Shown: piece after piece, positions 1 through 64,000 of the stretch
Position numbering within the stretch: the first letter of the stretch is position 1
Layout: each line of letters begins with the position of its first letter
Source: an uncultured Gammaproteobacteria bacterium
GTDB taxonomy: Bacteria; Patescibacteriota; Patescibacteriia; UBA9934
Direction of reading: 5' to 3'
Assembly: GCA_964613815.1 (NCBI GenBank)
Contig: CAZTKG010000001.1
Location: 72,895-136,894 of the forward strand
Length of the DNA stretch: 64,000 nt
The notes under the pieces: generated by a model
What the model was told of the DNA's origin: nothing
What the model saw: the letters and a program-made list of their open reading frames with translations, nothing else
Database searches by the model: none
Position numbers and translations under genes: made by a program

Positions 1-539
1 TCGATCGCGATGGCGGTTTTTCCTGTTTGTCGGTCGCCAATGATGAGCTCTCGTTGTCCTCGTCCGATTGGGATGAGGGCGTCGATTGCTTTGATTCCTG
101 TGTGAAGTGGTTCGTCAACTGATTTACGCGCGATAACTCCTGGAGCGATTTTTTCGATTGGTTGGTCTGTGTCGCCTTTGATCTCTCCCTTTCCATCGAT
201 GGCTTTTCCGAGTGGGTCAACAACGCGGCCGATGACGTCGTTGCTTACGGAGAGTGAAAGGATTTTTCCTGTCGATTTTGCGGCTTGTCCTTCTTTGAGG
301 GTATTTGCCTGTCCAAGGACGATGGCTCCAACGGTTTCTTCTTCGATGTTAAGTGCAACGCCAACGACGCCTGATTCAAATTCAATCAGCTCCATGGATT
401 TGACGTCTGCAAGTCCGCTCATGCGAACAACGCCGTCTGTGACGGAGAGGATGGTTCCGACGGATTCGACGCTTGCCTTTGATTGGAAGGCGTCGACTTG
501 TTCGCGGAGTTCTTTGATGATGTCTGCTTTTGTGGTCAT
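1..539 (-). CDS. atpA: F0F1 ATP synthase alpha subunit, N-terminal part (runs off the window edge)
   Basis: Reverse translation from 539 gives [14 protein letters not shown]...[20 protein letters not shown], the alpha-subunit N-terminus with the P-loop GDRQTGKT. It lies directly downstream of atpH in canonical operon order. The + strand ORF 169..546 is its shadow. Confidence 0.85.
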   Translation of the reverse strand, partial: [179 protein letters not shown]

Positions 540-542
540 ACG

Positions 543-923
543 TTAGCTGAGAGCGTGGTGAATTTTTTTGATGGCGCCTTTTGTGGATCCGTCGATGCGC
601 TTGTCGTCAATGCGGAGGATGATGCCTCCGATGAGGTTTTCGTTGACAGCCTCTGTGAAGTCGGCACCGTTTGCGATTGATTTGAGTTTTTCTCGAAGGG
701 ATTCTGGGATTTTATGTGCAGAAATGGCATGAATTACGCTTGCACCGTATTTGCGTTTCCAGGCTTCGTGCAGGGCTGCTTCCAGGTCGCGCCAGCTTGA
801 GAGGACCTGTTCTTTTGCCATGGTTTCTACAACGGCGGCGATGGTCTCTGCGCGATCAGTTGGTGACTGTTTTTCTGTTTTTGTCATGATCCAGTCTGCG
901 AGATTGTTCCAGTTTTGTTTCAT
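543..923 (-). CDS. atpH: F0F1 ATP synthase delta (OSCP) subunit, short 126-aa form
   Basis: C-terminal LIGGIILRIDDKRIDGSTKGAIKKI is typical of the delta subunit. Its position between atpF and atpA supports the call. Confidence 0.75.
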   Translation of the reverse strand: MKQNWNNLADWIMTKTEKQSPTDRAETIAAVVETMAKEQVLSSWRDLEAALHEAWKRKYGASVIHAISAHKIPESLREKLKSIANGADFTEAVNENLIGGIILRIDDKRIDGSTKGAIKKIHHALS

Positions 924-924
924 A

Positions 925-1485
925 CTAGGTCATTTTTCTTACAATTTCCTCCGCAAGGGACTGGGATCGTTTTTCGTCGATGGCATCTTCGGCGATCTTG
1001 GTGACTGCTACTGTGATGATGCCGACGATTTCTTTGCGAACTTCTTTGAGCATTGCTTGGCGCTCTGCGTCGAGTTGCGCTTTCCCTTTTGTAATAACGC
1101 GCTCTACTTCCCTCTTTGCTGCTTCTACCATTTCTTCACGGCGTTTTTCTTGATCGCCGTGTGCTTTTTCGATGATGGTTTGCGCTTCTTTCTTTGCCGT
1201 GGTGATGATCTGATCTTTTTCTGTCTCGATTGCTTTTACGCGTTCTTCTATTGCGTTTGCTTGTTTGACGCTTTCTTCGATTTTCTTTTCACGGTCATCG
1301 AGGGCTTTCATGATGGGTTTGTATGCCCATTTCCAGAGAACGATGAGGACGATGGCGAAGTTGATGAGCTGCGCAATAAAGATGTCGGTTTTGAGACCGA
1401 ATTGTCCTGCGACGGCGCCGATGCCGTCTGCTTCTGCGTGTCCTGTTTCTGAATATGTTTCTTCTTGTTGTGTGTCTTGTGCCAT
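925..1485 (-). CDS. atpF: F0F1 ATP synthase subunit b
   Basis: N-terminal TM helix followed by a long charged coiled-coil (EERVKAIETEKDQIITTAKKEAQ...). Operon position agrees. Confidence 0.85.
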   Translation of the reverse strand: MAQDTQQEETYSETGHAEADGIGAVAGQFGLKTDIFIAQLINFAIVLIVLWKWAYKPIMKALDDREKKIEESVKQANAIEERVKAIETEKDQIITTAKKEAQTIIEKAHGDQEKRREEMVEAAKREVERVITKGKAQLDAERQAMLKEVRKEIVGIITVAVTKIAEDAIDEKRSQSLAEEIVRKMT

Positions 1486-1535
1486 ACCTAATGTAGTCAG
1501 CCCTGAAGATGAGGTTCATCTTCAGAATGAGTGCA

Positions 1536-1763
<228 letters not shown>

Positions 1764-1820
1764 TTAATAAATTAATGGAGTGATCACTGAGATCAATTAG
1801 TTGATTTCAGTGGCACGCCA

Positions 1821-2696
1821 CTAGTGTGCTGGTGCGAGCGTTTTTTGATTTTGATGTGTGTCGCCTTCGTGTTCTTCGTGATCGTCGTGTCCGTGGTCCA
1901 TGGTTGATACGGTTAGGAATGCGAGTGTGAGCATTGCGAATACGGTTGCTTGGATGACGCCGACAAGAAGTTCCATGAAGATGAACGGGATTGGGAGGAA
2001 GTACGAGAAGAGACTCAGCATGACGTGAATGAGGACTTCTCCGGCGAAAATGTTTCCAAAGAGTCGGAGGGATAGTGATAAGGTTTTTGCGAATTCTCCA
2101 ATTAGTTCGATGAGGCCGACAAAGAATTCGATGATGGCGACAACGATATCGATGGGTTTCTTTTTGAAAGACTTGAAGATGCCGCGAATGTTGAAGAATT
2201 TACTGACGTGGTTGATGACGCCGAGTTTCTTCATGCCCACGAAGTGTGTGGTGAGAATGGCGACCGCGGCGATGCCGAGCGTCAGGTTTAGGTCACTTGA
2301 TGCTGGGCGGAGGATCGGGATGAGTTCGAAGTGTCCGTGGAGCCAACCCCAAACGCCGATGGAGCCCGTTCCAGGGATTTGACCTAACCAGTTTGCAAAA
2401 AGAATGAAGAAAAAGATGGTGGCAACAAGGGGAAAAAAGGCTTTTGCGAGCTTTCTGTCGCCCGTGACTTTTTCGATTTCTTTGAGAGCGAATTCAACGA
2501 TTGCTTCAAATACGTTATGAATGCCTTTTGGGACAATGGATTTTCGTCTACTTGCGATGATGGCGATGATGATGAAGAAAATGACGGAAATGTAACTGTT
2601 GAATAGCGCGTTTGTGATGGTGAAATCTCCGATTTGGAAAATTGGCTCTGCGGCGAGCGGGATGGAGGCGAGAAATCGGTGATTTAGTTTATTCAT
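1821..2696 (-). CDS. atpB: F0F1 ATP synthase subunit a (probable true start at the MNKLNHRF Met; the ORF track extends it to 2804)
   Basis: Multi-TM protein with the subunit-a signature LSLSLRLFGNIFAGEVL. It precedes atpE. Confidence 0.85.
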   Translation of the reverse strand: MNKLNHRFLASIPLAAEPIFQIGDFTITNALFNSYISVIFFIIIAIIASRRKSIVPKGIHNVFEAIVEFALKEIEKVTGDRKLAKAFFPLVATIFFFILFANWLGQIPGTGSIGVWGWLHGHFELIPILRPASSDLNLTLGIAAVAILTTHFVGMKKLGVINHVSKFFNIRGIFKSFKKKPIDIVVAIIEFFVGLIELIGEFAKTLSLSLRLFGNIFAGEVLIHVMLSLFSYFLPIPFIFMELLVGVIQATVFAMLTLAFLTVSTMDHGHDDHEEHEGDTHQNQKTLAPAH

Positions 2697-2940
2697 AAAG
2701 TTTCGCGTAGTGTTTTGCCTTTTTGATGATGAATAGTGCCGTGATGGCAAATGTGACGACCAGACAGAAGATGAGGAGTGCTGGCTCTGAGCCGAGCCAT
2801 TCATCGAGTCGTTGTCCGAGGAGTGCGGCGAGAATTGCCGGGATGCCTATTGTGGCCCCGAAATCAACAGCGATTCGGATGGCAAGCCAGTAATAGTAGC
2901 GATCTGATCGAGATTTTTTAGCCTCCTCAGGTTTTGACAT
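2689..2940 (-). CDS. Small membrane protein, AtpZ/AtpI-like, upstream of the ATP synthase operon
   Basis: 83 aa with a basic N-terminus and two TM helices, immediately upstream of atpB on the same strand. Confidence 0.45.
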   Translation of the reverse strand: MSKPEEAKKSRSDRYYYWLAIRIAVDFGATIGIPAILAALLGQRLDEWLGSEPALLIFCLVVTFAITALFIIKKAKHYAKLYE

Positions 2941-3002
2941 ATAACGAGTGAATTGGCGGCCATTATATCCCTGGCGGCTTTAAAAGTCAATAAAATGTTG
3001 GA

Positions 3003-3860
3003 TTAAAACGTTAGTCCAAAGAGATTTTTGGCATTATGCGTGGTTGCTTCTGCGACTTCGTCGATGGTGATGTTTTTGATATCTGCGATTTTTTGGGCGA
3101 TGTGTTTGACGTACTGTGGTTCGTTTCGTTTTCCTCGATGGGGTTCTGGTGTGAGGTAGGGTGCATCGGTCTCGATCATGATTTGTTCGAGTGGGATGTT
3201 TTTGACGACGTTTTGTAGGGATTTGGCAAAAGTGACGATGCCTGTGATGGAAACGAGGACGTTTATTGACCGGTAGCGCTCAGCGTCTTCCTCTGTTCCG
3301 GTGAAGCAGTGGATGACGCCACGTTTTGATAGGCCGCCTGCCTTGATTTCTTCTGACAAGAGTTGGAATTGATCTTCGTGAGCATCTCGGCAGTGAATGA
3401 CGACGGGTTTATTTGTTTTTGAGGCGAATTTGAGTTGTTCCCGAACCGACGCTTCTTGGTCTGACTTGATGGTTTTGATGTCTGATCCCTCTGGGATGCG
3501 GTAATAATCTAGGCCAAATTCTCCTATTGCGACAACTTTGGGGTGATTTACGAGGGTTTCGTAGTAGGCTGGGTCAAACGCTTCTGCCCGTGTTTTGATT
3601 TTGTGAAGATTTTCTTCGGTTGGTTCGAGTTCTTCTTTGTCGAAAAATTCTTGTTTGTGCAGGTGGTTTGGGTGAAGGCCGATGGTTGCCCAGACTCCGT
3701 CGTATTGCTCGGCAAGTTCGATGCCGGTTTTGGATGTGGTGGATTGTGTGCCGACGGTGATCATGCCAACCCCCTCTTCTAAAGAGCGTTTAACGACGTC
3801 GTGGACGTCGTTTTTGTAGGCATTGAAGTGAACGTGGCAGTGTGTGTCGATGAATTTCAT
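3003..3860 (-). CDS. tatD: TatD family metal-dependent hydrolase
   Basis: N-terminal MKFIDTHCHVHF motif and TIM-barrel hydrolase motifs (GLHP, EFGLDYY). Confidence 0.85.
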   Translation of the reverse strand: MKFIDTHCHVHFNAYKNDVHDVVKRSLEEGVGMITVGTQSTTSKTGIELAEQYDGVWATIGLHPNHLHKQEFFDKEELEPTEENLHKIKTRAEAFDPAYYETLVNHPKVVAIGEFGLDYYRIPEGSDIKTIKSDQEASVREQLKFASKTNKPVVIHCRDAHEDQFQLLSEEIKAGGLSKRGVIHCFTGTEEDAERYRSINVLVSITGIVTFAKSLQNVVKNIPLEQIMIETDAPYLTPEPHRGKRNEPQYVKHIAQKIADIKNITIDEVAEATTHNAKNLFGLTF

Positions 3861-3869
3861 AGATTCTTT

Positions 3870-3917
3870 CCCATCTCGACCGCGGTGGAGAGATCTCTCG
3901 ACTACGCTCGAGATGGG
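3870..3917. repeat. Dispersed nested-palindromic repeat, copy 1 (CCCATCTCGAC...GAGAGATCTCTC...TCGAGATGGG)
   Basis: Intergenic between tatD and cvpA. Outer 10-bp inverted repeat CCCATCTCGA/TCGAGATGGG with inner palindrome GAGAGATCTCTC. The same unit recurs at about 17205, 38149, 39748, 49996, 51218 and 57187. Confidence 0.8.
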
Positions 3918-3939
3918 AGTGATAGGAGTTTGATATTTG

Positions 3940-4437
3940 CTAAACGGCTACAGAGATAATGGTTGGAAGTGCCCAGTTGATGATGTCGTTTGCGAAGCCG
4001 ATCCAGCCGAAATATTTTGATGCTTCGATTTCTGTGAGAATGGTGCTTTCTTGGAGGAAGTTATAGGCAAGGTAGCGTGTGATGCCTAGGATGACGATTC
4101 CTTCGACGAATCCTATCGCTCCACCGAAGAGCCTGTTTAGCGAGCCGATGAATGGGAGGAATGAGATGGCTTTCCAAATGCTATGGAGAACATCGACAAG
4201 CCAGCCTGCGAGACGGCTGACGAAGATGGCGATGAAGAGAAAGACGATGATGGCGATGACGGGATCTGTGAGGGCGCCGACGTGTGGTTGGAGATAGTAG
4301 ATGCCGTATCCGCCAGCGACGACACCGAGAATGAGTCCTAGGACGCCTCCGAGGGTTTTGATGAGGCCGTTGTAGAAGCCAAGTGTGATGGTGATGCCTA
4401 GGATGGCGAGGAAGAAAATGTCAGCGAGGTTTTCCAT
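3940..4437 (-). CDS. CvpA family membrane protein
   Basis: 165 aa with 4 predicted TM helices and Gly-rich loops typical of colicin-V-production CvpA-like proteins. Confidence 0.5.
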   Translation of the reverse strand: MENLADIFFLAILGITITLGFYNGLIKTLGGVLGLILGVVAGGYGIYYLQPHVGALTDPVIAIIVFLFIAIFVSRLAGWLVDVLHSIWKAISFLPFIGSLNRLFGGAIGFVEGIVILGITRYLAYNFLQESTILTEIEASKYFGWIGFANDIINWALPTIISVAV

Positions 4438-4440
4438 AGA

Positions 4441-5901
4441 TTAGTCCCGTCTTGGGAAGAGCGGGTCTCCGGTTAAAATCTTTTCTCCATTATACCTTGT
4501 TTGAATTTCTTTTGCTGTTTCGGGGATGATGATTTCAAGAGCGTTTGCCGCCCATCGAATCATGTCGGCTGTTTCTGATAGGGCTTTTTTTGCTGCGGCT
4601 TCGTCGGTTTTGATGAGTTTGAACGGTTGGGTATTCTCGATATGTTCGTTGGCTTTTCGGACGATGTCGAAGACTTGGTCGATGTAGAGCTTGAAGTCGT
4701 AGTTATCCATTGCTTTTTCGATGTCGTCGGTTGATGCTACCCAAGTATCCTTGTCGAGAACGCCGTCGAAGTATTTGTTTGCCATAGTTGCTACGCGGCC
4801 GACGAGGTTGCCAAGTTGGTTAGCGAGTTCGGCGTAGCGTTCTTCCATGCGCGTCTTGGAATAGTCTCCGTCGCCGTGAGATGGGATTTCTCGAAGGAAG
4901 AAGTAGCGGACGGCATCGACGCCGTATTCGTTTACGAGTTCTTTTGGATGGTAGACATTGCCGATGGATTTGGACATTTTCTCCCCTTCTACGGTGATGT
5001 AGCCGTGAATGAAGAGTTCGTGTGGCAATGGCACACCTGCGGATAGGAGCATCGCTGGCCAGTAGACCGCGTGGAAACGAGAGATGCCTTTTCCGATGAC
5101 GTGGATGCGCTTGACGTCGTCTGCGGTCCAGAATGTTTGGTAGAGATCGGCGTCTTCGTGATAATCAAGCGCTGTTATGTAGTTTGAGAGTGCGTCGAAC
5201 CAGACGTACATCACTTGGGACCCATCTCCTGGCACGGGGACGCCCCAGTGTTTTGCGCGTTCTTGGGATCGGGAAATGGAGAAGTCTTCGAGGCCTCCAC
5301 GGATGAAGGAGAGGACTTCGTTCTTTTTTGATTCTGGAATGAGCTTGTAGGTATCGGATGCAATGAGGTCTTCTAACTGTTTTTGATAATTTGAAAGTTT
5401 GAAGAAGTAGTTTTCTTCCTCGATGTTTTCTAGAGGTTTTTTGTGATCTGGGCAGATGCCGTCTGGGCATTCTTTTTCTGTGTAGAAGATTTCGCATCCT
5501 ACGCAGTACATGCCTTTGTAGGTTTTTTTGTAAATGTCTTCTGGTTTGCAGGCGGCCCAGAGTTTTTGTGCGCCTTTGATGTGGCGGTCTTCTCGGGTGC
5601 GGATGAATGCGTTGTAGGACAGGTTGAGGTCCGTTTGAAGGGATTCGAATTCTTTTGCAAGCTTTTCGACAAATGTCGCCGTCTCCTCCCCTGCTGCCTC
5701 TGCGGCACGAACGTTTTTGAGGCTGTTTTCATCGGTTCCTCGGAGGGCAAAAACGTTGTCATCACCGAGTTTTGATCGGTAGTAGCGCGCGAGAGCGTCT
5801 GCTTGGATGAGTTCCATGGCAAAGCCGATGTGCGGTGCGGCGTTGACGTATGGGATAGCGGTGGTGATGATGGCTTTTTTCATATGCATGGATTGTATCA
5901 T
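4441..5901 (-). CDS. metG: Methionine-tRNA ligase
   Basis: Class I aaRS HIGH-type motif (PYVNAAPHIGF) and KMSKS (KMSKSIGNV). The CPDGIC...CVGCE knuckle is typical of MetRS. Confidence 0.9.
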   Translation of the reverse strand: MIQSMHMKKAIITTAIPYVNAAPHIGFAMELIQADALARYYRSKLGDDNVFALRGTDENSLKNVRAAEAAGEETATFVEKLAKEFESLQTDLNLSYNAFIRTREDRHIKGAQKLWAACKPEDIYKKTYKGMYCVGCEIFYTEKECPDGICPDHKKPLENIEEENYFFKLSNYQKQLEDLIASDTYKLIPESKKNEVLSFIRGGLEDFSISRSQERAKHWGVPVPGDGSQVMYVWFDALSNYITALDYHEDADLYQTFWTADDVKRIHVIGKGISRFHAVYWPAMLLSAGVPLPHELFIHGYITVEGEKMSKSIGNVYHPKELVNEYGVDAVRYFFLREIPSHGDGDYSKTRMEERYAELANQLGNLVGRVATMANKYFDGVLDKDTWVASTDDIEKAMDNYDFKLYIDQVFDIVRKANEHIENTQPFKLIKTDEAAAKKALSETADMIRWAANALEIIIPETAKEIQTRYNGEKILTGDPLFPRRD

Positions 5902-6548
5902 TTGGCGTTCATGACGATAGTGAATTCTCCTTTTGTTGAGGAGGATTCTAGAGCTGTGATGATGTCGGCGGCAATTCCTCTGTAGTGTGTTTCGAATTGT
6001 TTTGTGAGTTCCCTTGCGACGAAGAGTTTTCGGTTTTGCGGGAGGGCTTGCAGGGTTTTGATGATGCGGTGTTTTGATTCATACATCACGACGGTGTGAT
6101 TTGTGTTGGTGATGTTTTCGAAGAATTTTGCTCTTCCCTTTTTGTGTGGAGGGAATCCATAGAATGTGGCGGGGATTGGGTTGAAGCCTGAGAGCGAAAG
6201 TGCTGCCACGAGGGCGCTTGGGCCGGGGATGGCTTCGATGTTGATGTCAGACTTGATCGCGGCTTTGACGAGTTCTGTTCCGGGATCGGAAATGCATGGG
6301 GTGCCGGCGTCGGTGATGTAGGCAATGGACTTGCCTGTTTTGATAAGGCCGATGAGTTTATTGATCTTTGACGTGTTCGAATGTTCGTGAAGAGATTCTG
6401 TCTTTGTTGTTATCTCGAGTGATGAAAGAAGTTTTCGGCTCACACGCGTATCTTCACAAGCAATAAGATCCACTTGAGAGAGGATCTTGATTGCTCGGGT
6501 GCTTATGTCTTCGAGATTTCCGATTGGTGTGGCGACGATGTATAGCAT
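5898..6548 (-). CDS. rsmI: 16S rRNA (cytidine1402-2'-O)-methyltransferase RsmI
   Basis: MLYIVATPIGNLEDISTRAIKIL...ACEDTR N-terminus of the tetrapyrrole-methylase-like RsmI family. Confidence 0.85.
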   Translation of the reverse strand: MLYIVATPIGNLEDISTRAIKILSQVDLIACEDTRVSRKLLSSLEITTKTESLHEHSNTSKINKLIGLIKTGKSIAYITDAGTPCISDPGTELVKAAIKSDINIEAIPGPSALVAALSLSGFNPIPATFYGFPPHKKGRAKFFENITNTNHTVVMYESKHRIIKTLQALPQNRKLFVARELTKQFETHYRGIAADIITALESSSTKGEFTIVMNAK

Positions 6549-6552
6549 GAGT

Positions 6553-7656
6553 TTATTCTAGATTTCCTTCGATATCGACTTTCGGCATTTCGATTTCGGG
6601 GATGTGAGTACTTGCACACATCCAGAACATAGATTTTGTTGGGATGAGTTCTAGTTGTGTTCCTGTTTTGTCTCCGGAAATAGCATATCCTTCTGAACTC
6701 CAGACTGAACCAGTTTCGGTGTCTGTGATTTCTTTGGTGTCAAAATTGTATGTAAGGGTGATGCCTGGTGATGCGAATGCGCGTGTGACGTCGGTTGAGT
6801 AGTTGTAGAGTGTGACAAAGTCTCCTGTATCGATTGCGCCGAAGCCCTTGATGATTTCTTGTGGGAAGACGTGTGTGTCATTGACGGTTTCTGCAATCCA
6901 TTTAAATGGCACGCGGTCATCGATTGTTGAAAGTGGGAAGTAAATAGCGTCTGATGTGTCGTATCCTCCGAGTGGGTGCGCAGTATAGTCTCGTTCGAAA
7001 CCTGTCTCTGTTGAAAGTGCCGTGCCGTTTGGGTGGAGTTCGAACCAGGTTGACCACGTCATTCTTGCAGATGGGTATTGTTCCAGTGTTTCACCTAGAC
7101 GGTCACCAGATACGGCGATGCCGAGAATTTGACTCCAAAGCGATTCGGAGTTTTGATCTTTGAGAAGGAAGTTGTTTTGGTAGATTCGGCCATCAACTTC
7201 GAATTGGTCGTTTGTGCTGTTTTGGTAGACGATGCCGGATTGGCAGAGTGGACAGCTTGTTACAAGGAGGTTTCGTCCGTTGAATTCGTCTTGCACGATG
7301 TGATGCCAGTTGAGAATTTGATAGGAGTAGAATCGGTGCTCTCCGTTTACTTCAACGGCGATTCCGGCAACATCGTCTGCAAGAAATGCATCAGCTGCGG
7401 CTGCTGAGACGAATACTGGGTCGGTGATGGTTGGGAGGTCTTCTGCGGTGAGGCCGGAGTCATGGATTTGTTCTGGAGGGATATTGTAGCTCTCCCCTTC
7501 TGATTTTTGGATGTCTGCGCAGAGTCCGGCGGTTGTTTCGCATGAGACGTATCCTGCTTCAATGTTTTCTATGCCGGATGTTCGAATTTTTGAGAATGCA
7601 AAAACGAGGATCGCGATTGCGATAACAGCGATGATCAGTTTGGTGATGTTTGACAT
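6553..7656 (-). CDS. DUF3179-family membrane-anchored protein
   Basis: N-terminal TM anchor and the characteristic LVTSCPLCQSG motif of DUF3179. Confidence 0.55.
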   Translation of the reverse strand: MSNITKLIIAVIAIAILVFAFSKIRTSGIENIEAGYVSCETTAGLCADIQKSEGESYNIPPEQIHDSGLTAEDLPTITDPVFVSAAAADAFLADDVAGIAVEVNGEHRFYSYQILNWHHIVQDEFNGRNLLVTSCPLCQSGIVYQNSTNDQFEVDGRIYQNNFLLKDQNSESLWSQILGIAVSGDRLGETLEQYPSARMTWSTWFELHPNGTALSTETGFERDYTAHPLGGYDTSDAIYFPLSTIDDRVPFKWIAETVNDTHVFPQEIIKGFGAIDTGDFVTLYNYSTDVTRAFASPGITLTYNFDTKEITDTETGSVWSSEGYAISGDKTGTQLELIPTKSMFWMCASTHIPEIEMPKVDIEGNLE

Positions 7657-7688
7657 AACGCCTACAGCATGACCGAGTTTGGGGGTTT

Positions 7689-7717
7689 TTGCAAATTTTC
7701 CTGAGAGAATTTATAGT
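7689..7717 (+). promoter_or_regulatory. Sigma-70-like promoter upstream of the SOD gene
   Basis: TTGCAA, 17-bp spacer, TATAGT, about 25 bp upstream of the SOD start. Confidence 0.5.
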
Positions 7718-7741
7718 TGTATCTTATATTGAACTATTTTT

Positions 7742-8359
7742 ATGCAACAGTACGATCCAAAGCCACTTCCTTATACATTAAGTCTTGAGGGGATTTCCGA
7801 TAAGACGATGGAGATTCATCATGACAAGCTTTATGTTGGATATGTCAAGAAAATGTTAGAGATTGGTGGTGAATTAGCGAAATTCGTCAGCGGTGAGAAA
7901 GAAATTAAGGGGAATCAGACGTATAGCGAGCTTCGCGCGCTTCGTCAGGGGGAGACGTTTGCGAAGAATGGCGTGTATCTCCATGAGTATTACTTTTCTG
8001 TTTTGGGTGGAAATGGTGAGGCTGGTGAGGGGAAGTTGGTATCAGCGATTAATGAGACGTATGGGTCTTTGGATCGTTTCAAGGAATATTTTTCCGCAAG
8101 TGCGATGGCGGCTCGAGGATGGGTTGTGCTCGCCTGGGATGTTCAGCAGAAACGTTTGACGGTTGTTGGGTGTGATGCGCATAACCAAGGGGGTATTTGG
8201 GGATGTTTACCGGTTCTTGTTCTTGATGTTTATGAGCATGCGTATTATCTCGACTATGGCTCTAACCGATCAGCCTATGTCGAAGATTTTTGGAAGAATT
8301 TGGATTGGGCGGCTGCTGAGAAGCATTTTGCGCGATGGACGGGTTCTGACAACAGTTAA
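7742..8359 (+). CDS. Fe/Mn superoxide dismutase
   Basis: LPYTLSLEGISDKTMEIHHDKLYVGYV ... DVYEHAYYLDY are canonical Fe/Mn-SOD motifs. Confidence 0.9.
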   Translation: MQQYDPKPLPYTLSLEGISDKTMEIHHDKLYVGYVKKMLEIGGELAKFVSGEKEIKGNQTYSELRALRQGETFAKNGVYLHEYYFSVLGGNGEAGEGKLVSAINETYGSLDRFKEYFSASAMAARGWVVLAWDVQQKRLTVVGCDAHNQGGIWGCLPVLVLDVYEHAYYLDYGSNRSAYVEDFWKNLDWAAAEKHFARWTGSDNS

Positions 8360-8372
8360 TTTATATTGATTT

Positions 8373-8900
8373 TTGACTATGCTACAGATTGACTCCCCTG
8401 CCCCGGATTTTGATGGGGTGATGACGTATTATCGTGGAGAGTTTACAAAGACAAGTTTGCGAGATTTTAGAGGGCGATGGGTTTGTTTGTTTTTCTATCC
8501 TCGTGACTTTACGTTCGTGTGTCCTACTGAGATGAAGGCGTTTGGGCGTGCGGAGGGAGAGTTTGAGGCGTTAAATTGTGCGGTTGTTGCGTGTTCGACC
8601 GATAGTGAGTGGTCGCATAAGGCTTGGATTGAACGAGATTTGTCAGAGGTTCGGTATCGAGTTCTGGCTGATACAAATCATGCGGTTAGTCGTGATTATC
8701 ATGTGTTGAATGCTGCAGGAGCTAGTGAGCGAGGATTGTTTTTGATTGATCCTGAAGGTGCTCTTCGATATCATCTCGTGTCTGCTGGATCTGTCGGACG
8801 AAGCGTGAAGGAGACGATGCGTGTTTTGAGAGCGATTCAGAGTGGAGAGCTTTGCCCTGTTGAGTGGGAGCATGGTCAGGCGACATTAGGTAGCGCTTAG
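8373..8900 (+). CDS. Peroxiredoxin (AhpC/TSA family)
   Basis: FTFVCPTE peroxidatic Cys motif within a thioredoxin fold. Confidence 0.8.
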   Translation: MTMLQIDSPAPDFDGVMTYYRGEFTKTSLRDFRGRWVCLFFYPRDFTFVCPTEMKAFGRAEGEFEALNCAVVACSTDSEWSHKAWIERDLSEVRYRVLADTNHAVSRDYHVLNAAGASERGLFLIDPEGALRYHLVSAGSVGRSVKETMRVLRAIQSGELCPVEWEHGQATLGSA

Positions 8901-8904
8901 GAGT

Positions 8905-9147
8905 ATGACGTTAGATGATATTGTAGAATACAAACGAGTACTCGCTCTATTGCCGGTTTATGAGAAGAGGCAATATGATGATTTGTTCAAATTTCATCCT
9001 GATGAATTTTTTGCATCTGTGAAGCGGTTCGTTGCGAAGAGGGATGCGCTTCGTGTTGGTGGAGATGTGGCGGATTCGGTTATTCAAGATGAGATGGTTA
9101 TTCAGAAAGACTTTGTTTCCCAGTTAGATTCATTTTCAACGATATGA
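8905..9147 (+). CDS. Hypothetical small protein
   Basis: 80-aa ORF tightly packed between the peroxiredoxin and the next gene. No recognisable motif. Confidence 0.3.
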   Translation: MTLDDIVEYKRVLALLPVYEKRQYDDLFKFHPDEFFASVKRFVAKRDALRVGGDVADSVIQDEMVIQKDFVSQLDSFSTI

Positions 9148-10565
9148 GCAAGTTTGATAGACGTTCCTCCTGGGATGGGCACGAAGTTTTATCTGGTTAT
9201 AAGAAGGTACATGAGGCTGAGCGTTTGATTCGATTGGAGGTCCGTGACTCTTGTCGGCGATTTTTACAGAAGTGTTCAGAGCGAATTCCAGATTTTGTGA
9301 TGAAAATTCTTGTTTTGAGCCAGTTGTTTGGCGCGGAAACGGTAATGGCTGAAACAAGTCTCAAGAGACTTCCGTCTGGTGTTGAAGGGCCAAAGGAGGT
9401 GGCTGAGAGTCAATTTGAGACAGGTGATGTTAATTTGAGTCCGGAAACGCGTAAATTTCTTGATGATTTTTTCAAACAAAATCCTGAGATGCGGGTTGGG
9501 GTTCATTCATATTCAGCAGCGGATGGATCAGTTATTGAAACTAAGTTGGGCCCGAAGGATTTCGTGGATGGGAAGGTTCTTCAAACCGACGGACGAATTT
9601 TCCAGTGGGCGTTTCAGCGGGAGCTCCCCGTTGCGGCATTGGGAGAGTTCCCTCGTGATGAATCTTGGCTTCATTATTCGGATGAGGAAGAGAAAACCGA
9701 AACTTGGGTAGGAGTTTGTATAGATACAGGGTTCTCAGATGTGGATGTTTATCGTCAGCACAAGCGAGGCGAGTCTTTTTTTTCAGAATTTTTGCACGTG
9801 GTTCCAAATCCAGCCGTCTCTGGAGATTCCGTGTCGCACGAAATTGATTTAAGAGGTATTGGCGGGCCTGAACGGTTTTTGCTGTTTGAAGGTGGGGGCT
9901 TGGAAGAGGTTGATGTTAGTGTTGAATTTGATGTCTTCCAGCACGGAATGGATGCTCAGCTGTTTATAGAAGAGAATCCTGTTTTGTTTGATCAAATTGC
10001 GGCTGCGTATACGTCCTCCAAGGCTTTGTATGGAGACCTGCTCCTGTCTTCAAAGTTTATTTTTTCTGGCAATAAATTTGAACTAGCTGGTGCCTCTCGA
10101 GCATCTTTTAGTGCTCCTGACGCTTCAGGGGCTGTTATATTGCATGAGGGTATCTTTTCGGAAGCTAAGAAGCACGGCGATTCGGTTTTTTTGGAGGAGG
10201 TTGTTGAGCATGAGTTGATTCATTTGATTGAGCGCACACATGAGCACGGATTTTTAATGTTTAAGCTTGTGTATTATCGTGCATCTTCAGATGCGGTTGG
10301 TGAGTTCAACGAATCAAATTTTTTTGGATTTGATATGGGTGGTCATGGTGAAGACAATGCAACTGAATTTTTTGCATCTTTTGTTAACAGTTTGGATCAT
10401 GATGATTGGGCTCGTCGTGTTGGAGAGCTTTCGCCTGAAGCTCAACAGCTTGCCGTTGATATGCTTGAAGCTTTAATTGATGATCTTGATGAGATAAAGC
10501 GACAAGGCAAGGATGCTGCAGTTTTACGGTTGTTGTTTGAAAAGAGACTAGCAGAATTAACCTAA
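9144..10565 (+). CDS. Hypothetical protein with an HExxH-like motif (possible zinc-dependent hydrolase)
   Basis: 473 aa. Contains VVEHELIHLIERTHEHG (HExxH followed by EH). No signal peptide. Confidence 0.5.
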   Translation: MSKFDRRSSWDGHEVLSGYKKVHEAERLIRLEVRDSCRRFLQKCSERIPDFVMKILVLSQLFGAETVMAETSLKRLPSGVEGPKEVAESQFETGDVNLSPETRKFLDDFFKQNPEMRVGVHSYSAADGSVIETKLGPKDFVDGKVLQTDGRIFQWAFQRELPVAALGEFPRDESWLHYSDEEEKTETWVGVCIDTGFSDVDVYRQHKRGESFFSEFLHVVPNPAVSGDSVSHEIDLRGIGGPERFLLFEGGGLEEVDVSVEFDVFQHGMDAQLFIEENPVLFDQIAAAYTSSKALYGDLLLSSKFIFSGNKFELAGASRASFSAPDASGAVILHEGIFSEAKKHGDSVFLEEVVEHELIHLIERTHEHGFLMFKLVYYRASSDAVGEFNESNFFGFDMGGHGEDNATEFFASFVNSLDHDDWARRVGELSPEAQQLAVDMLEALIDDLDEIKRQGKDAAVLRLLFEKRLAELT

Positions 10566-10586
10566 AAAGAGCCATATGGCTCTTTT
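10563..10586. terminator. Bidirectional rho-independent terminator between convergent genes
   Basis: AAAAAGAGCC-atat-GGCTCTTTTT, a perfect hairpin flanked by A/T runs. Confidence 0.7.
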
Positions 10587-12037
10587 TAGGTTGTGAGATA
10601 TTCGACGAGTGTTCGTACGCCAAATCCGGTTGCGCCTTTGCCGAGGTAGGACGTGTATCCTCTTCCTGCGAAGGCTGGGCCGGCGATGTCCATGTGGGCC
10701 CATGTTTGGCCTTCTGGAACGAACGCGGAGAGGAATAGGCCTGCTGTGATCGCGCCTCCGTAGCGGACGGTAGCGATGTTGCGGAGGTCAGCTATCTGAG
10801 AGTCGAGGAGTTTCATGTAGTTTTGTTCGAGCGGCATTTCCCAGAGTTTTTCTCCCGCGTCTGCGCCTGCTTTGAGGAGGGCTTGAGCGAAGGTTGGTTC
10901 GTTCGACATGAGGGTCGTGATTTCTTCGCCGAGGCCGACCATGGAAGCGCCTGTGAGGGTGGCGAGGTCGATGATTTCATCGACGTTTTGTTTTGCTGCG
11001 AAGTCGATGGCGTCTGCGAGGGTGAGGCGTCCTTCTGCGTCGGTGTTGAGGATTTCGATGGTTTTGCCGTTTGCTGCGGTCACGATGTCACCAGGACGCG
11101 TCGCTTTTCCGTTTGGCATGTTCTCTGTCGCTGCAATGATGCCATGGACTTCCACTGATGGTTTTAGGCTAGCAAGTGTTGCGAAGGTTCCGATGACGGT
11201 GGCGGCTCCGGCCATGTCGCACTTCATGGTTTCCATGCTGCTTGATGGTTTGAGGGAGAGTCCACCTGAATCGAAGGTGATTCCTTTTCCGACAAGAGCG
11301 ATTTTTTTCTTTGGGTTATCGGTTGGTGTATAAACGAGATGGATGAAGTATGGTGGTTCGTCAGATCCTGCGGCAACGGAGAGATATGAGCCCATCCCCA
11401 TGCGTTCACATTGCGCGCGGTCGTAGATATGAGCGCGAATGAGGCCGTTTGAGCGTGCAGCGATGTCCTGTGCTTCGTCCGCGAGCGTGACTGGTTTTAC
11501 GATGTTTGCTGGCGCGTTAACAAGGTCGCGTGTTTTAGTGATGCCTTCATTAATTTGCTGTGTGGTCGTAATGGTTGATTGTGCGGATTCCTCCTGCGTG
11601 ATGAGGGCGACTTCTTGCAGTTCGAGTGTCTCTTTTGGTTTTTTGAAGGTTGTGTAGTTGTAGTTTGCGAGAAGGAGGCCTTCGGTAAGGGGCTTAATGG
11701 CATGTTCTGTTCGTGGATCTATCGCGATACGTATTGCACCTAGTTTTGCTTGAAGGGCAAGGATTGATCCAGCCAATGATCGGAAATTCTCCGCAGTTCC
11801 TTTCCCTACGCCTGCAATGATGATGTGTTCGTTTGTTTTTGTGCTTGAGAAGATGAGGGTTTTTCCCGCATTGCCTTTGAATTTTGTTGCAGTCATGCGT
11901 TTTTCGAGTGCACCTTGAAGAAGGCTATTTGCTTGTGCAAGCGCCGGGGTTGAAACATCTTCGTCTTTTTTGATTGCAATGACTTTGATGTCGGCTGCAA
12001 TATCGAAGATGGATTGGTTTTTTGCAATGATGTTCAT
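10586..12037 (-). CDS. pepA: Leucyl aminopeptidase (M17)
   Basis: NTDAEGRLTLADAI and VGKGITFDSGG are M17 signatures. Confidence 0.85.
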   Translation of the reverse strand: MNIIAKNQSIFDIAADIKVIAIKKDEDVSTPALAQANSLLQGALEKRMTATKFKGNAGKTLIFSSTKTNEHIIIAGVGKGTAENFRSLAGSILALQAKLGAIRIAIDPRTEHAIKPLTEGLLLANYNYTTFKKPKETLELQEVALITQEESAQSTITTTQQINEGITKTRDLVNAPANIVKPVTLADEAQDIAARSNGLIRAHIYDRAQCERMGMGSYLSVAAGSDEPPYFIHLVYTPTDNPKKKIALVGKGITFDSGGLSLKPSSSMETMKCDMAGAATVIGTFATLASLKPSVEVHGIIAATENMPNGKATRPGDIVTAANGKTIEILNTDAEGRLTLADAIDFAAKQNVDEIIDLATLTGASMVGLGEEITTLMSNEPTFAQALLKAGADAGEKLWEMPLEQNYMKLLDSQIADLRNIATVRYGGAITAGLFLSAFVPEGQTWAHMDIAGPAFAGRGYTSYLGKGATGFGVRTLVEYLTT

Positions 12038-12081
12038 AGGCTTGTTTTGCTATGTTTTACTTTGTTTTTTGTGTTTAGGCA

Positions 12082-12108
12082 AATAAAAAATCACGCAAGT
12101 CTATGATG
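12082..12108 (-). terminator. Rho-independent terminator of the mscS/small-basic-ORF transcript
   Basis: CACGCAAGTC-tatgatg-GACTTGCGTG hairpin followed on the minus strand by a U-run (A-run on the + strand). Confidence 0.6.
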
Positions 12109-12223
12109 GACTTGCGTGACCGGTGGTACGCGCTGCGGTGCGCAGCTGAGCTGAGCTATGCAATGCGTATATAGAATTGACTAAAACTCATGTTTTGTCA
12201 AGGTATAAAAGTAAAAAGCTGCG

Positions 12224-12358
12224 TTATGCAGCTTGTTTTGCTTCGATTTTGGCCATGCGTTTCGCTTTCTTTTTGCGACGAGTTGTTTCTGCGACGATGT
12301 CTTTTTGTCGCTGGATTGCTCGACGTTTTTTTCGTGGCATTTGATGTCGTGTAGGCAT
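12224..12358 (-). CDS. Small highly basic protein (44 aa, Lys/Arg-rich), possibly ribosome-associated
   Basis: MPTRHQMPRKKRRAIQRQKDIVAETTRRKKKAKRMAKIEAKQAA. Below the ORF-track size cut-off, same strand as mscS, stop overlapped by the hairpin AAGCTGCG-ttat-GCAGCTT. Confidence 0.3.
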   Translation of the reverse strand: MPTRHQMPRKKRRAIQRQKDIVAETTRRKKKAKRMAKIEAKQAA

Positions 12359-12402
12359 AGGTTTGCGTTTGAGAGGATGTTACGTTGTTTTTTTGATTTT
12401 GT

Positions 12403-13431
12403 CTAGGCTTTCTGGTGGTAAACGGTTTGTGTTGGGTAGGCAAAGTTTATTTTTTGTTTTTCGAACCATGTCTTCATGTCCATGTTTACTTCGTGTTGGA
12501 TGCGGACGAAGTCCAGATAGTCGTTTGATTCGATGTAATAGACAAGTTCAAATTCTAACGCCGATGAGCCAAATGATTTGAAATGGATGCGGTCAAAACT
12601 TGCGTCTTGTACATTGTCGATGATTTTTTGGAGTGCCTCTGGGAGTTTGTTTAATTTTTTGTTCGAAGTTTCGTATGTAAGTGTGAGGTTGTCTAGTACT
12701 CGGCGACGCTTGAGGGTTCCAAAGTTTTGGATGATTCCGTTTGTGAGTTCGCGGTTGGAGACGATGATTTCTTCTCCTCGGAGCGATCTGATACGTGTGG
12801 TCTTGAGGCCAATTTTTTCGACTTCCCCTTCTTGATCTCCGGTGATGATGTAGTCGCCGACGGCGAATGGTTTATCGAAATAGATGGAGAAGCTGGAGAA
12901 AAGATCAGAAAGAATGTTCTGGAGTGCGAGCGCGATGGCGATTCCTCCAACGCCGAGTCCTGCCACGATGGAGCTGACGTTGTACCCTAGCGTTGCCATG
13001 ATCATGACGCCGCCGCCGAGCCAGAGGATGATTTTGACGATTTTGCGAAGGGTGTGGATAGCGGATGCTCCCTTCTTTCCTCCCTTGATGTTGGAGATGA
13101 TGTGTTCGAATATCACGCGGGAGGCTCTTGTGAGTTGGTGCGTGATGATGAGGATGATGAGGATTTTGATGGCGGCGACACCCTCGAATGTCATGCCTGC
13201 GTAGTGCCAGCCGATCAAGAAGGCGATGGTGAGGGCGAACGCGATGTTGAGGGATTTGATGACGTCAATGATGACATCGTCGAATTTGTTGCGTGTGCGT
13301 TTTGAGAGCACAACAAGCCTTCCAATGACAAATGCGCGTAGGATGTAAAACACAAAAACGGTCGCGGCAAATGCGTAGATACCGTTTTGATATTGTGTAA
13401 TCCAAGATTGGATGTCCTCCATAGTGTTCAC
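12403..13431 (-). CDS. Mechanosensitive ion channel (MscS family)
   Basis: TM helices plus the MscS beta-domain motif KPFAVGDYIITGDQEGEVEKIGLKTTRIRSLRGEEIIVSN. Confidence 0.8.
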   Translation of the reverse strand: MNTMEDIQSWITQYQNGIYAFAATVFVFYILRAFVIGRLVVLSKRTRNKFDDVIIDVIKSLNIAFALTIAFLIGWHYAGMTFEGVAAIKILIILIITHQLTRASRVIFEHIISNIKGGKKGASAIHTLRKIVKIILWLGGGVMIMATLGYNVSSIVAGLGVGGIAIALALQNILSDLFSSFSIYFDKPFAVGDYIITGDQEGEVEKIGLKTTRIRSLRGEEIIVSNRELTNGIIQNFGTLKRRRVLDNLTLTYETSNKKLNKLPEALQKIIDNVQDASFDRIHFKSFGSSALEFELVYYIESNDYLDFVRIQHEVNMDMKTWFEKQKINFAYPTQTVYHQKA

Positions 13432-13908
13432 CTATGACGCCATGAGCTCTTTGAGATCATTCAGAACTTGCTCGGCGTGTTCTGTGGGTTTAACTTTTTT
13501 GTAGATTTTGGCGATGTTTCCTTCTGGGTCGACGAGATATGAGTGGCGCAAGATTCCCATGTATTTGCGTCCGTACATATTTTTTTCTGCCCAAACTCCA
13601 TACAATTGTAACATGTCTTTTGATTCGTCGCTGAGGAGTGAGAATGGGAGGTTTTCTTTTTCGATGAATTTTTGGTGGCGTTCTGGAGAATCGGCACTGA
13701 TACCCCAGACGGTTGCGTTGATTTGTTTGAAGGCGTCGTAATTATCACGAAGTGCGCAGGCTTCTTTGGTGCAGCCCGGGGTCATGTCTTTTGGGTAGAA
13801 GTAGATGAGGACCCAGTTGCCTTTTTGTGAGGATAGTGATTGAGATGCACTGTTTTGATCTGGGAGGGTGAATTCTGGGGCTCTGTCCCCGATTGAAAGG
13901 TTTTGCAT
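13432..13908 (-). CDS. bcp: Thiol peroxidase Bcp (peroxiredoxin)
   Basis: YFYPKDMTPGCTKEACALRD matches the Bcp-type active site. Confidence 0.8.
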   Translation of the reverse strand: MQNLSIGDRAPEFTLPDQNSASQSLSSQKGNWVLIYFYPKDMTPGCTKEACALRDNYDAFKQINATVWGISADSPERHQKFIEKENLPFSLLSDESKDMLQLYGVWAEKNMYGRKYMGILRHSYLVDPEGNIAKIYKKVKPTEHAEQVLNDLKELMAS

Positions 13909-13911
13909 AGA

Positions 13912-15078
13912 TTAATCTCTTGCGCCGAGGGTTACGAATAGGTTGATGGTGTTGCCTTCGCGGTTGATGGTGAACTCGATTTGATCTCCGATAGTGAGAC
14001 GTTCGATGATGCTTGAGAGTGAGTGTCGTGGGCTTAGTTCTTGACTTCCTATGTGTGTAATGACGTCTCCTTCGAGGAGGCCGGCTTCATCTGCTGGTGA
14101 GTTTTCAACAATGCCTGGAGATTCTTCTGACCCGATAATGAGGACGCCGGTGGATACGTTTAGTTCATACTTATTTTCAATGTGTGCATTTACAGGCACG
14201 TACTGAATGCCAATATACGGTCGTGCGACTTTTCCGAATTCGATGATTTGGTCGACGGATGATTGCACGGCATTTGACGGGAGGGAGAATGCAATGTTTT
14301 CTGATCCGTCTGCAACAGCGACGTTTACGCCAATGACTTCTGCTTGCATGTTGAGGAGTGGACCACCAGAGTTTCCAGAGTTGATCGCGGCATCTGTTTG
14401 AAGGACATCTCGGAGTTCTGAGGTGCCTGTTTCGTCTGCGGCGAGGATCGTTCTTGAAAGACCAGAGATAACGCCGGTGGAGACGGTGTTTGAGTAGGCA
14501 CCGAGGGCGTTCCCGATGGCGATGACAGATTCGCCGACTTGGACTTGGTCTGAATTTCCAAATGTGAGGAAGTCTGTGTTTTTGGCATCGATTTTGAGGA
14601 CCGCGGTGTCGATCATTTTATCAAAGCCGATGATTTTTGCTTCGTATGCCTCTCCTGTGTTTAAGATGACGGTGTAGTTTGCGTCGATATCGTTTACGAC
14701 GTGGAGGTTTGTGACGAGGTATCCATCATCGGAAATGAAGAATGCTGATCCGCCGCCGATTTCGACAGTTTCGTATTCTCCGCTTTCACGTACACGCGGT
14801 ATGCGGAATCTGCTGAGTGGGCCGCCTATTTCTTCGAAGTATTGTTCGAGGATTGGAACTTCTTCTGTAATGAGGATAGAGGCGACAGCGGGGTTTGTGT
14901 CGTTGACGATGTCTACAACCGCAGATGGTGATGAATAGGTGTACGTCGTTGATTGGTTTGGCGCAATTAGACGGACATAGCCGATCGTGAGGATGACTCC
15001 TATGATGCCGGTTGCTAGTGCTCCGGTGATGAACGTCATGAGGGACGTTAGGTCTTTTTTGGATGTTTTAGATGTCAT
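13912..15078 (-). CDS. HtrA/DegP-family serine protease with PDZ domain
   Basis: N-terminal TM, catalytic GNSGGPLLN, C-terminal PDZ-like segment. Confidence 0.85.
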   Translation of the reverse strand: MTSKTSKKDLTSLMTFITGALATGIIGVILTIGYVRLIAPNQSTTYTYSSPSAVVDIVNDTNPAVASILITEEVPILEQYFEEIGGPLSRFRIPRVRESGEYETVEIGGGSAFFISDDGYLVTNLHVVNDIDANYTVILNTGEAYEAKIIGFDKMIDTAVLKIDAKNTDFLTFGNSDQVQVGESVIAIGNALGAYSNTVSTGVISGLSRTILAADETGTSELRDVLQTDAAINSGNSGGPLLNMQAEVIGVNVAVADGSENIAFSLPSNAVQSSVDQIIEFGKVARPYIGIQYVPVNAHIENKYELNVSTGVLIIGSEESPGIVENSPADEAGLLEGDVITHIGSQELSPRHSLSSIIERLTIGDQIEFTINREGNTINLFVTLGARD

Positions 15079-15096
15079 ATGCGTATGAAAATAGCA

Positions 15097-15984
15097 TTAA
15101 TCTGTGGATAATTCAATATGACTTTTGGTTGTTGAGATGAGTTTGTCTTTGGTCAGTCTTGCGATCATTTCTTCGATCCATCGCTGGTCTTTTTTGGTGA
15201 ATGTTTTGTCGATTTGTGGGCCGATCGCATTGATCTCGACTCTCCCCTGCTCTTTTGCGAGTGAGAGAATGCGGCCGCGGTAGATTCTGTCGGGGTGTTT
15301 TTTGCCTTTTTGGATGCGTTCTTTTGGTTTTTTTGTCATGCGTTTTGGTGGCTGTACTTGGCCGCTGATGAAGTCGTCTGCTAAAGCGCAATGTTCTCGC
15401 ATGGGGCATTCTTCGCAATCTGGGACTTTTTTGCAGACCATGGTGGCAAGGTCGAAGATTGCTTGAGGGATGTTTTGGAAGTTCGGTGTATGAAAAAGTG
15501 GTTTTGCTGCGGTTTTGATCTCTGCGTCGTTTTTTGGGTCTGGGTAATAGTCGGCGAGGAAGATTCTGCCGATGACGCGTCGGATGTTGGTATCTACTGG
15601 GATGGCTGGTTTGCCGAGGCTGAAGACGGTGAGGGCGGCTGCGGTGTAGTCCCCTACCCCTTTGAGTTTTTTCCAGTTTTCTTCTGATTGCGGGACGCCT
15701 GTTTTGATGATTTCACGGGCAATATCGCGGAGCATCAGTGCGCGTCTGTTGTAGCCAAGGCCGCTCCAGGCTTTGATGACATCGGCGTTTGAGGCTTTTG
15801 ATAGCGATTGCCAGTCTGGGAATTCTTCAAGCCATCTATCAAAAAACACCAGGCCACGGGAGACCTGGGTTTGTTGGAGCATGATTTCGCTGACGAGGAT
15901 TTTGTAGGGATCAGTCGTGCCTCGCCATGGGAGATCTCTGCCGCAATGTTCGTACCATTCAAGGAGAGATTCGGATGGGGTCAT
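15097..15984 (-). CDS. A/G-specific adenine glycosylase-like (MutY/Nth HhH-GPD family, no NUDIX domain)
   Basis: LPWRGTTDPYKILVSEIMLQQTQV helix-hairpin-helix and a 4Fe-4S Cys cluster CKKVPDCEECPMREHC. Confidence 0.75.
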   Translation of the reverse strand: MTPSESLLEWYEHCGRDLPWRGTTDPYKILVSEIMLQQTQVSRGLVFFDRWLEEFPDWQSLSKASNADVIKAWSGLGYNRRALMLRDIAREIIKTGVPQSEENWKKLKGVGDYTAAALTVFSLGKPAIPVDTNIRRVIGRIFLADYYPDPKNDAEIKTAAKPLFHTPNFQNIPQAIFDLATMVCKKVPDCEECPMREHCALADDFISGQVQPPKRMTKKPKERIQKGKKHPDRIYRGRILSLAKEQGRVEINAIGPQIDKTFTKKDQRWIEEMIARLTKDKLISTTKSHIELSTD

Positions 15985-15986
15985 GT

Positions 15987-16925
15987 CTATTGAATCGCGA
16001 ATTGTTTGACGACAGCTGCGTAGGTGTCGTCTTCGAGGATGATGACGGATGGGTCGCAGATGACGCCTTGGAGGGTTTCTTTGATGACGTTTAGGGGTTC
16101 TGATGTGGTGCCGTCGATGCCGATGGTTTGGCGGGTGATGTGGCCGTTACCGCAGCTATAGACGGCGACTTGTGCTGGTTCTACCACAGCGCCGGGGATT
16201 CCTGTGGCGTCGATTGGGGCGCTGCCCACGAAGTTTGTTTCTGAGATTCCTGATGAAAGCGCGATGGATCCTGTGGTGTGGTCAGCGAAGAAAAGGATTG
16301 GGCCTTTGTGGGTGACGACGACGTCTGGGTCAGTGATGGTGTTTTCTGATTCAAAGACGACGCCTTCGTAGGTGAAGTTGATCCCGTCTGATGAGGTCGC
16401 TGAGTGGAATTGGTAGGTCTTGTAATTTGGATTTGCTGGGTTGCGGCCGAAGTCGAAATAATACATGCGGAGCGTGCCATCTTCTGTTTGAACGAGTGAA
16501 GGGTCTACGGCGACGTGGGTGGATGGCATGTCGGTGATTGTTGTTTCGATGCGGTTTGACCAGGTTTGACCTTTGTCTGTGGAGTAGATCAGCCGCGGGG
16601 CTCTGTTGGTGTCGTGGTCTTCGGTGCCGTCGACGAAGTATGTGAGAAGGGTGCCCTCTTCGAAATGTTCGGTTGCTGATGTGAGCTCGATGATGTCTGG
16701 GACAGAGGCTGATTTAGCGATTGGATCGCCGAGGTCGGTCCAGGTGATGCCGTCTGGAGACGTCGAGAAAAACGTTTGATGTCGTGCGAGTTCAAAGGAA
16801 TAGTCTACGTTGATGTCTTCGTAGGCTGTGCCGGAGAGGTCGACTGTCGGTGTTGTGATGTCTGAGGGGCTGCAGCCGAATCCTGTGAGGACGAGTAGGC
16901 CTGCGGCGAGGAGGGCGCGGTACAT
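15987..16925 (-). CDS. BNR/Asp-box repeat lipoprotein (sialidase-like beta-propeller)
   Basis: Lipoprotein-type signal (LVLTGFGCSP). Two Asp-boxes: STSPDGITW and STDKGQTW. Confidence 0.55.
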   Translation of the reverse strand: MYRALLAAGLLVLTGFGCSPSDITTPTVDLSGTAYEDINVDYSFELARHQTFFSTSPDGITWTDLGDPIAKSASVPDIIELTSATEHFEEGTLLTYFVDGTEDHDTNRAPRLIYSTDKGQTWSNRIETTITDMPSTHVAVDPSLVQTEDGTLRMYYFDFGRNPANPNYKTYQFHSATSSDGINFTYEGVVFESENTITDPDVVVTHKGPILFFADHTTGSIALSSGISETNFVGSAPIDATGIPGAVVEPAQVAVYSCGNGHITRQTIGIDGTTSEPLNVIKETLQGVICDPSVIILEDDTYAAVVKQFAIQ

Positions 16926-16926
16926 A

Positions 16927-17127
16927 TTAGTTGAGTGTGAGGTAGCCGATGTAGAGGACGAGGATGAGGTACATGGCGGTCCAGCCTTTTGTGAGCGGGA
17001 AATAACGGGAAAAGGCGCGGAAGTTTTTGATGAACCATTTTTCGCCGCCGAGCCAGGCCATACTGGAGGCGATGAGGCTATCTAAAAGAAGAACGATGAA
17101 GATGATGACTTCGGGGGTGTATTGCAT
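16927..17127 (-). CDS. Small membrane protein
   Basis: 66-aa hydrophobic ORF (MQYTPEVIIFIVLLLDSLIASS...). The ORF-track version carries an N-terminal extension. Confidence 0.3.
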   Translation of the reverse strand: MQYTPEVIIFIVLLLDSLIASSMAWLGGEKWFIKNFRAFSRYFPLTKGWTAMYLILVLYIGYLTLN

Positions 17128-17204
17128 ATGGGGGCATGATACCATGTGGGTATACTCGCATCTGGACTGAAATGGAGAGATTTGATCGAACATTACGTCG
17201 GTAG

Positions 17205-17229
17205 AATCTCTCCACAAGGTCGAGATGGG
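17205..17229. repeat. Dispersed palindromic repeat, half copy 2
   Basis: ATCTCTCCACAAGGTCGAGATGGG. Confidence 0.7.
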
Positions 17230-17344
17230 AAAAACTTAACGTCATTTATTTTATGCGAAGATTTGAGGCCCCGCGACCGCGGGTTGAGACGCCGGAAATG
17301 GGGCGCGAGGAGTTACGACGAAAATGGGCGTTTGAGGGATTGAT

Positions 17345-18095
17345 GAGTTGGTCTTCGAAGTTGTTTGAGGTTTTAAAAAACGTTGATTTGCCCGAAAAGT
17401 TAAAGCCAAGTGCAGCTGTTGTGCCTGCACTTTTTATGAATACGATGATTGGATGTGCTCCAGGGAAAATTGTTGAATGCACTGAGTCTCAAGCGGGACT
17501 CATTCAGGCGTCACGTGATTATTATGTTGATCATACGGATGAGATTCAGGCGGAGTATGCTCAGTTGCAGCCAGGGGTTCGTGTCACTGCGCAAGATATC
17601 TCGGATACATTGTATACGGCAGAGATCCATTGTACGACGGACAGACGGCGTCATGTAGAGGATGGCACGTCCGGTGTTGAGTATCGGAATGAGATTTATG
17701 TGTTTGTTGATGAAGGAGCGTTTAAAGACGCTGTGGAGGCTTATGAGATCGGCGGGTGGACGGCGGAGTATAGCTTGGAAGAGTTAGCTCAAGTCGCCCA
17801 TGTTGATGAGGCTTATGCTAAGTATAAAGATGATTTGATCAAGTATTATGCGGCTTTGTATGAGGGGGTTGGGCTTTTGGGTCATGAGGCTTCGCATTTG
17901 ATTATGGGTTCGCATGATAAGGAGATTGAGAAGGAGTTGGAGGACACAGTGGAGCTTGATAAGGATGCGTTAACGGATTTAGCGAAGAAGGACCCGATGT
18001 ATGCTTGGTCTTTAGCCGGTCGGAATGCGGTGACGGATACGACGACTGAGTCGCTTGATTTGTATCGTGGGTATTATCAACAGCAATCAATATGA
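17345..18095 (+). CDS. Hypothetical protein (track ORF 17253..18095; start probably at the MSWSSKLF Met, downstream of the repeat)
   Basis: Long uninterrupted ORF with protein-like composition. No recognisable motif. Confidence 0.45.
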
Positions 18096-18331
18096 ATGAG
18101 AATAAGAAGGGTTTTTTGGAGATGCTCGCTCGACTTTTGGTCTTTGCACGAGTTGGGAGTTATTTAGTTTTGATTGGGCTTTTGTTGGCCGCGGCGGTGG
18201 TTTATGTGACTGAAGATGGGGGTGTTTTGCAGGTGATTTTGATTGGGGGTTTTGGGGTTTTGTTGTTTGGGGTGATGCGTTTGGGGATTTGGTTTGGGGA
18301 GAAGGAGATATTGAAAGGGATTTCGAAATAA
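18092..18331 (+). CDS. Small two-TM membrane protein
   Basis: 79 aa with two hydrophobic helices, overlapping the upstream stop by 4 nt. Confidence 0.4.
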   Translation: MNENKKGFLEMLARLLVFARVGSYLVLIGLLLAAAVVYVTEDGGVLQVILIGGFGVLLFGVMRLGIWFGEKEILKGISK

Positions 18332-18372
18332 TTCTTTAAATTTCGATTTTTGTCGATTGCGTTTGGTTATTA

Positions 18373-18401
18373 TTGACATTTTCGCTTGTTTTCGCTATAT
18401 T
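18373..18401 (+). promoter_or_regulatory. Sigma-70-like promoter of the DEAD-box helicase gene
   Basis: TTGACA, 17 bp spacer, TATATT. Confidence 0.55.
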
Positions 18402-18410
18402 CTGATTATT

Positions 18411-19682
18411 ATGGCTAGAAAAGAGATGGAAGAAGTTACATTCGACAGCCTGGGGCTTAGCTCCGGGCTTTTAAAGCGGGTTGCTGAACTTGGCTTTAAG
18501 CACCCTACGCCTATTCAGGCGAAGGCTATTCCTGTTGCGAATAAAGGAGAAGACGTTGTTGGGATTGCGCAGACTGGAAGTGGTAAAACGCTAAGTTTTA
18601 GCTTGCCAATGCTTCAGCATGTTTCGAAGACTGGGAAGATTGGGCTTGTGCTCCTCCCTACTCGAGAGCTTGCGGTTCAGGTTCAGGAAACGCTTGAGAA
18701 GGTTGCTGGGTATGCAGGGCTTAAAACAGCGCTTGTTATTGGAGGGGCGAACCCGCGGCCTCAGATTCGTAAGTTGAAGGCTCGTCCGCATATTATTGTT
18801 GCGACTCCTGGGCGGCTTATCGATCATGTTGAGCAGAAGAACGTGAATTTAGGTCATGTTGGTATTTTGGTTTTGGATGAGGCAGATCGGATGCTTGATA
18901 TGGGATTTGCGCCTCAGTTGAAGAAAATTTTGTCATTTATTCCTGACGATCGTCAGACGATGCTTTTTAGTGCGACGATGCCGGATGAGATTGCATCGAT
19001 TGCGCGTAATTACATGAAGGCGCCTGTGCGTATTGAGGTTGCTCGGCCTGGGACAGTTGCGGATAAGATTGATCAGGAGATTATTTTGATCGATCATGGG
19101 GGTAAGATGGATTTACTTGTGAAGATTTTGAAGGAGACTGAGGGGTCTGCGCTTGTGTTTAGTCGAACGAAGCATGGGGCGAAGAAGATTGCGTTTAAGC
19201 TTCGAAAGGCTCGAATTTCTTCCGATGAATTACACTCTAATCGGTCACAGAACCAGCGTCAGAAGGCGTTGAAGGCGTTTGCTTCTCAGAGAGTACGCGT
19301 GCTTGTTGCGACTGATATTGCTGCGCGTGGAATTGATGTGGATCATATTAAGCTTGTGGTGAACTTTGACTTGCCGGATCAGCTTGAGGATTATGTTCAT
19401 CGAATTGGACGAACGGGACGTGCTGGACGGTCTGGAAAGGCAATTAGTTTTGCGTGTCCGGATGAGAAGGGTGATGTGGCGGCGATTCAGAAGCTTATTA
19501 AGAAGACGCTTGCGATCAAATCTCCGTCTGGTGATGAGTTGCCAGAGATTACGAGTAGAGATCATCCTCGACGGAAGAAGAAGCAAGGTGGTGGAGGTCG
19601 AGGCCGCGGCGGACGTGGAGGGTCTCGTGGTGGAGGAGGTGGAGGAATTCGTGGGAAGCGGACGTATCGGCGGCGAAGTTAA
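18411..19682 (+). CDS. DEAD-box ATP-dependent RNA helicase with C-terminal RGG-rich tail
   Basis: Q-motif, GSGKT, DEAD, SAT and HRIGRTGRAG motifs. C-terminal GGGRGRGGRGGSRGGGGGG tail. Confidence 0.9.
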   Translation: MARKEMEEVTFDSLGLSSGLLKRVAELGFKHPTPIQAKAIPVANKGEDVVGIAQTGSGKTLSFSLPMLQHVSKTGKIGLVLLPTRELAVQVQETLEKVAGYAGLKTALVIGGANPRPQIRKLKARPHIIVATPGRLIDHVEQKNVNLGHVGILVLDEADRMLDMGFAPQLKKILSFIPDDRQTMLFSATMPDEIASIARNYMKAPVRIEVARPGTVADKIDQEIILIDHGGKMDLLVKILKETEGSALVFSRTKHGAKKIAFKLRKARISSDELHSNRSQNQRQKALKAFASQRVRVLVATDIAARGIDVDHIKLVVNFDLPDQLEDYVHRIGRTGRAGRSGKAISFACPDEKGDVAAIQKLIKKTLAIKSPSGDELPEITSRDHPRRKKKQGGGGRGRGGRGGSRGGGGGGIRGKRTYRRRS

Positions 19683-19687
19683 AAATA

Positions 19688-19708
19688 GGCTCAATGCCTA
19701 TTTTTTGT
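19688..19708. terminator. Bidirectional terminator between the helicase (+) and HIT (-) genes
   Basis: ATAGGC-tcaat-GCCTAT hairpin flanked by A5 and T6. Confidence 0.6.
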
Positions 19709-20182
19709 TTTATATTTTTTTTTGAACCATTCTCGCAGATCTGTAGCTGGTTGTTTTCTGATTTCTGGATCGGATTTTTGAGCTTTGTCATGTTCGAGGT
19801 TCCATTGGTCTTCGTCGAATCTTGGGATGACGTGCATGTGATAATGGAAGGCGTGCTGGGAGCTTGCAGGTTCGTTGTTTTGCATGATCGTGACGCCGTC
19901 GCAGTTGCGGACTTCTTTGAGGGCGAGCGCGGTCTGCTTGGCGATGTCGAATACGTGATGGCCTAGTTCTTCTGGGAGGTCGTAGATGCATTCGTAGTGT
20001 TTGCGCGGGACGATGAGGGGGTGGTTTTCGTTGCCTTTGATTTTTTTGGAGCTGATGAAGCCGAGGACGAGGTCGTCGGCGTAGAAGAAGTCGTCTTGGA
20101 CGATCCAGGTGTCGTTGTTCTCGATACCTGCGATTGCTGGACAGATTGGGCAGATGTAGCCTTTGGGAGCGATTTGGTTCAT
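19691..20182 (-). CDS. HIT-family (histidine triad) nucleotide hydrolase
   Basis: HYHMHVIPR histidine triad and a CPICPAI zinc knuckle. Confidence 0.85.
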   Translation of the reverse strand: MNQIAPKGYICPICPAIAGIENNDTWIVQDDFFYADDLVLGFISSKKIKGNENHPLIVPRKHYECIYDLPEELGHHVFDIAKQTALALKEVRNCDGVTIMQNNEPASSQHAFHYHMHVIPRFDEDQWNLEHDKAQKSDPEIRKQPATDLREWFKKKYKTKNRH

Positions 20183-20571
20183 ATGCGATGATGGTATCAG
20201 GGTTGATGTTTGCTGTCATTTGTGATAAGTTCGAGGCGTTCTTTGGAGGTTCTTTGCGTCCTGATCGTATTGTTGTGAAATGGATTTCTGATATCCCACG
20301 GGGGAAGACACCGCTTTGTGGAGTGGTGCATGCGGGGCGGAGGGTTGGTCAGACGATCAATTATCGATACATGATCGGTGATGGCATCGCCGCGTTTCGA
20401 GAGGCGTATGATGACTTTGTTACGCATTTGAGGTCGTCGTATCCAAATGTTCGTATCGTAATTAGCGCGTCCATTCGACGTCACATGGAGAGTTTAGAGT
20501 AGCCGCGCAGAATGCGTGGTTTTTTGTCACTTATTTTCGTGTCATGTGGTAGGATTGGAGCAAATATTTCT

Positions 20572-21651
20572 ATGAAAACACAATACGTCATTGCGCTTTT
20601 TTCTACGATTTTGATCATTGTCGCTGGATCGATTATATATTTTGCTTTTTCTGATGAGAATTCTTCATCTGATCCCGATGTTTCATCTGATCCGACTCCT
20701 TCTGAGGTGTTGACTCCTGGGCCTGTGGACGAAGTTCGGTCTGATTGGCCTATTTATCTTACGAGCATGACGCATCTTGAGGGGAACTGGACAGATGCTG
20801 CTGAGAATAAGGATTATTTTGGAATTGTTGCGAGTAATATTCGTGCGCTTCTTGATACGGCTGAGGACTATGGCGCTGTTATGACGATTGAGAGCGAAAC
20901 TCCTTTTGCTATTGGATCTGATCGATTTGGTGATAATGTTTTGAAAGAAGTTGTGAGGCGTGGTCATGGAGTTGGAACGCATTGTGATGTTGCGCCAAGT
21001 GTTGATTTGCCCGACGCTCTTCTTGTGCAAGAGATGCGTGAAAAAAAAGAGGCTGTTGATGCGTTGGTTGGGAGTAGTCACAATTTAGGCTGTTCTGGTG
21101 CTGGGGGTCTTTCTGATTGGTATGCGGGGGCAACTGGTGTAGGATTTCAATATTTGGATGGAATTGTTGGGTTTCATCTACTTGCGCTAGAAATGCGTGA
21201 CCGAACGATGAATTGGACGAATGATGCAATTTTTGGCGGGTTGCTTCATGATGATCCCCTGCCCTTTGCGCAGCGGTACTACCCGTTTTTGATTAGTGAG
21301 CTTGGGTTTGTGGAGGATGCTCGTGGTGATTTGTTGATTTCATCTGGAACGGTTGCGCAGGTTGCGTCGCTTTCTGAGGTTTTGAGCGGTGATAATGATG
21401 TTTGTGAACGAAATTGTTCATTTGATCAAGCAGATACTGATGCTGCTGTTGCATTTGTTCGTGATTTTGCTGCTAAGCATGACGGATTGAGGCCTGCGAA
21501 ATTGGATTTTTACATTCCTCTTTCCACTGATTTGGATGGACTTGAGATATTTTTCGGAGCTTTGGAGGGCTTAGTTGACGAGGGATTAGTGATTTGGGCG
21601 AGTCAGAAAGAGGTTTATGAGGAAGCGGTGGCGTATTATGACAGCTTGTAG
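20572..21651 (+). CDS. Hypothetical secreted/membrane-anchored protein
   Basis: Signal anchor (VIALFSTILIIVAGSIIYFAF), then an acidic Ser/Asp-rich linker and a globular domain. No recognisable motif. Confidence 0.5.
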   Translation: MKTQYVIALFSTILIIVAGSIIYFAFSDENSSSDPDVSSDPTPSEVLTPGPVDEVRSDWPIYLTSMTHLEGNWTDAAENKDYFGIVASNIRALLDTAEDYGAVMTIESETPFAIGSDRFGDNVLKEVVRRGHGVGTHCDVAPSVDLPDALLVQEMREKKEAVDALVGSSHNLGCSGAGGLSDWYAGATGVGFQYLDGIVGFHLLALEMRDRTMNWTNDAIFGGLLHDDPLPFAQRYYPFLISELGFVEDARGDLLISSGTVAQVASLSEVLSGDNDVCERNCSFDQADTDAAVAFVRDFAAKHDGLRPAKLDFYIPLSTDLDGLEIFFGALEGLVDEGLVIWASQKEVYEEAVAYYDSL

Positions 21652-21992
21652 GCTTGATTTGTTGGAAGGTTCATGCTAGCGTTTTGGTGTTCTTTGGAGG
21701 CTTGAATGCCTGACCGTGTAGAAAAAATTGTCATTTATTACGAGGCGCATAGACTTCCGTGGCTTCCCGGCTCTGTTCGCGCGCATCTTCACGTTGGAGC
21801 GAAGGGGCGTTTAGTGGATTCGTCGAGGCGTGCTGATCGTGCGGCAACGTACGTGGACTTTGTCCGCTCTACTGAGACGTACGTCGCTTATTTCAAGAAG
21901 CAGTATCCTGATGCTGTCATCTCTTTTGCGCAGAGTTTTGAGAATCGAAAGGAAGGGCTTCGGAGGAAGGCTCTCGGTGGAGGGCATCGTCG

Positions 21993-23057
21993 CTAGGAAG
22001 CGGCGATTTTTTTGTATGCCTCTCGGAGATCGTTTGCACCCAGTGCTTCTTGGTGCCATGCGTAGGTAAATTCCATGTCATCTTCCCAATATTGAACGAG
22101 TTGTTTGTTTTTTACGGCTTCTCGGAGCTGATTCGTTGGCTGCCAATTGAGATTGAATTCCTCAAAAAATGGTTTGAATTGGTAGCACATTTGAGTCATC
22201 CACATGTGCTTTTGTTTTTCGAAGTTCCAGGATTTGCAGATTTGAAATTCTCTACTTGCAGATTTGAAGATGGTGTCTTTGATTTTGAGAAGCTCTTCGT
22301 CGTTTGATATATGCTTTCCGTCTACTTCGACATTGATGCGAGAGAGTTTTTCTATGAGGTTTTGTTTATAGTCCATGTGGCATCCGATGTAATGTGCATT
22401 AGAATCTAGATCTTTATAGGTCGCGTAGATCTTGATGGATGTGTATGGAAATGCTCTGTTTGGCCAAAGTTCGGTTGGATTTAGATTTTGGTATTCTCTG
22501 ACCCAAAATGTTTCTGATGTATTGATTGGATATGGACCGTATACATCGAAACTGAGGTCTGTTGCGAAATCGTTGTATAGCGCGTGGACGAGCATTCCGC
22601 AGCCGGCGGAGATTTTTGCTGCTGTTTTTGCTGTATCGGTTGTGGCGGGTTGGAGATGCTTGGTGAATTGTTGGGGATTTTGATATTTTTTGATGAGATT
22701 ATCAGCCCACCACGTTTCGTTTACTGCTCTTTGCTTGATAGCTGACACGAAGAAATTTGTGATCTTTACGACAATCTCTGGGTCGGTTTTTGCCTGCGAG
22801 AACATGTAGGCAAGGAGGAATACGTTGAATTTTAATGAGCTGTGGCCTGGGAGGGCGTGGATAATGTCTTGAATTGACTTGCCTGATTTTGTAAATGCGT
22901 CGATTGGCCCCATCAAAAATGAAACCCATTCTGGTACATAGTGTGGCATGAGCATAAAGCCATCAAACGGCAGATGTGTTGATGGGTCATGACTTGCTGA
23001 GAGTTTGTAGACGGCTTTGGCATAGCCGTCGATCCATGGTGGATATGTGGTTGGCAT
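21993..23057 (-). CDS. Hypothetical 354-aa protein, last gene of the phosphohistidine-domain operon
   Basis: Starts 1 nt after the stop of the swivel-domain gene on the same strand. Trp/Tyr-rich. No match to known PEP-binding TIM barrel or ATP-grasp motifs. Confidence 0.5.
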   Translation of the reverse strand: MPTTYPPWIDGYAKAVYKLSASHDPSTHLPFDGFMLMPHYVPEWVSFLMGPIDAFTKSGKSIQDIIHALPGHSSLKFNVFLLAYMFSQAKTDPEIVVKITNFFVSAIKQRAVNETWWADNLIKKYQNPQQFTKHLQPATTDTAKTAAKISAGCGMLVHALYNDFATDLSFDVYGPYPINTSETFWVREYQNLNPTELWPNRAFPYTSIKIYATYKDLDSNAHYIGCHMDYKQNLIEKLSRINVEVDGKHISNDEELLKIKDTIFKSASREFQICKSWNFEKQKHMWMTQMCYQFKPFFEEFNLNWQPTNQLREAVKNKQLVQYWEDDMEFTYAWHQEALGANDLREAYKKIAAS

Positions 23058-23058
23058 A

Positions 23059-23382
23059 TTAGGCGTCGAAGACTTCTCCAGTCGAACCGTTCACGCTGAT
23101 GATTTGATTGTTTCTGAGGGTGGTTGTTCCTGTTTTAGTGGCGACGATGCATGGAAGGCCCATTTCCCTGCTGACGATTGCTGCGTGGCTTGTGAGGCCG
23201 CCTGTGTCGCAGATGATTGCGGCTGCTTTGCCCATGACGACGATCATGGAGGGGTCTGTCATGGTTGTGACAAGGATGTCGCCTTCGTTGAATGTATCTG
23301 CGTTTTGCATGTCGGTGAGAATTTTTACCGGGCCTTTGGCTGTGCCGGCTCCGGCGGGGGTACCCGTTAAAATTGGATTCAT
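23059..23382 (-). CDS. Stand-alone PEP-utilising-enzyme mobile (phosphohistidine swivel) domain protein
   Basis: ILVTTMTDPSMIVVMGKAAAIICDTGGLTSHAAIVSREMGLPCIVATKTG is a near-consensus PEP-utilisers domain with the phospho-accepting His in GGLTSHAAI. Confidence 0.8.
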   Translation of the reverse strand: MNPILTGTPAGAGTAKGPVKILTDMQNADTFNEGDILVTTMTDPSMIVVMGKAAAIICDTGGLTSHAAIVSREMGLPCIVATKTGTTTLRNNQIISVNGSTGEVFDA

Positions 23383-23387
23383 AGTTT

Positions 23388-24242
23388 TCAGCTTGATGTA
23401 AGACGTTGTAACACGTTGTTGTCAATTTGATATGTTTTGTTGCGAAGGGTTACCTCTACGGTAGCGTTTCCTTGGTTGTCTGTGGTCACGCGACTTTCCC
23501 AATTGTCTAGTGTGCCAAGGCTTCCTCCGATTTGTTGGAGGGAGGTGATTGATTCTCCGGTTTCTGCATCAATCAAGACTCCAGATATGAGGAAGGGTTC
23601 GGTGATGGTTTTGTGTGTCGCATGCAAGAGATCGATGTTTGAGTCGGGTTTTAGTTTTTTTGCCATTTTTTCGTGACGCATTTCGAAGATTTGGGCAAAG
23701 TCGCTCGCTGCTTGGGCTGGTGAGTATGCCTTTGCGGTTGATGAGTTTGGATTTTCTAGCCAGTTTGTAATGACGCTTTCTTCTGCTTCTTCCGCGACGG
23801 TTTCTTGTTCATCTGATGAAAGTTGCTCCATGCTTCTGCCTGCTAAGACGTTGTCTCGTGATTCGGCGAAAGCTGCTGCATAGCTTGTGAGAAATTCTTT
23901 TGGAGGATCGCCGATGAGCTCGTATCGCATGCGTTCTGTTCTGATTTTGACCCCAGTATTTTCTTTTTCGTAGCCTTTTACGATGGTTTGGGCGGTTTCG
24001 GATGTTCGTGATGCGGGACTGACATATGTTTTGATGCCATCTGGCGCTGCCTTGATTGATTCACCAAAAGCCTTGGCATCTTTTTCGCCTTTTTTTGAAA
24101 TTGAGGATGTTGACATGCCGGTTCCTTCTTTATTTGCGACTTCCCCGCTCTGTTTTTGTGCGTGACGGATCCAGATGTTTCTGATTGTGACGTTTGTGCC
24201 GTTTTCTTTTTGTTCGATTTCTCTGTTTTTTGGTGTTTCCAT
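23388..24242 (-). CDS. Histidine phosphatase superfamily (PGAM-like) protein
   Basis: IWIRHAQK (RHG-type catalytic His motif) and VSPASRTSETAQ (matches the SPLxRAxQTA motif). Confidence 0.55.
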   Translation of the reverse strand: METPKNREIEQKENGTNVTIRNIWIRHAQKQSGEVANKEGTGMSTSSISKKGEKDAKAFGESIKAAPDGIKTYVSPASRTSETAQTIVKGYEKENTGVKIRTERMRYELIGDPPKEFLTSYAAAFAESRDNVLAGRSMEQLSSDEQETVAEEAEESVITNWLENPNSSTAKAYSPAQAASDFAQIFEMRHEKMAKKLKPDSNIDLLHATHKTITEPFLISGVLIDAETGESITSLQQIGGSLGTLDNWESRVTTDNQGNATVEVTLRNKTYQIDNNVLQRLTSS

Positions 24243-24251
24243 ATGGCAAAA

Positions 24252-24995
24252 CTATAGCATGCGCGCGGTGTTTTCTGCGATCATGTCGCCGACTTGAGTT
24301 CTGTTGAGGTTTAGCAGGAGTGCGCCAAATTTTGATTTATTTCCGAGTGATTCTGCGAGGGCCCTTATGTATGTGCCGGCTGTGACGGTTAGGGTGATGT
24401 TTGCGGTGATGAGTTGTTGTTTTTTGATTGCATTCCAGCTTTTGATGATTTCTGTTTGGCGGAAGTTTCCGTTGACGAGGTCGATGGTATTGATAATGGT
24501 TGGTCTAATTGTGTCGATGTTTACTGTTTTGATGATTGGGGTTGAGGCGGCTAAGACTGTCATTTGTTTGTTTGGGATGGTGATTTCATCGAGGCGGTCT
24601 TGCTGTACCCACCAATGAAGTGGTTTCCCTTTCACTTTGAAGGCTGAGTATGGAGGGAATGGGAGTGTGAAGGTTTTTTTGATTTTTGTTAGTGTTTTTT
24701 TGATGATTTCTGTGTTTGGCGCCCTTCCCTGTTTGATGATACCGAGGGCATCGTACGTATCAGAACTGAGCCCAAAGAGGAATTGAGCTTCGTAGGTTTT
24801 GTCTAGATTTTGATAGGTTTTTTGGCTGTATCGATTTTCTCCTGAGAGGATGATGAGTTGTCCTTCTGCCATGGGGTCTAGGCGGCCGGCGTAGACCATG
24901 GGGACATCGATTAGTGATGGATTGTTTCGTTTTAAGGCTTTGATACAGTCGAGTGGGGTCCAGCCTTTTGGTTTATAGACTTGATGAATTGGCAT
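24252..24995 (-). CDS. truB: tRNA pseudouridine(55) synthase TruB-like
   Basis: KPKGWTPLDCI ... VYAGRLDPMAEGQLII matches the TruB catalytic-Asp motif. Confidence 0.7.
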   Translation of the reverse strand: MPIHQVYKPKGWTPLDCIKALKRNNPSLIDVPMVYAGRLDPMAEGQLIILSGENRYSQKTYQNLDKTYEAQFLFGLSSDTYDALGIIKQGRAPNTEIIKKTLTKIKKTFTLPFPPYSAFKVKGKPLHWWVQQDRLDEITIPNKQMTVLAASTPIIKTVNIDTIRPTIINTIDLVNGNFRQTEIIKSWNAIKKQQLITANITLTVTAGTYIRALAESLGNKSKFGALLLNLNRTQVGDMIAENTARML

Positions 24996-25013
24996 AGTTT
25001 GGCTAGAATCGGC

Positions 25014-25958
25014 TTATATATGCCTAGACTAGCGAATAAATTGTCAAAAGAACAGTGTTTAGCTCTTGTGGAGGCTGAGAATTTTACACGTACGTCGATA
25101 AGTTTTTATCGGTACGTGCGTATTGATGATCCTGAGGCGCTTCGCGATGAGCTTTATCGAGAATGGTCTGAGCTTGGCGTGCTTGGGCGTATTTATGTTG
25201 CTTCTGAGGGGATTAATGCGCAACTGAGTGTGCCTTCGCATCATGTTGATCGGTTTCGTGCCGCGGTTGATGCTCGTGATGAATTCAGTGGCGTGTCGTT
25301 TAAGGTTGGGCTGAGTGAGCGCGGGGTTTCTTTTTGGAAGTTGACGATCAAAGCGCGTGATTACATCTTGGCGGACGGTCTTGATCAGGGTGAGTATGAT
25401 GTGACAAATGTGGGAACGCACTTGTCTGCTCGGGAGTTTAATGAGGCGATTGATGATGGTGCGGTTGTTGTTGATATGCGGAATGCGTATGAAAGTGAGA
25501 TTGGGCATTTTGAGGGGGCGATTTGCCCAGACGTGAAGACGTTTAAAGAAGAGCTGCCTGTTGTGCTTGAGGAGCTTCGTGGGCGTGAGGATGAGAAGGT
25601 GCTTTTGTACTGCACGGGCGGGATTCGTTGTGAGAAGACGAGTGCGTATTTGAAGCATCATGGGTTTCAAGATGTGAATCAGCTCCATGGTGGAATCATT
25701 GATTATAAACATCAGATTGATGCGCAGGGGCTTGAGACGAAATATAAAGGCGTGAATTTTGTGTTTGATGGGCGCGATCCGGAGGTACTTACGGATGATG
25801 TGCTTGGGAAGTGCTATCGATGCAAAAAACCGGCGAATGTGCCGGTTGATTGCGTTAATGTGGTTTGTAGTTTGATGTTTTTACAGTGCGGTGAGTGTGA
25901 AATTGTTTTTCGATCAACGTGTTCGAATGATTGTTCAGATATTATTTTTTCTTTTTAA
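25014..25958 (+). CDS. trhO: Rhodanese-domain tRNA uridine(34) hydroxylase TrhO (UPF0176/YceA family)
   Basis: Rhodanese active-site loop LYCTGGIRCEKTSAYL plus the N-terminal UPF0176 domain. Confidence 0.8.
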   Translation, partial: LYMPRLANKLSKEQCLALVEAENFTRTSISFYRYVRIDDPEALRDELYREWSELGVLGRIYVASEGINAQLSVPSHHVDRFRAAVDARDEFSGVSFKVGLSERGVSFWKLTIKARDYILADGLDQGEYDVTNVGTHLSAREFNEAIDDGAVVVDMRNAYESEIGHFEGAICPDVKTFKEELPVVLEELRGREDEKVLLYCTGGIRCEKTSAYLKHHGFQDVNQLHGGIIDYKHQIDAQGLETKYKGVNFVFDGRDPEVLTDDVLGKCYRCKKPANVPVDCVNVVCSLMFLQCGECEIVFRSTCSNDCSDIIFSF

Positions 25959-26340
25959 GGCTTATGGCAAGAATGTAGTAGAGCGCAAGCGGTGCTCCCC
26001 AATTTGCCCAGCGTTCAACAAAGTCCCAGAATGGGTCTGGGCCGATTGGCCATCTGATGAGTGCGGTGAATAATCCCCAGAGTGCCATCCATAGAAGGAT
26101 CTGCCTGTTTGGTTTGAACAGAATGATGAGTGCGAGTGCGATGTCGAGGATTCCGACGAAAAGCAAAATGGTAATCATGGTTTGCTCATCGGTTATGCCA
26201 AATGGAGTGAAATATTTGAACCACCCCTCCTTACCTTGAAGGGCGAAGACTCCGTGGCCAATGAATTCTCCAGCAACAGCGAGACGTAGGACCCACTCAG
26301 TTTTTTTGAGAGGATTCAATGAAAAAAAGTTTTTCAACAT
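25942..26340 (-). CDS. DoxX-family membrane protein
   Basis: 132 aa with 4 TM helices and a DoxX-like pattern (RLAVAGEFIGHG...). Confidence 0.55.
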   Translation of the reverse strand: MLKNFFSLNPLKKTEWVLRLAVAGEFIGHGVFALQGKEGWFKYFTPFGITDEQTMITILLFVGILDIALALIILFKPNRQILLWMALWGLFTALIRWPIGPDPFWDFVERWANWGAPLALYYILAISLKKKK

Positions 26341-26516
26341 ACAAAAAAGGTTATTTTCGATGGGTTAAGTATAGCAGATTTGTGTTTATGTTTCTGATTT
26401 ATGTTCGTGAGTTTAGTTTTGTGTATTTTTCCACATTATTTTGTTATTTATGTTGTATATTTATCGCTAACTTTAGTTTATTTTTGTAGATTTGTTAATG
26501 TTTTTACGGTAAAGAC

Positions 26517-26545
26517 TTGACAGAATTTGATGTGCGTGGTAGACT
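26517..26545 (+). promoter_or_regulatory. Strong sigma-70-like promoter at the left edge of GC-rich island 1
   Basis: TTGACA, 17-bp spacer, TAGACT, preceded by an AT-rich UP-like tract. It drives a 650-nt GC-rich leader and the DUF1874 gene. Confidence 0.5.
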
Positions 26546-26877
26546 GCTTTCTCGTGATGGGCAAGCGATAACATTCGCGCTCAAAAACGGAGGATTCATT
26601 CTTGAATATTGGCCTCGTAGTGTAGACGAACCCCAGCGTTTGCAGTGCGAGCCGAAATTCGAGAAGGAGGCTTTGCTAAATTCTTGATGGTTCTGCCCGA
26701 CGGGGCTAAACGCGCTAAGATGGATGTTCCCTTGTGCAATTAGGCGTGCAAGGTTGTGTACTGAAGTCGAAGCAGTCTTTATCACCCGCCTCGCTTGGCC
26801 ATATGGGGCCATGTCGACGATTGATCAACGTTATAGATTGTGTGCCGAGCGCTACTCGGATGTCACCTGGGGAAGCT

Positions 26878-27048
26878 ATGGAAAGCTTTGTGACAGAGAG
26901 CTACGGCGAAATTCGCCACGGTCGGGTGTGGTTTACCACGTCCCCTGCCGAGCTCAAACAGCGGCGTAAGCCGTCCACCCCTGCCGGAAAGAAGGTTGTT
27001 GTTACGCGACGCAACGGCCAAGAGATCCGGCGGGTCGTCAGCAGCTAG
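26878..27048 (+). CDS. Possible small ORF (56 aa) inside the GC-rich leader
   Basis: MESFVTESYGEIRHGRVWFTTSPAELKQRRKPSTPAGKKVVVTRRNGQEIRRVVSS. High GC3 like the DUF1874 gene, but the RBS is poor. Could equally be non-coding. Confidence 0.2.
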   Translation: MESFVTESYGEIRHGRVWFTTSPAELKQRRKPSTPAGKKVVVTRRNGQEIRRVVSS

Positions 27049-27205
27049 TCGCGACCTCTGGGCAAAGAGGGGTTCCAACTTACTACTGGGGTACCTCTTC
27101 TAGAGTAGATGATTTTGATCATCAGTTCTAGAAGCTTGATCATGAGAATGGTCGAGTGCATCACCTGGGGCCAGCAAGAGCCCTGTTTTTTTGTTGGAGA
27201 ATGAT

Positions 27206-27547
27206 ATGACTCGTTACTTTGGTTTCGCATTCAGCGCTTCCATGCTTCCCTCTGGCCTCGTCAACCTGCGCAAGCAGGACCTGACGGTCGAGCAGGTTCG
27301 GGAGATGATCCCGTCCTGTGAGATGTGCCTCAACCCGTTCCATCGGGCAACGGTCGACGCGGCTTGTTCGCGGTTCGACCTCCCGATCTCGATTCCTGAT
27401 CGCCCTGCGCGCATCAGCCTCGGCGTCGGCGACAGTGTCGTTGTCATGCAGGTCCGAGGCCTTCCGAGGCTGCAGGACCGCCGTGAGTACACGGACGAGG
27501 AGATCGAGAACGCCAACTTCTCCTTCATGGAGATCACTGTGGTTTAG
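27206..27547 (+). CDS. DUF1874-family protein (AcrIII-1/Crn2 cA4 ring-nuclease-like)
   Basis: 113 aa with RBS GGAGA 5 nt upstream. YFGFAFSASML N-terminus, FHRAT His region, RISLGVGDSVVVMQVRG, EEIENANFSFMEITV C-terminus. These align, from memory, with STIV B116 / SIRV1 gp29. About 58% GC versus 45% for the host. Confidence 0.6.
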   Translation: MTRYFGFAFSASMLPSGLVNLRKQDLTVEQVREMIPSCEMCLNPFHRATVDAACSRFDLPISIPDRPARISLGVGDSVVVMQVRGLPRLQDRREYTDEEIENANFSFMEITVV

Positions 27548-27588
27548 GCCACAAAGGATGTGGGGAGCCTTAGATTCGTCTGGGGACT

Positions 27589-27632
27589 CTTCCAAGGAGT
27601 GTTCTGCATTTCTTGGAAGAGTTTTTTGTTTA
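27589..27632 (+). terminator. Rho-independent terminator of the DUF1874 transcript
   Basis: CTTCCAAG-(14 nt)-CTTGGAAG followed by AGTTTTTTGTTTATTTG. Confidence 0.7.
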
Positions 27633-27736
27633 TTTGATTGATCTGGATAAGATTGCATTGCATAGTGATATACTAGGAATAAATCGAGATGCTGTTCGGT
27701 GCATCATATTTATCATGAGAGTGATGAGATTAACGT

Positions 27737-29047
27737 ATGGATTTAGACATTGAATTAGGGAGGCATGAGCTTAGCGATGAACGTAAAGAGATTTTACAAC
27801 AGGGGGATGAGGCTATTGAGCATGCTAGGGTGCGAGAAGGAGCTATTAGACATCTTAATATCGAACTTGGAGGGTTCAGTTTAACGATGAGTTCCGTCGC
27901 ACGTTATGAGCGTCTTATTGAAAAGCAAGGATACGAGATCGAGCGACTTGAGGCTGAAGACGACGGCTCAAGAGCTCAAGAAATTGCTGATGCGTATATT
28001 GATTATGAAAATTTAGATTCTGCTCTTGAGAAAGCTAGGGCTCGTTTGGAGAGGGTTGCTGTTGAGATTGATCGGCTGCTCGCTATTGAGCAAGCCGAAG
28101 AAGGAAAGGATGAGGAAGCGTTTGCTTCGCTTGAGCGCGCCATGGCAACGACTCGATACATGATTACGCGCGAGGAGACGCGAAATGGGATTATTTTGGA
28201 GCGTATAACGTCTGAATTGACTGAGGCTTCGGGGGAGATTCCGGATTTTTTGTCAGCGTTTAATGAAGCATTTGAGGATTTAAAAAATGCAGATGCGAGC
28301 ATTGAGGCGGATTCGCTTGTTGAATTGGGTGCGACGAGTGTTCATTTAAGGGCCGTTGATTACGATTCTTTTCTCGCAACACACTACGGCGAGCATGATG
28401 TGAGGTCCACGGAAGCTTCCGCCCACCTTGATCGGTTGGTTCATGAGAAGCTTCCACAGTCGATGCGTGATGAGATTGATGATCATATGCAAAAAGCTCT
28501 TCAAAAAGATGAACTTATGATTGATGAGGTGCCGGATGAATTTGAAATTGACATGTCCAACGAAGATGTTTCTGAGGGTGAGCGTGTGAGAAGAAGCGCT
28601 GCTTTGATGAACGGTGCGTCAGCGCGGGTCAGGCAAGCGAAGAAGGATAAGCCGCGGTTTTATGCATCAAAAGAAAAGAAGGCTGCTTGGAAAGAGCGCT
28701 TTGATGAAGCTTGGGAGTTTTATCGAGAGCAGTATACGTATCATTCCTTGGCAAAGATTGAGCGCGCGTATGTGAAGAAGTTGTTTGATGATGCGCGTGA
28801 AGAGGTGCGTGTTTGTGCTGAGATTTCGAAGGCGTCTACAAAGGCTCGGGATCGAATGGCTCCACTGCTTGGTTCGATACGAAGGGCTGATAAACTCACG
28901 GGGAAGATGAATCAATTATCGAATCTGGGTGATTCTGAAAATGTTCGGCATCGTCAGAAGATTCTAGATTCTGTTGGTCGAATGCGTGTTCAGCCGAATA
29001 ATAAACATTTGCAAAGATTTCTGGAGAGGCACAAAGGAAAAAAGTAA
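27737..29047 (+). CDS. Hypothetical acidic coiled-coil protein, paralog A of a tandem pair
   Basis: 436 aa. Acidic helical N-terminal part and a basic C-terminal KPRFYASKEKKAAWKERFDEAWEFYREQ motif shared with 29401..30729. Confidence 0.6.
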   Translation: MDLDIELGRHELSDERKEILQQGDEAIEHARVREGAIRHLNIELGGFSLTMSSVARYERLIEKQGYEIERLEAEDDGSRAQEIADAYIDYENLDSALEKARARLERVAVEIDRLLAIEQAEEGKDEEAFASLERAMATTRYMITREETRNGIILERITSELTEASGEIPDFLSAFNEAFEDLKNADASIEADSLVELGATSVHLRAVDYDSFLATHYGEHDVRSTEASAHLDRLVHEKLPQSMRDEIDDHMQKALQKDELMIDEVPDEFEIDMSNEDVSEGERVRRSAALMNGASARVRQAKKDKPRFYASKEKKAAWKERFDEAWEFYREQYTYHSLAKIERAYVKKLFDDAREEVRVCAEISKASTKARDRMAPLLGSIRRADKLTGKMNQLSNLGDSENVRHRQKILDSVGRMRVQPNNKHLQRFLERHKGKK

Positions 29048-29070
29048 CACGGACTCCCGTGTTACTTTTT
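29038..29070. terminator. Bidirectional terminator
   Basis: AAAAAGTAACACGG-actc-CCGTGTTACTTTTTT, a perfect 10-bp stem flanked by A and T runs. Confidence 0.75.
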
Positions 29071-29289
29071 TCGTGCGGTTTTGTTTGCAATGGCTTTATT
29101 CTTTTTTAGCGCGTCTGTAGATTTCCGCGCGTTGTCTGCGTCGATTTTTTTTCTGAGGTTTGTTACTTTTCTTGCGAGGGCTGCTTTTTGTTTCTTGAAT
29201 AGCTTCAGGTCTTCTAATATTGAGGCGTATTCTTTTTCCAGTGCTCGTTTTTCTTTATTGAGCTGTCCTTTATTTGATGATTTTGGCAT
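29062..29289 (-). CDS. Small Lys-rich coiled-coil protein encoded antisense between the two paralogs
   Basis: 75 aa, MPKSSNKGQLNKEKRALEKEYASILEDLKLFKKQKAALARKV..., ending at the bidirectional terminator. Confidence 0.4.
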   Translation of the reverse strand: MPKSSNKGQLNKEKRALEKEYASILEDLKLFKKQKAALARKVTNLRKKIDADNARKSTDALKKNKAIANKTARKK

Positions 29290-29400
29290 ATAAAATCATT
29301 ATAGCAGGCTTTTGTGATTTCGTTTGATGTGCGATTTCTTTGAAGTGTTATAATGATGTTGTAACAATTGTGCGTGGAGGTCCATGCTGGAAATCGTTTT

Positions 29401-30729
29401 ATGGTCGTAGATATTGAGGTGAAAAACCATGAGCTTAGTTCAGATGAGTTAAAAGATCTGGAAAGAGGGAGTGAGGCGATGGCGATGGCGCAGGCTCGTG
29501 AATTGTTTTTTAAGCGCTTCAACCTGTCTCTTGATTTGTACTCGCGTACATTGAAGGGTGTTCAGGATTTTAGTGAGAGTGTTTTATCAATTGAGCAGGA
29601 TATTGATGCGTTGGTCGAGCAGGATGAAAACGGTGTTCATGCGCAACGGATTGCGGATCTTCGTGATAGGGCTGTCGAGACTGATAAATTTTTAGATGCT
29701 TCGCATGAACGTTTGGCTGCATTGGCTGTGAGGATTGATGCGTACATTGCTGTGATGCAGGATATTGAGGGTAGTTCTAGCGATGCGCTTTTGTCGCTTG
29801 ATCGAGCACGCGCGACTGCTGTTGCGGTGCGTGAGGATCAGGAGTTACGAAGGGCTCGGTATTTACAGCGGCTTAGCAGAGAGATTGATCCGATGCAGAA
29901 AGAGCTGCAGGAAGATTTGCGTGTCATTGAAGTTGCATTTGAGGACATCGTCACGTATGACGATGAAGTGTCGGAAGATGATTTTGCGGAGATGGATGGA
30001 TACAACCCTGCTGATGGTCTGGATACTTGTGAGTCTTTTTTGGCAGATCGTCTAGACGTTCTCAATCCACGATTAGATGAGGCTAGTGAAGCGGTTGAGC
30101 TTTTAGAGACAAGGGATCTGGATTTGGCTGAGGCGGGTGAGCTACGTGCGCTGATGGATGAAGTTATGCGTAAAGATGTGTATGCGGTAGACGATGTTCC
30201 GCGAGAGTTTAGTGTCCGAATGTCGTTTCCGGATATTGTGGAAGATAGGCGCTTGCAGCGGGCAAAGGCTGGTAGCGTAGGGGCGGGCCGTGCATTTAGA
30301 CAGGAGAAAAAAAGGAAGCCGCGGTTTTATGAATCAAAAGAAAAAAAAGCTGCTTGGAAGAAGCGGGTTGATGCCGCATATAATTTTTTCCGAGAACAGC
30401 GTACTTATCAGCTTTTGGCAGCTGTAGAGCAGGATTTTGTGAAACGGATTGTTAAAAAAACGGAAGGGGTTCGTGCTGAGTTGCGTGTGTGTGTTGAATC
30501 TACTGAATTAGCATTAAATAAAGTTCGTCGTTTGCAGGACAGGGCTTATGTGTTGAAAGAAAAGTTGGTAGAATTCGGAGAGATTGAGGATATTGCAACA
30601 GATCATGATGACTATGTTGGCGATACTATGGAAGCAATTACGCGCCTGCATGTCGACGTTGATTCTGATTTGTTGGAGCGTTTCTTGGAGCATGTTAAGC
30701 AAGAAAAAAAGGACGTTCGTAGCCCTTGA
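29401..30729 (+). CDS. Hypothetical acidic coiled-coil protein, paralog B
   Basis: N-terminus MVVDIEVKNHELSSDELKDL parallels MDLDIELGRHELSDERKEIL of paralog A. Shares the KPRFYESKEKKAAWKKRVDAAYNFFREQ block. Confidence 0.6.
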   Translation: MVVDIEVKNHELSSDELKDLERGSEAMAMAQARELFFKRFNLSLDLYSRTLKGVQDFSESVLSIEQDIDALVEQDENGVHAQRIADLRDRAVETDKFLDASHERLAALAVRIDAYIAVMQDIEGSSSDALLSLDRARATAVAVREDQELRRARYLQRLSREIDPMQKELQEDLRVIEVAFEDIVTYDDEVSEDDFAEMDGYNPADGLDTCESFLADRLDVLNPRLDEASEAVELLETRDLDLAEAGELRALMDEVMRKDVYAVDDVPREFSVRMSFPDIVEDRRLQRAKAGSVGAGRAFRQEKKRKPRFYESKEKKAAWKKRVDAAYNFFREQRTYQLLAAVEQDFVKRIVKKTEGVRAELRVCVESTELALNKVRRLQDRAYVLKEKLVEFGEIEDIATDHDDYVGDTMEAITRLHVDVDSDLLERFLEHVKQEKKDVRSP

Positions 30730-30735
30730 AATTTT

Positions 30736-31908
30736 CTAGTGAATCGTTCGTTTTTTTGTGATGAGGAATGCGAAAATCCCTGAGAGCGCAGAGGCGGCGA
30801 GGATAAAGATCATTGGAAGAACTATTGATGATGTTTTTTCTACGGCTTCGTTTTGCTCTTGAAGATTGTATTTTGCTGCTTTGAAGATGTCGACTCTTCC
30901 GTTGCTCCCGCTATAGACATATTCCCAAGCAATTTCTTTGCTTTCAGTGACTTCAACGAGGCGCCCCTCTGTTCCTTCCGTGATGAGCGTGTTTCCGTTT
31001 GGAAGTCTTTGCGCTCCACTGATTCTGTCCGCTGCGAGGTCGCTCGCACGGTATTCCCAGACGATCTGGTTTGTGTTTGGATCTACCTCGACGGCGCGTG
31101 ACCATCCCCTACTCTCTCCATTATCGAATATAAGGACGTTCCCGTTGTCGAGGAGTGATGGGTCGTGAGGGCCGTCCAGCTCGCCAGATCCCCATTGCCA
31201 ATCAATTTCGTTTGTTTCTAGGTTTAAGATGAAGATGTCGCTTAGCGTGCGGCTACTGAAGATAGCTGAGGCCGCGCCGTTGAAGGAGTTTGATGCTGGG
31301 ATGTATTCGAGTGAGTTGACATGTGAGAGTTCTTTTTGACCTCTTGTGACGTTTACTTTTTGAAGGTTTAGGTGGTCTTGCAGGCTCCACTGCCAGATGA
31401 TGTTTTGTGTGTCATAGTCGATTTCGACAATTTTGTCTGACCAGAATTCTTGTGAGATGCCGAGTGTTGATTTGTTAGTTTCGGACACGGGTTCCCAAAG
31501 AATGGCGAGGACGTTGCCCTCAGGTGTCATGTCAAAATCGTGGTGAAAGAATTTGTTTTTGTATTCCCAAAGTGTCTCCCCTTCCCAGTTTAGATGCATG
31601 ATTGATGCAGGTATGTCATCGAATAGATCCACTGGTTGTGCTTTTGCATTTAGACGGTAAAGAATGGTTTTGTCGGGTTGGAGTTCGGCGAATTGGCCGC
31701 CTGCTAGATCCAGTGTCCATGTATTGATCGGGGCTCCGCTGTTATCGATGAGGTAGAACTCGTTTGTACCTTCCGGGCTATTTGAGCCTGACTGAGGCGT
31801 GATGAGTGCCGCGCCTTCAAAGGCGTTGGAGGTGTTTATGGCTACACTCGCGATCGCGGTGGTTGGGATTAACAGAAGTATTGCGATCATTATTGAATAT
31901 TTTTGCAT
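30736..31908 (-). CDS. Secreted beta-propeller protein, arylsulfotransferase (ASST)-like, with C-terminal TM anchor
   Basis: Signal peptide. Repeated LxNGNxL / WxW blades (LDNGNVLIFDNG, LPNGNTLITEG, IIWQWSLQDH). C-terminal hydrophobic helix. Confidence 0.45.
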   Translation of the reverse strand: MQKYSIMIAILLLIPTTAIASVAINTSNAFEGAALITPQSGSNSPEGTNEFYLIDNSGAPINTWTLDLAGGQFAELQPDKTILYRLNAKAQPVDLFDDIPASIMHLNWEGETLWEYKNKFFHHDFDMTPEGNVLAILWEPVSETNKSTLGISQEFWSDKIVEIDYDTQNIIWQWSLQDHLNLQKVNVTRGQKELSHVNSLEYIPASNSFNGAASAIFSSRTLSDIFILNLETNEIDWQWGSGELDGPHDPSLLDNGNVLIFDNGESRGWSRAVEVDPNTNQIVWEYRASDLAADRISGAQRLPNGNTLITEGTEGRLVEVTESKEIAWEYVYSGSNGRVDIFKAAKYNLQEQNEAVEKTSSIVLPMIFILAASALSGIFAFLITKKRTIH

Positions 31909-31911
31909 AGA

Positions 31912-32619
31912 CTATTCTGCAACGTCTGCCGCTGCCTTGTTTACAAGTACGGTTTGAATCGCTTCACGTAAAGCGTCCTGCATAGTTTGTTGATCAAATC
32001 CGTCGAAGCCGACTTGATTTAGAGCGACATAAGATTTATCTGGGGTATCGCATGTGATTTTTGCTTTTTCTCCCCATGAGGCACCGTCATCTGTTGGCAT
32101 GTTCAAGGTGAGGGTGATGTCGCTTTCTTCGTCTCCATCGATGTAGGCGTGGATGAAATTGTCTTCGGTTTCGATGACGAGGTCGGCTAGGAGTTCTTGA
32201 TATCTGTCTGCGAAGTCTTTGTCGGCCTTCATTCGGTCGGAGACGACTTCATCAAAAAATGCGGTGTGCCCTTCCCCGTCTTTGTAGGGAAAGCTGTTCA
32301 GAAGGTCGGTCGTGATGCCTGCATTTCGTAGGTCATATGTGGTCGTTGGTGTATTTTCGTCATCCTCTTCGTTTTCTGTCCATGTACGTTCTGATTCATC
32401 AAGTGCATGAATAGCTTTTTGTAGTGCTTTTTTTGCTGTTTTGATTTCTTTTTTGTTTGGTTTTCTGGCTTCTTGAGTGCTTGTTTGCTGGTCTAAGCAT
32501 CCGAGTTCGTGCGCTGCACTAATTGCGAGACTTCCTGCGAGCGCGATGTAAAGCAAGGGTGATTTTTCTTTGACTTCTTTTTGTTCTTGCGGTCGAGGTT
32601 TGCGTTCGTGTTTTTTCAT
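31912..32619 (-). CDS. Hypothetical secreted or lipoprotein, acidic
   Basis: N-terminal hydrophobic segment with Cys (LAISAAHELGC). No recognisable domain. Confidence 0.45.
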   Translation of the reverse strand: MKKHERKPRPQEQKEVKEKSPLLYIALAGSLAISAAHELGCLDQQTSTQEARKPNKKEIKTAKKALQKAIHALDESERTWTENEEDDENTPTTTYDLRNAGITTDLLNSFPYKDGEGHTAFFDEVVSDRMKADKDFADRYQELLADLVIETEDNFIHAYIDGDEESDITLTLNMPTDDGASWGEKAKITCDTPDKSYVALNQVGFDGFDQQTMQDALREAIQTVLVNKAAADVAE

Positions 32620-32719
32620 ATTGTTTTGTTTGAGTTGTTACACAGAATAGCATTCGGTGATGGTTGTGGCTATCGTTGCGTTCATTTGATTGATGATTTA
32701 TGGTTGACCGGGAGGCGAT

Positions 32720-32911
32720 ATGTCCGTTCATTCGTTTTGTGCTCATGTGCTGCTCATGGTTTGCGGTGTTGTCGGCATGTGTCATTGGATGCTGCCGAAT
32801 CAATTGATGTTTGTGGTTAGTGGTGGCTGCTGTTGTAACCCCGTTTGTCCTTACGTGATCTCCGGGATCGCGTTTTTTGTTTTTTTATTTGTGAAATGTT
32901 TCGGTTTTTGA
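32720..32911 (+). CDS. Small Cys-rich hydrophobic peptide (63 aa, 9 Cys)
   Basis: Strong RBS (GGGAGG, 5 nt from the ATG). MSVHSFCAHVLLMVCGVVGMCHWMLPNQLMFVVSGGCCCNPVCPYV... A terminator hairpin with T-run follows immediately (32857..32895). Confidence 0.4.
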   Translation: MSVHSFCAHVLLMVCGVVGMCHWMLPNQLMFVVSGGCCCNPVCPYVISGIAFFVFLFVKCFGF

Positions 32912-32925
32912 GAACATATGATTAT

Positions 32926-33753
32926 ATGAGTAATTCATTTGAAAGCCTTCCGTCGGTCGAAGTTGAGAAGAGATCTAATGTTGTGTTTGATTCGATGGAA
33001 AAACGAGAGAGGATTGTGGCGAGATCTCTTGAGATTGTTGATGATATAGCTGCTCGTAATTCAAAAATTATCGTTTTTCCAGATCGATCTGCAAGACCTA
33101 TTTCTTGGATGATTCGTGAAGCTTGGAAGGCTCGTTTTCCAGACGAAGCCGCGCCAAAGATGTTGTTTGTGAATATTGGGCGAGAAAAGGTTGCTTGGGC
33201 TGATGGGTATCTTCCAGGTATGAGCGGACACAAACTTTGGTCTTCTGATGAGGAGTTTTTTGAAGATTTTGACGATGAGTTCAACGTTGGTCCGTATTTG
33301 AAGGCTATTCAGGGTAGTATTGATGCACTCGATGAGGAAGCTGAGAATATGGAGGCTCGAGCAGAATTGACGGATGAGAATGAGCCTCACTTGCTTGTAC
33401 TTGATGATTTTGCGAATACAAATCTCAGTGTAGGTTTGACCATGGCGTTTTTTCGACATCATTTTCCCAATATTGAGGTTAAACACGACATCTTTTTTGA
33501 AAACGTCGACGATCGTATATTTGCGAAGAAGGGTTGGGACGGCGCTTTTATGCCTTGGTATGAGGACAAGTCTTACACGCTTTTGTCTGAAGAAGATGGG
33601 GAGTTTATTGCTGAGGACACGACGGTTCCTTCTGGTACGACGACGGCTATTACAGCTGAGGTTGAGCGTGATGTTGAGAGACGGAAGAAGGGGTTAGATT
33701 TGAAGCGAGAAATTCGTGAATTGTTTGCGGGTGTTCACGTTTCGTCAATTTAG
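32926..33753 (+). CDS. Hypothetical protein
   Basis: Track ORF 32845..33753. The MSNSFESL start is more plausible. No motif recognised. Confidence 0.45.
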   Translation: MSNSFESLPSVEVEKRSNVVFDSMEKRERIVARSLEIVDDIAARNSKIIVFPDRSARPISWMIREAWKARFPDEAAPKMLFVNIGREKVAWADGYLPGMSGHKLWSSDEEFFEDFDDEFNVGPYLKAIQGSIDALDEEAENMEARAELTDENEPHLLVLDDFANTNLSVGLTMAFFRHHFPNIEVKHDIFFENVDDRIFAKKGWDGAFMPWYEDKSYTLLSEEDGEFIAEDTTVPSGTTTAITAEVERDVERRKKGLDLKREIRELFAGVHVSSI

Positions 33754-33829
33754 TTGAAATCAAAAGCCCCCACAGCGGGGTGAGGACTTAGAAAGTAGTC
33801 TCCATGAGTTTCATGGGGCCTCCTTGAGG

Positions 33830-34236
33830 TTAGCGCCAGTCGTTGCGATGGCGAGTTTTGGAACGGGTGGCCTTCTTGCCTCTTCTGGAGGCGCGGAAGG
33901 TGTTTTTGATCATGCTGTCCGTGACGGAATCGGGGTTGTCCCGGAGGGCGTTGCGGAGCTGGAGGATCCTCGGGATGAGGGTCCGTTCGTTGTAGCCGTG
34001 CGCGAGGGTGACGATCTCGCGGATGTCCGACGTGTCTCGGAGCAGGAGCTCCTTGGCGAGATGCCGGAAGTTGCGGACGTTCTTGGCTGCGCGCACGTCC
34101 TCGATGGTGACGATGTCGTGCTTTTTGCGGTTGCGTTTGGCCTCGGCCTCTGCGTTGAGTTGATCGAGTGCGTCTGACTCTGCAGCCTGACGATCATCGA
34201 GGATTCCGCTTTCGCGGAGTAGTCTTGCGAATGACA
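33830..34236 (-). CDS. Hypothetical protein encoded in GC-rich islet 2 (about 58% GC)
   Basis: MSFARLLRESGILDDRQAAESDALDQLNAEAEAKRNRKK... basic C-terminus. Base composition departs from flanking DNA. Confidence 0.45.
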
Positions 34237-34324
34237 TTGCTTTCACCTCCTTGATTGGAAAGCTGGCTAATAATAGCACAAAAATATCGTTTTGTCAATA
34301 GGGCTATCGCATTGAATGTATCAA

Positions 34325-34345
34325 AAAATCAGCCATAAGCTGATT
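34325..34345. terminator. Bidirectional terminator
   Basis: AAAAAATCAGC-cataa-GCTGATTTTTCTTTT. Confidence 0.6.
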
Positions 34346-34351
34346 TTTCTT

Positions 34352-34702
34352 TTAAAAACTAAGTCCATCTTTTTCTAGGAGTTTCAGAATGCGATCAAGT
34401 TTCTTGTTTATGCTTTTGATCTCTTCTTTGAGCGTTGGACCGATTGCTTGTTTTGGTTTAAACGCCTTCTTTTCATGATGCTTTCGTGGTCCTCGTGGCC
34501 CCGCGTCTCCCCCATCAAAACAGTCACGGCAAAGAACTGGCTTGCTGCCATTTGGTTTGAACGGAACGGTACAACTTTTTCTGCACTGGCTGCACGTTGT
34601 TTTGAAGTTGATTTTTTCTTGGCTGAATTTCTGTCCTCCACCTTTTTTTGCGTACTTCCCTGGCCCTCGTTTTCCAGTGCCTGATTTCTTAAAATATGCC
34701 AT
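34352..34702 (-). CDS. Small zinc-ribbon protein (CxxC...CxxC) with Gly/Lys-rich N-terminus
   Basis: CSQCRKSC ... CRDCFDGG, a four-Cys zinc ribbon. Confidence 0.5.
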   Translation of the reverse strand: MAYFKKSGTGKRGPGKYAKKGGGQKFSQEKINFKTTCSQCRKSCTVPFKPNGSKPVLCRDCFDGGDAGPRGPRKHHEKKAFKPKQAIGPTLKEEIKSINKKLDRILKLLEKDGLSF

Positions 34703-34789
34703 GTTGTGTTTTGATTTGCTAAGTTGGAAGACTACATGGAATATGGGGGTGTGTCAAGTGTTTTGGTAGATAAAATGTGCATCATGAGT

Positions 34790-35575
34790 TTAGAGTAAGA
34801 TTACTATGATGCTGATGATGGCTATGATAAGGATCACGAGCGGGCCCGTGTGTTTGTTTTTTGTTTTTGTCTGAATGGGTTGGTTGATCTTTGGTTTTTG
34901 GGCGTCTCGCTTTGATTCCGCTGCCATGACTCGGTGGTCCATGTTTGGGAATTGCAGTTTTGCGTTGATGATGTCCCCTGTTTTCCCGTTAAAATATGTT
35001 TGATTGAGTTTATCGAGCCGTTCTTGGTGTGCCTCGATGGATTCGTATGAGGTGAAATAGAAGTCATGATAATCGCACATGACGAATTTTGCTTGAGGAT
35101 GCTTTATTAAGCACTCAGCTACTTTTCTCGCTGTTTGCAAAAAAGATTCGGTCTGTATTTCTGCATTTTTTCTGTCTCTGAAGTCTGGTGTCGTTAGGTG
35201 TTGGATGAGTTGTTCTTTTGTTGGCTCATCTAAATTTGCAATTTCAATGATTGACTCTCTTGTTGTGCACGTGGTTCTTGGAAGGAGAAATTTATTATCA
35301 TTTAATTCGTCGAATTTCTCGTTTATCCTGCCTGCTGAGCTTGGGTACTCGCATGGGGTCATTTTTACGGTGCCGTAAACCACGTCGGCATGCCGTAGAT
35401 GATTTGCTCTTTCTTCCCCCTCGCTTTTTTGTGTGTAGTAAATCCAAAGAAGCTCATCAGGTAGGTCGCCGTCGTTTTGGCGAGTTTTTATGGCCGCCAT
35501 TTCGGACGCGAGTTCTTGCCATTTTTGATCGGCTTGTTTTTCGTCGTAGACGATGTAGTGCATGTCTGATCCCAT
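34790..35575 (-). CDS. Hypothetical protein with C-terminal TM anchor
   Basis: 261 aa ending in LVILIIAIISIIVILL. No motif recognised. Confidence 0.5.
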   Translation of the reverse strand: MGSDMHYIVYDEKQADQKWQELASEMAAIKTRQNDGDLPDELLWIYYTQKSEGEERANHLRHADVVYGTVKMTPCEYPSSAGRINEKFDELNDNKFLLPRTTCTTRESIIEIANLDEPTKEQLIQHLTTPDFRDRKNAEIQTESFLQTARKVAECLIKHPQAKFVMCDYHDFYFTSYESIEAHQERLDKLNQTYFNGKTGDIINAKLQFPNMDHRVMAAESKRDAQKPKINQPIQTKTKNKHTGPLVILIIAIISIIVILL

Positions 35576-35616
35576 ATCAGGTGTTGTTGTGACCTTTATG
35601 TGTTTTCGCCAATGTT

Positions 35617-36004
35617 TTAACGATGGGGATTGAGGACAGTTTCATAACCAATGATCTCTGTTAGTTTTGAAATGAGTTGGTGCTCATTTGCGTATTCGTG
35701 AATTTGTTTTGTTATTGTTGCGATGGATGATGATACGGTCCTATCGGTTTTATGAATTGCAATGATTGGAAGATTTATTGAGTTTGCCCAGCCGAGTTCA
35801 ATACCTAGGCCTGTTGAGGGATGTGAAACCTCTGCGATGAATAGGTTCATTGTTTTCAGTTTTTCTTGCGTATTCGTTGGTGCGATCGAATGTTCGTGCG
35901 GGAGGATGATTTCGTGTTTGGTATTTAGTTCTGAGTTTTTGATTGGCTGGTAGAGATCTTTTTTGTAATCAAAGCTTGATGAATGGCCGACGTATATTTT
36001 CATG
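35617..36004 (-). CDS. Nucleoside 2-deoxyribosyltransferase-like protein
   Basis: MKIYVGHSS...NLFIAEVSHPSTGLGIELGWANSINLPIIAI fits the NDT-family Rossmann pattern. The track ORF start (36156) spuriously extends into the tRNA exon. Confidence 0.4.
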
Positions 36005-36075
36005 ATTCTAGTGTATAAGAAAACCCGCTTTGAGGTCGAGCGATATGTTATTGGTTTTGCGAGATTTTTATCAGC

Positions 36076-36101
36076 AATGAAAAACACCACCGCGAACGGT
36101 G
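36076..36101 (-). terminator. Rho-independent terminator immediately after the tRNA-Asn 3' end
   Basis: On the minus strand: CACCG-TTCG-CGGTG followed by GUGUUUUUC. Confidence 0.65.
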
Positions 36102-36151
36102 ATGTTTTCTTGGCTCCGGGGGTGGGATTCGAACCCACGACCAATTGGTTA

Positions 36152-36675
36152 CACATTATCCTGATGTTTCCATCGGGGGTGGACTATATCATCATCCCTT
36201 TGGGATGCGAGGCGCTTCGAACTGATTTTTCAGCCCTACTCCTTGCGGATAGTCTCTGAACCTTCCCTTTCGGGCTTGGCTGCTGATTGCCCTGTCTTTC
36301 GATTTAGGTTTCCAGCAATTCACCTCGTTTTCACTCCAACGTTGCCGATGGAGGCTGCGTGATGCCAGCATGAATTTCTCTATGGCAGTTTGCACAAATT
36401 AGAACACATTTGTCGAGCTCTTTTTTCACCCTTTCCCGCGATCGAGTCAGTCCATCTTGAGATATTCCAAACTCTTTTTTTGATGGGTCAAGATGATGAA
36501 AGTCGAGTGCACTCCCGCATTTTTTATAGCTGCAGATCGTGCACTGGCGCCGAGATATTCGACAGCCATTTGTCTGACTTTTTTGCGCCTTTTTGAAACT
36601 GCTTTTTTGAGATACTCAGCTCTGTCGGCGTATTTTCTCTTGTCTGGCATGGTTTTCGTATACCTGACGTGTTTC
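36152..36675 (-). mobile_element. Group I intron (about 524 nt) carrying an HNH homing-endonuclease pseudogene
   Basis: Lies between the tRNA exons. Contains the P7-like GUUCAGAGACUA element near the 3' end, a 5' splice site after U and a 3' splice site after G, and an internal HNH ORF. Confidence 0.7.
36331..36650 (-). pseudogene. HNH homing endonuclease, frameshifted (1-nt deletion near 36547-36550)
   Basis: Frame A reads MPDKRKYADRAEYLKKAVSKRRKKVRQMAVEYLG. The +1 frame then reads QCTICSYKKCGSALDFHHLDPSKKEF...DKCVLICANCHREIHAGI, a complete HNH motif set. A single G deletion in ...CTCGGCG(G)CCAG... explains the break. Confidence 0.75.
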
Positions 36676-36748
36676 ACAGCCAACTGCTCTGCCACTGAGC
36701 TACCCCGGATTACTTACGTCTTGCGACGGAAATAAGATATCATGATGA

Positions 36749-37192
36749 ATGAAACTTATCAATAGTATGAGCAATGAACAGCCTGGCTTTGTCTTCAACA
36801 CAAACAAGTCGCCTGCCCTTGCATGGGCTCGGCTTGATCTTGTGATTGTTGATCGTGGGTCGAAATATAGTGTTACTGCTGGGCGGGTTGGGTCTGATGA
36901 AGACATACGCGCTTTTATGAAGTGCGTATATCAGGATCGTGATTATCAACAAGCGACGCATAACAGCTATGCGGCTCGGTTTCGTGATCGTGGGATGGTT
37001 ATTGATCGAAAGGCGGACGATGGCGAAGATGGAGCTGGGATGGTGATTTTGCGAGAGTTGCGACGGGTGGAGATGGTGGACGTAATTTGTGTGGTGACGC
37101 GGTGGTTTGGGGGGACGATGTTGTATGCGGATCGGTTTAAGCATTTGCGAGATGGGGCGCGGATGGGGATTGAGGCTTGTTTGAAGGTATGA
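36749..37192 (+). CDS. IMPACT/YigZ-family (UPF0029) protein
   Basis: IVDRGSKYSV...HNSYAARF...DDGEDGAGMVIL...VICVVTRWFGGTMLYADRF matches the YigZ N-domain pattern. Confidence 0.7.
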   Translation: MKLINSMSNEQPGFVFNTNKSPALAWARLDLVIVDRGSKYSVTAGRVGSDEDIRAFMKCVYQDRDYQQATHNSYAARFRDRGMVIDRKADDGEDGAGMVILRELRRVEMVDVICVVTRWFGGTMLYADRFKHLRDGARMGIEACLKV

Positions 37193-37446
37193 AGAAATGG
37201 AGTGTTTATATGTTAAGATGCGGTGATGGGAGTTTGTATACCGGGATAGCCATCGATGTTGAAAAGAGACTTAATGCTCACCGGTCAGGAAAAGGTGCGA
37301 AGTATACGCGTGGTCGATTGCCGCTTGAGGTTGTTTGGCGCGAAAACGATTTGTATGAGGGTGAAGCGAAGAGGCGTGAGATTGAGGTTAAGAAAATGTC
37401 GAGGCGCGATAAAGAGTTGCTAATAAAAAATGCCCTATTGGGCTAG
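37189..37446 (+). CDS. GIY-YIG nuclease-domain protein (YhbQ/UPF0213-like)
   Basis: VYMLRCGDGSLYTGIAIDVEKRLNAHRSGKGAKYTRGRLPLEVVW is the GIY-YIG core. Confidence 0.75.
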   Translation: MKKWSVYMLRCGDGSLYTGIAIDVEKRLNAHRSGKGAKYTRGRLPLEVVWRENDLYEGEAKRREIEVKKMSRRDKELLIKNALLG

Positions 37447-37793
37447 TTTTTCTTCTTTCGTTTTTTCTTCTTTCCGAATTCACTCAGCGGTGGACGAATG
37501 GTGCCGTGGATGATGTCTCCCTCGGTCACATTGAGGTTGATGCCTTCGATGCGACCGACGAGTCCGATGAGAAGGTCGGTGGCAAGAAGGACTTCGCCTC
37601 CCTTGAAGAGCGTGAATTTGAGAAATCTACCGGTGAGATTCGGTCGGTTCAGTTTGCGTGCGCCGCTTTCGGAAAGCTGGCCCTCGCTCGGTTTGCCTTT
37701 TATGATGTTCAGCTTGGTCTTGGGTTTTGGCTTTGGGTTCTCCCGACCTGTGAGTTCTGGAAAGCCGATGTCGTAGAGTTGTCCGATGCTCAC
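37443..37793 (-). CDS. Hypothetical protein (GTG start with GGAGG RBS; the track ORF to 38174 is an artefactual extension)
   Basis: MSIGQLYDIGFPELTGRENPKPKPKTK...KGGEVLLATDLLIGLVGRIEGINLNVTEGDIIHG, an OB/PRC-barrel-like C-terminal half with a KKKKRKKKN tail. Confidence 0.4.
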   Translation of the reverse strand: MSIGQLYDIGFPELTGRENPKPKPKTKLNIIKGKPSEGQLSESGARKLNRPNLTGRFLKFTLFKGGEVLLATDLLIGLVGRIEGINLNVTEGDIIHGTIRPPLSEFGKKKKRKKKN

Positions 37794-37833
37794 GAAACCT
37801 CCGAATAAAAGGGTCCCGCGGTGTTTCAGCGGG

Positions 37834-38085
37834 CTAGAATGGAAGACCGACAGAAATGGTCTGTGGGTCGATTCCGTCAGCGCTGATTGGCAGTTCTGAG
37901 GCGATGATTTGGCCTCGAGAACGAACCGCTCGGGCTGATGGGGTGCGGCATGGTGCCGCTGAGAGGGTGAAGCCGACCGGGGCATGTGCCATGCCGGGTT
38001 CATCCATTGCGACTGCGGCAGCTTCGGTGAGGAAGCCGGTGCAGCGTGTTCCACGGAGCTTGAATGCTTCTTGGTTTGAGAGCAT
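37834..38085 (-). CDS. Possible small protein within GC-rich islet 3
   Basis: 83-aa ORF with GGAGG RBS at 8-nt spacing. Immediately upstream is a perfect 10-bp inverted repeat CTCCGCGACA-(11 nt)-TGTCGCGGAG. Coding status uncertain. Confidence 0.3.
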   Translation of the reverse strand: MLSNQEAFKLRGTRCTGFLTEAAAVAMDEPGMAHAPVGFTLSAAPCRTPSARAVRSRGQIIASELPISADGIDPQTISVGLPF

Positions 38086-38148
38086 GTATAGACCTCCGCG
38101 ACAAAGTATATCATGTCGCGGAGTTGTGCTTGGGGATAGATCATGCCG

Positions 38149-38216
38149 CCATCTCGAGCGAAGACATCTCCCATCTCGAGCGAAGTCGAGAGATCTCTCC
38201 GCTCCGGTCGAGATGG
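38149..38216. repeat. Dispersed palindromic repeat, copy 3 (1.5 tandem units)
   Basis: CCATCTCGAGCGAAGACATCT + CCCATCTCGAGCGAAGTCGAGAGATCTCTCCGCTCCGGTCGAGATGG. Confidence 0.8.
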
Positions 38217-38232
38217 CTGCGATTTTGATGAT

Positions 38233-39696
38233 CTATTTATTGGCTAGTCGACCAAGATCTAGCTCTAGGTTGAAATCAATTTGGCTCACGAAGTGCTCGT
38301 CGTGACTGACCATGATGATGGCGCCTTCGAATTTTGAGAGCGCTTCTGCAATCACAGGTAGGTGACGGAAGTTCACGTGGTTTGTTGGCTCGTCCAAGAT
38401 AAGCATGTTTGGTTTTTGGAGAACGAAGCGCGCAAAGGACAAGAGGGCTTTCTGTCCTTCGCTGAGGGCTCCGACGGGGTTTTGAAGGACGGCGCCGCGG
38501 AGGAGGAATCTTGCCGCTGTCGAGAAGATGGTTTCTGGGTCGTCGACCTCGGTGATTTCTTTGAGGGAGTCGTAGGCGGATTGGGAGAAATCAAGACCAG
38601 AGAAGTCTTGTCGGTAGTAGCCGATCGTGAGGTCTTCTGGGATTTCGGCCCCCTGCTCTGTCCGTTTTGCGAGACGTTCGAGGAGGGTTGTTTTTCCAAT
38701 GCCGTTTGGCCCTTTTACGATGAGGCGGTCGCCTTTGCGCATTTCGATTTCGACGGGTTTTTGTACGCACTCGTTGTTTTGCCAGATTCCTGCTGATGAG
38801 AGGATGAGGTGTTTTTTCGTGTAGTTTCCTGCCTCGATGGTGAATGGCGAGATGGTTTTGTCGTCTTCCTTGACTCTGACCATGCCGGATTCTGCCGAGT
38901 CGATCTCATCCTTCAGCTTTGAGGCGAGTTTTCGCATCTTTCCCCCTTTGTGCGCAAAGAAGTTGACCTTGTCTTTTTTGTCTTGAATTTCTTTTCGGAG
39001 TTGAGCGTTTTTGCGTTGCTCGGCTTCGATTCGGGCTTTGATTTTTTCGACAACGTCGTAGTAGTCGCCGACGTATTGGTCGACTTCTCTTGTCATGATG
39101 TCGAGGTAGATGACGCCGTCGGTGAAGGTGCTGAGAAAGTCGGCATCGTGAGAAATGACAACGACCGTCTTTGGATACATCATCAAAAAGGTCATGAGAT
39201 GACCGATACCTTCTGCATCGAGGTTGTTTGTTGGCTCGTCGAGGAGGAGGATGTCTGGTTCTTGAATGAGGGCGTATGCGAGAAGAAGTCGTGCCTGTTG
39301 ACCTCCTGAGAGGTTACTGATTGGCGCCTGGTGGTCGATTTGGAAATTTACGGCGTCTAGGGCCTTGCTGATGAGTGCGGGGATGTTGCGCGGGATCTCG
39401 TCGAAGGCTGTTTCAAAATACTCGCGGACGGTCTTTTCTTGGTTCTCTCGGCTCATGACTTGCCTTGCGATGCCGATGGTAGCGCCGTTTTTGATGTGGA
39501 TCGTGCCTTTTTTCGGCTGGAGTTCGCCTGTGATGAGCTTGAAAATGGTGGACTTCCCTGCCCCGTTTTGGCCCATGAGGGTGATCTTGGTATTTTCACG
39601 TATAGAAAAATTTGCGTCTTTGAGAAGCGGTTTCTTTTCTACGAATTCAAATGTGACGTCGTCAAAACGGACGATGACTTCTTTTTTGTCGCTCAT
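38233..39696 (-). CDS. ABC-F family ATPase (two ABC domains, no TM domain)
   Basis: Two Walker A / LSGGQ (LSGGQQARLLLAYAL, LSEGQKALLSFARF) / Walker B sets with an inter-domain linker. Confidence 0.9.
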   Translation of the reverse strand: MSDKKEVIVRFDDVTFEFVEKKPLLKDANFSIRENTKITLMGQNGAGKSTIFKLITGELQPKKGTIHIKNGATIGIARQVMSRENQEKTVREYFETAFDEIPRNIPALISKALDAVNFQIDHQAPISNLSGGQQARLLLAYALIQEPDILLLDEPTNNLDAEGIGHLMTFLMMYPKTVVVISHDADFLSTFTDGVIYLDIMTREVDQYVGDYYDVVEKIKARIEAEQRKNAQLRKEIQDKKDKVNFFAHKGGKMRKLASKLKDEIDSAESGMVRVKEDDKTISPFTIEAGNYTKKHLILSSAGIWQNNECVQKPVEIEMRKGDRLIVKGPNGIGKTTLLERLAKRTEQGAEIPEDLTIGYYRQDFSGLDFSQSAYDSLKEITEVDDPETIFSTAARFLLRGAVLQNPVGALSEGQKALLSFARFVLQKPNMLILDEPTNHVNFRHLPVIAEALSKFEGAIIMVSHDEHFVSQIDFNLELDLGRLANK

Positions 39697-39747
39697 AATG
39701 ACGCGATAGTAGCCTAATTATTGATTATTGTCCATCCTCTTTTCCTT

Positions 39748-39818
39748 CCCATCTTGAGCGAAGTCGAGAGATCTGATCACGGCAGGGCTGCGAGATCTCT
39801 CCACAAGGTCGAGATGGG
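39748..39818. repeat. Dispersed palindromic repeat, copy 4 (with 25-bp internal insertion)
   Basis: CCCATCTTGAGCGAAGTCGAGAGATCT-gatcacggcagggctgcgagatctc-TCCACAAGGTCGAGATGGG. Confidence 0.8.
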
Positions 39819-39825
39819 ACTGGAA

Positions 39826-40596
39826 TTAGTGTCCGTGACCTACTGATGCGGTAACTGCCATGATAGCGATTCCGATAACGAAGGCGATGAAGTGGATGAT
39901 GGCTTTCTTTCTGCTTTCTTCGTGTTTGAGTTCTGGAAGTAGGTCAGCTGCGGCGATGTAGATAAAGCTTCCTGCAGCGAATGGGAGGAGCATAGAGACA
40001 GCGCCTTCGACTTGGTTTGCGAGGTAGAATCCCGCGACACCACCGGCAAAGACGGTCATGGCGACGAGATAGTTGACGAGAAGGGCCTTTTTGCGATCCC
40101 AACCGCCGTGGACGAGGACGGCGTAGTCGCCGAGTTCTTGCGGGACTTCGTGGAGAGCGATCGCGAGCGCTGTGCTGATTCCGAGGGCTGGGTTGGCGAT
40201 GAAGGCGCCGGCGATAATGAGACCGTCGATGAAATTATGGACGGCATCTGTGTAGAGGACGAGATGGGAGTAGGATTTGTGCTGGTGTTTTTCTGAGTGT
40301 TCGTTGCTGTGGCAGTGGTGCCAGTTGAAAAATTGTTCGAATAGGAAGGAAATGACGAATCCTCCTGCAAAAATCATGAGCATGTGCATGATGTCTCCTC
40401 CGTGTTCTTCTGCGTGTTCGAAGGATTCTGGGAGGAGATGGAAGATGCTATTTCCGAGCATCGCTCCTGCGGAGAGAGCGACGAGGGAGAGCATGAGTTT
40501 GTTTGTGGTTTTTTCTGCCTTGTAGAAGATCGCGATGCCGATGAGGGAGAGGGTCGCAATGGCGATGGTGGCGATGGAAATGTAGAGAAGGGTCAT
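39826..40596 (-). CDS. ZIP-family divalent metal transporter (ZupT-like)
   Basis: HEVPQELGDYAVL signature with multiple TM helices and a His-rich loop. Confidence 0.85.
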   Translation of the reverse strand: MTLLYISIATIAIATLSLIGIAIFYKAEKTTNKLMLSLVALSAGAMLGNSIFHLLPESFEHAEEHGGDIMHMLMIFAGGFVISFLFEQFFNWHHCHSNEHSEKHQHKSYSHLVLYTDAVHNFIDGLIIAGAFIANPALGISTALAIALHEVPQELGDYAVLVHGGWDRKKALLVNYLVAMTVFAGGVAGFYLANQVEGAVSMLLPFAAGSFIYIAAADLLPELKHEESRKKAIIHFIAFVIGIAIMAVTASVGHGH

Positions 40597-40913
40597 ACGA
40601 CGCAGTTAAAACAGAGTTTTATGAGTTCTAAGTTGTGGATTGGGAGATGTTTTGCGGGACACGGGATGCATTTGATGATTTCGCATTTTTTACAGATGCT
40701 GTGGTCATGGTGCTTTTTTGATGCGAGTTCGTAGTGAGTCTTGCCGTCGTGGACGTGGGCTTGTTTGATGATGTCGGCTTTGGTGAGTTTGGTGAGATTG
40801 CGGTAGATGGTGCTGAGGTCTCCCCCAAGCTCGGCGTGAAGCTGGGCCGCCGTCCATGTGCGGCTTGATTGGAATTGATCGATGATACGCTTTCGATCTT
40901 TGGTCATTCGCAT
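40593..40913 (-). CDS. Fur-family metalloregulator (likely Zur, given ZIP co-transcription)
   Basis: Winged-helix N-domain, then HHDHSICKKCEII...CPC metal-binding motifs. Overlaps the ZIP transporter start by 4 nt. Confidence 0.7.
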   Translation of the reverse strand: MRMTKDRKRIIDQFQSSRTWTAAQLHAELGGDLSTIYRNLTKLTKADIIKQAHVHDGKTHYELASKKHHDHSICKKCEIIKCIPCPAKHLPIHNLELIKLCFNCVV

Positions 40914-40926
40914 ATGACACTATTAT

Positions 40927-40942
40927 TGCAAATGCATTTGCA
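40927..40942. promoter_or_regulatory. Perfect 16-bp palindrome TGCAAATGCATTTGCA upstream of the zur-zip operon, candidate Fur/Zur box
   Basis: Located 14 bp upstream of the regulator start codon. Perfect dyad symmetry. Confidence 0.5.
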
Positions 40943-41067
40943 TTTGGCAAATCCTGTTCTCTCTCCTCCCCTGTTTTTATTGATTCAATTTCCTCCTTGA
41001 TACAAATGTGCTCCGTACGGACCATTTTTGTATCAAGGAGATGTTCGATGTTTTATGGCAAAAAAAT

Positions 41068-41092
41068 AGTCCTCCCGTTTTTGCGGGAGGGA
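41068..41092 (-). terminator. Rho-independent terminator of P1
   Basis: CCTCCCG-caaaaa-CGGGAGG followed on the minus strand by ACTATTTTTTTG. Confidence 0.6.
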
Positions 41093-41099
41093 GTGTTTT

Positions 41100-42428
41100 C
41101 TAGTGACCTCCTTGCCTAGAGCGTCTTGCGCGATCTCTGGAGATTAGGGGCTTGACGTAGTTCCAGTTGATTTCTGTCTGTTCTTCAATGAGTGTTGAGA
41201 GTTCTTCGAAGAGGTCGACGGGTAGTCTTTGGATGTGCGTTAGCGTTGCTCGCTCCTTGATGGAGCGTGCAAGCACGTTGCCAATTGTGACGCCCTTGGC
41301 GCGCGCTGCTTGCGCGGCGCGTAAAACGGCATTCAAGTCCATGCCGTTCAGAAATGGACTGAATTGCACGTGGGTGAAGAGTATTTGCGCGGATGCAATG
41401 AGTGCCTCGCGGCGGTCGCTGATGTGCAGTCGTTCAGAGATTTGGGTGAAAAAGACCATTCTCGCACTGACAGCGATTAGTCCTTCGAAGATTTCGGCTG
41501 CTCGATCGCGGATGTCTGGAGCAGCTAGATAAGCGCGGCTCATAAGCTCTTCATTTCGCGTCTGCCGCGCAATGTCGATTGCCTCCTGCCAGGCTTCGAG
41601 GGCAATGAGGCGATTGATGAGTTCAATCGCGAATGAAGAGGAGAGGTCACTCTGCATTGGTTCGACGAGAAGACCTGCATCATTGCAGACTCTTGTGACC
41701 ATGGAAAACAGTGATCGATTTCGACTGAGTGCTTCACGTGGGGTGACTTGATGATCGGGGTCTAGTCTTGTGAGCATTCCAGGTATATCTGATTTGTAGT
41801 GGTCGCATAGGCGGCTGACGATGCGATCGTTGAGGAGTGCTTCTCGGATGGTGGCCGGGTCTTGCAGCAGAATGCAGATACCTGCGGAGGCCATGCTTGC
41901 CTTTGCAAATGTCATCAGCTGAGCATCATCACCGATAAATTCTTGCACTGCCGGCTGATTTGGTCCAAGTATGATTTCATCGGTTTCGACCAGTCGGAGA
42001 ATCAGCTCGGCCTTGCTGCCGATGTGTGGGTCTTGTTCAATGGATTGGACGTTGGTTGGGATGCTTGCAATTCCCCACCTTCCCCCGCGAAGTACTCTGA
42101 CGCGAGCTTTGCTTGGAGTTTGCGAGATGAGGAGACCGATGCGTTCGTAGTTTGTGCCATAGCGAACGCCTGCACCGATGGGGATTGCCTCATCCTCTGC
42201 CACGCCGAGGCGCTGGAGGCCGGCGAGATACATTGCCTGAAGTTCGGCTTCGGCGTGTTCGCGTTGCTTGGGTGTGATGTCGTGCGTCTTGACGTCGATC
42301 CGGAGGTGGATGCTGACGTCACCGGGCCTTGCTGGGTCCTTCTTGTGCGGGACGCGGTCGGTGATGTGGCCGCTCGGGTGGACGATGGACCAGCGGATGA
42401 GAGAGGTGTCGGTGTCTTGCGAGTACAT
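41100..42428 (-). CDS. Hypothetical 442-aa protein P1 of GC-rich island 4
   Basis: About 58% GC, Ala/Arg/Leu-rich, predicted all-helical. No recognisable motif. Preceded 120 bp upstream by direct-repeat copy 1. Confidence 0.5.
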   Translation of the reverse strand: MYSQDTDTSLIRWSIVHPSGHITDRVPHKKDPARPGDVSIHLRIDVKTHDITPKQREHAEAELQAMYLAGLQRLGVAEDEAIPIGAGVRYGTNYERIGLLISQTPSKARVRVLRGGRWGIASIPTNVQSIEQDPHIGSKAELILRLVETDEIILGPNQPAVQEFIGDDAQLMTFAKASMASAGICILLQDPATIREALLNDRIVSRLCDHYKSDIPGMLTRLDPDHQVTPREALSRNRSLFSMVTRVCNDAGLLVEPMQSDLSSSFAIELINRLIALEAWQEAIDIARQTRNEELMSRAYLAAPDIRDRAAEIFEGLIAVSARMVFFTQISERLHISDRREALIASAQILFTHVQFSPFLNGMDLNAVLRAAQAARAKGVTIGNVLARSIKERATLTHIQRLPVDLFEELSTLIEEQTEINWNYVKPLISRDRARRSRQGGH

Positions 42429-42550
42429 GAGGGCTCCATCTCGCCTCGGCGAGATTTGGAAGGTACAAGGACGTCTCCAGGTTCCTGGCTGATGAATTCA
42501 GACAGGCAGACGGGTTTTAGCCCGTTTTTCAATCCTTTCGGAACGATTGA

Positions 42551-42613
42551 CCTTGCGGTCCAGCTTCTTCTGACGTCTCAGGGAGAAGAGGTTGAGGGTA
42601 GCAGTGATGGTGA
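42551..42613. repeat. 63-bp exact direct repeat, copy 1
   Basis: CCTTGCGGTCCAGCTTCTTCTGACGTCTCAGGGAGAAGAGGTTGAGGGTAGCAGTGATGGTGA. Identical at 47375..47437. Confidence 0.85.
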
Positions 42614-42647
42614 GGGGCGTCAATTAAAAAACCACGGAGAATGAGGT

Positions 42648-43778
42648 CTACGTGGGTTCGGGATCGGCCGTTTTGGTTCGGGTGGCGATCTCGTCGCGGA
42701 TTTGTTGAAGTGTGATGCGCGAGCCTGGGAGACAGACTCGGTCTGGGTCTGGATGTCTTTGCGTGTAGACAAGGATCGACTCGACTGCCGTTAGGCCGTC
42801 GAGGGCGGCATCTTTGAGGGGTACGATGTCCTGCTCCCAATATGTCATCGCATCGCTGAGATGCTTTGAAGCGTGTGGGAGTCTCTGGGACGCGGCGAGA
42901 CGAGTCCAGGCTTGAACCTGTTCAGCAAAGTCTAGCATCGCTACGACTTTGTACAATGAGGATGGGCTCGTGTCGCGCGCTTCGAGCGTAGTCGCTAGTA
43001 CGCGAATGGCGGCCTTGCTCAGTTGCGGGATACGAGGATGCGGGCTTGTTCCGTCAATGTCGCGCAACGCAATCCAGATTCCGAGACGGTCTTTCTGCTT
43101 GCTTTTGGGAAGGTGATGGTAGATAGACGTCTGACAATTGCCGTCGCTTTTGTTGATCAAAAAGTCAACAAGACGCTCGACGAGATCGAGCTCAATGAGT
43201 CTTTTGACGGTGTCGGAGAAGAGTTCGATGTACGTTGTATCGGTGAGGATTTCGAACATCTCTTCTGCTTGGTCGGCGCCCCATAGCGCAATTTGCGCTC
43301 CATAGATCGACTTCGGAAGCCTCAACACCAGCTTCGGGCTCAGGCCTTGTCCGATTTCGAGGAGGTTGAATAGGTTTGCGAGTTTAGATCTCACCGCGGA
43401 AAGTCTAGCGCTCCCTGCTTCATTCAGAAAGCGGTGGATAGCTCCTGGGCTGACAAGAAGTTCAATGCCATGAACTGCGCAGTCCGATGAGAGGAGCATG
43501 CAGTTTGCGAGTGTGCCTTGAGCGACGTATTGCAGCGCGTTGATTGCGGTCGGGCAGCCTGATGTTGCGAGAAGTTCGGTGAGGGCGTCGTATGATCCGT
43601 TTGGCTTGATTGGTCGAATGACGACGCGGTCCTTGGGTACTGAGCCGACTCCGAGCTTGCCGGTTCCGTCCATCATGTCGACTCGGACGGTCGTTGCGAG
43701 CTCTTCGACGACGATGCCGAAGGTGCCATCAAAAGCGATGATCGAGCCGCGGGGGAAAAGATAGCAAGGGGTATTCAT
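42648..43778 (-). CDS. Hypothetical 376-aa protein P2 of island 4
   Basis: GC-rich. N-terminal MNTPCYLFPRGSIIAFDGTFGIVVEELATTVRV... No motif recognised. Confidence 0.5.
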   Translation of the reverse strand: MNTPCYLFPRGSIIAFDGTFGIVVEELATTVRVDMMDGTGKLGVGSVPKDRVVIRPIKPNGSYDALTELLATSGCPTAINALQYVAQGTLANCMLLSSDCAVHGIELLVSPGAIHRFLNEAGSARLSAVRSKLANLFNLLEIGQGLSPKLVLRLPKSIYGAQIALWGADQAEEMFEILTDTTYIELFSDTVKRLIELDLVERLVDFLINKSDGNCQTSIYHHLPKSKQKDRLGIWIALRDIDGTSPHPRIPQLSKAAIRVLATTLEARDTSPSSLYKVVAMLDFAEQVQAWTRLAASQRLPHASKHLSDAMTYWEQDIVPLKDAALDGLTAVESILVYTQRHPDPDRVCLPGSRITLQQIRDEIATRTKTADPEPT

Positions 43779-43861
43779 GAGATCTCCATGGTTGGAAGGT
43801 GCGGCATGAGCTTACGGTTGATTTTGTTGATTGTCAATAAAAAGCCCTCACTTTCGTGAGG

Positions 43862-44794
43862 TTATCGAGGCCGACTCATCTGCGTGACGTGGTGCTGGAG
43901 CCAAGTCGTTTTTGATCCGTCTAATTCTTTTGCGAGCGCAGAGAGAATCGGCAGGATCTGTGCGGCGATATCTGTATGCAGCGTGAAGCACGCGATGCGA
44001 GCGAGGTTGAGGTAGAAGTCGCGAGCCTGATCTTTTCTGTAGAACGGGCTTCGGATTTGGTGCGCGGTGAGGTCGAGGAGTTGCTGGAGATCGTCGGCGC
44101 GGCGAAAGGCTCTTGCGATGGATGGATCTTGCTCGATGTAGGCGATGGCTTTTCTGGGTCGGAGTGCTGCTTTGCCGATTTTTTCGTTGTCTCGATCCTG
44201 GTGATCGATGAGCGATGTGAACGCGAGCGCACGTGCTTCGAGGGCGATGACGGCGAGTTGCGGCACGGTGCCGATGAGCATGCGGTAAGCGTAGCCGTCT
44301 GCGCGTCTTAAGGACTGTACGATCTCGAGTCCTGCGCGTGTTGCGAGTTTGCTTGCGCGTTCGAATTCCTCTTCCAACGCCGGTTCACTGTTGATGCAGA
44401 AGGCGTCGTTCAGGCGTTTATCTCGTTGATCACGCGCTTCTCGTGGCATCTTGCTGATGCTGTAGCGAGCCATCTTTGCGCCGTGAAGGAGGATGCGTGC
44501 ATGAAGATGCGTCGTTGGGCAGGCGTTCGTGCCACGTCTGACGAGACGGTTTGAGCCTTGGACGAGTCGATGCCAAAGTTCGCTGTTTCGAGCGATTTGA
44601 CTGGCCATGGTTCGGATTCCGCCCTGCTCGATACTCTCGAAGAGGGCGAGGAGCTGGGCGAAGGTCGATGTCTCTGGTCCGAGAATGCGTGGAAGATGCG
44701 CGCTTGTCCATGCCGCTTTTTCCGCGGCAGCTCGGAGAGCTTCTTCGCGGTTCATGTAGATGGGTCGATAAACCGTGGGGAACGAGAGGGGCAT
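43862..44794 (-). CDS. Hypothetical 310-aa protein P3 of island 4 (paralog of P5, distantly of P4)
   Basis: C-terminus ...DFYLNLARIACFTLHTD...TWLQHHV parallels P5 ...RFLYSIATLACFTRYDD...AWLTAHA. N-terminal LGPETSTFAQLL...IRTMASQIARNSEL parallels P5 LGADAVAYRNLR...IRAMSRNTGLIAAEI. Confidence 0.5.
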   Translation of the reverse strand: MPLSFPTVYRPIYMNREEALRAAAEKAAWTSAHLPRILGPETSTFAQLLALFESIEQGGIRTMASQIARNSELWHRLVQGSNRLVRRGTNACPTTHLHARILLHGAKMARYSISKMPREARDQRDKRLNDAFCINSEPALEEEFERASKLATRAGLEIVQSLRRADGYAYRMLIGTVPQLAVIALEARALAFTSLIDHQDRDNEKIGKAALRPRKAIAYIEQDPSIARAFRRADDLQQLLDLTAHQIRSPFYRKDQARDFYLNLARIACFTLHTDIAAQILPILSALAKELDGSKTTWLQHHVTQMSRPR

Positions 44795-44854
44795 TGGCTC
44801 TCCTGTGATGAAAGAACGGCCTGAGATTAGCTTGTTTTTTTGATTTTGTAAAGA

Positions 44855-46054
44855 TTACGGCATTTGAGCCCAATCCATCTCTTGCCTTTCGACTGCCCCG
44901 CCGTAGTTCCAGTAGCGTTCGTAGGCTAGGTCTGGGGTACCCGCTGCTTTTTTGATTCTTCCTTCTCTTGTTGCTGTCTTGATGTATTTTCTGAGTTCGT
45001 CTGCAGTACCAATGAAGCCTGGGTGACTTACGTCTTCATGGCCTCTAAAGTCGAACTGTTCGTCCTCAATGAACTGCATAATTGTTGGGTCCCAGAATAT
45101 ATCTTGACCGTCCTTTGTTTGGAGTCTTAGAAATCTATGCTCCAGAGATCCTTCTTGGAAGATATGGACGATTCCGAGCTTTTCGAGTTCATCTGATAAT
45201 TTTTCGGTTTCTTGCACGATGTCGTGTTGATGCTGAGCTTCACGAATTTTTCTTCCCTGTTCAATTCTCGTTTGAATGTTTGCCGCGTAGGTGATACAGA
45301 GTCCGTGCCTGTAATTGGTATTGAAACTTCGTTCTCGAGCCAGCTCACTCATAAAAAATAGGAGTTTTTTGCTCATTTTTTCCACGATTGTTTTGTCGAA
45401 TTGTTCAGCTTCATGTTCTGCGTAGACCTCTCGTTCCATTCCGATGAGTAGCGGCGCCATGATGTTGAGAAATGCTAACGGGTTTGAGTCAACCAGGAGC
45501 ATACCTCCAAATTCTTTTTGCAGTGCCTCATCCCCTTCTTGAAAAAGTTTGAGGTATTTTTCAAATGTTGCCATGTCGTCCGAAATGTCTACTTCACGTT
45601 CGTCTGCTGCGGCTTTTAGCTCGTCTAACCTTTTGTTTATTTTTTCCGGATGCATCATGTCAGCAAATCTTTCTATTGCCTCTGTTTGATATTGATAGTA
45701 GTTGATTGGATTTTCCACCTTCCTATCCATTCTTGTTCGTGTCCCGCGGATGTCTATGACGTTATCTTCTTGCAATCTTTTCGGAATGTATTCCAATCCC
45801 CTAATGAACCGGTCGGAATAGTTTCCATCCTCTGCAAGCGTGATTGTTCTACTTGTTAGTTTTCCGATTTCTTTATCTCTTAAGCGAATGATTGATTGCG
45901 CAATCCCTTCTGTGACATCCGGTGCTTGGTTTGGGTACTTTTTTTCTTGTTTTGCGCGAAATTTTTCTTGTGTTTTGTATTTGTCCTCTAGCCTGTCCGG
46001 AGCTTTGTTAAATCCCCATTTCTTCATGTAATTCATATGCAGATATAATAACAC
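44855..46054 (-). CDS. Hypothetical 399-aa protein P4 of island 4 (lower GC; shares the YxxxLC/AIxYAAxI block with P3 and P5)
   Basis: NYRHGLCITYAANIQTRIEQG aligns with the P3/P5 C-terminal block. Composition is closer to the host genome. Confidence 0.5.
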   Translation of the reverse strand: MLLYLHMNYMKKWGFNKAPDRLEDKYKTQEKFRAKQEKKYPNQAPDVTEGIAQSIIRLRDKEIGKLTSRTITLAEDGNYSDRFIRGLEYIPKRLQEDNVIDIRGTRTRMDRKVENPINYYQYQTEAIERFADMMHPEKINKRLDELKAAADEREVDISDDMATFEKYLKLFQEGDEALQKEFGGMLLVDSNPLAFLNIMAPLLIGMEREVYAEHEAEQFDKTIVEKMSKKLLFFMSELARERSFNTNYRHGLCITYAANIQTRIEQGRKIREAQHQHDIVQETEKLSDELEKLGIVHIFQEGSLEHRFLRLQTKDGQDIFWDPTIMQFIEDEQFDFRGHEDVSHPGFIGTADELRKYIKTATREGRIKKAAGTPDLAYERYWNYGGAVERQEMDWAQMP

Positions 46055-46076
46055 CCTTCCGAAGAAGGGTTGAGGA

Positions 46077-47018
46077 TCACGCGGCGGAGAGGTAGGCGGC
46101 GTGTGCGGTCAGCCAAGCTGGGCGTGGGACGCCGAGAGAGGCTGCCATTGCATCGATGCGTGGGCTCAAACGGACGACTTCATCGTCGTAGCGTGTGAAG
46201 CACGCGAGCGTGGCGATGCTGTAGAGGAAGCGATACTGCGTATGCGAGTTGTTGAACGGCGTGTGCGCCATGAAGTGCGCGAGGGTGAAGGCGCTGATGA
46301 GTCCGTCGTACTTCATGAGCTCGACGTACGCTTCTGGATGGCTCTTTAGCCAATGCAGTGCCTGCATGGGCGTGATGGGTGCCTGGGGGGTGTTGCCGGC
46401 CGTGCGCCAGAGGTCGTCGGTTCGGCAGGTGTAGGCCATGTTGATTGCACTCAGGGCGCGGCAGACCATGCCGTCGAGGCGTGGGGCGTGGGGTGGACGT
46501 GCGCGTTCGTGGGCGGCTCGCATGGCGTTGATGAGCTTGTGCGCAGCGGCGCACATGATTCTGAGGCTCAGGTCGAATTGGTCGCCGATGATGCTCTCTG
46601 ATGCGATGCCGAAGCTGCGTTTGGCGCGACGATCGCGCTTGAGACGCTTGCGGCGCTCGATGCGACCGATAGCGTTCTGGCACAGCAGCGCGTTGACGCG
46701 GATGGCGTCGGCCTTGAGCTCGAGGACGATAGCGCTGTCGGGCTGTCTGTCGGCGAGTCGCAGAACGAGGTTCATCGTTCTTCTCCATCCCTCCGGGGAT
46801 TTGATGATCTCCGCAGCGATGAGGCCGGTGTTGCGCGACATGGCTCGAATGATGCCATCGACAGCCCCGCGAAGGTTGCGGTAGGCGACGGCGTCGGCTC
46901 CGAGATCTTCGTGGAGCCTGGTCGCGTTGTAGAAGTTCATGTCCCGCTCGAGCGCGGCAGCGAATGCGGGGTTGAGTACTTGCAGGTCTGTGGGTGGGAA
47001 AGGACGTGGGTCCGTCAT
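46077..47018 (-). CDS. Hypothetical protein P5 of island 4 (start at MTDPRPF with GGAGAAAT RBS; the track ORF to 47327 is an N-terminal over-extension)
   Basis: Paralog of P3. About 60% GC. Many antisense shadow ORFs. Confidence 0.5.
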   Translation of the reverse strand: MTDPRPFPPTDLQVLNPAFAAALERDMNFYNATRLHEDLGADAVAYRNLRGAVDGIIRAMSRNTGLIAAEIIKSPEGWRRTMNLVLRLADRQPDSAIVLELKADAIRVNALLCQNAIGRIERRKRLKRDRRAKRSFGIASESIIGDQFDLSLRIMCAAAHKLINAMRAAHERARPPHAPRLDGMVCRALSAINMAYTCRTDDLWRTAGNTPQAPITPMQALHWLKSHPEAYVELMKYDGLISAFTLAHFMAHTPFNNSHTQYRFLYSIATLACFTRYDDEVVRLSPRIDAMAASLGVPRPAWLTAHAAYLSAA

Positions 47019-47374
47019 GGATTTCTCCGGGTTTTTGCCGGTTGGATCGTAGCTTTTTTTCGAAGATTGGTCAATAAAAAACCCGAGAGGTCCCTGTTGC
47101 GTTATGGCTGACGCGATTGGACTGCTCGGATGATATCGAGGTACTGCTCTAGTGATTCCACGAAGGTTCGGTTGTGACGTCCGAGGGTTGCGGCGATCTG
47201 GAGAGCGCTGAATGCTGCCTGCATGTCGCCGCAGACCATGGCGATGAGTGTGATATGGAGATATGCCCCTGCGAGGTCTGCGATGGATGTTTTTTCGGAC
47301 TCGATGACTGGTTCGCGTTCTTCTCACCCTTGCAGCGCCAGGCGCGCTCGATGGCCTCCTCGAGGAGGTCCGTT

Positions 47375-47437
47375 GCCTTGCGGTCCAGCTTCTTCTGACG
47401 TCTCAGGGAGAAGAGGTTGAGGGTAGCAGTGATGGTG
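47375..47437. repeat. 63-bp exact direct repeat, copy 2
   Basis: Identical to 42551..42613. Lies 357 bp upstream of the P5 start. Embedded in an open minus-strand frame reading ...KDIANIALVVILTPIVTITATLNLFSLRRQKKLDRKATDLLEEAIERAWR. Confidence 0.85.
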
Positions 47438-47847
47438 ACGATCGGGGTGAGGATCACGACGAGCGCGATGTTTGCGATGTCTTTGTGCGCAAGGCCGAGT
47501 TCTGGGTGCGCAAGGATGCGGTGCAGGAATCGACGGAGCTGCGCGGGACGCCGCGATGGCGGGGGGCCGAATACAGGGTGATCGTCGTCGGCTTTGCGGG
47601 CGAAGGGGTTGGGAGGTCGCCGAAGCGACTTGAACAGGTTGGAAAGGTTGAGGTTCGTGGTCAGGTCTCCCTACGGATAAGAAACGTAATCCTTGAGTGC
47701 GGGCTGCATAGCCCTTCGAATCGTCTGCAAAAGCGCACCACGATTCTACCAACTCGATTGGTTTCAATGACCTTTTTCAGCACCGAAATGATGCGGAAAA
47801 AGCTTATTGAAACAGGAGTTAATATAGCATGTTTTTGGCATTTTGTC

Positions 47848-47875
47848 AACCCTGCCGTATGGTTGCGGCAGGGTT
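47848..47875. terminator. Stem-loop overlapping the greA stop, likely terminator
   Basis: AACCCTGCCG-tatggtt-GCGGCAGGGTT with a T-rich tract on the + side. Marks the right border of island 4. Confidence 0.5.
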
Positions 47876-48360
47876 TACTTGATTTTGTTTATTTTGAGCT
47901 CTTTTTCGCCTATTTTTACCATATCCCCTGCCCTTTTTCCCATGAGTACCGAGCCAAGTGGAGATTTATGCGATATTTTCCCGTTTTTTGGATCTGCTTC
48001 TGCTTGGCCGAGAATTTGGTAGGTGAAGTCGGTTGAGAGTGTGACCATTGACCCAAGCTGAATCGTGTCTGACTTCCCTGTTTTGATGGGGATGGCGTTT
48101 TTGATGCGTTCTTCGAGCGAGAGGATTCTGCTGTTTGTGCGGCGAAGATGGCGCTTGGCGGCTTGGTATCCAGCGTTTTCTGAGAGGTCGCCCATTTCTT
48201 GGGTGTGTTGGAGCTCTTTGATGGCGCGAGGTTTTTCCGTTGTTTTGAGCCAGTCTAGGGTTTGTTTCATTTTGTCGATCTTGGCTTGCGTGAGGTGGTT
48301 GTCACGGACTGATTTGAGCTGCCGCGCCTCCTCTTCTTTTTTTCTTCTCGGAACTCGCAT
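47875..48360 (-). CDS. greA: Transcription elongation factor GreA
   Basis: N-terminal coiled-coil and a C-terminal FKBP-like domain. DLSENAGYQAAK matches the GreA family. Confidence 0.85.
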   Translation of the reverse strand: MRVPRRKKEEEARQLKSVRDNHLTQAKIDKMKQTLDWLKTTEKPRAIKELQHTQEMGDLSENAGYQAAKRHLRRTNSRILSLEERIKNAIPIKTGKSDTIQLGSMVTLSTDFTYQILGQAEADPKNGKISHKSPLGSVLMGKRAGDMVKIGEKELKINKIK

Positions 48361-48368
48361 AGGTAAAT

Positions 48369-49160
48369 TTAGGCCGCGTGTTGCCTTGATGATTGAGAAG
48401 CGTCGAATAAATCCACTGTTTCCTGCATTTCTTTGACTTGGTTCTCAAGATCTTCTACCGATTTCAATGCGTTTAGATACTCGGTCAACATTAATATAAC
48501 TGCTTGAGCCTGTTTGTCGGTAAGCGCTGTTCCGGCCATGCGCCTTTCCAGCTGTTTCTGTAGATCTAGCTGTTCTTTCTCGGATCTTCCCCTCAGTAGT
48601 TCAAATGGGGGTAGTAGTTCTGGATTACTTGCGTTTGTTAAGCTTCTGAGGTCGTTATATTCTGAGATGATTTTTGTTTCGCGTTCTTGCCAGTCTTTTT
48701 GAAAGTCTTCGTATTCTACGAGTAAGAACATCTTAAACTGCCTTACTGTGCGCTCGTCTGCAGAAGACAGATTCCTCTCAAGCGTGTATGGCGCTGCGTT
48801 TTTTTCTTGCATGGTTACCTGTTTCAGTCTTTCGGGGTCAACATCAGCGCCATGTCGCATTCTTGCCATCAGTGTAGAGGCTTTTATTGCAGCCTTTTGA
48901 AAATATGGCCCTTTGTCCATAACGGCCTTGTTTCCAATTTTTAGGTTCAGGTCTAGTTCCGGATTTGATGCTCCTTTGTACATGCGAGCCGTGCGTTCCA
49001 GGGCCTCTGTGCTTTCTGCAACGGTTCCATCATCTTGTTTTGGTTGATCTTCAGGTTCTGCAAAATTAAACATGGTTTCATCAGATTCTACGTCAATCAT
49101 ATGTGATGGCTGCTCTCCTAATGTCTTTGGTTTAGAAAATGTCGTTTCGTCTTTTTTCAT
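48369..49160 (-). CDS. Hypothetical protein
   Basis: 263-aa charged helical protein. No motif recognised. Confidence 0.5.
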   Translation of the reverse strand: MKKDETTFSKPKTLGEQPSHMIDVESDETMFNFAEPEDQPKQDDGTVAESTEALERTARMYKGASNPELDLNLKIGNKAVMDKGPYFQKAAIKASTLMARMRHGADVDPERLKQVTMQEKNAAPYTLERNLSSADERTVRQFKMFLLVEYEDFQKDWQERETKIISEYNDLRSLTNASNPELLPPFELLRGRSEKEQLDLQKQLERRMAGTALTDKQAQAVILMLTEYLNALKSVEDLENQVKEMQETVDLFDASQSSRQHAA

Positions 49161-49202
49161 ATACGATGATTATATCAGATGTTTTGCATAGGAAAAAATT
49201 GC

Positions 49203-49922
49203 CTAGTGGCAATTTTTTACATATCGATCAAAGAATCCTTTTAGAATTGCGTGTGCATGAGGTGTTGGCTGCATTGCCTCTGTTTTCTGCTTAATGATTT
49301 CCGGAGTTAGAGAATATTCTGTTGCGTAGTAGTTGAATCGATCGATCATCGCCTGTTGGTCAAGTTCTGGATGGAATGTGAAGGCGTATGTTGGCTCGCC
49401 TGGAAAGCGCCATGCTTGGACGTCTGAAAGGTCTGACGAGGCGAGGTGTGTTGCGGATGGTGGTTTGATGATGTGGTCTTTGTGACCGAGGGTAGCTTGG
49501 AAGGTTTCTGGGTAGTCCTTGAGAAGTTCATCTTCGCGGGCTTCGGGAGTTGTTTTGATTTCGTAAGTGCCGTTTTCTTTTTTGTCTTCGTCGAGGTAGA
49601 CATCTCCCCCGTACAGCTTGGACATGATTTGCGCGCCGAAGCAGATGCCGAGGGTTGGCTTGCCTTGTTCTCGCGCGGTGTCGAGAACTGGTTTGAGATT
49701 TTGGATGTTTTTTGTGAGGTCACCGGCTGAAACCAAGAATGATCCTGAGCCTCCGAGGAGAACGGCGTCGTAGTTTTTGATGTCTGACGGGTCTGGGGCG
49801 CGTTCGATGAAATTCCATCGATGCATTGATTGTTCTGGGATGCCGGTGAAACGGACGAAATGTTCAAATTCGTGGTCGCTGACGTCTTGCCGTTTTCTTG
49901 TTTGAAGGAGGAGTACTTTCAT
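49203..49922 (-). CDS. Class I glutamine amidotransferase-like protein
   Basis: LLGGSGS...GKPTLGICFGAQIM nucleophile-elbow Cys motif. Confidence 0.7.
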   Translation of the reverse strand: MKVLLLQTRKRQDVSDHEFEHFVRFTGIPEQSMHRWNFIERAPDPSDIKNYDAVLLGGSGSFLVSAGDLTKNIQNLKPVLDTAREQGKPTLGICFGAQIMSKLYGGDVYLDEDKKENGTYEIKTTPEAREDELLKDYPETFQATLGHKDHIIKPPSATHLASSDLSDVQAWRFPGEPTYAFTFHPELDQQAMIDRFNYYATEYSLTPEIIKQKTEAMQPTPHAHAILKGFFDRYVKNCH

Positions 49923-49995
49923 AGGTTGATGTAGACGTTTACGTTATCAATTCGCTGAGAGGTTCGTCAACTTTGCGTTGACGGTTTGTTGACTG

Positions 49996-50066
49996 GATCT
50001 CTCCACAAGGTCGAGATGGGGCGCATGGTGGTAGATTTGTTCCCATCTCGACCTTGTGGAGAGATC
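49996..50066. repeat. Dispersed palindromic repeat, copy 5 (two inverted half-units around a 21-bp spacer)
   Basis: GATCTCTCCACAAGGTCGAGATGGGG ... CCCATCTCGACCTTGTGGAGAGATC, 25-bp perfect inverted arms. Confidence 0.85.
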
Positions 50067-50093
50067 TTCCCTTCCCTGTTATGATTTCCTTGT

Positions 50094-50705
50094 ATGGATG
50101 ACATCAAATCACTGGCCCAATTTGTCCTTCGCCTTGGGGATGCGAAACGTTTGGAACGGTTTCGTGGTATGCATTATTACAGCATGTATGAGAAGGAGCC
50201 GGATCGGTATGATTCGGTTGCGGATCATTCATGGCGACTTGCGTGTTTGAGTATGTTGATGGCGCCGAAATTGAGTCAGCGTGTCGACATGATGAAGATG
50301 ATTCAGATTGCGCTCATGCATGATGTGCCAGAGATCATCTGTGGGGATTCTTCGCCTTTTGATGAGGATGGCGGGCTTCAGAGTTCTGATAATCGTCTTG
50401 CGAAAGCTGAGATGGAGCGGAGAGCGGCCGAGGAAGTGTTTGAGGGGCGTGGTGATCTTTTTGATCTTTGGGAGGAGTATGAAGCGCGTGAGAGTTTTGA
50501 ATCACGTGTGGTGGCGGCGCTTGATAAGATTGAGGCGAGTATGGAAGTGGTGTGGATTCGTGACGGGAAGATGTTTGTGAAGCACTTTGATTTTTGCAAG
50601 GCGTATATGCGGAAATATGCGAGTGTTGACCCGGCGGTGGAGGTGCTTGCGGAGGAGGTGATTTTGATTATTCAATCTAAATTTGAGGCTTATGGAGAGT
50701 CTTGA
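50094..50705 (+). CDS. HD-domain phosphohydrolase (YfbR-like 5'-deoxynucleotidase family)
   Basis: HSWRLACLSMLMA ... ALMHDVPEIICGD metal-binding H...HD...D motifs. Confidence 0.7.
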   Translation: MDDIKSLAQFVLRLGDAKRLERFRGMHYYSMYEKEPDRYDSVADHSWRLACLSMLMAPKLSQRVDMMKMIQIALMHDVPEIICGDSSPFDEDGGLQSSDNRLAKAEMERRAAEEVFEGRGDLFDLWEEYEARESFESRVVAALDKIEASMEVVWIRDGKMFVKHFDFCKAYMRKYASVDPAVEVLAEEVILIIQSKFEAYGES

Positions 50706-51126
50706 TCGGATGCAGTTGGTGCGAGATTTTTTGGCTCGCGAGTCGCTTTGTGTGATCTCGACGGTCTCCCCGTTTAAGAAGCCTCAGTCGGCGCTTGTAG
50801 CGTTTTCTGAAAACCAGGATCTGAGTCTGAATATTGGGACGTACAAGACCGCACGGAAGCACCGTAATCTTCAAGTCTTCCCTTCTGTGAGCGTGGTTGT
50901 TGGTGGGTTTGGTGAGCTCAAGATTACGGTGCAGTATGAGGGCGAGGCTCGGGAGGTCCTGCTTGAAGAGCGGGATGCGGCTATTGGTGTTCATGCTGCT
51001 AAGAATCCTGGGTCCTTGACGTATGCCTCGCATCCTGACCAGACCTATTATAGAATAGAGCCTACATGGATTCGGTATTCGGATTTTTCTGGAGATCGAG
51101 AGAATATTTTTGAGATTAAATTTTAA
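50683..51126 (+). CDS. Pyridoxamine-5'-phosphate-oxidase-like (FMN-binding split-barrel) protein
   Basis: Pattern of alternating beta-strands (LCVISTVSP...ALVAFSEN...) is consistent with the PNPOx fold. Weak. Confidence 0.35.
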   Translation: MRLMESLDRMQLVRDFLARESLCVISTVSPFKKPQSALVAFSENQDLSLNIGTYKTARKHRNLQVFPSVSVVVGGFGELKITVQYEGEAREVLLEERDAAIGVHAAKNPGSLTYASHPDQTYYRIEPTWIRYSDFSGDRENIFEIKF

Positions 51127-52345
51127 TCGCTACTTCACTGTGAAGAAGACAGGTTTGCTCGTTTTGATTTGCGCACTTGGTCTGGGTGGTTTTTTTCTTT
51201 TTCGTGGGGGCGGGGAGGATCTCTCCACTGAGGTCGAGATGGGAGAGGGGGATGATGCAGGCGATCAGGAGATCATTAGAGGGCCGGTTGAGCAGATTGA
51301 GACTTACATCATTCAAGATGGTGATGTGTTTACGTCTGTTTGTGATGAGCTTGGGATTGGTTATGGGGATGCGCTTGTGATTGTGGAGAATGCAGAGGAG
51401 ATTTTTGATTTTACGAATGTGCGGGTGGGGAAAGAGATTCGGCTTGTGAGTTTAGCTGGGGAGAAGTTACGGCTTGAGTATGAGCCGAATAAGGAGGATG
51501 TGGTCGTGGTTGATCTGGCGGATTTGGAGTTTCCGACGCGGATGGAGAAGATTGCATATGACATTACGATTGAGACGGCGGCGGTGACGATTGAAGAAAG
51601 TTTGTACGCGTCGGCGCTTGCGGCGGGGATTGAGGAGACGCTTGTTTTGGATTTTGCGGAGGTGTTTGCTTGGGAGATTGACTTTGCGACGCAGGTGCAG
51701 AAAGGCGATGCGTTTTATGCGGTGTATGAGAAGCGATGGCGAGATGGTGAGGCTGCGGGGACTGGGGACGTATTGAAGGGATCGTTTACGAACATGGGGC
51801 ATACGGATTATGCGTATCGGTATGTTGATCCGGATGGGTTTGAAAGTTATTACGACGAGGATGGGAATTCGATGATTCGTCAGTTTTTGAAGGCGCCGCT
51901 TAGTTATTCGCGGATTACAAGTGGATTTACGTATGCGCGTTATCATCCTGTTTTGAACACGACGACGCCGCATCGTGCCATTGATTATGCGGCGCCGACT
52001 GGGACGCCGATTATGGCGGTGGCTGACGGGACAGTGACGCGAGCGAGTTGGAATGGGGGGTATGGGAATCATATTTCTGTGCGTCACAATGGGATGTATG
52101 ACACGACGTATTCGCATTTGAGTCGGTATGCGGTTGGGGCTGGGCAGCATGTGAGTCAAGGAGAGATCATCGGGTACGTGGGAAGTACGGGGTATTCGAC
52201 AGGGCCGCATTTGCATTATGAGGTTTTGGTGTACGGCGAGAAAGTGAATCCGCTTGAGGTGGACTTTCCTGAGGGAGATCCGATTCCGGAGGAGGAGATG
52301 GCGTTGTTTTATGCGCAGAAGGCGGATATTGATGCGTTGGATTGA
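51110..52345 (+). CDS. M23-family (LytM) peptidase
   Basis: HRAIDYAAPTGTPIMAVADGTV ... GNHISVRH ... STGYSTGPHLHYEV M23 active-site motifs. N-terminal TM. The linker contains an in-frame copy of the dispersed repeat (51218..51243, encoding GGGEDLSTEVEMGEG). Confidence 0.8.
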   Translation: MRLNFNRYFTVKKTGLLVLICALGLGGFFLFRGGGEDLSTEVEMGEGDDAGDQEIIRGPVEQIETYIIQDGDVFTSVCDELGIGYGDALVIVENAEEIFDFTNVRVGKEIRLVSLAGEKLRLEYEPNKEDVVVVDLADLEFPTRMEKIAYDITIETAAVTIEESLYASALAAGIEETLVLDFAEVFAWEIDFATQVQKGDAFYAVYEKRWRDGEAAGTGDVLKGSFTNMGHTDYAYRYVDPDGFESYYDEDGNSMIRQFLKAPLSYSRITSGFTYARYHPVLNTTTPHRAIDYAAPTGTPIMAVADGTVTRASWNGGYGNHISVRHNGMYDTTYSHLSRYAVGAGQHVSQGEIIGYVGSTGYSTGPHLHYEVLVYGEKVNPLEVDFPEGDPIPEEEMALFYAQKADIDALD

Positions 52346-52360
52346 CGTTTTGCTGTTTTT

Positions 52361-53053
52361 TTGATATGTTTTTTTGCTATGAATACATCGTTGAGCAAGG
52401 CTCAGGAGAAGTTGATCAAGTCACTTCATACAAAAAAAGGCCGTGCAAAAAATGGTCTTTGTTTGGTTGAGGGAACAAAGTTTGTTGAGGCGGCCTTGGA
52501 TTTTGTTCAGTTTCGTTTTACGCGTGATGATTCTGAACGGTTTGATGTACTGGTTACGACTGATACCCCTCAGGACGTTGCCGCTGTTTGTCGTGTACCG
52601 GAGTGGTCTGTTGCTGACGTGCTAAATCGTGATGTGGTCGTTGTCCTTGATCGCGTTCAAGATCCTGGCAATGTTGGAACGATTCTGCGACTCTGTGCAG
52701 CTTTTGATGCGAGCTTGGTACTTGTTGAGAGTGCTGATGTTTCAAGTCCAAAGGTCATTCGTTCCAGTGCTGGGCAGATGTTTGAGGTGCCGTTTTTGAA
52801 AATTCGCCGTTCTGACTTTGCCGCTTTTCGGCAAGACGCTGATCGTCATGTGTATCGACTTGAGAGGTCTGAAGGTGGTCGCAATGTTTCAACTATGCAA
52901 ACGCCTTGTTTGCTCCTTGCTGGCTCTGAGGGGTGTGGGATCTTGCTTGATGTTGAAGGGGTTTCGATTTCTCTCGTACACTCCCCTTCTGTTGAGTCAC
53001 TGAATGTTGGGAGCGCTATTGCAATCGTGCTCCAACATGTTTTCAACTCGTGA
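52361..53053 (+). CDS. TrmH/SpoU-family RNA 2'-O-methyltransferase
   Basis: VLDRVQDPGNVGTILRLCAAFDA ... IRSSAGQMFEVPF SPOUT motifs. Confidence 0.8.
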   Translation: MICFFAMNTSLSKAQEKLIKSLHTKKGRAKNGLCLVEGTKFVEAALDFVQFRFTRDDSERFDVLVTTDTPQDVAAVCRVPEWSVADVLNRDVVVVLDRVQDPGNVGTILRLCAAFDASLVLVESADVSSPKVIRSSAGQMFEVPFLKIRRSDFAAFRQDADRHVYRLERSEGGRNVSTMQTPCLLLAGSEGCGILLDVEGVSISLVHSPSVESLNVGSAIAIVLQHVFNS

Positions 53054-53160
53054 TGCTGAACCTCCATTGGCGCCCAGGGTGGCTGATCACACCACCTAGA
53101 GCAGCAAAGGAGGTTCAGTCAAAAAAACTCCTCCACGAGGGAGGAGGAAGTGAGAAACAA

Positions 53161-53211
53161 GGAAAATCCCATACGTCGTCCACGTTTGTGGACGGCCGAT
53201 GGGATTTTGAT
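53161..53211. terminator. Long bidirectional terminator hairpin between convergent genes
   Basis: AAAATCCCAT-ACGTCGTCCAC-gttt-GTGGACGGCCG-ATGGGATTTT (nested stems). Confidence 0.6.
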
Positions 53212-53317
53212 GTGACCTACCTCCTGGTGCATAACCAATTTTTCGAAATTGAGTATACCAGACTCACAAATTGGATTGTGGATAACGGAAATATAAGTCC
53301 CGCCGTTTGCAGGCGGG

Positions 53318-53700
53318 TTAGGATGCTCTTCGAGCATGAGTGGTCTCCAGTTCTTTGAGAAGTCGATCCACGACATCGTTGGGTTGGACGCCCTCACATC
53401 CCTCTGCCCTCAGTTCGAGGTCGGTGAAGGAAGATGCGGCGAAGATCGGGCCCGTGAAGCCAAGTCCGCGCCAGGCTTGAACAGCTTTGACGCATCGAGC
53501 GATCGGGCGTTCAGGGCATTCAAACGCGGCGTCGATGACGATCGCGAAAATGTTGCCCATCTTTTCGTCGAAGTGTCTACGTGCGGCAGCGAACGTTGTA
53601 ATAATTACAACTTCGATGCCTCTGGTTTGAGAATGGAGACCGGCTTGTATTCTGCGTGAATATTCGCCGTCCTCCATGAGCATCAAGACGTACATGATTG
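53318..53700 (-). CDS. Divergent receiver (REC)-like single-domain protein
   Basis: MYVLMLMEDGEYSRRIQ ... IFAIVIDAAFECPER alpha/beta pattern with a conserved Asp. The track ORF is N-terminally extended to 53884. Confidence 0.4.
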
Positions 53701-53813
53701 CCTCCTGATGCCGCGAGTATATATTGCCGATGTTTGCTGTCAATGTGTTTAATCTTGGCAAACAAAAAACCGCGGCCGAAGCTGCGATTTTTTGCGTTTT
53801 TTGTCGTAGCGTG

Positions 53814-54068
53814 TTAGTCGCGTGGGCGAGCAACAGAGACGTTGATTGTTCGTCCTTCGACTTCAGACTGGTCAAGTGCCTCAATGGCAGCCTGAGCTGA
53901 AGCTTCGTCAGCGAACTCGACGAATCCGAATCCTCGGCTTCGTCCTGTGTCTCGTTCGGTTACTACTCGAGCTGATACGATTTCACCGTATGCTTCGAAT
54001 AGACCTTGAAGTGCTGGGTCATCAACTGACCATGGCAGACTTCCGACAAATAGCTTGTTGTTCATAAT
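53814..54068 (-). CDS. RRM-type RNA-binding protein
   Basis: RNP2 KLFVGSL and RNP1 RGFGFVEF. Confidence 0.8.
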   Translation of the reverse strand: MMNNKLFVGSLPWSVDDPALQGLFEAYGEIVSARVVTERDTGRSRGFGFVEFADEASAQAAIEALDQSEVEGRTINVSVARPRD

Positions 54069-54590
54069 GATGAGCAAACAAATGTATTAGAGCTGCTCTT
54101 ATATGAATAACAAGAGAGCTCGCGCATAATAGCATATTTTGGCCGTTTTGTCAAACGTTTTATGGATTTGGTTGACTTTTTGTTGATTTTTTGGTTGATT
54201 TATGCACTGGAGTTACGATGATCTTTTTTGACAGCATCTCGTTTGGGTTACATGCGATCACTCGGTTGGTCGGTGAGGCTTGGTTGACGCACGTCCGCGG
54301 ACCTGGTCCTCGGTATGTTCGATCTGAAACCGCTTGGTACCGCGTTCTCTCGTCAACGCTCATCGATACCTCGACATGGGAGCTGTTGATTGCGCCGATT
54401 GATGATTTGTCGGATGCGCGAGAGCTCAATCAGTATTTGCCTCGGTACACCATGCAAGTTGGCACGCGAATTTTGGATTGTTTTTCGCTTTTGAGCGGAT
54501 GCGTCGCCGGTCTTATGGCTTCTCTCCTGCTCTTCTGAGCAGATGTTTTGGTTCATGATATACTGTCGATCACTAACCACAACTACACGT

Positions 54591-54941
54591 ATGCCCAAAC
54601 TTGAGGAAGTTTACAATCGCCTGCAGGTGAATAAGAAAAAGCGTTCCGAGATTGCAAAGATGTTAAAAGATGAACTTGCACATAACGCTCGATATAAAGA
54701 GATCGGCGAGGAGATGCTTGTTCTGAGGGAGGAGAAGAAATCTATTGAGATGGAGATTCGATCCCAGAGTGCGGATTTTGAAGACTTGGACGATTTGAAG
54801 ATTGACATTGCGACGGATCAAGAGCTGTTGGCAGATATTGCGCTTAATATGTATGCGAATAATGAGGAGGTGGAGATTATCGATGAATGGGACAATAAGT
54901 ACTATCCGCAGTTTAAAGTGAATTTTAAGAAGAGCAACTAG
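54591..54941 (+). CDS. Hypothetical charged coiled-coil protein
   Basis: MPKLEEVYNRLQVNKKKRSEIAKMLKDE... The track ORF starts at 54543. Confidence 0.35.
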   Translation: MPKLEEVYNRLQVNKKKRSEIAKMLKDELAHNARYKEIGEEMLVLREEKKSIEMEIRSQSADFEDLDDLKIDIATDQELLADIALNMYANNEEVEIIDEWDNKYYPQFKVNFKKSN

Positions 54942-55024
54942 CTCTATACACTGAACCCCCGCCTTCCAGATGGATGGCGGGGGTTTTGAAGATGTCGAGG
55001 TCAGTGATGACTACTTCGATAGCA

Positions 55025-55053
55025 TTGACATCATTTGATTTTCTCTGTACATT
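55025..55053 (+). promoter_or_regulatory. Sigma-70-like promoter of the ExbB/ExbD-like operon
   Basis: TTGACA, 17 bp spacer, TACATT. Preceded by the upstream gene's terminator CCCCCGCC...GGCGGGGGTTTT (54956..54988). Confidence 0.5.
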
Positions 55054-55083
55054 CAGTCCTCGTTCTTTGCACTGGAGAAGATC

Positions 55084-55527
55084 ATGAATGAAGCGAAAAT
55101 GTTTGGAAGGTTGTGCGGTCTTCTTATCATCGGCTATCTTGTGAGCAGCATGCTGATTCCTGTTGTGTTCCCGGAGATTCGTGAGTATGGAAAGCAGGGC
55201 TGGGTGGTGAATGCACAAGGCGCAGTTTTTGGCGTCGGCGCGTACTCGTGGTACATGCGGTATCACGCGATGTTTGGGCAATATGCAAGGCTGCATCGAA
55301 AGCGGTTTGAGATGGCGGTGTCGATCATTCCGCTGCTCGGCTTTTATGGCACGGTCGTTGGGATGATTGCGTTTTTGCCCACTTGGGGCCGTGGTCAGCC
55401 TGATATCGATCAGCTTGGATATGCGTTTTTGACGACGGCCGGCGGACTTATTCTGACGAGTGTTTTGATGCTTGCTGACGGCTTGAGTCATGACGACTCT
55501 GCCATGCAAGACTGGCGGACTCAATGA
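55084..55527 (+). CDS. MotA/TolQ/ExbB-family proton-channel-like protein, minimal (147 aa, 3 TM)
   Basis: C-terminal GFYGTVVGMIAFL ... LGYAFLTTAGGLILTSVLML resembles the conserved last two helices of ExbB/TolQ/MotA. Confidence 0.5.
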   Translation: MNEAKMFGRLCGLLIIGYLVSSMLIPVVFPEIREYGKQGWVVNAQGAVFGVGAYSWYMRYHAMFGQYARLHRKRFEMAVSIIPLLGFYGTVVGMIAFLPTWGRGQPDIDQLGYAFLTTAGGLILTSVLMLADGLSHDDSAMQDWRTQ

Positions 55528-56018
55528 GAAACCTGTTCTACATTACGATGGCGGATCTGATGACCGGCTTTGCGTGCGTCATCCTCTTGATCGCGAGCCC
55601 GAAGTCGTCAGTTCATGAGCGCCCTCGGCCTCAACAATGGAATATTCATCCGGAAAGCAAGGCTGCCGGTGAGCCGATGGCCGTATACAGCGTTGAGGAA
55701 GATGTGTGGACGGTTCGCGTCTACGAATACCTGGGCAATTTTGATGCGGAGCTGTACTGCCTCGATGATCGCATTGCTATTTGGAAGGATCATGAGTGGC
55801 ATGTTGGTCAGATTGAAGATCCTTGGACGCAGATGTTGCTGCCTGATGATCTCGTGGGCGCCTTTCGGCTTGATCATGATGCGTGCAAGAGCCATGTTGT
55901 GGACGTGATTTATCGTCGTCATGTACAGGCACGCGTGTCCTGGATGAGGCCTCCGCCTGATCGGTTCATTATGACTGTCCCGCGTGAGTTGTTTGGAGTC
56001 GATGATGCGTCCGAATGA
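55524..56018 (+). CDS. ExbD/TolR/MotB-like partner (N-terminal TM with conserved Asp, no OmpA domain)
   Basis: ITMADLMTGFACVILLI matches the xxD(L/V)M(T/L)xxLLI(F) channel-plug helix. Start overlaps the upstream stop (ATGA). Confidence 0.45.
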   Translation: MRNLFYITMADLMTGFACVILLIASPKSSVHERPRPQQWNIHPESKAAGEPMAVYSVEEDVWTVRVYEYLGNFDAELYCLDDRIAIWKDHEWHVGQIEDPWTQMLLPDDLVGAFRLDHDACKSHVVDVIYRRHVQARVSWMRPPPDRFIMTVPRELFGVDDASE

Positions 56019-56229
56019 GATCGTGACCGTTATCGTTCTGCTTTCTGTGATCAGATTTGCCACGAACAGGCCTGATTTAGTCCTGGTCTCCATTGGATTC
56101 CTTGCCGTCATTTGGCTCGTCAGTTTTTTGATCAGGCGGTTTAACGTCGTTGGCTACACCATGTTGGCGTCAATTGTTACTGGATGCGTGATTGGTTACC
56201 TAGGGCTCACTGCTGGTTGCTGGTCATGA
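55984..56229 (+). CDS. Small membrane protein (2-3 TM), third gene of the operon
   Basis: MMRPNEIVTVIVLLSVIRFATNRPDLVLVSIGFLAVIWLVSFLI... Confidence 0.3.
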   Translation: MSCLESMMRPNEIVTVIVLLSVIRFATNRPDLVLVSIGFLAVIWLVSFLIRRFNVVGYTMLASIVTGCVIGYLGLTAGCWS

Positions 56230-56459
56230 GTTCGCATCATATTCTTGTTCTGTTTGGTGCATTGATTGCATTGAAGACAGGTCTCTTCAATGCGGCTGCG
56301 GGCGCTACGTTGATGTTTGCGCTCTGCTGGGCGATTGCCGTGTATCGTTTGTCACAATTCCTCGTTGACGATAGGCTCCATTCGATTTGCCTCGCGATTG
56401 TGTCTGCTTACCCGATTTGCCTCATTGTTATTATTGCAAGGCTCTACCCCACTCCCTGA
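56184..56459 (+). CDS. Small membrane protein (3 TM), fourth gene of the operon, followed by a terminator (56447..56477)
   Basis: MSSHHILVLFGALIALKTGLFNAAAGATLMFALCWAIAVY... then CCCCACTCCCTGAAGTAGGGGGTTTTTTT. Confidence 0.3.
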   Translation: MRDWLPRAHCWLLVMSSHHILVLFGALIALKTGLFNAAAGATLMFALCWAIAVYRLSQFLVDDRLHSICLAIVSAYPICLIVIIARLYPTP

Positions 56460-57221
56460 AGTAGGGGGTTTTTTTCTTGCTAGGATAATTCGTTCGTCGT
56501 TTTCCGGTTCCATGTCGTCATTCCGTTCGAAATTCCATAAACCAATCCAAGGAGTCTGCTTGCTCAGTTTGATGTCGAATTTATCTTTAAGGAGATTGTT
56601 TAGCTGGCTTTCATCCAAGCAATGTGGGTGGGCGAGGTCTCGTTTTTGTTGTTCTGAAAAAACTTCTACGGTGAGAAGGAAGTGGCCTCCTGGTTTGAGT
56701 ACACGGTGGATTTCGTTGATGGTTTTTTCCGGGTTTTCGACGTGGTCGAGAACGTTTGAGTTGATGACCATATCAAAGTGCTCAGATTCGAATGGAATTC
56801 CCTCCCCTGTTCCGGTGATGATATTTATACCTGCTGGATAGCTGTAGAGCTTCTTGTACTGCTCTGCGAGCGGGTCTAGGCCGTATTGTTGGCTTCCGAT
56901 GAAGTGGAGGGCCGTGGAGATGCCGCAGCCGACATCAAGGACTCGACCTGTGGTGATGTCGATGTGTTGTTTGATGTCGTTTAAGAATCGATGCTGGTTC
57001 CAAAAGCGCTCGACGATTGCTGGATCTTGCGAAAAGCGTTTTGCCCAGCGTTCTTGATATGCGAGTTCGAAATCGTCTTTTTTGAACCATTTGTGAAGGA
57101 TCTCTTCTGGGAGAGCTTTTTTGATTGATTCTCGGATAGGCTTTGGGAGTCGTTGACCTAGTTTGATGATCATATGTTTATCCCCTCCCATCTCGAGCGA
57201 AGTCGAGAGATCTCTCCACAA
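56352..57221 (-). CDS. Class I SAM-dependent methyltransferase
   Basis: VLDVGCGISTALHF motif I and LKPGGHFLLT post-II. The true start is probably the MIIKLGQ Met (about 57173). Confidence 0.75.
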   Translation of the reverse strand: MWRDLSTSLEMGGDKHMIIKLGQRLPKPIRESIKKALPEEILHKWFKKDDFELAYQERWAKRFSQDPAIVERFWNQHRFLNDIKQHIDITTGRVLDVGCGISTALHFIGSQQYGLDPLAEQYKKLYSYPAGINIITGTGEGIPFESEHFDMVINSNVLDHVENPEKTINEIHRVLKPGGHFLLTVEVFSEQQKRDLAHPHCLDESQLNNLLKDKFDIKLSKQTPWIGLWNFERNDDMEPENDERIILARKKPPTSGSGVEPCNNNNEANRVSRHNREANRMEPIVNEEL

Positions 57222-57233
57222 GGTCGAGATGGG
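57187..57233. repeat. Dispersed palindromic repeat, copy 7 (most complete unit)
   Basis: CCCATCTCGAGCGAAGTCGAGAGATCTCTCCACAAGGTCGAGATGGG. Confidence 0.85.
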
Positions 57234-57243
57234 AATGAGGTGA

Positions 57244-58140
57244 TTAGGATTTCCATGTTGAAAGATCTTTTTGCAAAATTACTTCAACGTAGTTGATGTC
57301 TTCCGCGAACTCTTTTATGAGTTCTTGGCGTGTTTTTGGCTTCATCTTCGGGTATTCTGCATTTGATGTGAGCGGGAGGGCTTGCTTGAGTTTTCTGAGC
57401 CTCGTTTGAATTCTAAGTGGGCCGTCTGGGATTTTGTGACCAATGTTTGCAAGTGCGCGTTGCAGTGCTGGAAATTTTGGTTTGGCGAATTTGTTTATTT
57501 CTGTTTGGGTTTGGAATGTGAAGCTGGAGTCAACGTTTAGAAATTCGCATGCGGTCTTCATGAGTGCGGCTGGGCTTGACCTTAGGTCTTCAGCGGTCAT
57601 GATGAGGATTTGAGTGTCTGGGAAGTATTGTTTGTACCGTTTGATGTGACCCTTGTAATGACTGACTTCTTTGTAGAGCTGCAGCCTCGGGTGATCGTCC
57701 TCAATCATTTTATCAAACGTCGGGAAGTCGTCGTTCTTAAATCCAAATCTTGATTCTTGCCAGTATTGTGAATATAGACGCTTGACCGGGTCTCTTAGCA
57801 TGAAGATAATTTTTGCGTCTGGGACGTGGGTTTTGATGAGCTCTGGCGTGTCCTCTGTGTGGATATAGAAGGTCGTGGCTTCACCGATCGCTGATGCGGC
57901 GCCAGCGGTATTGAAAAGCGGAAGGTACCAACTTAGTCCCCTATCATAATATCCTTGGTAGAGCGGCGCTGAGGAGGTTTTGATGGATTGCTTTGACCCC
58001 AGCACGCCCTCTGTTCGCGAGAAGAAGCCTGGTTCTTTTGGGTCAGAGAGAAAAATGTCCGAATGTTGGTTGAGAAAATCCCAGAGTGCAGTGGTTCCGC
58101 ACTTTGGTCCGCCGACGATGATGAAGTTTGGGAGTGGCAT
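57244..58140 (-). CDS. Sulfotransferase-family protein
   Basis: IIVGGPKCGTTAL 5'-PSB loop and RDP 3'-PB motif (FMLRDPVKRLYSQY). Confidence 0.75.
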   Translation of the reverse strand: MPLPNFIIVGGPKCGTTALWDFLNQHSDIFLSDPKEPGFFSRTEGVLGSKQSIKTSSAPLYQGYYDRGLSWYLPLFNTAGAASAIGEATTFYIHTEDTPELIKTHVPDAKIIFMLRDPVKRLYSQYWQESRFGFKNDDFPTFDKMIEDDHPRLQLYKEVSHYKGHIKRYKQYFPDTQILIMTAEDLRSSPAALMKTACEFLNVDSSFTFQTQTEINKFAKPKFPALQRALANIGHKIPDGPLRIQTRLRKLKQALPLTSNAEYPKMKPKTRQELIKEFAEDINYVEVILQKDLSTWKS

Positions 58141-58181
58141 AAGGACTGGCGCGATTTCTGATAATTTCGTAGGATTATACT

Positions 58182-59057
58182 ATGCATGACTCGCCGTCAA
58201 CATACAATGTGCCGTCCACATTGCCTGCTATTAGTGTTGTGATCCCCTGTTTTAATCATGGGCAGTATGTTGAGGAGGCGATCGATTCGGTGTTGGCGAG
58301 TGATTTTCAGGATTTTGAGATTATCGTTATTAACGATGGGTCTACGGACGCGTTTACGAATAGTTTGCTGAAGCGATTGAAGAAGCCTCGTACGCGAGTG
58401 ATTCATCAGGAGAATCAGGGGCTGGCGCAGACGCGGAATAATGGGATTGCGGTGAGTAAGGGGAAGTATTTTTTGCCGCTTGATGCGGATGATAAGATTC
58501 ATAAGACGTATTTGCGGAAGGCGTATGAGATTTTGGAGGCGGATCATGGGCTGGGGTTTGTGTTTAGTGATTATGCGAACTTTGGAATGCATGACACTGT
58601 TTGGCGACAGCCTGAGTATAGTTTCTATCGAACATTGTGGGAGAATCAAGTGACCGGTTGCGCATTGACTCGTAAAGCTGCTTGGCATGAAGTGCACGGA
58701 TATAATCCGAACATGATTTATGGTTATGAGGATTGGGATTTTTGGGTGAACTTGGGAAAGCATGGATGGCATGGAAGGAGAATTTCTGATGTTTTATTTT
58801 ACTATCGACGAGCAGATGAGAGCATGGTTTCCAGGGCGCGTTTGCACCGGAAATGGCTTGTGAAGCGTCTTCGTGAAAATCATTTGGATATTTACTCTGA
58901 TCTTTTTCGTATTCGATCCATCCGTCGTGAATGGGGGGCTAAATTGGTTGTCACTCGCGGTTTGATCGCGCTCAAAAACATTGCTCGCTCTGCAGTATTT
59001 CCTCCTTCAGCGCGCATGTACCTAAGGAAGACCTGGTCGGGTAAGCAAATGAGATAG
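58182..59057 (+). CDS. Family 2 glycosyltransferase
   Basis: ISVVIPCFNHGQYVEEAIDSV...EIIVINDGSTD...LPLDADD (DxD) GT-A signature. Confidence 0.8.
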   Translation: MHDSPSTYNVPSTLPAISVVIPCFNHGQYVEEAIDSVLASDFQDFEIIVINDGSTDAFTNSLLKRLKKPRTRVIHQENQGLAQTRNNGIAVSKGKYFLPLDADDKIHKTYLRKAYEILEADHGLGFVFSDYANFGMHDTVWRQPEYSFYRTLWENQVTGCALTRKAAWHEVHGYNPNMIYGYEDWDFWVNLGKHGWHGRRISDVLFYYRRADESMVSRARLHRKWLVKRLRENHLDIYSDLFRIRSIRREWGAKLVVTRGLIALKNIARSAVFPPSARMYLRKTWSGKQMR

Positions 59058-59059
59058 TT

Positions 59060-60373
59060 ATGAATGAAGGATCGCGAAGCTGGAGGCTCGTTGCAGCAGA
59101 CGTTGTTCTGTTGTATACGTCTTTAGCCATAGCGCTCTTCCTACGTGGGGGGAAAGATTTTTTTTGGGACGAGTGGCCACAGCACTTTGTGCCGTTTTCC
59201 ATTTTGATCGGGATTTGGATTATTGTTTTTTTCATTTTAGATTTGTATTCCCTTTACCGCTGGCGTTCGCGAACTGAGCTGGTTTACCGTCTATGCACCG
59301 CCGTTCTTATTAACATCGCTTTCACGATTGCATTTTTTTACGTTGTTGGCAGTTTTGATATTTCCCCTAAAACAAATCTTGCTCTTTTTGCAGGATGTTT
59401 TCTGGTCCTCGGTCTTTGTTGGCGAATCTTAGAGCAACGTCATGTACGCGATTCTATGCGACAACATGTTGCCTTTTTTGCGCTTGGAGAAAATGAATCA
59501 AGTCTTTTTCATGACTTTTGTTCAAGAAATTCCGAAATTTATACGCTTTCTGGGCGTGTCGCGGACGACCGCGCTCAACTGGATTCGCTTCTGAGCAGTC
59601 AACATGTCGATCTTATTGTTACTGGTGACCGCGCCTTCCATGCACATGTAGACTACTGGTATAAGCTTGCGCTCGCAGGGTACACAGTATTAGATTCTCC
59701 TCATTTTTGGGAGCGCATTCACAGGCGAGTCCCACTTTCAGCTCATTCTATTTCCCACACACTTCATACCATTCAGACTGTTGATAAACGTGAGTTTGAC
59801 CGGGTCAAGCGAATTGTCGACCTGGCGCTCTGCCTCCTTGTGTTTTTGCTGATTTGGTGGTTGATCTTAATCATCCCTGTCGCTATTGCCCTCTCAAGTC
59901 GTGGTCCAATTTTTTACAGGCAAATTCGGGTCGGACTGAACGGTAAGCGATTCTCCTTGATTAAATTTAGAACCATGATCCCCGAAGCTGAAGTAGACGG
60001 GCCGCGCTGGTCAACGCTTAATGACACTCGGGTGACATCTGTTGGAGCAATCTTGAGACATATGCATTTAGATGAGCTTCCACAGCTGTGGAATATTTTC
60101 CGCGGAGACATGTCGTTTGTTGGTCCTAGACCTGAGCGTCCGGTTTTTGTCCATCAACTCACGCGTAGTGTTCCTTTTTATCAAGCGAGGCATTTTGCAA
60201 GGCCCGGCATCACTGGTTGGGCGCAAATTAATTATCCGTACGGTGCTAGCGTAGAAGATGCTTCAATGAAACATATGTACGATCTGTACTACCTATCTCA
60301 TCGCTCCGCTTTTCTTGATCTTAAGATCTTACTTAAAACTATTACCATGTTTGTTCGTGGAGAAGGTCGATAG
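59060..60373 (+). CDS. Polyprenyl-phosphate sugar-phosphotransferase (bacterial sugar transferase, WbaP/PglC-like)
   Basis: KRIVDLALCLLVFLLIWWLILII...GPIFYRQIRVGLNGKRFSLIKFRTM...DELPQLWNIFRGDMSFVGPRPE, the canonical PGT C-terminal domain. Confidence 0.85.
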   Translation: MNEGSRSWRLVAADVVLLYTSLAIALFLRGGKDFFWDEWPQHFVPFSILIGIWIIVFFILDLYSLYRWRSRTELVYRLCTAVLINIAFTIAFFYVVGSFDISPKTNLALFAGCFLVLGLCWRILEQRHVRDSMRQHVAFFALGENESSLFHDFCSRNSEIYTLSGRVADDRAQLDSLLSSQHVDLIVTGDRAFHAHVDYWYKLALAGYTVLDSPHFWERIHRRVPLSAHSISHTLHTIQTVDKREFDRVKRIVDLALCLLVFLLIWWLILIIPVAIALSSRGPIFYRQIRVGLNGKRFSLIKFRTMIPEAEVDGPRWSTLNDTRVTSVGAILRHMHLDELPQLWNIFRGDMSFVGPRPERPVFVHQLTRSVPFYQARHFARPGITGWAQINYPYGASVEDASMKHMYDLYYLSHRSAFLDLKILLKTITMFVRGEGR

Positions 60374-60519
60374 CTCATGTTTTTGCACGGTAACTATCTG
60401 GAGAAGCCATCATTGTTTGTGCAGTTCTTTTACCGTTTTACCATTTGCATTTTTTGAGTTTGTTCTCCCCTTTTTGACTGAGCTCCGAGATTTCTTAATC
60501 ATTTTTCGATAAAAGTTCA

Positions 60520-62760
60520 TTGTCTATGCCTAAGCAAATACGATCACGTCATATTATCTCAGCGATACAGGTTGCCGCCATTTTTCTCACTGCAACGCCG
60601 CTTTTCTCATTTCATTTGACGTATTTTACTCATTCAATGCCAAAGGCGATCTGGTTTTTTTTCTTCATCGAAATCATGACATTTCTCTGGGTACCGCTTG
60701 CTATTCAGTATCCTCAATTCCGGCCAAAGTTTCGTTCTCCACTTTTTTTTGTCGTTTCAGCATTCACTGTACTACTTTCTATTTCTACGATTTTTAGTCT
60801 GGATCCGATTCGCTCCTTTTGGTCCGTTTCCGGCCGTATGAGTGGCCTGTTTTTTTACCTCCACCTTTGGGCACTGTTCACCGTGCTCTCATCGCTACGG
60901 TTAAAATGGCAGCAGTGGCAAACTATTTTTTACTCAAGCGTCGTCTTTAGCACGATCGTTTGCAGTATCGGTGTCTTTTTTGAGCTTTTTACCTATATCG
61001 ACAATGAAAAGCTGCGACTTTTGTCGACCACGGGCAACCCATTGCTCCTCGCATCTCTTTGTACATTTCATCTTTTTGTCATTTTGCTTTTACTGCTACG
61101 TGAGCGTAGCTTTCGACTCCGTGTCGCGCTCGTTTTCTCGTTGTTGCTGCATGGAATTACGCTGATATTAACGGGAAGTCGTTCCACGATTTTAGCTATT
61201 TCCATTAGTTTTTTTGTGGTCGCTATATGCCTCGTGTACACAAAATCAAGATCTCACCGAATGAAAAAGCGTCTCATGTTACTCCTTGTTTCGCTTGTGC
61301 TACTTGCCTGCTCTTTCCTTTTCTTTGTTCGAGCTTCGCCTGGTGCGCAATGGGCAGAAAATCACCTTCCTTTTTCTGTTCATCGAATCCTGACTGAAGA
61401 TTTTGGTGCTGATAGAATCGAATTGTGGTCTATTGCCTTCTCTGGCTTTATGCAACGACCCTTGCTCGGCTGGGGGCTTGATGGCTTCGTCGTTGTCTTT
61501 GACAGTCTATTTTCTCCATCAGAATACCCATCTTTAGTGGGCGGAGTTTGGTTCAGCCGCGCGCATAGTCAGCCTTTTGATATTCTTGTTGCTGGTGGGG
61601 TTTTTGTTTTCTTTGCATATCTTTCGATTTGGGTTACGGCAATGTATCTCGCCTCAAAGCGTTTTATTTCTTTAAAAGATTTGGAATCCCTTATTTTGCT
61701 CGGCGCCCTGATTGCGATGTTTACATATAGCCTCTTCATGTTTGATCATTCTGGATTTGCGTTGTCGACTTTCATGCTGCTTGCGTTTGTTTCTCGCCCA
61801 GAAACCAAGGAAGATTTACATGACCTCGTTGTTACGCCATCTTTTACGTACGCGGCTTCAATAGGCGTTGCTGTTTGTATTTTTCTGACCTGTCTTTTGC
61901 CTCCTGTTCGCAATTCGATTATCCATAAACAGGCTATGACCTCGCTTGAATCTGGAAATTTTGAGGAAACTGAAAAGTTATTTATGCAGCTCTTTCAAGA
62001 GGAGCACGTTTACTCGGATGACCACATAAGACACACGTTTCAAACTTTTTTTGACTGGCACGTCCTGCAGGAGCACCGGTCAACTGCCATGCATGAATCC
62101 TTGATGCGCTTATCAACTGCGGCCGAGGCAGCAGTTTCCCGTCGTCCGTTTGATTATCAGATGCGATACATAGCTGCATACCTTCAGCTTTTTCTTGTAG
62201 ATTACGGGGACTTGTCACGCATGCTCGTGGCGGAAAATCACGTCTTAAAGCTAGATGAACTTGGTCCTCGCCGCTCAGAGCGACTTGAGATAGCAGCAAT
62301 GATTGCCGTGCGACGAGGGAATCCGGCTCAAGCTGTTCTCCTCTATGATGAAGCTCTTCTGATCGCTCAAAGTCGTTCCCATTCACTTGGATTCCTGCTA
62401 CTTAATAAGTCGGTTATTCTCTTGCGGCAAGGAGCCTACGTTGAAGCCTTTGGCCTTTTTGGCGAAATGAACGACTATAATTACCCCTATGAGTTCGATG
62501 TCCGTATAGCTACCGCAATATCTGAATCCATGCTTTCTCGTGGTGCTCCAGAAGACCCCTCAGTTCGATCGTTTATAATCAACCATTTTGATTTGATTGG
62601 CAGCAAGTGGCCGTCGAATCCATCGTTTTTAAAAGCCCGCGTCATCGTCGATTATTTTCTAGAAGATTATTCCGCTATGGCTGCACACTATGATATGCTC
62701 CTCGTTGCTGATTCGGCGGCTGCCGATGGGGTATCCTGGGTTTTTGATGCGCTTAATTGA
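60520..62760 (+). CDS. O-antigen ligase/polymerase-like (Wzy_C) polytopic membrane protein with C-terminal soluble TPR-like domain
   Basis: About 12 TM helices including LTGSRSTILAISISFF (Wzy_C-like loop region), then a 300-aa helical repeat domain. Confidence 0.5.
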   Translation: MSMPKQIRSRHIISAIQVAAIFLTATPLFSFHLTYFTHSMPKAIWFFFFIEIMTFLWVPLAIQYPQFRPKFRSPLFFVVSAFTVLLSISTIFSLDPIRSFWSVSGRMSGLFFYLHLWALFTVLSSLRLKWQQWQTIFYSSVVFSTIVCSIGVFFELFTYIDNEKLRLLSTTGNPLLLASLCTFHLFVILLLLLRERSFRLRVALVFSLLLHGITLILTGSRSTILAISISFFVVAICLVYTKSRSHRMKKRLMLLLVSLVLLACSFLFFVRASPGAQWAENHLPFSVHRILTEDFGADRIELWSIAFSGFMQRPLLGWGLDGFVVVFDSLFSPSEYPSLVGGVWFSRAHSQPFDILVAGGVFVFFAYLSIWVTAMYLASKRFISLKDLESLILLGALIAMFTYSLFMFDHSGFALSTFMLLAFVSRPETKEDLHDLVVTPSFTYAASIGVAVCIFLTCLLPPVRNSIIHKQAMTSLESGNFEETEKLFMQLFQEEHVYSDDHIRHTFQTFFDWHVLQEHRSTAMHESLMRLSTAAEAAVSRRPFDYQMRYIAAYLQLFLVDYGDLSRMLVAENHVLKLDELGPRRSERLEIAAMIAVRRGNPAQAVLLYDEALLIAQSRSHSLGFLLLNKSVILLRQGAYVEAFGLFGEMNDYNYPYEFDVRIATAISESMLSRGAPEDPSVRSFIINHFDLIGSKWPSNPSFLKARVIVDYFLEDYSAMAAHYDMLLVADSAAADGVSWVFDALN

Positions 62761-63116
62761 TTTGTCACCATTCTCACTACATCAGAAATATCAACTTGCG
62801 TTTTTACGAGATACATAGACACTCCAAGCTGCTTACAGGTTTCGCGGTCCTTCTCCTGACCAAGATTTGACAGCACGACGGTTGGTACCTTTTTTGTGTT
62901 TAATGCTTGCAGCTCTCTAAGGAAGTCAAAGCCATTCATTTGTGGCATTATGAGATCTGTCATCACGAGACTGAAGATGTTGTCCTTGAATTCCTTCAGT
63001 CCCTCCTTTCCATTTTTTGCTACCTTTACTTGAATTCCCTTCTCTTCCAGGAGGTGTGAATAAATGTCGGAAAGGAAATGGTCGTCCTCCACGATTAATA
63101 CGTTTTGCTTTGCCAT
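62688..63116 (-). CDS. Single-domain response regulator (CheY-like receiver)
   Basis: VLIVEDD...VMTDLIMPQMNGFDFLREL...VVLSNLG...YLVKT REC motifs. 3' end overlaps the convergent ligase gene by about 70 nt. Confidence 0.8.
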   Translation of the reverse strand: MAKQNVLIVEDDHFLSDIYSHLLEEKGIQVKVAKNGKEGLKEFKDNIFSLVMTDLIMPQMNGFDFLRELQALNTKKVPTVVLSNLGQEKDRETCKQLGVSMYLVKTQVDISDVVRMVTNQLSASKTQDTPSAAAESATRSIS

Positions 63117-63134
63117 AGTGCGAGTCTGCTTGAA

Positions 63135-64000
63135 TTAGATTTTTGGTTTTTTTGGAATACTCACCCAAAATGTCGATCCGTCGTTTATTTTTGATGAAAA
63201 TCCAATTTCTCCTCCCATTTCTTTTGTGAGCATCTTTGCGGTATATAGCCCCAGGCCGGTCCCATCAAGTCCTTTTTCTATTATCTTGTCGCCACGAAAG
63301 AATTTTGAAAATATTTTTTCTTTGTCCTTTTCATCGATGCCTATTCCACTGTCTTTTACGCGTAATGTAAAATTAGTACTGTTGTCTTCGCATATAATAT
63401 TCACCTCGCCTTTTTCGGGCGTGTATTTAACGGCATTTGTTACAAGATTCATGTAGACTTCGCGAAGCATGTCTGTGTCCACCTCTATCGATGCAAATGA
63501 CTTATCTGTATTGTTTTGTATTGTAATTTTCAATTTCTTTTCTTGTATTTCACGTTCTAAAACTCCGAGAATGTTTTTTAGTAGCTTTACGGGGCGCGTT
63601 GGCCTTGGATCATTTTTTACTTTTCCAGATTCAATACGTGAAACGTTCAAGAATCCATCAACCAGGTAATTTAATTGCTTGGCAGATATATTCATTCGCT
63701 TAATGAACTCGGTTTGTTTTTTGTTTAGATCACCTAATTCTCCTTTTTCCATGAGTTGGCCATACCAGAGTAAAGACGCGAGAGGGCCTCGCAGTTGATG
63801 GGAAGCAATTGAGATGAATTCCGTCTTCATTTTATCCATCTGCTGTTCTTTTGTGATATCTCTGAAGGTCACGACTGCCCCGATCATTGCTTGATCTAGG
63901 AGAATGGGGGAAACACTCACGAGTACCGGGTAGTATTCTCCCGCCCTATCTTGCAACGTGTATTTTGCCGGCAACAGAGGAGCCTTTGTGCGTAATGTTA
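63135..64000 (-). CDS. Sensor histidine kinase (HisKA + HATPase_c), N-terminus beyond the window
   Basis: H-box FISIASHQLRGPL. N/G1/G2 boxes (NLVTNAVKYT, DSGIGI, GTGLGL). An upstream PAS-like segment continues past 64000. Confidence 0.8.
   Translation of the reverse strand, partial: TLRTKAPLLPAKYTLQDRAGEYYPVLVSVSPILLDQAMIGAVVTFRDITKEQQMDKMKTEFISIASHQLRGPLASLLWYGQLMEKGELGDLNKKQTEFIKRMNISAKQLNYLVDGFLNVSRIESGKVKNDPRPTRPVKLLKNILGVLEREIQEKKLKITIQNNTDKSFASIEVDTDMLREVYMNLVTNAVKYTPEKGEVNIICEDNSTNFTLRVKDSGIGIDEKDKEKIFSKFFRGDKIIEKGLDGTGLGLYTAKMLTKEMGGEIGFSSKINDGSTFWVSIPKKPKI

Follow-up and report, generated by a model that had tools for sequence, protein, structure and literature searches.

A probable tRNA-Asn(GUU) gene split by a group I intron that holds a frameshifted HNH endonuclease gene, from a putative Patescibacteria genome

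The 64-kb stretch of DNA analysed here (the window) very probably carries a tRNA-Asn(GUU) gene of a Patescibacteria bacterium that is split between U35 and U36 by a self-splicing group I intron of subgroup IA, with a decayed HNH gene in the loop of P1 (L1). The gene extends from 36709 to 36111 on the minus strand as two exon halves 524 nt apart, and the exons, stems, G73, CCA and gap that an earlier note on this DNA had described for a split tRNA-Asn are all present. The features of the locus are as follows.

36676..36709, minus strand: 5' exon of tRNA-Asn(GUU), 34 nt, tRNA positions 1-35, ending in CUGU (sequence; cloverleaf after joining)
36111..36151, minus strand: 3' exon of tRNA-Asn(GUU), 41 nt, positions 36-76, starting with UAA and ending in an encoded CCA (sequence; ARAGORN)
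36152..36675, minus strand: group I intron of subgroup IA type, 524 nt, between tRNA positions 35 and 36, with omega-G at 36152 (RF00028)
36353..36359, minus strand: internal guide sequence C-GCAGCC, the 3' strand of P1, pairing with exon GGCUGU (36681-36676) and intron G1 (36675); the pair at the 5' splice site is a U.G wobble (complementarity)
36331..36650, minus strand: HNH homing-endonuclease pseudogene in the P1 loop, starting with ATG at 36650; 1-nt deletion; stop codons at 36449-36447 (premature) and 36333-36331 (native, TGA) (three-frame translation)
36657..36662, minus strand: -10-like hexamer TATACG, degenerate, with AGG before it, lying 6 nt ahead of the ATG of the homing-endonuclease gene (HEG); 4/6 match, without TG
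36080..36101, minus strand: intrinsic-terminator-like hairpin and T-run, 10 nt past the CCA (scan: 7-pair stem, then TTTTT)
36734..36762, minus strand: TTGATA-17-TATCTT, a promoter-like site 5' of the tRNA gene; the -10 hexamer follows a TG (consensus scan, 9/12 matches, weak)

Once joined, the exon halves form a 75-nt cloverleaf with a 7-bp acceptor stem, a D stem (GCUC/GAGC), an anticodon stem (GUUGG/CCAAU), a T arm (GUGGG-UUCGAAU-CCCAC), G73 and the encoded CCA; the 34-nt 5' exon has no position 17, and its last base is U35. ARAGORN accepted the joined 75 nt, bearing out the proposed cloverleaf, and called it Asn(GUU), the call changing to Thr(UGU) once the splice was shifted by 2 nt. On the window itself default ARAGORN reported zero tRNAs over the entire 64 kb, and intron mode (-i) returned Thr(tgt) i(33,524). 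The terminator that had been read after the tRNA was recovered as the terminator-like hairpin and T-run listed above, and the count of promoter-like sites in the region in the consensus scan was not above that in shuffles. A search of Rfam, suggested previously for 36100-36720, returned a group I intron (RF00028) at 36425-36160 on the minus strand, scoring 95.1 bits where the gathering score is 50 (E=3.2e-23; the match spans the full model, 1-253), which was the sole Rfam match across the window. As had also been noticed, the insert follows an exon U, ends in G (36152) and contains a P7 sequence, GGUUCAGAGACUA.

The window also codes for proteins usual in a cell (MetRS, leucyl aminopeptidase, HtrA, an ABC ATPase and a ZIP transporter), and the named relatives of its MetRS, at 61-71% identity, belong to Uhrbacteria, Parcubacteria and the 'Patescibacteria group', so that by this one marker gene the host is probably a Patescibacteria (CPR) bacterium. 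A scan of one genome per GTDB species yielded 364 stretches encoding a relative of the repaired endonuclease ORF, of which the best 80 were examined. At 72 of these 80 loci a tRNA is split by a 496-712 nt insert containing the ORF, and four further loci are cut by contig ends and show one exon plus the ORF or the core. At three others the ORF lies upstream of a tRNA-Asn having an ORF-less intron, and at one (L076) it lies upstream of an uninterrupted tRNA-Asn. Because the window's architecture recurs in 76 of these best 80 of 364 related loci, in other genomes, it is not due to chance. Across the related loci ARAGORN switches between Asn i(35) and Thr i(33), just as it does in the window. The element is also carried by bins that bear the labels Gammaproteobacteria, Pseudomonadales, Omnitrophota, Elusimicrobia and Limisphaerales.

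The earlier note had described an HNH ORF broken by one missing nucleotide, and nucleotide alignment with nine intact homologues located the break as a single-base gap in the second Gly codon, a 1-nt deletion between 36548 and 36547, after EYLGG. The premature stop falls 33 codons past the deletion; three-frame translation revealed that the frame after the lesion reads QCTICSY...FHH...CANCHREIH to the native TGA, and tblastn split the match into two HSPs, each in its own frame. No record was found for the truncated 82-aa product when its exact protein sequence was looked up. The repaired ORF encodes 106 aa; more than 2000 homologues, some 104-110 aa long and 60-76% identical, are collinear with it, many of them named Uhrbacteria, Nomurabacteria or similar and many with a precomputed PF01844 match. 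The proposed comparison of the repaired ORF with Pfam HNH (PF01844) gave 21.3 bits against a cut-off of 21.4, and PHROG HNH families matched it with E=5e-28; the residues of the CxxC...HH...CxxCH motif are all present, and we treat the repaired ORF as a probable HNH endonuclease despite a Pfam score 0.1 bit under the cut-off.

That the HNH gene is still functional, its frameshift being an assembly error or bypassed by programmed ribosomal frameshifting, would suit the CxxC, HH and CxxCH catalytic residues, which are all intact downstream of the lesion, so that any inactivation would have to be recent; we nevertheless consider it improbable. Two metagenome records of different sources (ENA ERZ23498905 and JGI 3300007512) match the locus at 100% identity over 801 bases; one of them may be the window's own source, so that independent confirmation of the frameshift may come down to a single other assembly. 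The site itself, GGCG^CCAG, is not a long homopolymer, nor does it form a slippery heptamer, the downstream frame has no start codon ahead of the first CxxC, and the -10-like element upstream of the gene is degenerate too. Moreover, decay of this HEG does happen: 70 of the 72 in-intron copies besides the window's are uninterrupted, and the remaining two have acquired independent nonsense mutations, one at the Trp codon of TRSW (L007) and one at codon 21 (L037).

A TATAAT match of at least 5/6 ending 4-16 nt before the ATG was found in 51 of the 72 in-intron homologues (shuffled mean 10.3, maximum 18), with TGn preceding the motif in 29 of those 51 copies. Since free-standing HNH copies have the same TATAAT-like motif upstream, it appears to belong to the ORF cassette and not to the ribozyme, and it may be the endonuclease's own putative promoter, with a very short leader. 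At the other end of the gene, the last ORF codons, ITQPP (AUC ACG CAG CCU CCA), coincide with the guide and with P2's 5' strand, the stop codon coming immediately after P2. This 3' end reads mostly G[IV]TQ[LP]P in the in-intron copies, and the same stretch is diverged in free-standing copies (e.g. FASLP and FAKIP). The final codons double as guide sequence and P2, a dual-coding constraint under which the 3' end of the ORF would still be held in place in the window.

For the ribozyme core, 65 introns were aligned from the guide to the 3' splice site, and the helices, defined on the window sequence, were then scored over the alignment. The core comprises the following elements.

36336..36351, minus strand: P2 hairpin with a GCAA tetraloop, 6 pairs, all with two-sided changes, 98.5% paired over the 65 introns
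36208..36327, minus strand: P3, 36327-36321 with 36214-36208, enclosing P4-P7.2; 92.6% paired
36317-36260, minus strand: P4-P5-P6; P4 99% paired, P6 94.9%
36256-36250, minus strand: P7 5' strand, invariant, 100% paired
36249-36240, minus strand: P7.1, UCC-GCAA-GGA, 100% paired in the 33-34 sequences having P7.1
36236-36219, minus strand: P7.2, 72% paired, 7/7 pairs with two-sided changes
36207-36193, minus strand: P8, 90.8% paired, many compensatory changes
36186-36181, minus strand: P7 3' strand, between P8 and P9 (region 36160..36207)
36177-36160, minus strand: P9 with a GAAA loop, 88.2% paired, many compensatory changes

Over the 54 pairs of the core, 89.7% of cells held standard pairs, compared with 33-47% when partners were slid by 1-3 columns, and 40 of the 54 pairs displayed two-sided changes. 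The covariation score was 0.499 against 0.146 in shuffles, and none of 500 shuffles equalled the real value. Compensatory changes abound in P2, P3, P4, P6, P8 and P9, P7 being invariant; the fold that had been proposed for checking was thereby recovered from the guide and P1 through P2-P9 with covariation, P10 being unconvincing. Two hairpins, P7.1 and P7.2, sit between P7 and P3', the hallmark of IA, and mark the intron as probably of this subgroup. P1 closes round the ORF, which places the ORF in the P1 loop, and in ORF-less relatives that loop consists of 3-4 nt. The 5' end of the RF00028 alignment (36425 to about 36384) was considered as P1/P2 and rejected; it lies inside the ORF and was taken as a spurious fit, the real guide and P2 being at 36359-36334.

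The window retains every invariant core position in the alignment of 65 introns, and for this reason its ribozyme appears intact. This bears on the possibility that the interrupted gene is an unspliced dead relic and that a second, intact tRNA-Asn elsewhere in the genome serves in its place. The part of the genome examined amounts to 64 kb, and the related genome L076 does have an uninterrupted tRNA-Asn, which leaves room for such a copy. We judge a relic very unlikely, given that the ribozyme keeps all its helices as well as its invariant bases, that the exons hold a perfect cloverleaf with promoter-like and terminator-like signals still around them, and that the interrupted gene is the sole tRNA-Asn copy in published complete genomes, in the cases tested (PMC13011429).

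The splice point had been left ambiguous between 35/36 in a tRNA-Asn(GUU) and 33/34 in a tRNA-Thr(UGU), and comparison of the related loci resolves it in favour of the former. In the Asn register omega-G is present in 76 of 76 related introns, whereas the Thr register places G at the intron end in only 49 of 76 and would leave A or U there in the other 27. All 77 loci, the window included, have a 5' exon ending in CUGU, a 3' exon starting with UAA, U1, A72 and a G discriminator (G73). The guide lies 317 nt downstream of the 5' splice site, and a search of the first 25 nt of the intron turned up no guide register that would give a U.G wobble. In nearly all ORF-bearing introns (60+) the guide, GCAGCY, stands at a fixed spot 23 nt past the Asn-Cys-His codons of the HNH motif, and in ORF-less introns it falls within the initial 40 nt.

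P1 has four invariant pairs, and the U35.G wobble is invariant in 72 of 72 distinct sequences. The +1 pair joins the first intron base to the nucleotide just 5' of the guide; of these 72 sequences, 46 have GC there, 15 AU, 3 UA and 1 CG. This pair showed 20 two-sided changes, and its covariation was matched by 0 of 500 shuffles. Exon positions 30-31 did not covary with the guide, and 21 and 29 of the 72 sequences are unpaired there. On the exon side P1 amounts to CUGU, mostly with G31 added, and the covariation is on the intron side. No convincing P10 emerged when the 3' exon (UAACC) was compared with the nucleotides preceding the guide.

The universal U1-A72 pair and G73 are as in bacterial tRNA-Asn, that of E. 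coli included. The tRNA is thus, as far as its sequence and that of its relatives can tell, tRNA-Asn(GUU) spliced at 35/36, which is favoured by omega-G in all 76 relatives, the invariant U35.G wobble, universal U1-A72 and G73 and the published RT-PCR junction of a homologue. A tRNA-Thr(UGU) with its intron at 33/34 is extremely improbable: it is what ARAGORN -i reports for the window and about half of the related loci, and in the window this register likewise has an exon U before the intron and a G at the intron's end, but the guide G pairs with U35 and not U33, the acceptor features and the intron ends of the relatives are against it, and the published RT-PCR junction is 35/36 in a study that documents the same ARAGORN/tFind miscall (PMC13011429).

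For the tRNA-Asn(GUU) reading we envisage the following course. The precursor would be transcribed through the intron, which would fold to bring exon CUGU into pairing with the guide GCAG(CC) 317 nt downstream, looping out the whole HNH ORF in L1. An external guanosine would attack after U35, at the U.G wobble, and the terminal G (36152) would then direct ligation of the exons to a 75-nt tRNA-Asn with its CCA already encoded. We infer splicing of the window's copy from its structure together with the validated homologue. The HNH protein would formerly have been a homing endonuclease that cut intron-less tRNA-Asn alleles, repair then copying the intron in, a role to which its place inside a group I intron, its family membership and the position of its relatives adjoining tRNA-Asn genes all point. 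In most relatives the HNH gene would be served by its own -10-like promoter just 5' of the ATG. In the window's genome, with the 1-nt deletion and the degenerate promoter, the endonuclease is probably dead and the intron therefore probably immobile, though splicing would still be needed.

Relatives of the endonuclease also occur outside introns. IMG/VR viral contigs contain 312 HNH relatives at 50-68% identity, and at the best 80 of these 312 loci the HNH gene is free-standing, mostly within a tRNA array. Among these best 80, the nearest tRNA is tRNA-Asn(GUU) at 43 of the 71 loci with any tRNA, the Asn share of the tRNAs there being 15.5%; an Asn gene lies at most 150 nt away at 43 of the 80, and several viral loci have an Asn gene on either side of the HNH gene. 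According to the depositors' annotation, tRNA-Asn directly adjoins the homologue in the cultured phages Klebsiella phage Muenster, Bacillus phage Bastille (on both sides), Synechococcus phage S-H38 and Vibrio phage VH1_2019; the Vibrio phage is KVP40-like, and the hosts of these phages are unrelated. The association with tRNA-Asn is not family-wide, remoter phage relatives being found beside tRNA-Met/Ile, Arg/Lys or Pro/Ala, or beside no tRNA. A literature search found no paper describing an association of this HNH lineage with tRNA-Asn. In some CPR genomes a free-standing HNH gene stands upstream of tRNA-Asn, and the 35/36 intron there is ORF-less or absent.

We tentatively propose, as a reading that may well be right yet falls somewhat short of probable, that one endonuclease lineage tracks tRNA-Asn in three settings (phage tRNA arrays, free-standing in CPR genomes and in the P1 loop of the intron), and that the mobile CPR intron goes back to the invasion of an ORF-less intron by a phage-type free-standing endonuclease whose own target site that intron occupied, with all the intermediates extant, the window's decaying copy included. 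Such an invasion would fit both the association with tRNA-Asn in phages and the free-standing CPR copies beside an ORF-less or absent intron. Precedents are the collaborative homing in cyanophage psbA and the intron-less homing by T4 Seg enzymes. One of the T4 enzymes is SegB (PMC2330249).

A gene of this type is missed by default tools or called tRNA-Thr, which makes the genome seem to be without tRNA-Asn and renders completeness estimates wrong, a point already made in the literature. The window's copy offers a clear example of a late stage of the homing cycle, in which a probably dead endonuclease gene with a degenerate promoter persists in a ribozyme that still looks intact. The present counts suggest that the HEG-bearing (HNH) form is common in draft Patescibacteria genomes, and that the endonuclease lineage is shared with phage tRNA arrays, there beside tRNA-Asn; both points go beyond what has been published. 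If the lineage does track tRNA-Asn, HEG-bearing tRNA introns would be far more frequent in Patescibacteria than the complete-genome survey indicated, and if cleavage bears out the second point, these loci would provide a tractable natural series on how free-standing endonucleases and introns combine.

The closest known system is that of Nakagawa, Amikura, Omae and Suzuki (2026, mSystems, PMC13011429; preprint July 2025, bioRxiv 10.1101/2025.07.03.662931), who surveyed 95 complete Patescibacteria genomes and found 15 tRNA-Asn(GUU) and 3 tRNA-Asp genes split at 35/36 by group I introns, such split genes often being labelled Thr(UGU) 33/34 by ARAGORN and tFind. Twenty-five of the 28 introns at 35/36 were assigned to IA, and 81% of all bacterial tRNA introns were IC (PMC13011429). 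Two of the introns self-spliced in vitro exactly at 35/36, as established by sequencing of RT-PCR products, with an omega-G-to-C mutant as negative control and the Nostoc tRNA-Leu intron as positive control (PMC13011429). Compared with the validated pre-tRNA-Asn of GCA_016700035.1 (supplementary Table 3, PMC13011429), the window's mature tRNA is identical at 68 of 75 positions and its intron at 153 of 198 aligned positions (77%) from the guide to omega-G; that validated intron is ORF-less and has the guide GCAGCC, as in the window. Of 333 tRNA introns from complete genomes, four, all in tRNA-Asn, were reported to encode HNH (PF01844) endonucleases, and HEG prevalence was judged low, the authors noting that draft genomes might reveal more HEG-bearing tRNA introns (PMC13011429); the repaired HNH of the window is 59% identical to the HEG of one of the published introns, that of GCA_016699425.1.

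The window's element is, judging by these likenesses, a further member of the published tRNA-Asn 35/36 class and not new as a kind (PMC13011429). It shares with that class the host phylum, the tRNA, the insertion site, the IA-type core, the GCAGCC guide and, in some members, the HNH gene, as well as being missed by default annotation and miscalled Thr(UGU) 33/34 by ARAGORN (PMC13011429). It differs in that its HEG is frameshifted, the main text of the paper making no mention of a frameshift or pseudogene (PMC13011429). In contrast to the rarity of HEGs reported there, 364 HEG relatives were found in GTDB species representatives, with 76 of the best 80 in a tRNA-Asn intron. The cyanobacterial tRNA-fMet(CAU) intron, with a PD-(D/E)XK enzyme, and the tRNA-Arg(CCU) introns, with LAGLIDADG enzymes, are likewise HEG-bearing group I introns in the anticodon loop of bacterial tRNAs, but they sit in other tRNAs, at 33/34 and 36/37, and encode endonucleases of other families (PMC13011429).

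The tRNA-Leu(UAA) intron of cyanobacteria and plastids and the Azoarcus tRNA-Ile intron are also self-splicing group I introns in the anticodon loop of bacterial tRNAs; unlike the window's element they are ORF-less and occupy other loop positions. Both belong to subgroup IC3. Phage introns are known to encode HNH enzymes as well, I-HmuI and I-TevIII among them. I-PfoP3I, from the group IA2 intron of cyanophage Pf-WMP3, is another HNH homing endonuclease in an IA-type intron (PMC3428280). The introns of these phage enzymes interrupt protein-coding genes, and the enzymes are larger than the window's. Finally, T4 SegB is a free-standing enzyme of phage tRNA arrays that adjoins its presumed target, as do relatives of the window's HNH; it differs in being a GIY-YIG nuclease, and the window's copy is intron-borne and bacterial (PMC2330249).

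Relatives of the intron HNH were found as free-standing genes inside phage tRNA arrays, both among the IMG/VR viral loci (L084-L163, the best 80 of 312) and in the cultured phage records MT708547.1, JF966203.1, MW117965.1 and MN794232.1 (L164-L166 and L168). Among the best 80 of 312 viral loci, the tRNA nearest to the HNH gene is Asn(GUU) in 43 of 71 loci, against a share of 15.5% for Asn among all tRNAs there; the viral HNH directly adjoins tRNA-Asn(GUU) far above chance expectation. In some viral loci an Asn gene flanks the HNH on both sides, and other tRNAs adjoin more distant members of the HNH family. No description of this HNH/tRNA-Asn adjacency in phage tRNA arrays was found in the literature searched. 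Among 68 viral tRNAs whose anticodon is GUU, 15 measure 82-91 nt and have a long variable arm, and several of these adjoin the HNH gene. They combine a type-II-like body (cf. Ser, Leu and Tyr tRNAs) with an Asn anticodon, as in the following examples:
L086, 1165-1251
L092, 1780-1870
L099, 1201-1287
L105, 1111-1197
L137, 1811-1900

The window-type HNH is also free-standing in four Patescibacteria-type MAG loci, where it lies ~35-90 nt upstream of tRNA-Asn; the 35/36 introns in three of these tRNA genes lack an ORF and measure 192-244 nt:
L052, tRNA-Asn 1881-2143, ORF-less 35/36 intron, HNH free-standing upstream
L069, tRNA-Asn 1876-2139, ORF-less 35/36 intron, HNH free-standing upstream
L078, tRNA-Asn 1838-2153, ORF-less 35/36 intron, HNH free-standing upstream
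L076, tRNA-Asn 1895-1965, uninterrupted, HNH free-standing upstream

The intron-bearing L052 and the intron-free L076 have downstream flanking sequence in common, indicating that intron presence differs among close relatives. Many MAG contigs terminate no more than a few hundred bases from the tRNA-Asn intron (L016, L020, L023, L028, L034, L038-L041, L043, L048 and others), which hints at assembly breaks caused by population polymorphism for presence or absence of the intron or of the homing-endonuclease gene (HEG).

A TGnTATAMT-like element accompanies the HNH ORF in in-intron and free-standing copies alike, 4-16 nt before the ATG (L004-L083, the best 80 of 364 loci with relatives of the repaired window HNH). 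It precedes the HEG in 51 of the 72 in-intron copies other than that of the window, compared with ~10 expected, which suggests an internal promoter that would yield a nearly leaderless HEG mRNA. The window copy (36657-36664, minus strand) is degenerate, AGGTATACG. At the other end of the ORF, the last codons (G-I/V-T-Q-L/P-P) double as the guide sequence and the P2 5′ strand (window 36334-36367; equivalents in L004-L083), and this peptide stretch is diverged in the free-standing HNH copies. Premature in-frame stops interrupt two other in-intron HNH genes, at codon 72 in L007 and codon 21 in L037, and endonuclease decay within an intact ribozyme is thus not unique to the window.

Upstream of the tRNA gene, at a distance of ~500 nt, lies a small GIY-YIG domain ORF that may encode a nuclease relevant to the locus; it adjoins an Impact_N family gene:
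36749-37192, plus strand, Impact_N family gene
37210-37446, plus strand, small GIY-YIG domain ORF of 78-85 aa (PF01541), called in L001 and L002

Strand asymmetry of the window (1-64000, plus strand) is strong and uniform to ~60 kb, with a GC skew of ~+0.1 to +0.34 and an AT skew of ~-0.07 to -0.33. The GC skew changes sign at ~60-62 kb; a replication origin or terminus could lie there, or the genes could change orientation.

Several tRNA-Asn intron and HNH loci come from bins whose record titles read Limisphaerales, Gammaproteobacteria, Pseudomonadales, Omnitrophota or Elusimicrobia (non-Patescibacteria titles: L010, L016, L025, L040, L043-L046, L054, L055, L062, L065, L068 and L081). Either mislabelling or contamination of the bins accounts for these titles, or the intron and HNH element is present outside Patescibacteria. 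HEG-bearing IA introns at 35/36 have been stated to be confined to Patescibacteria (PMC13011429), and occurrence of the element outside this group, if true, would contradict that published confinement.

Follow-up and report, generated by a model that had tools for sequence, protein, structure and literature searches.

A 6.7 kb chromosomal region of a small, uncultivated marine Patescibacteria (CPR) bacterium is best explained, with a probability of roughly 0.6, as a lineage-specific, strain-variable accessory (flexible) island in which a gene cassette is gained or lost through a flanking repeat. The window analysed is a 64,000 nt stretch of DNA, and the island occupies positions ∼41070-47820, with greA on one side and the fur-zip operon on the other. 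It contains five long minus-strand open reading frames, P1 to P5, which the ORF list confirms as they had been described from the sequence. Four of these, P5-P4-P3-P2, appear to form a 4,762 bp cassette that also includes a small leader ORF and is bracketed by a perfect 63 bp direct repeat, termed R. Since identical repeats enclose the four genes, which are absent with exact boundaries from one other metagenome assembly, the region has the look of an ordinary accessory island that varies between strains, as opposed to a novel type of mobile element. Flexible islands with direct-repeat-mediated indels are well known in other bacteria. No report of the locus or the samples was found in a literature search.

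The copies of R are 100% identical, have sharp edges and are spaced 4825 nt apart, and the sequences that flank them are otherwise unrelated. The sequence-only reading had described this exact repeat, with the second copy placed 1 nt off. The window contains only two copies, where none is expected by chance, and the R core has no match in a metagenome contig collection, which evidently lacks these samples. The repeat is confirmed in raw data: in three independent runs, k=31 Logan unitigs end exactly 30 nt within each copy. It comprises the -10-like element of a promoter module for P1, as well as 21 codons that belong to a small ORF. It also holds an imperfect palindrome, CTTCT..CTGA-GACG-TCAG-AAGAAG, which is weak. 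A structured RNA or an attC-like hairpin was rejected, as R folds no better than shuffled sequences (z 0.23 and -0.91) and has no Rfam match; a tRNA fragment was rejected on the missing Rfam match and the absence of a tRNA gene nearby. The nearest tRNA, an intron-split tRNA-Thr at 36111-36709, is ∼4.4 kb from the island with ABC-F, zip and fur between, and no tRNA or tmRNA gene was found beside the island. Inverted repeats are absent from the ends of the segment.

An allele without the cassette is found in an independent contig, L009 (JGI 3300007770). This 5.8 kb contig matches the window with exactly 4825 nt taken out, and its flanks are 100% identical. One copy of R is present, P1 is kept and P2-P5 are absent; the gap between greA and P1 is 622 nt, compared with 5447 nt in the window. 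The filled allele is present in at least ten other assemblies, including ERZ23498905, JGI 3300007512 and ERZ23498945, a contig of which (L029) crosses both junctions. What seemed to be a variant of P3/P4 length in L029 is a 10-N scaffold gap. As an exact empty allele and filled alleles are both found, the data suggest that the 4,762 bp cassette is gained or lost through recombination at R. Two alleles seem to coexist in the population, a common A-R-cassette-R-P1 and a rare A-R-P1. R does lie at a border that matters for recombination, and the candidate origins that the sequence-only reading had proposed for the repeat (a recombination scar, an att-like duplication or a duplicated promoter fragment) were in the right neighbourhood. 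A 44-aa hybrid ORF belongs to the empty allele. The features of the island are listed in Table 1.

Table 1. Features of the island and its borders, with positions in the window.
Feature	Position	Strand	Remarks
greA terminator hairpin, 12-bp stem	47848-47875	-	overlapped by sigma70-type promoter
Near-consensus sigma70-type promoter TTGACA-17-TATATT, TG-extended	47849->47821	-	11/12 match; points into island
Leader A	47439..47820	-	pseudogene-like or non-coding; 61% GC over 47439-47700
R copy 2, 63 nt exact	47376..47438	.	codons 7-27 of open frame MILTPIV-TITATLNLFSLRRQKKLDRK-ATDLLEE...
Cassette start, continuation of R-spanning frame	47102..47375	-	A6 run 47295-47290
45-aa ORF MVCGDMQAAF...SRQP	47239-47102	-	called in Logan contigs
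P5, 313 aa	46077..47018	-	60% GC; pI 9.7 (basic); all-helical; P3/P5 family
P4, 393-399 aa	44855..46054	-	42.6% GC, host-like or lower; unrelated to P3/P5
P3, 310 aa	43862..44794	-	57% GC; pI 9.9 (basic); P5 paralogue; all-alpha, helical-repeat-like AF2 model
Terminator hairpin after P3	43861-43846	-	
P2, 376 aa	42648..43778	-	55% GC; last cassette gene
Cassette end: T-run + -35-like TTGACG	42614..42647	-	4 nt before R copy 1
R copy 1, 63 nt exact	42551..42613	.	-10-like TACCCT, 17 nt past TTGACG of cassette
Leader B + P1	41100..42550	-	55% GC; ORFan; outside repeats, in filled + empty alleles
P1 intrinsic terminator, stem + T-run	41070..41091	-	right-hand island end

The strong hairpins that had been noted at both ends of the island prove to be the terminators of P1 and greA. 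Each island gene is preceded by a hairpin or T-run and a promoter-like TTGAC(A)-17-TAnnnT module; that of P5 consists of a T-run and TTGACC-17-TACGAT (47074->47046). The modules resemble the host's own and match the one after greA, and if used as promoters they would allow the island genes to be transcribed separately. Leader A displays a long open frame whose first start codon is a GTG at 47457 and whose conceptual translation has no Pfam match. The 102-aa A-R-S ORF is not on record. At the start of the cassette, a -1 shift at the A6 run would join the R-spanning frame to the 45-aa ORF, and this segment is a small gene with a frameshift or, alternatively, a 5′ UTR followed by a small ORF. Judging by the gene calls of Logan/JGI and the alignment with P3, P5 probably starts at the ATG at 47018 instead of the GTG at 47327. 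P1 has 442 aa when read from the ATG at 42428 and 377 aa in the ENA call. Shadow ORFs, originally attributed to every gene, overlap four of the genes, with P4 as the exception.

The most likely mechanism is RecA-type homologous recombination between the copies of R, which would loop out and delete the cassette; this mechanism and its direction are proposed from the structure of the alleles. The reverse would be a Campbell-type re-integration of a 4,825 bp circle, and both directions could proceed without a dedicated recombinase. The minimal identity for RecA-dependent recombination (MEPS) is ∼25-70 bp, and the 63 bp identity of R exceeds the usual minimum. In the filled allele, P1 would lie behind a module with a -35 element from the cassette end and the -10-like element in R. 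In the empty allele it would be situated ∼620 nt behind greA, with the strong post-greA promoter about 390 nt upstream of it. Homologous recombination accounts for loss of the cassette, but not for the origin of a sharply bounded 63 bp duplicate, and sharp identity blocks are also a signature of att sites.

As the empty allele is known from a single 5.8 kb contig of one sample, a repeat-collapse misassembly is possible. Only the filled form would then be real, R would be a fixed, duplicated piece of either the small ORF or the promoter/5′ UTR of P1, and recombination would not be going on at present. Such a collapse is somewhat unlikely. It is consistent with the imbalance between one short empty contig and the many filled assemblies, with the occurrence of cassette DNA in the same sample as the empty contig, and with the inability of k-mer graphs with k <= 63 to separate the two paths. 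However, assemblers usually break at an unresolved repeat, as is seen in the Logan unitigs, and seldom join A to B. In JGI 3300007770 the cassette is fragmented, with a 1.3 kb piece (L034) that ends 1 nt into R, whereas A-R-B is contiguous over 5.8 kb; this fits the cassette as a minority branch. JGI assemblies of that period also used a maximum k above 63, which may apply to this sample as well. A further alternative, considered improbable, is that the cassette is a small integrative element with the R copies as attL and attR, a 4,825 bp circle as intermediate, and a recombinase that is either a host Xer-like enzyme acting in trans, as in IMEX, or a novel one encoded in P2-P5. The perfect identity and sharp edges of R between unrelated flanks, the precise empty site and the palindrome in R are all in line with it, and in the circle the cassette end and R would form a promoter-like module reading into the first ORF of the cassette. 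Against it, no integrase, transposase, phage gene or other recombinase is present in precomputed Pfam annotations of all called genes in window positions 586-58360 (∼58 kb), P2-P5 included. The palindrome is weak and folds no better than shuffles, and none of the contigs retrieved contains a circular junction. The cassette and the R core are missing from virus, phage and plasmid collections: INPHARED, PLSDB and IMG/VR give no DNA or protein match to the island, and the sole phage matches are 30 bp chance matches. High-GC DNA also extends past both copies, into leader A (61%) and P1 (55%), so that the R copies do not delimit foreign DNA. The earlier suggestion of a degraded integrative element has no positive support, given the absence of an integrase, a transposase, a phage gene and an adjacent tRNA, and the extent of the high-GC DNA.

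It is also rather doubtful that the region is native, that is, composed of fast-evolving lineage-specific genes whose GC content reflects Ala/Arg-rich helical proteins and not horizontal transfer. The island has 54.1% GC overall and 57.2% without P4, its genes other than P4 range from 54.9 to 60.4%, and the rest of the window has 47.1%. The composition is therefore anomalous, as had been claimed, but the contrast of 54-60% with 47% is smaller than the 58% against 45% first given. Z-scores of island genes are 1.9-3.4 for GC and only 1.1-2.3 for GC3, GC1 and GC2 are raised too, and a few non-island genes of the window are equally GC-rich. P1, P2, P3 and P5 are high in GC and Ala/Arg-rich, and the amino-acid composition of the region is Ala/Arg/Gly/Pro-rich. 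A native origin is compatible with these values, with the host-like promoter modules and with the large number of Pfam-less genes in the genome. On the other hand, tetranucleotide distances of island chunks are 27-31 and exceed every background chunk (maximum 23), leader A is GC-rich although it may be non-coding, and the sole outside relatives of P3 and P5 are on a contig of 53% GC. In relatives where the greA...ABC-F interval is syntenic, ordinary genes occupy it and the island genes are lacking. P4, correctly described before as nearer to host composition, forms a sharp 42%-GC block within the high-GC island, and base composition indicates a mosaic gene content. A secondary insertion of the P4 block was considered; short flanking repeats were sought and none was convincing. 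A foreign origin of the island is likely on composition, but not proven, because the GC3 deviation is modest and some non-island genes are equally GC-rich.

P1-P5 and the 45-aa ORF have no significant match in Pfam, PHROGs, NCBIfam and PADLOC scans, and PDB sequence searches with P1, P2, the P3/P5 profile and P4 profiles returned nothing. P5 and P1 match only themselves in searches of big databases and are near-ORFans among billions of proteins. P2 has no significant match in any library searched. As many genes of the host genome lack a Pfam match, ORFan status is not itself unusual here. P3 and P5 are homologues that share 23% identity across 273 aa (blastp E=4e-16), and the alignment contains the shared blocks ARIACFT/ATLACFT and TWLQHHV/AWLTAHA that had been quoted for the pair. 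The proposed expanding family of three paralogues is reduced to these two: P4 is not related (blastp E>0.7; hhalign probability 0.07%), and the P3/P5 profile shows no relation to P1 or P2. An exhaustive HMM search with this profile yielded one real relative, P0004, and a spurious repetitive match, P0003. The only other known occurrence of the family is a tandem pair on contig L027. P3 and P5 appear to be paralogues of long standing within a helical-repeat family that is very rare. The AF2 model of P3 is all-alpha with moderate confidence (pLDDT 63). Foldseek gave nothing at E<=1e-3 for P3/P5, and identity to TPR-like and designed helical-repeat alpha-solenoids is 5-14%. A Pfam search at E<=1 gave no TPR or Sel1 match, and only a sub-threshold EAD2 match. 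Both proteins model as generic helical-repeat scaffolds, and the idea of an effector or toxin-like family is speculation.

P4 represents a separate family with two distant relatives, and its LCITYAA sequence is the conserved Cys motif of that family. Although no catalytic motif had been recognised in any of the proteins, C253, H306 and D322 (WDPTIMQF) are invariant in all three known members. In P4, the first ∼240 aa are helical and charged, and the three residues are located in the C-terminal domain. P4 may resemble transglutaminase-like/papain-fold Cys-His-Asp hydrolases, with which it shares an invariant Cys (G-x-C) followed by His and then Asp (WDPT). Unlike these, it has no match at E<=10 to Pfam profiles, families of their clan such as Transglut_core included, or to PDB sequences. 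The predicted order of a helix and then three strands around these residues is compatible with a papain-like fold, in an AF2 model (pLDDT 41) too poor for a fold search. From these residues, P4 is a possible thiol hydrolase or peptidase.

Rodriguez-Valera and colleagues reportedly described the flexible (metagenomic) islands of marine bacteria as strain-variable accessory regions at conserved chromosomal positions. The Patescibacteria locus is similar in its fixed site (greA/fur-zip), deviant composition, accessory genes without annotated function, and presence or absence among co-occurring near-identical genomes. It differs in its size of only 6.7 kb, its reduced CPR host and a variable part bounded by a perfect 63 bp repeat, and it has neither the tRNA/integrase hallmark of 'additive' islands nor the glycosylation genes of 'replacement' islands. 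Direct-repeat deletion and Campbell integration are matched in that a segment lies between identical repeats, exactly one of which is left in the alternative allele, and in that no dedicated recombinase is needed; at this locus the process is deduced from the alleles, with no circular intermediate seen. As in IMEX (CTX phage, gonococcal genetic island), the segment encodes no recombinase of its own and lies between direct copies of the putative recombination site, but IMEX use ∼28 bp dif-like sites by the replication terminus, in which two ∼11 bp arms bound by XerC/D enclose a 6-8 bp spacer, and R is a 63 bp sequence in a small ORF/leader with a weak palindrome. The dif site and the Xer genes of the host lie beyond the window. 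A classical integrative island or prophage remnant shares the flanking repeats and the one-copy empty site (the latter in one contig); there is no integrase and no tRNA site, and the repeats do not delimit foreign DNA. An integron gene cassette was rejected, as there is no IntI, four genes each have their own promoter-like module and R is not a strong hairpin. An IS element or transposon was rejected for want of a transposase and terminal inverted repeats, and the 63 bp duplication far exceeds typical target site duplications. A diversity-generating retroelement does not fit either, with R copies 100% identical and no reverse transcriptase in the window annotations. The 'hypervariation' described in CPR concerns tandem codon repeats inside one gene and is a differing phenomenon (PMC6851277).

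In the accessory-island reading, the island genes may perhaps encode dispensable protein-binding or enzymatic factors in host-cell interaction or conflict, and not housekeeping functions. It is highly improbable that the cassette is an autonomous CPR element, recombinase-less or with a novel recombinase, that uses a 63 bp site in a small ORF and carries a P4 hydrolase with P3/P5 as chaperone or immunity partners, an effector module of the episymbiont against its host or competitors. If that were true, the P4 Cys-His-Asp hydrolase and its P3/P5 partners would make up an effector module not described before. The genomes of CPR/Patescibacteria are tiny, and both their gene gain and loss and the genes behind host dependence are little known. 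Two very rare protein families are defined here: that of P3/P5 with helical repeats, in tandem in both known occurrences, and that of P4, in which Cys, His and Asp are invariant. The locus is a concrete instance, testable by PCR or reads, of gene turnover where no mobility gene can be recognised. A two-allele cassette in otherwise 100% identical genomes marks genes that are dispensable and probably under niche- or conflict-related selection.

The island between greA and the fur-zip operon appears to exist in two forms. The window comes from a 579-kb scaffold in the ENA metagenome assembly ERZ23498905 (SAMN10231923); several SRA runs and the JGI metagenomes 3300007512 and 3300007770 contain identical sequence. 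In this filled form, a cassette of four genes, P5-P4-P3-P2, is bracketed by two copies of a direct repeat, R, and both junctions are crossed in at least three independent assemblies: ERZ23498905, JGI 3300007512 and ERZ23498945 (contig L029). On a 5,764-nt contig of JGI 3300007770 (L009), the gene order is greA, a 44-aa open reading frame, P1, fur and zip. L009 is the window minus exactly one R copy and the 4,762-bp P5-P4-P3-P2 segment; positions 1-2745 correspond to window 50116→47373 and positions 2679-5764 to window 42613→39528, with 100% identity (blastn). L009 represents the empty form, and the empty allele is supported by this one contig. Logan unitigs (k=31) of three runs terminate exactly 30 nt into both R copies (4822 = 4762 + 2×30), which proves that R branches in the raw read graphs; unitigs of this k cannot separate an integrated cassette from a circle plus an empty site. 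JGI 3300007770 also contains a 1.3-kb cassette fragment (L034) ending 1 nt into R, and L009 and L034 together are consistent with a mixed population, the cassette forming its minority branch.

Other breaks are seen nearby. Logan k=31 unitigs of three runs all stop at 47493, and L011 and L029, SPAdes contigs of another sample, share an overlap of exactly 55 nt at 47515-47461. These ends indicate a further branch point at ~47461-47523, about 55 nt before R copy 2, in the form of a SNP or a third structural variant. An assembly-break hotspot is found at 43913-43980, the 3′ end of P3, where L029 has a 10-N scaffold gap; L034 begins at 43912 and another contig, L033, at 43934. L033 carries one SNP, GAATTAGACGG→GAATTACACGG, near the P3 3′ end. 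Together, the breaks and the SNP point to probable microdiversity towards the C-terminus of P3.

The sequence-only reading described an exact 63-bp direct repeat upstream of P1 and P5, and hairpins at the island boundaries; both are borne out, the hairpins being terminators (see table). The two R copies are identical, spaced by 4825 nt and the only ones within the window, with 0 expected by chance, and the sequences on either side of them are unrelated right from the edges of R, whose length equals 21 codons. Copy 2 lies within an open frame from GTG 47457 (MILTPIV-TITATLNLFSLRRQKKLDRK-ATDLLEEAIERAW…) that decays into low-complexity sequence. This frame and a 45-aa open reading frame would be fused by a −1 shift within a run of six A (A6; CCG AAA AAA C), which is identical in all assemblies and may reflect either a homopolymer-indel pseudogene or a slippage site. 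In the empty allele, the same GTG start yields the 44-aa open reading frame, which spans R and is very basic (pI 11.9). Translations of the R frame and of the 45-aa and 44-aa frames matched no known family. Neither strand of R folds exceptionally as RNA (z = 0.23 and −0.91), and R has no Rfam match. A tRNA-derived origin of R was rejected by tRNA searches of the window.

Features of the island and its surroundings (window positions)
Feature	Position	Strand	Remark
P1		minus	54.9% GC
P2		minus	55.2% GC
P3		minus	57.1% GC
P4		minus	42.6% GC
P5		minus	60.4% GC
R copy 1	42551-42613		63 nt
R copy 2	47376-47438		63 nt
Intrinsic terminator	41070-41091		after P1
Terminator hairpin	47848-47875		of upstream greA
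A6 run	47295-47290		
45-aa ORF, plausible	47239-47102	minus	downstream of A6 run
tRNA-Thr(UGU) gene	36111-36709	minus	split at position 33 by 524-nt group I intron
Intron_gpI match (Rfam)	36160-36425		95 bits
HNH-type ORF	~36695-36447		in tRNA-Thr intron
GIY-YIG ORF	~37210-37446	plus	separate from the intron
Palindrome	40993-41040		48 nt
Palindromic repeat copies	3869-3919, 38168-38216, 57185-57232		
Palindromic repeat, partial copies	near 39747-39774, 50020-50067, 17156-17230		

Upstream of every island gene lies a module made up of a hairpin/T-run, then (A)TTGAC(A/C/G), 17 nt and TAnnnT. The same module is found just after greA, where it is near-consensus (TTGACA-17-TATATT, 11/12 match, TG-extended), and before a P3/P5-family gene on an unrelated contig (L027). 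At the cassette end, a −35-like TTGACG is situated 4 nt ahead of R and a −10-like TACCCT within R, so that in the filled allele P1 would be equipped with its own weak putative promoter. In the empty allele, P1 would lie ~390 nt downstream of the strong predicted post-greA promoter.

Background GC in the window is 47.1%, and strand bias is pronounced, with the majority of genes on the minus strand; the five long island frames (41100-47330) share this orientation. Compared with 64 other window open reading frames (47.9 ± 3.7% GC), P1, P2, P3 and P5 show GC z values of 1.9-3.4, and GC3 z values of only 1.1-2.3. Strand-symmetrised tetranucleotide distances are 27-31 for 2-kb island chunks and at most 23 for background chunks, and Ala/Arg/Gly/Pro make up 27-36% of the P1, P2, P3 and P5 proteins versus 23.3 ± 2.4%. 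By these measurements the compositional anomaly of the island is real, yet weaker than the 58% versus 45% GC first proposed. P4, with a host-like amino-acid composition, forms a sharp low-GC block at ~44800-46000, and the island is a compositional mosaic.

Homology of P3 and P5 is borne out by blastp (E = 4e-16; 23% identity across 273 aa), and the two align end to end once P5 starts at ATG 47018 (313 aa), as in independent gene calls. P4 had been counted as a third paralogue, but it is unrelated to either (blastp E > 0.7; hhalign probability 0.07%), which reduces the number to two; P1 and P2 also show no relation to P3/P5. P5 matches only its own cluster among 5.8 billion proteins. Run exhaustively against 1.84 billion representatives with HMMER, a P3+P5 profile gave a single genuine relative, P0004 (E = 5e-7); a second match was rejected as a repetitive artefact. 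P0004 is encoded on L027 (JGI 3300035250, Ga0373648_0246025; 1-972, 53% GC), where the C-terminus of one family member is directly followed by the N-terminus of a second, with a T-run and TTGACA-17-TATTCT, the island's module type, between them. The second gene begins MTTTDTRPFP… and P5 begins MTDPRPFP…, so that a (T)D-x-RPFP motif may be conserved at the N-terminus of the family. Members of this very rare family stand in tandem at each of its two known locations.

P4 has two distant relatives, P0009 (27% identity) and a 351-aa open reading frame on contig L037, in low-GC contexts (37% and 41%) with unrelated, ordinary neighbours. An invariant Cys (R-x-G-x-C-x-T) and an invariant His are common to the three proteins, as are WDPTIMQF, GFIGT…LR and ER. 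The Cys-His-Asp order and a predicted helix-then-three-strands topology recall transglutaminase-like/papain-fold hydrolases; this is a lead, and no Pfam or PDB profile supports the assignment. The AF2 model of P4 is unusable (pLDDT 41). Beside the P4 homologue, L037 carries two paralogous ~200-aa lipoprotein-like genes (2573-3175 and 3284-3904, minus strand) sharing a long conserved block, …QQQAQYA.GQP.P.FDWSLERDVAIQLYQARN…, and an ISL3-like transposase frame at the contig start; no relation of these neighbours to the island was seen. P1 matched only its own cluster among 5.8 billion proteins, and P2 had no significant match in Pfam, PHROGs, NCBIfam, PADLOC, PDB, phages, plasmids or IMG/VR.

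The nearest GreA proteins among GTDB representative genomes are 43-51% identical. Those whose records bear an informative title come from Patescibacteria, Parcubacteria or Uhrbacteria MAGs, several of them marine, and the host is accordingly an uncultivated CPR bacterium. Neither P1-P5 nor the fur-zip pair is found near greA in any of these relatives; one keeps greA and ABC-F ~8 kb apart, and the genes between them are ordinary ones, for a histidine kinase, an M23 peptidase and a DEAD-box helicase. Precomputed Pfam annotation of window 586-58360 displays housekeeping genes and many Pfam-less hypotheticals, and no integrase, transposase or phage genes.

Several other elements are present in the window. 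The tRNA-Thr(UGU) gene, found by ARAGORN in intron mode and missed by default, has an intron with an HNH-type homing-endonuclease-like frame (…DFHHLDPSKKEF…CANCHREIH), and a GIY-YIG frame is nearby. Between the P1 terminator and the fur-zip operon is a near-perfect palindrome without spacer (24-nt arms, 88% complementary), probably a Fur/Zur-type operator of that operon by prediction. A family of intergenic palindromic repeats of ~30-50 nt, 82-97% identical and matching in both orientations, is dispersed through the window; these resemble REP-like elements or shared terminators.

Most simply, the locus is read as a small flexible genomic island on a CPR chromosome, with an inner four-gene cassette that is variable. 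Recombination between the two identical R copies would result in loss of the cassette, which could potentially be regained. General homologous recombination is favoured because no recombinase is present, because the 'foreign' composition continues past both R copies (61% GC in leader A, the segment between the post-greA promoter and R copy 2, and 55% in P1) and because the cassette is absent from the viral and plasmid collections searched. The same three points argue against an integrative cassette mobilised by an Xer-like or trans-acting recombinase, which is considered quite improbable. However, homologous recombination leaves unaccounted for the origin of a perfect, sharply bounded 63-bp duplicate between unrelated flanks. 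For this reason the integrative cassette is retained as an alternative, as is the unlikely case that the empty allele is an assembly artefact.

Stepwise assembly of the flexible island fits its mosaic GC, and also the differing outside relatives, on a 53%-GC contig for P3/P5 and on 37-41%-GC CPR-like contigs for P4. The island is of the kind found as flexible genomic islands in marine populations, and the cassette is of the kind of direct-repeat-mediated indels. A classical integrase/tRNA island, an integron cassette, an IS or transposon and a DGR were rejected, the locus failing their defining tests. The sole CPR precedent found, the 'hypervariation' of PMC6851277, concerns a tandem codon-repeat gene, and the cassette indel is a different phenomenon. 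As the island genes are dispensable and lineage-specific, with two predicted helical-repeat products and one with a possible catalytic triad, a weak guess is that they may encode accessory host-interaction or conflict proteins. The island carries two essentially uncharacterised protein families.
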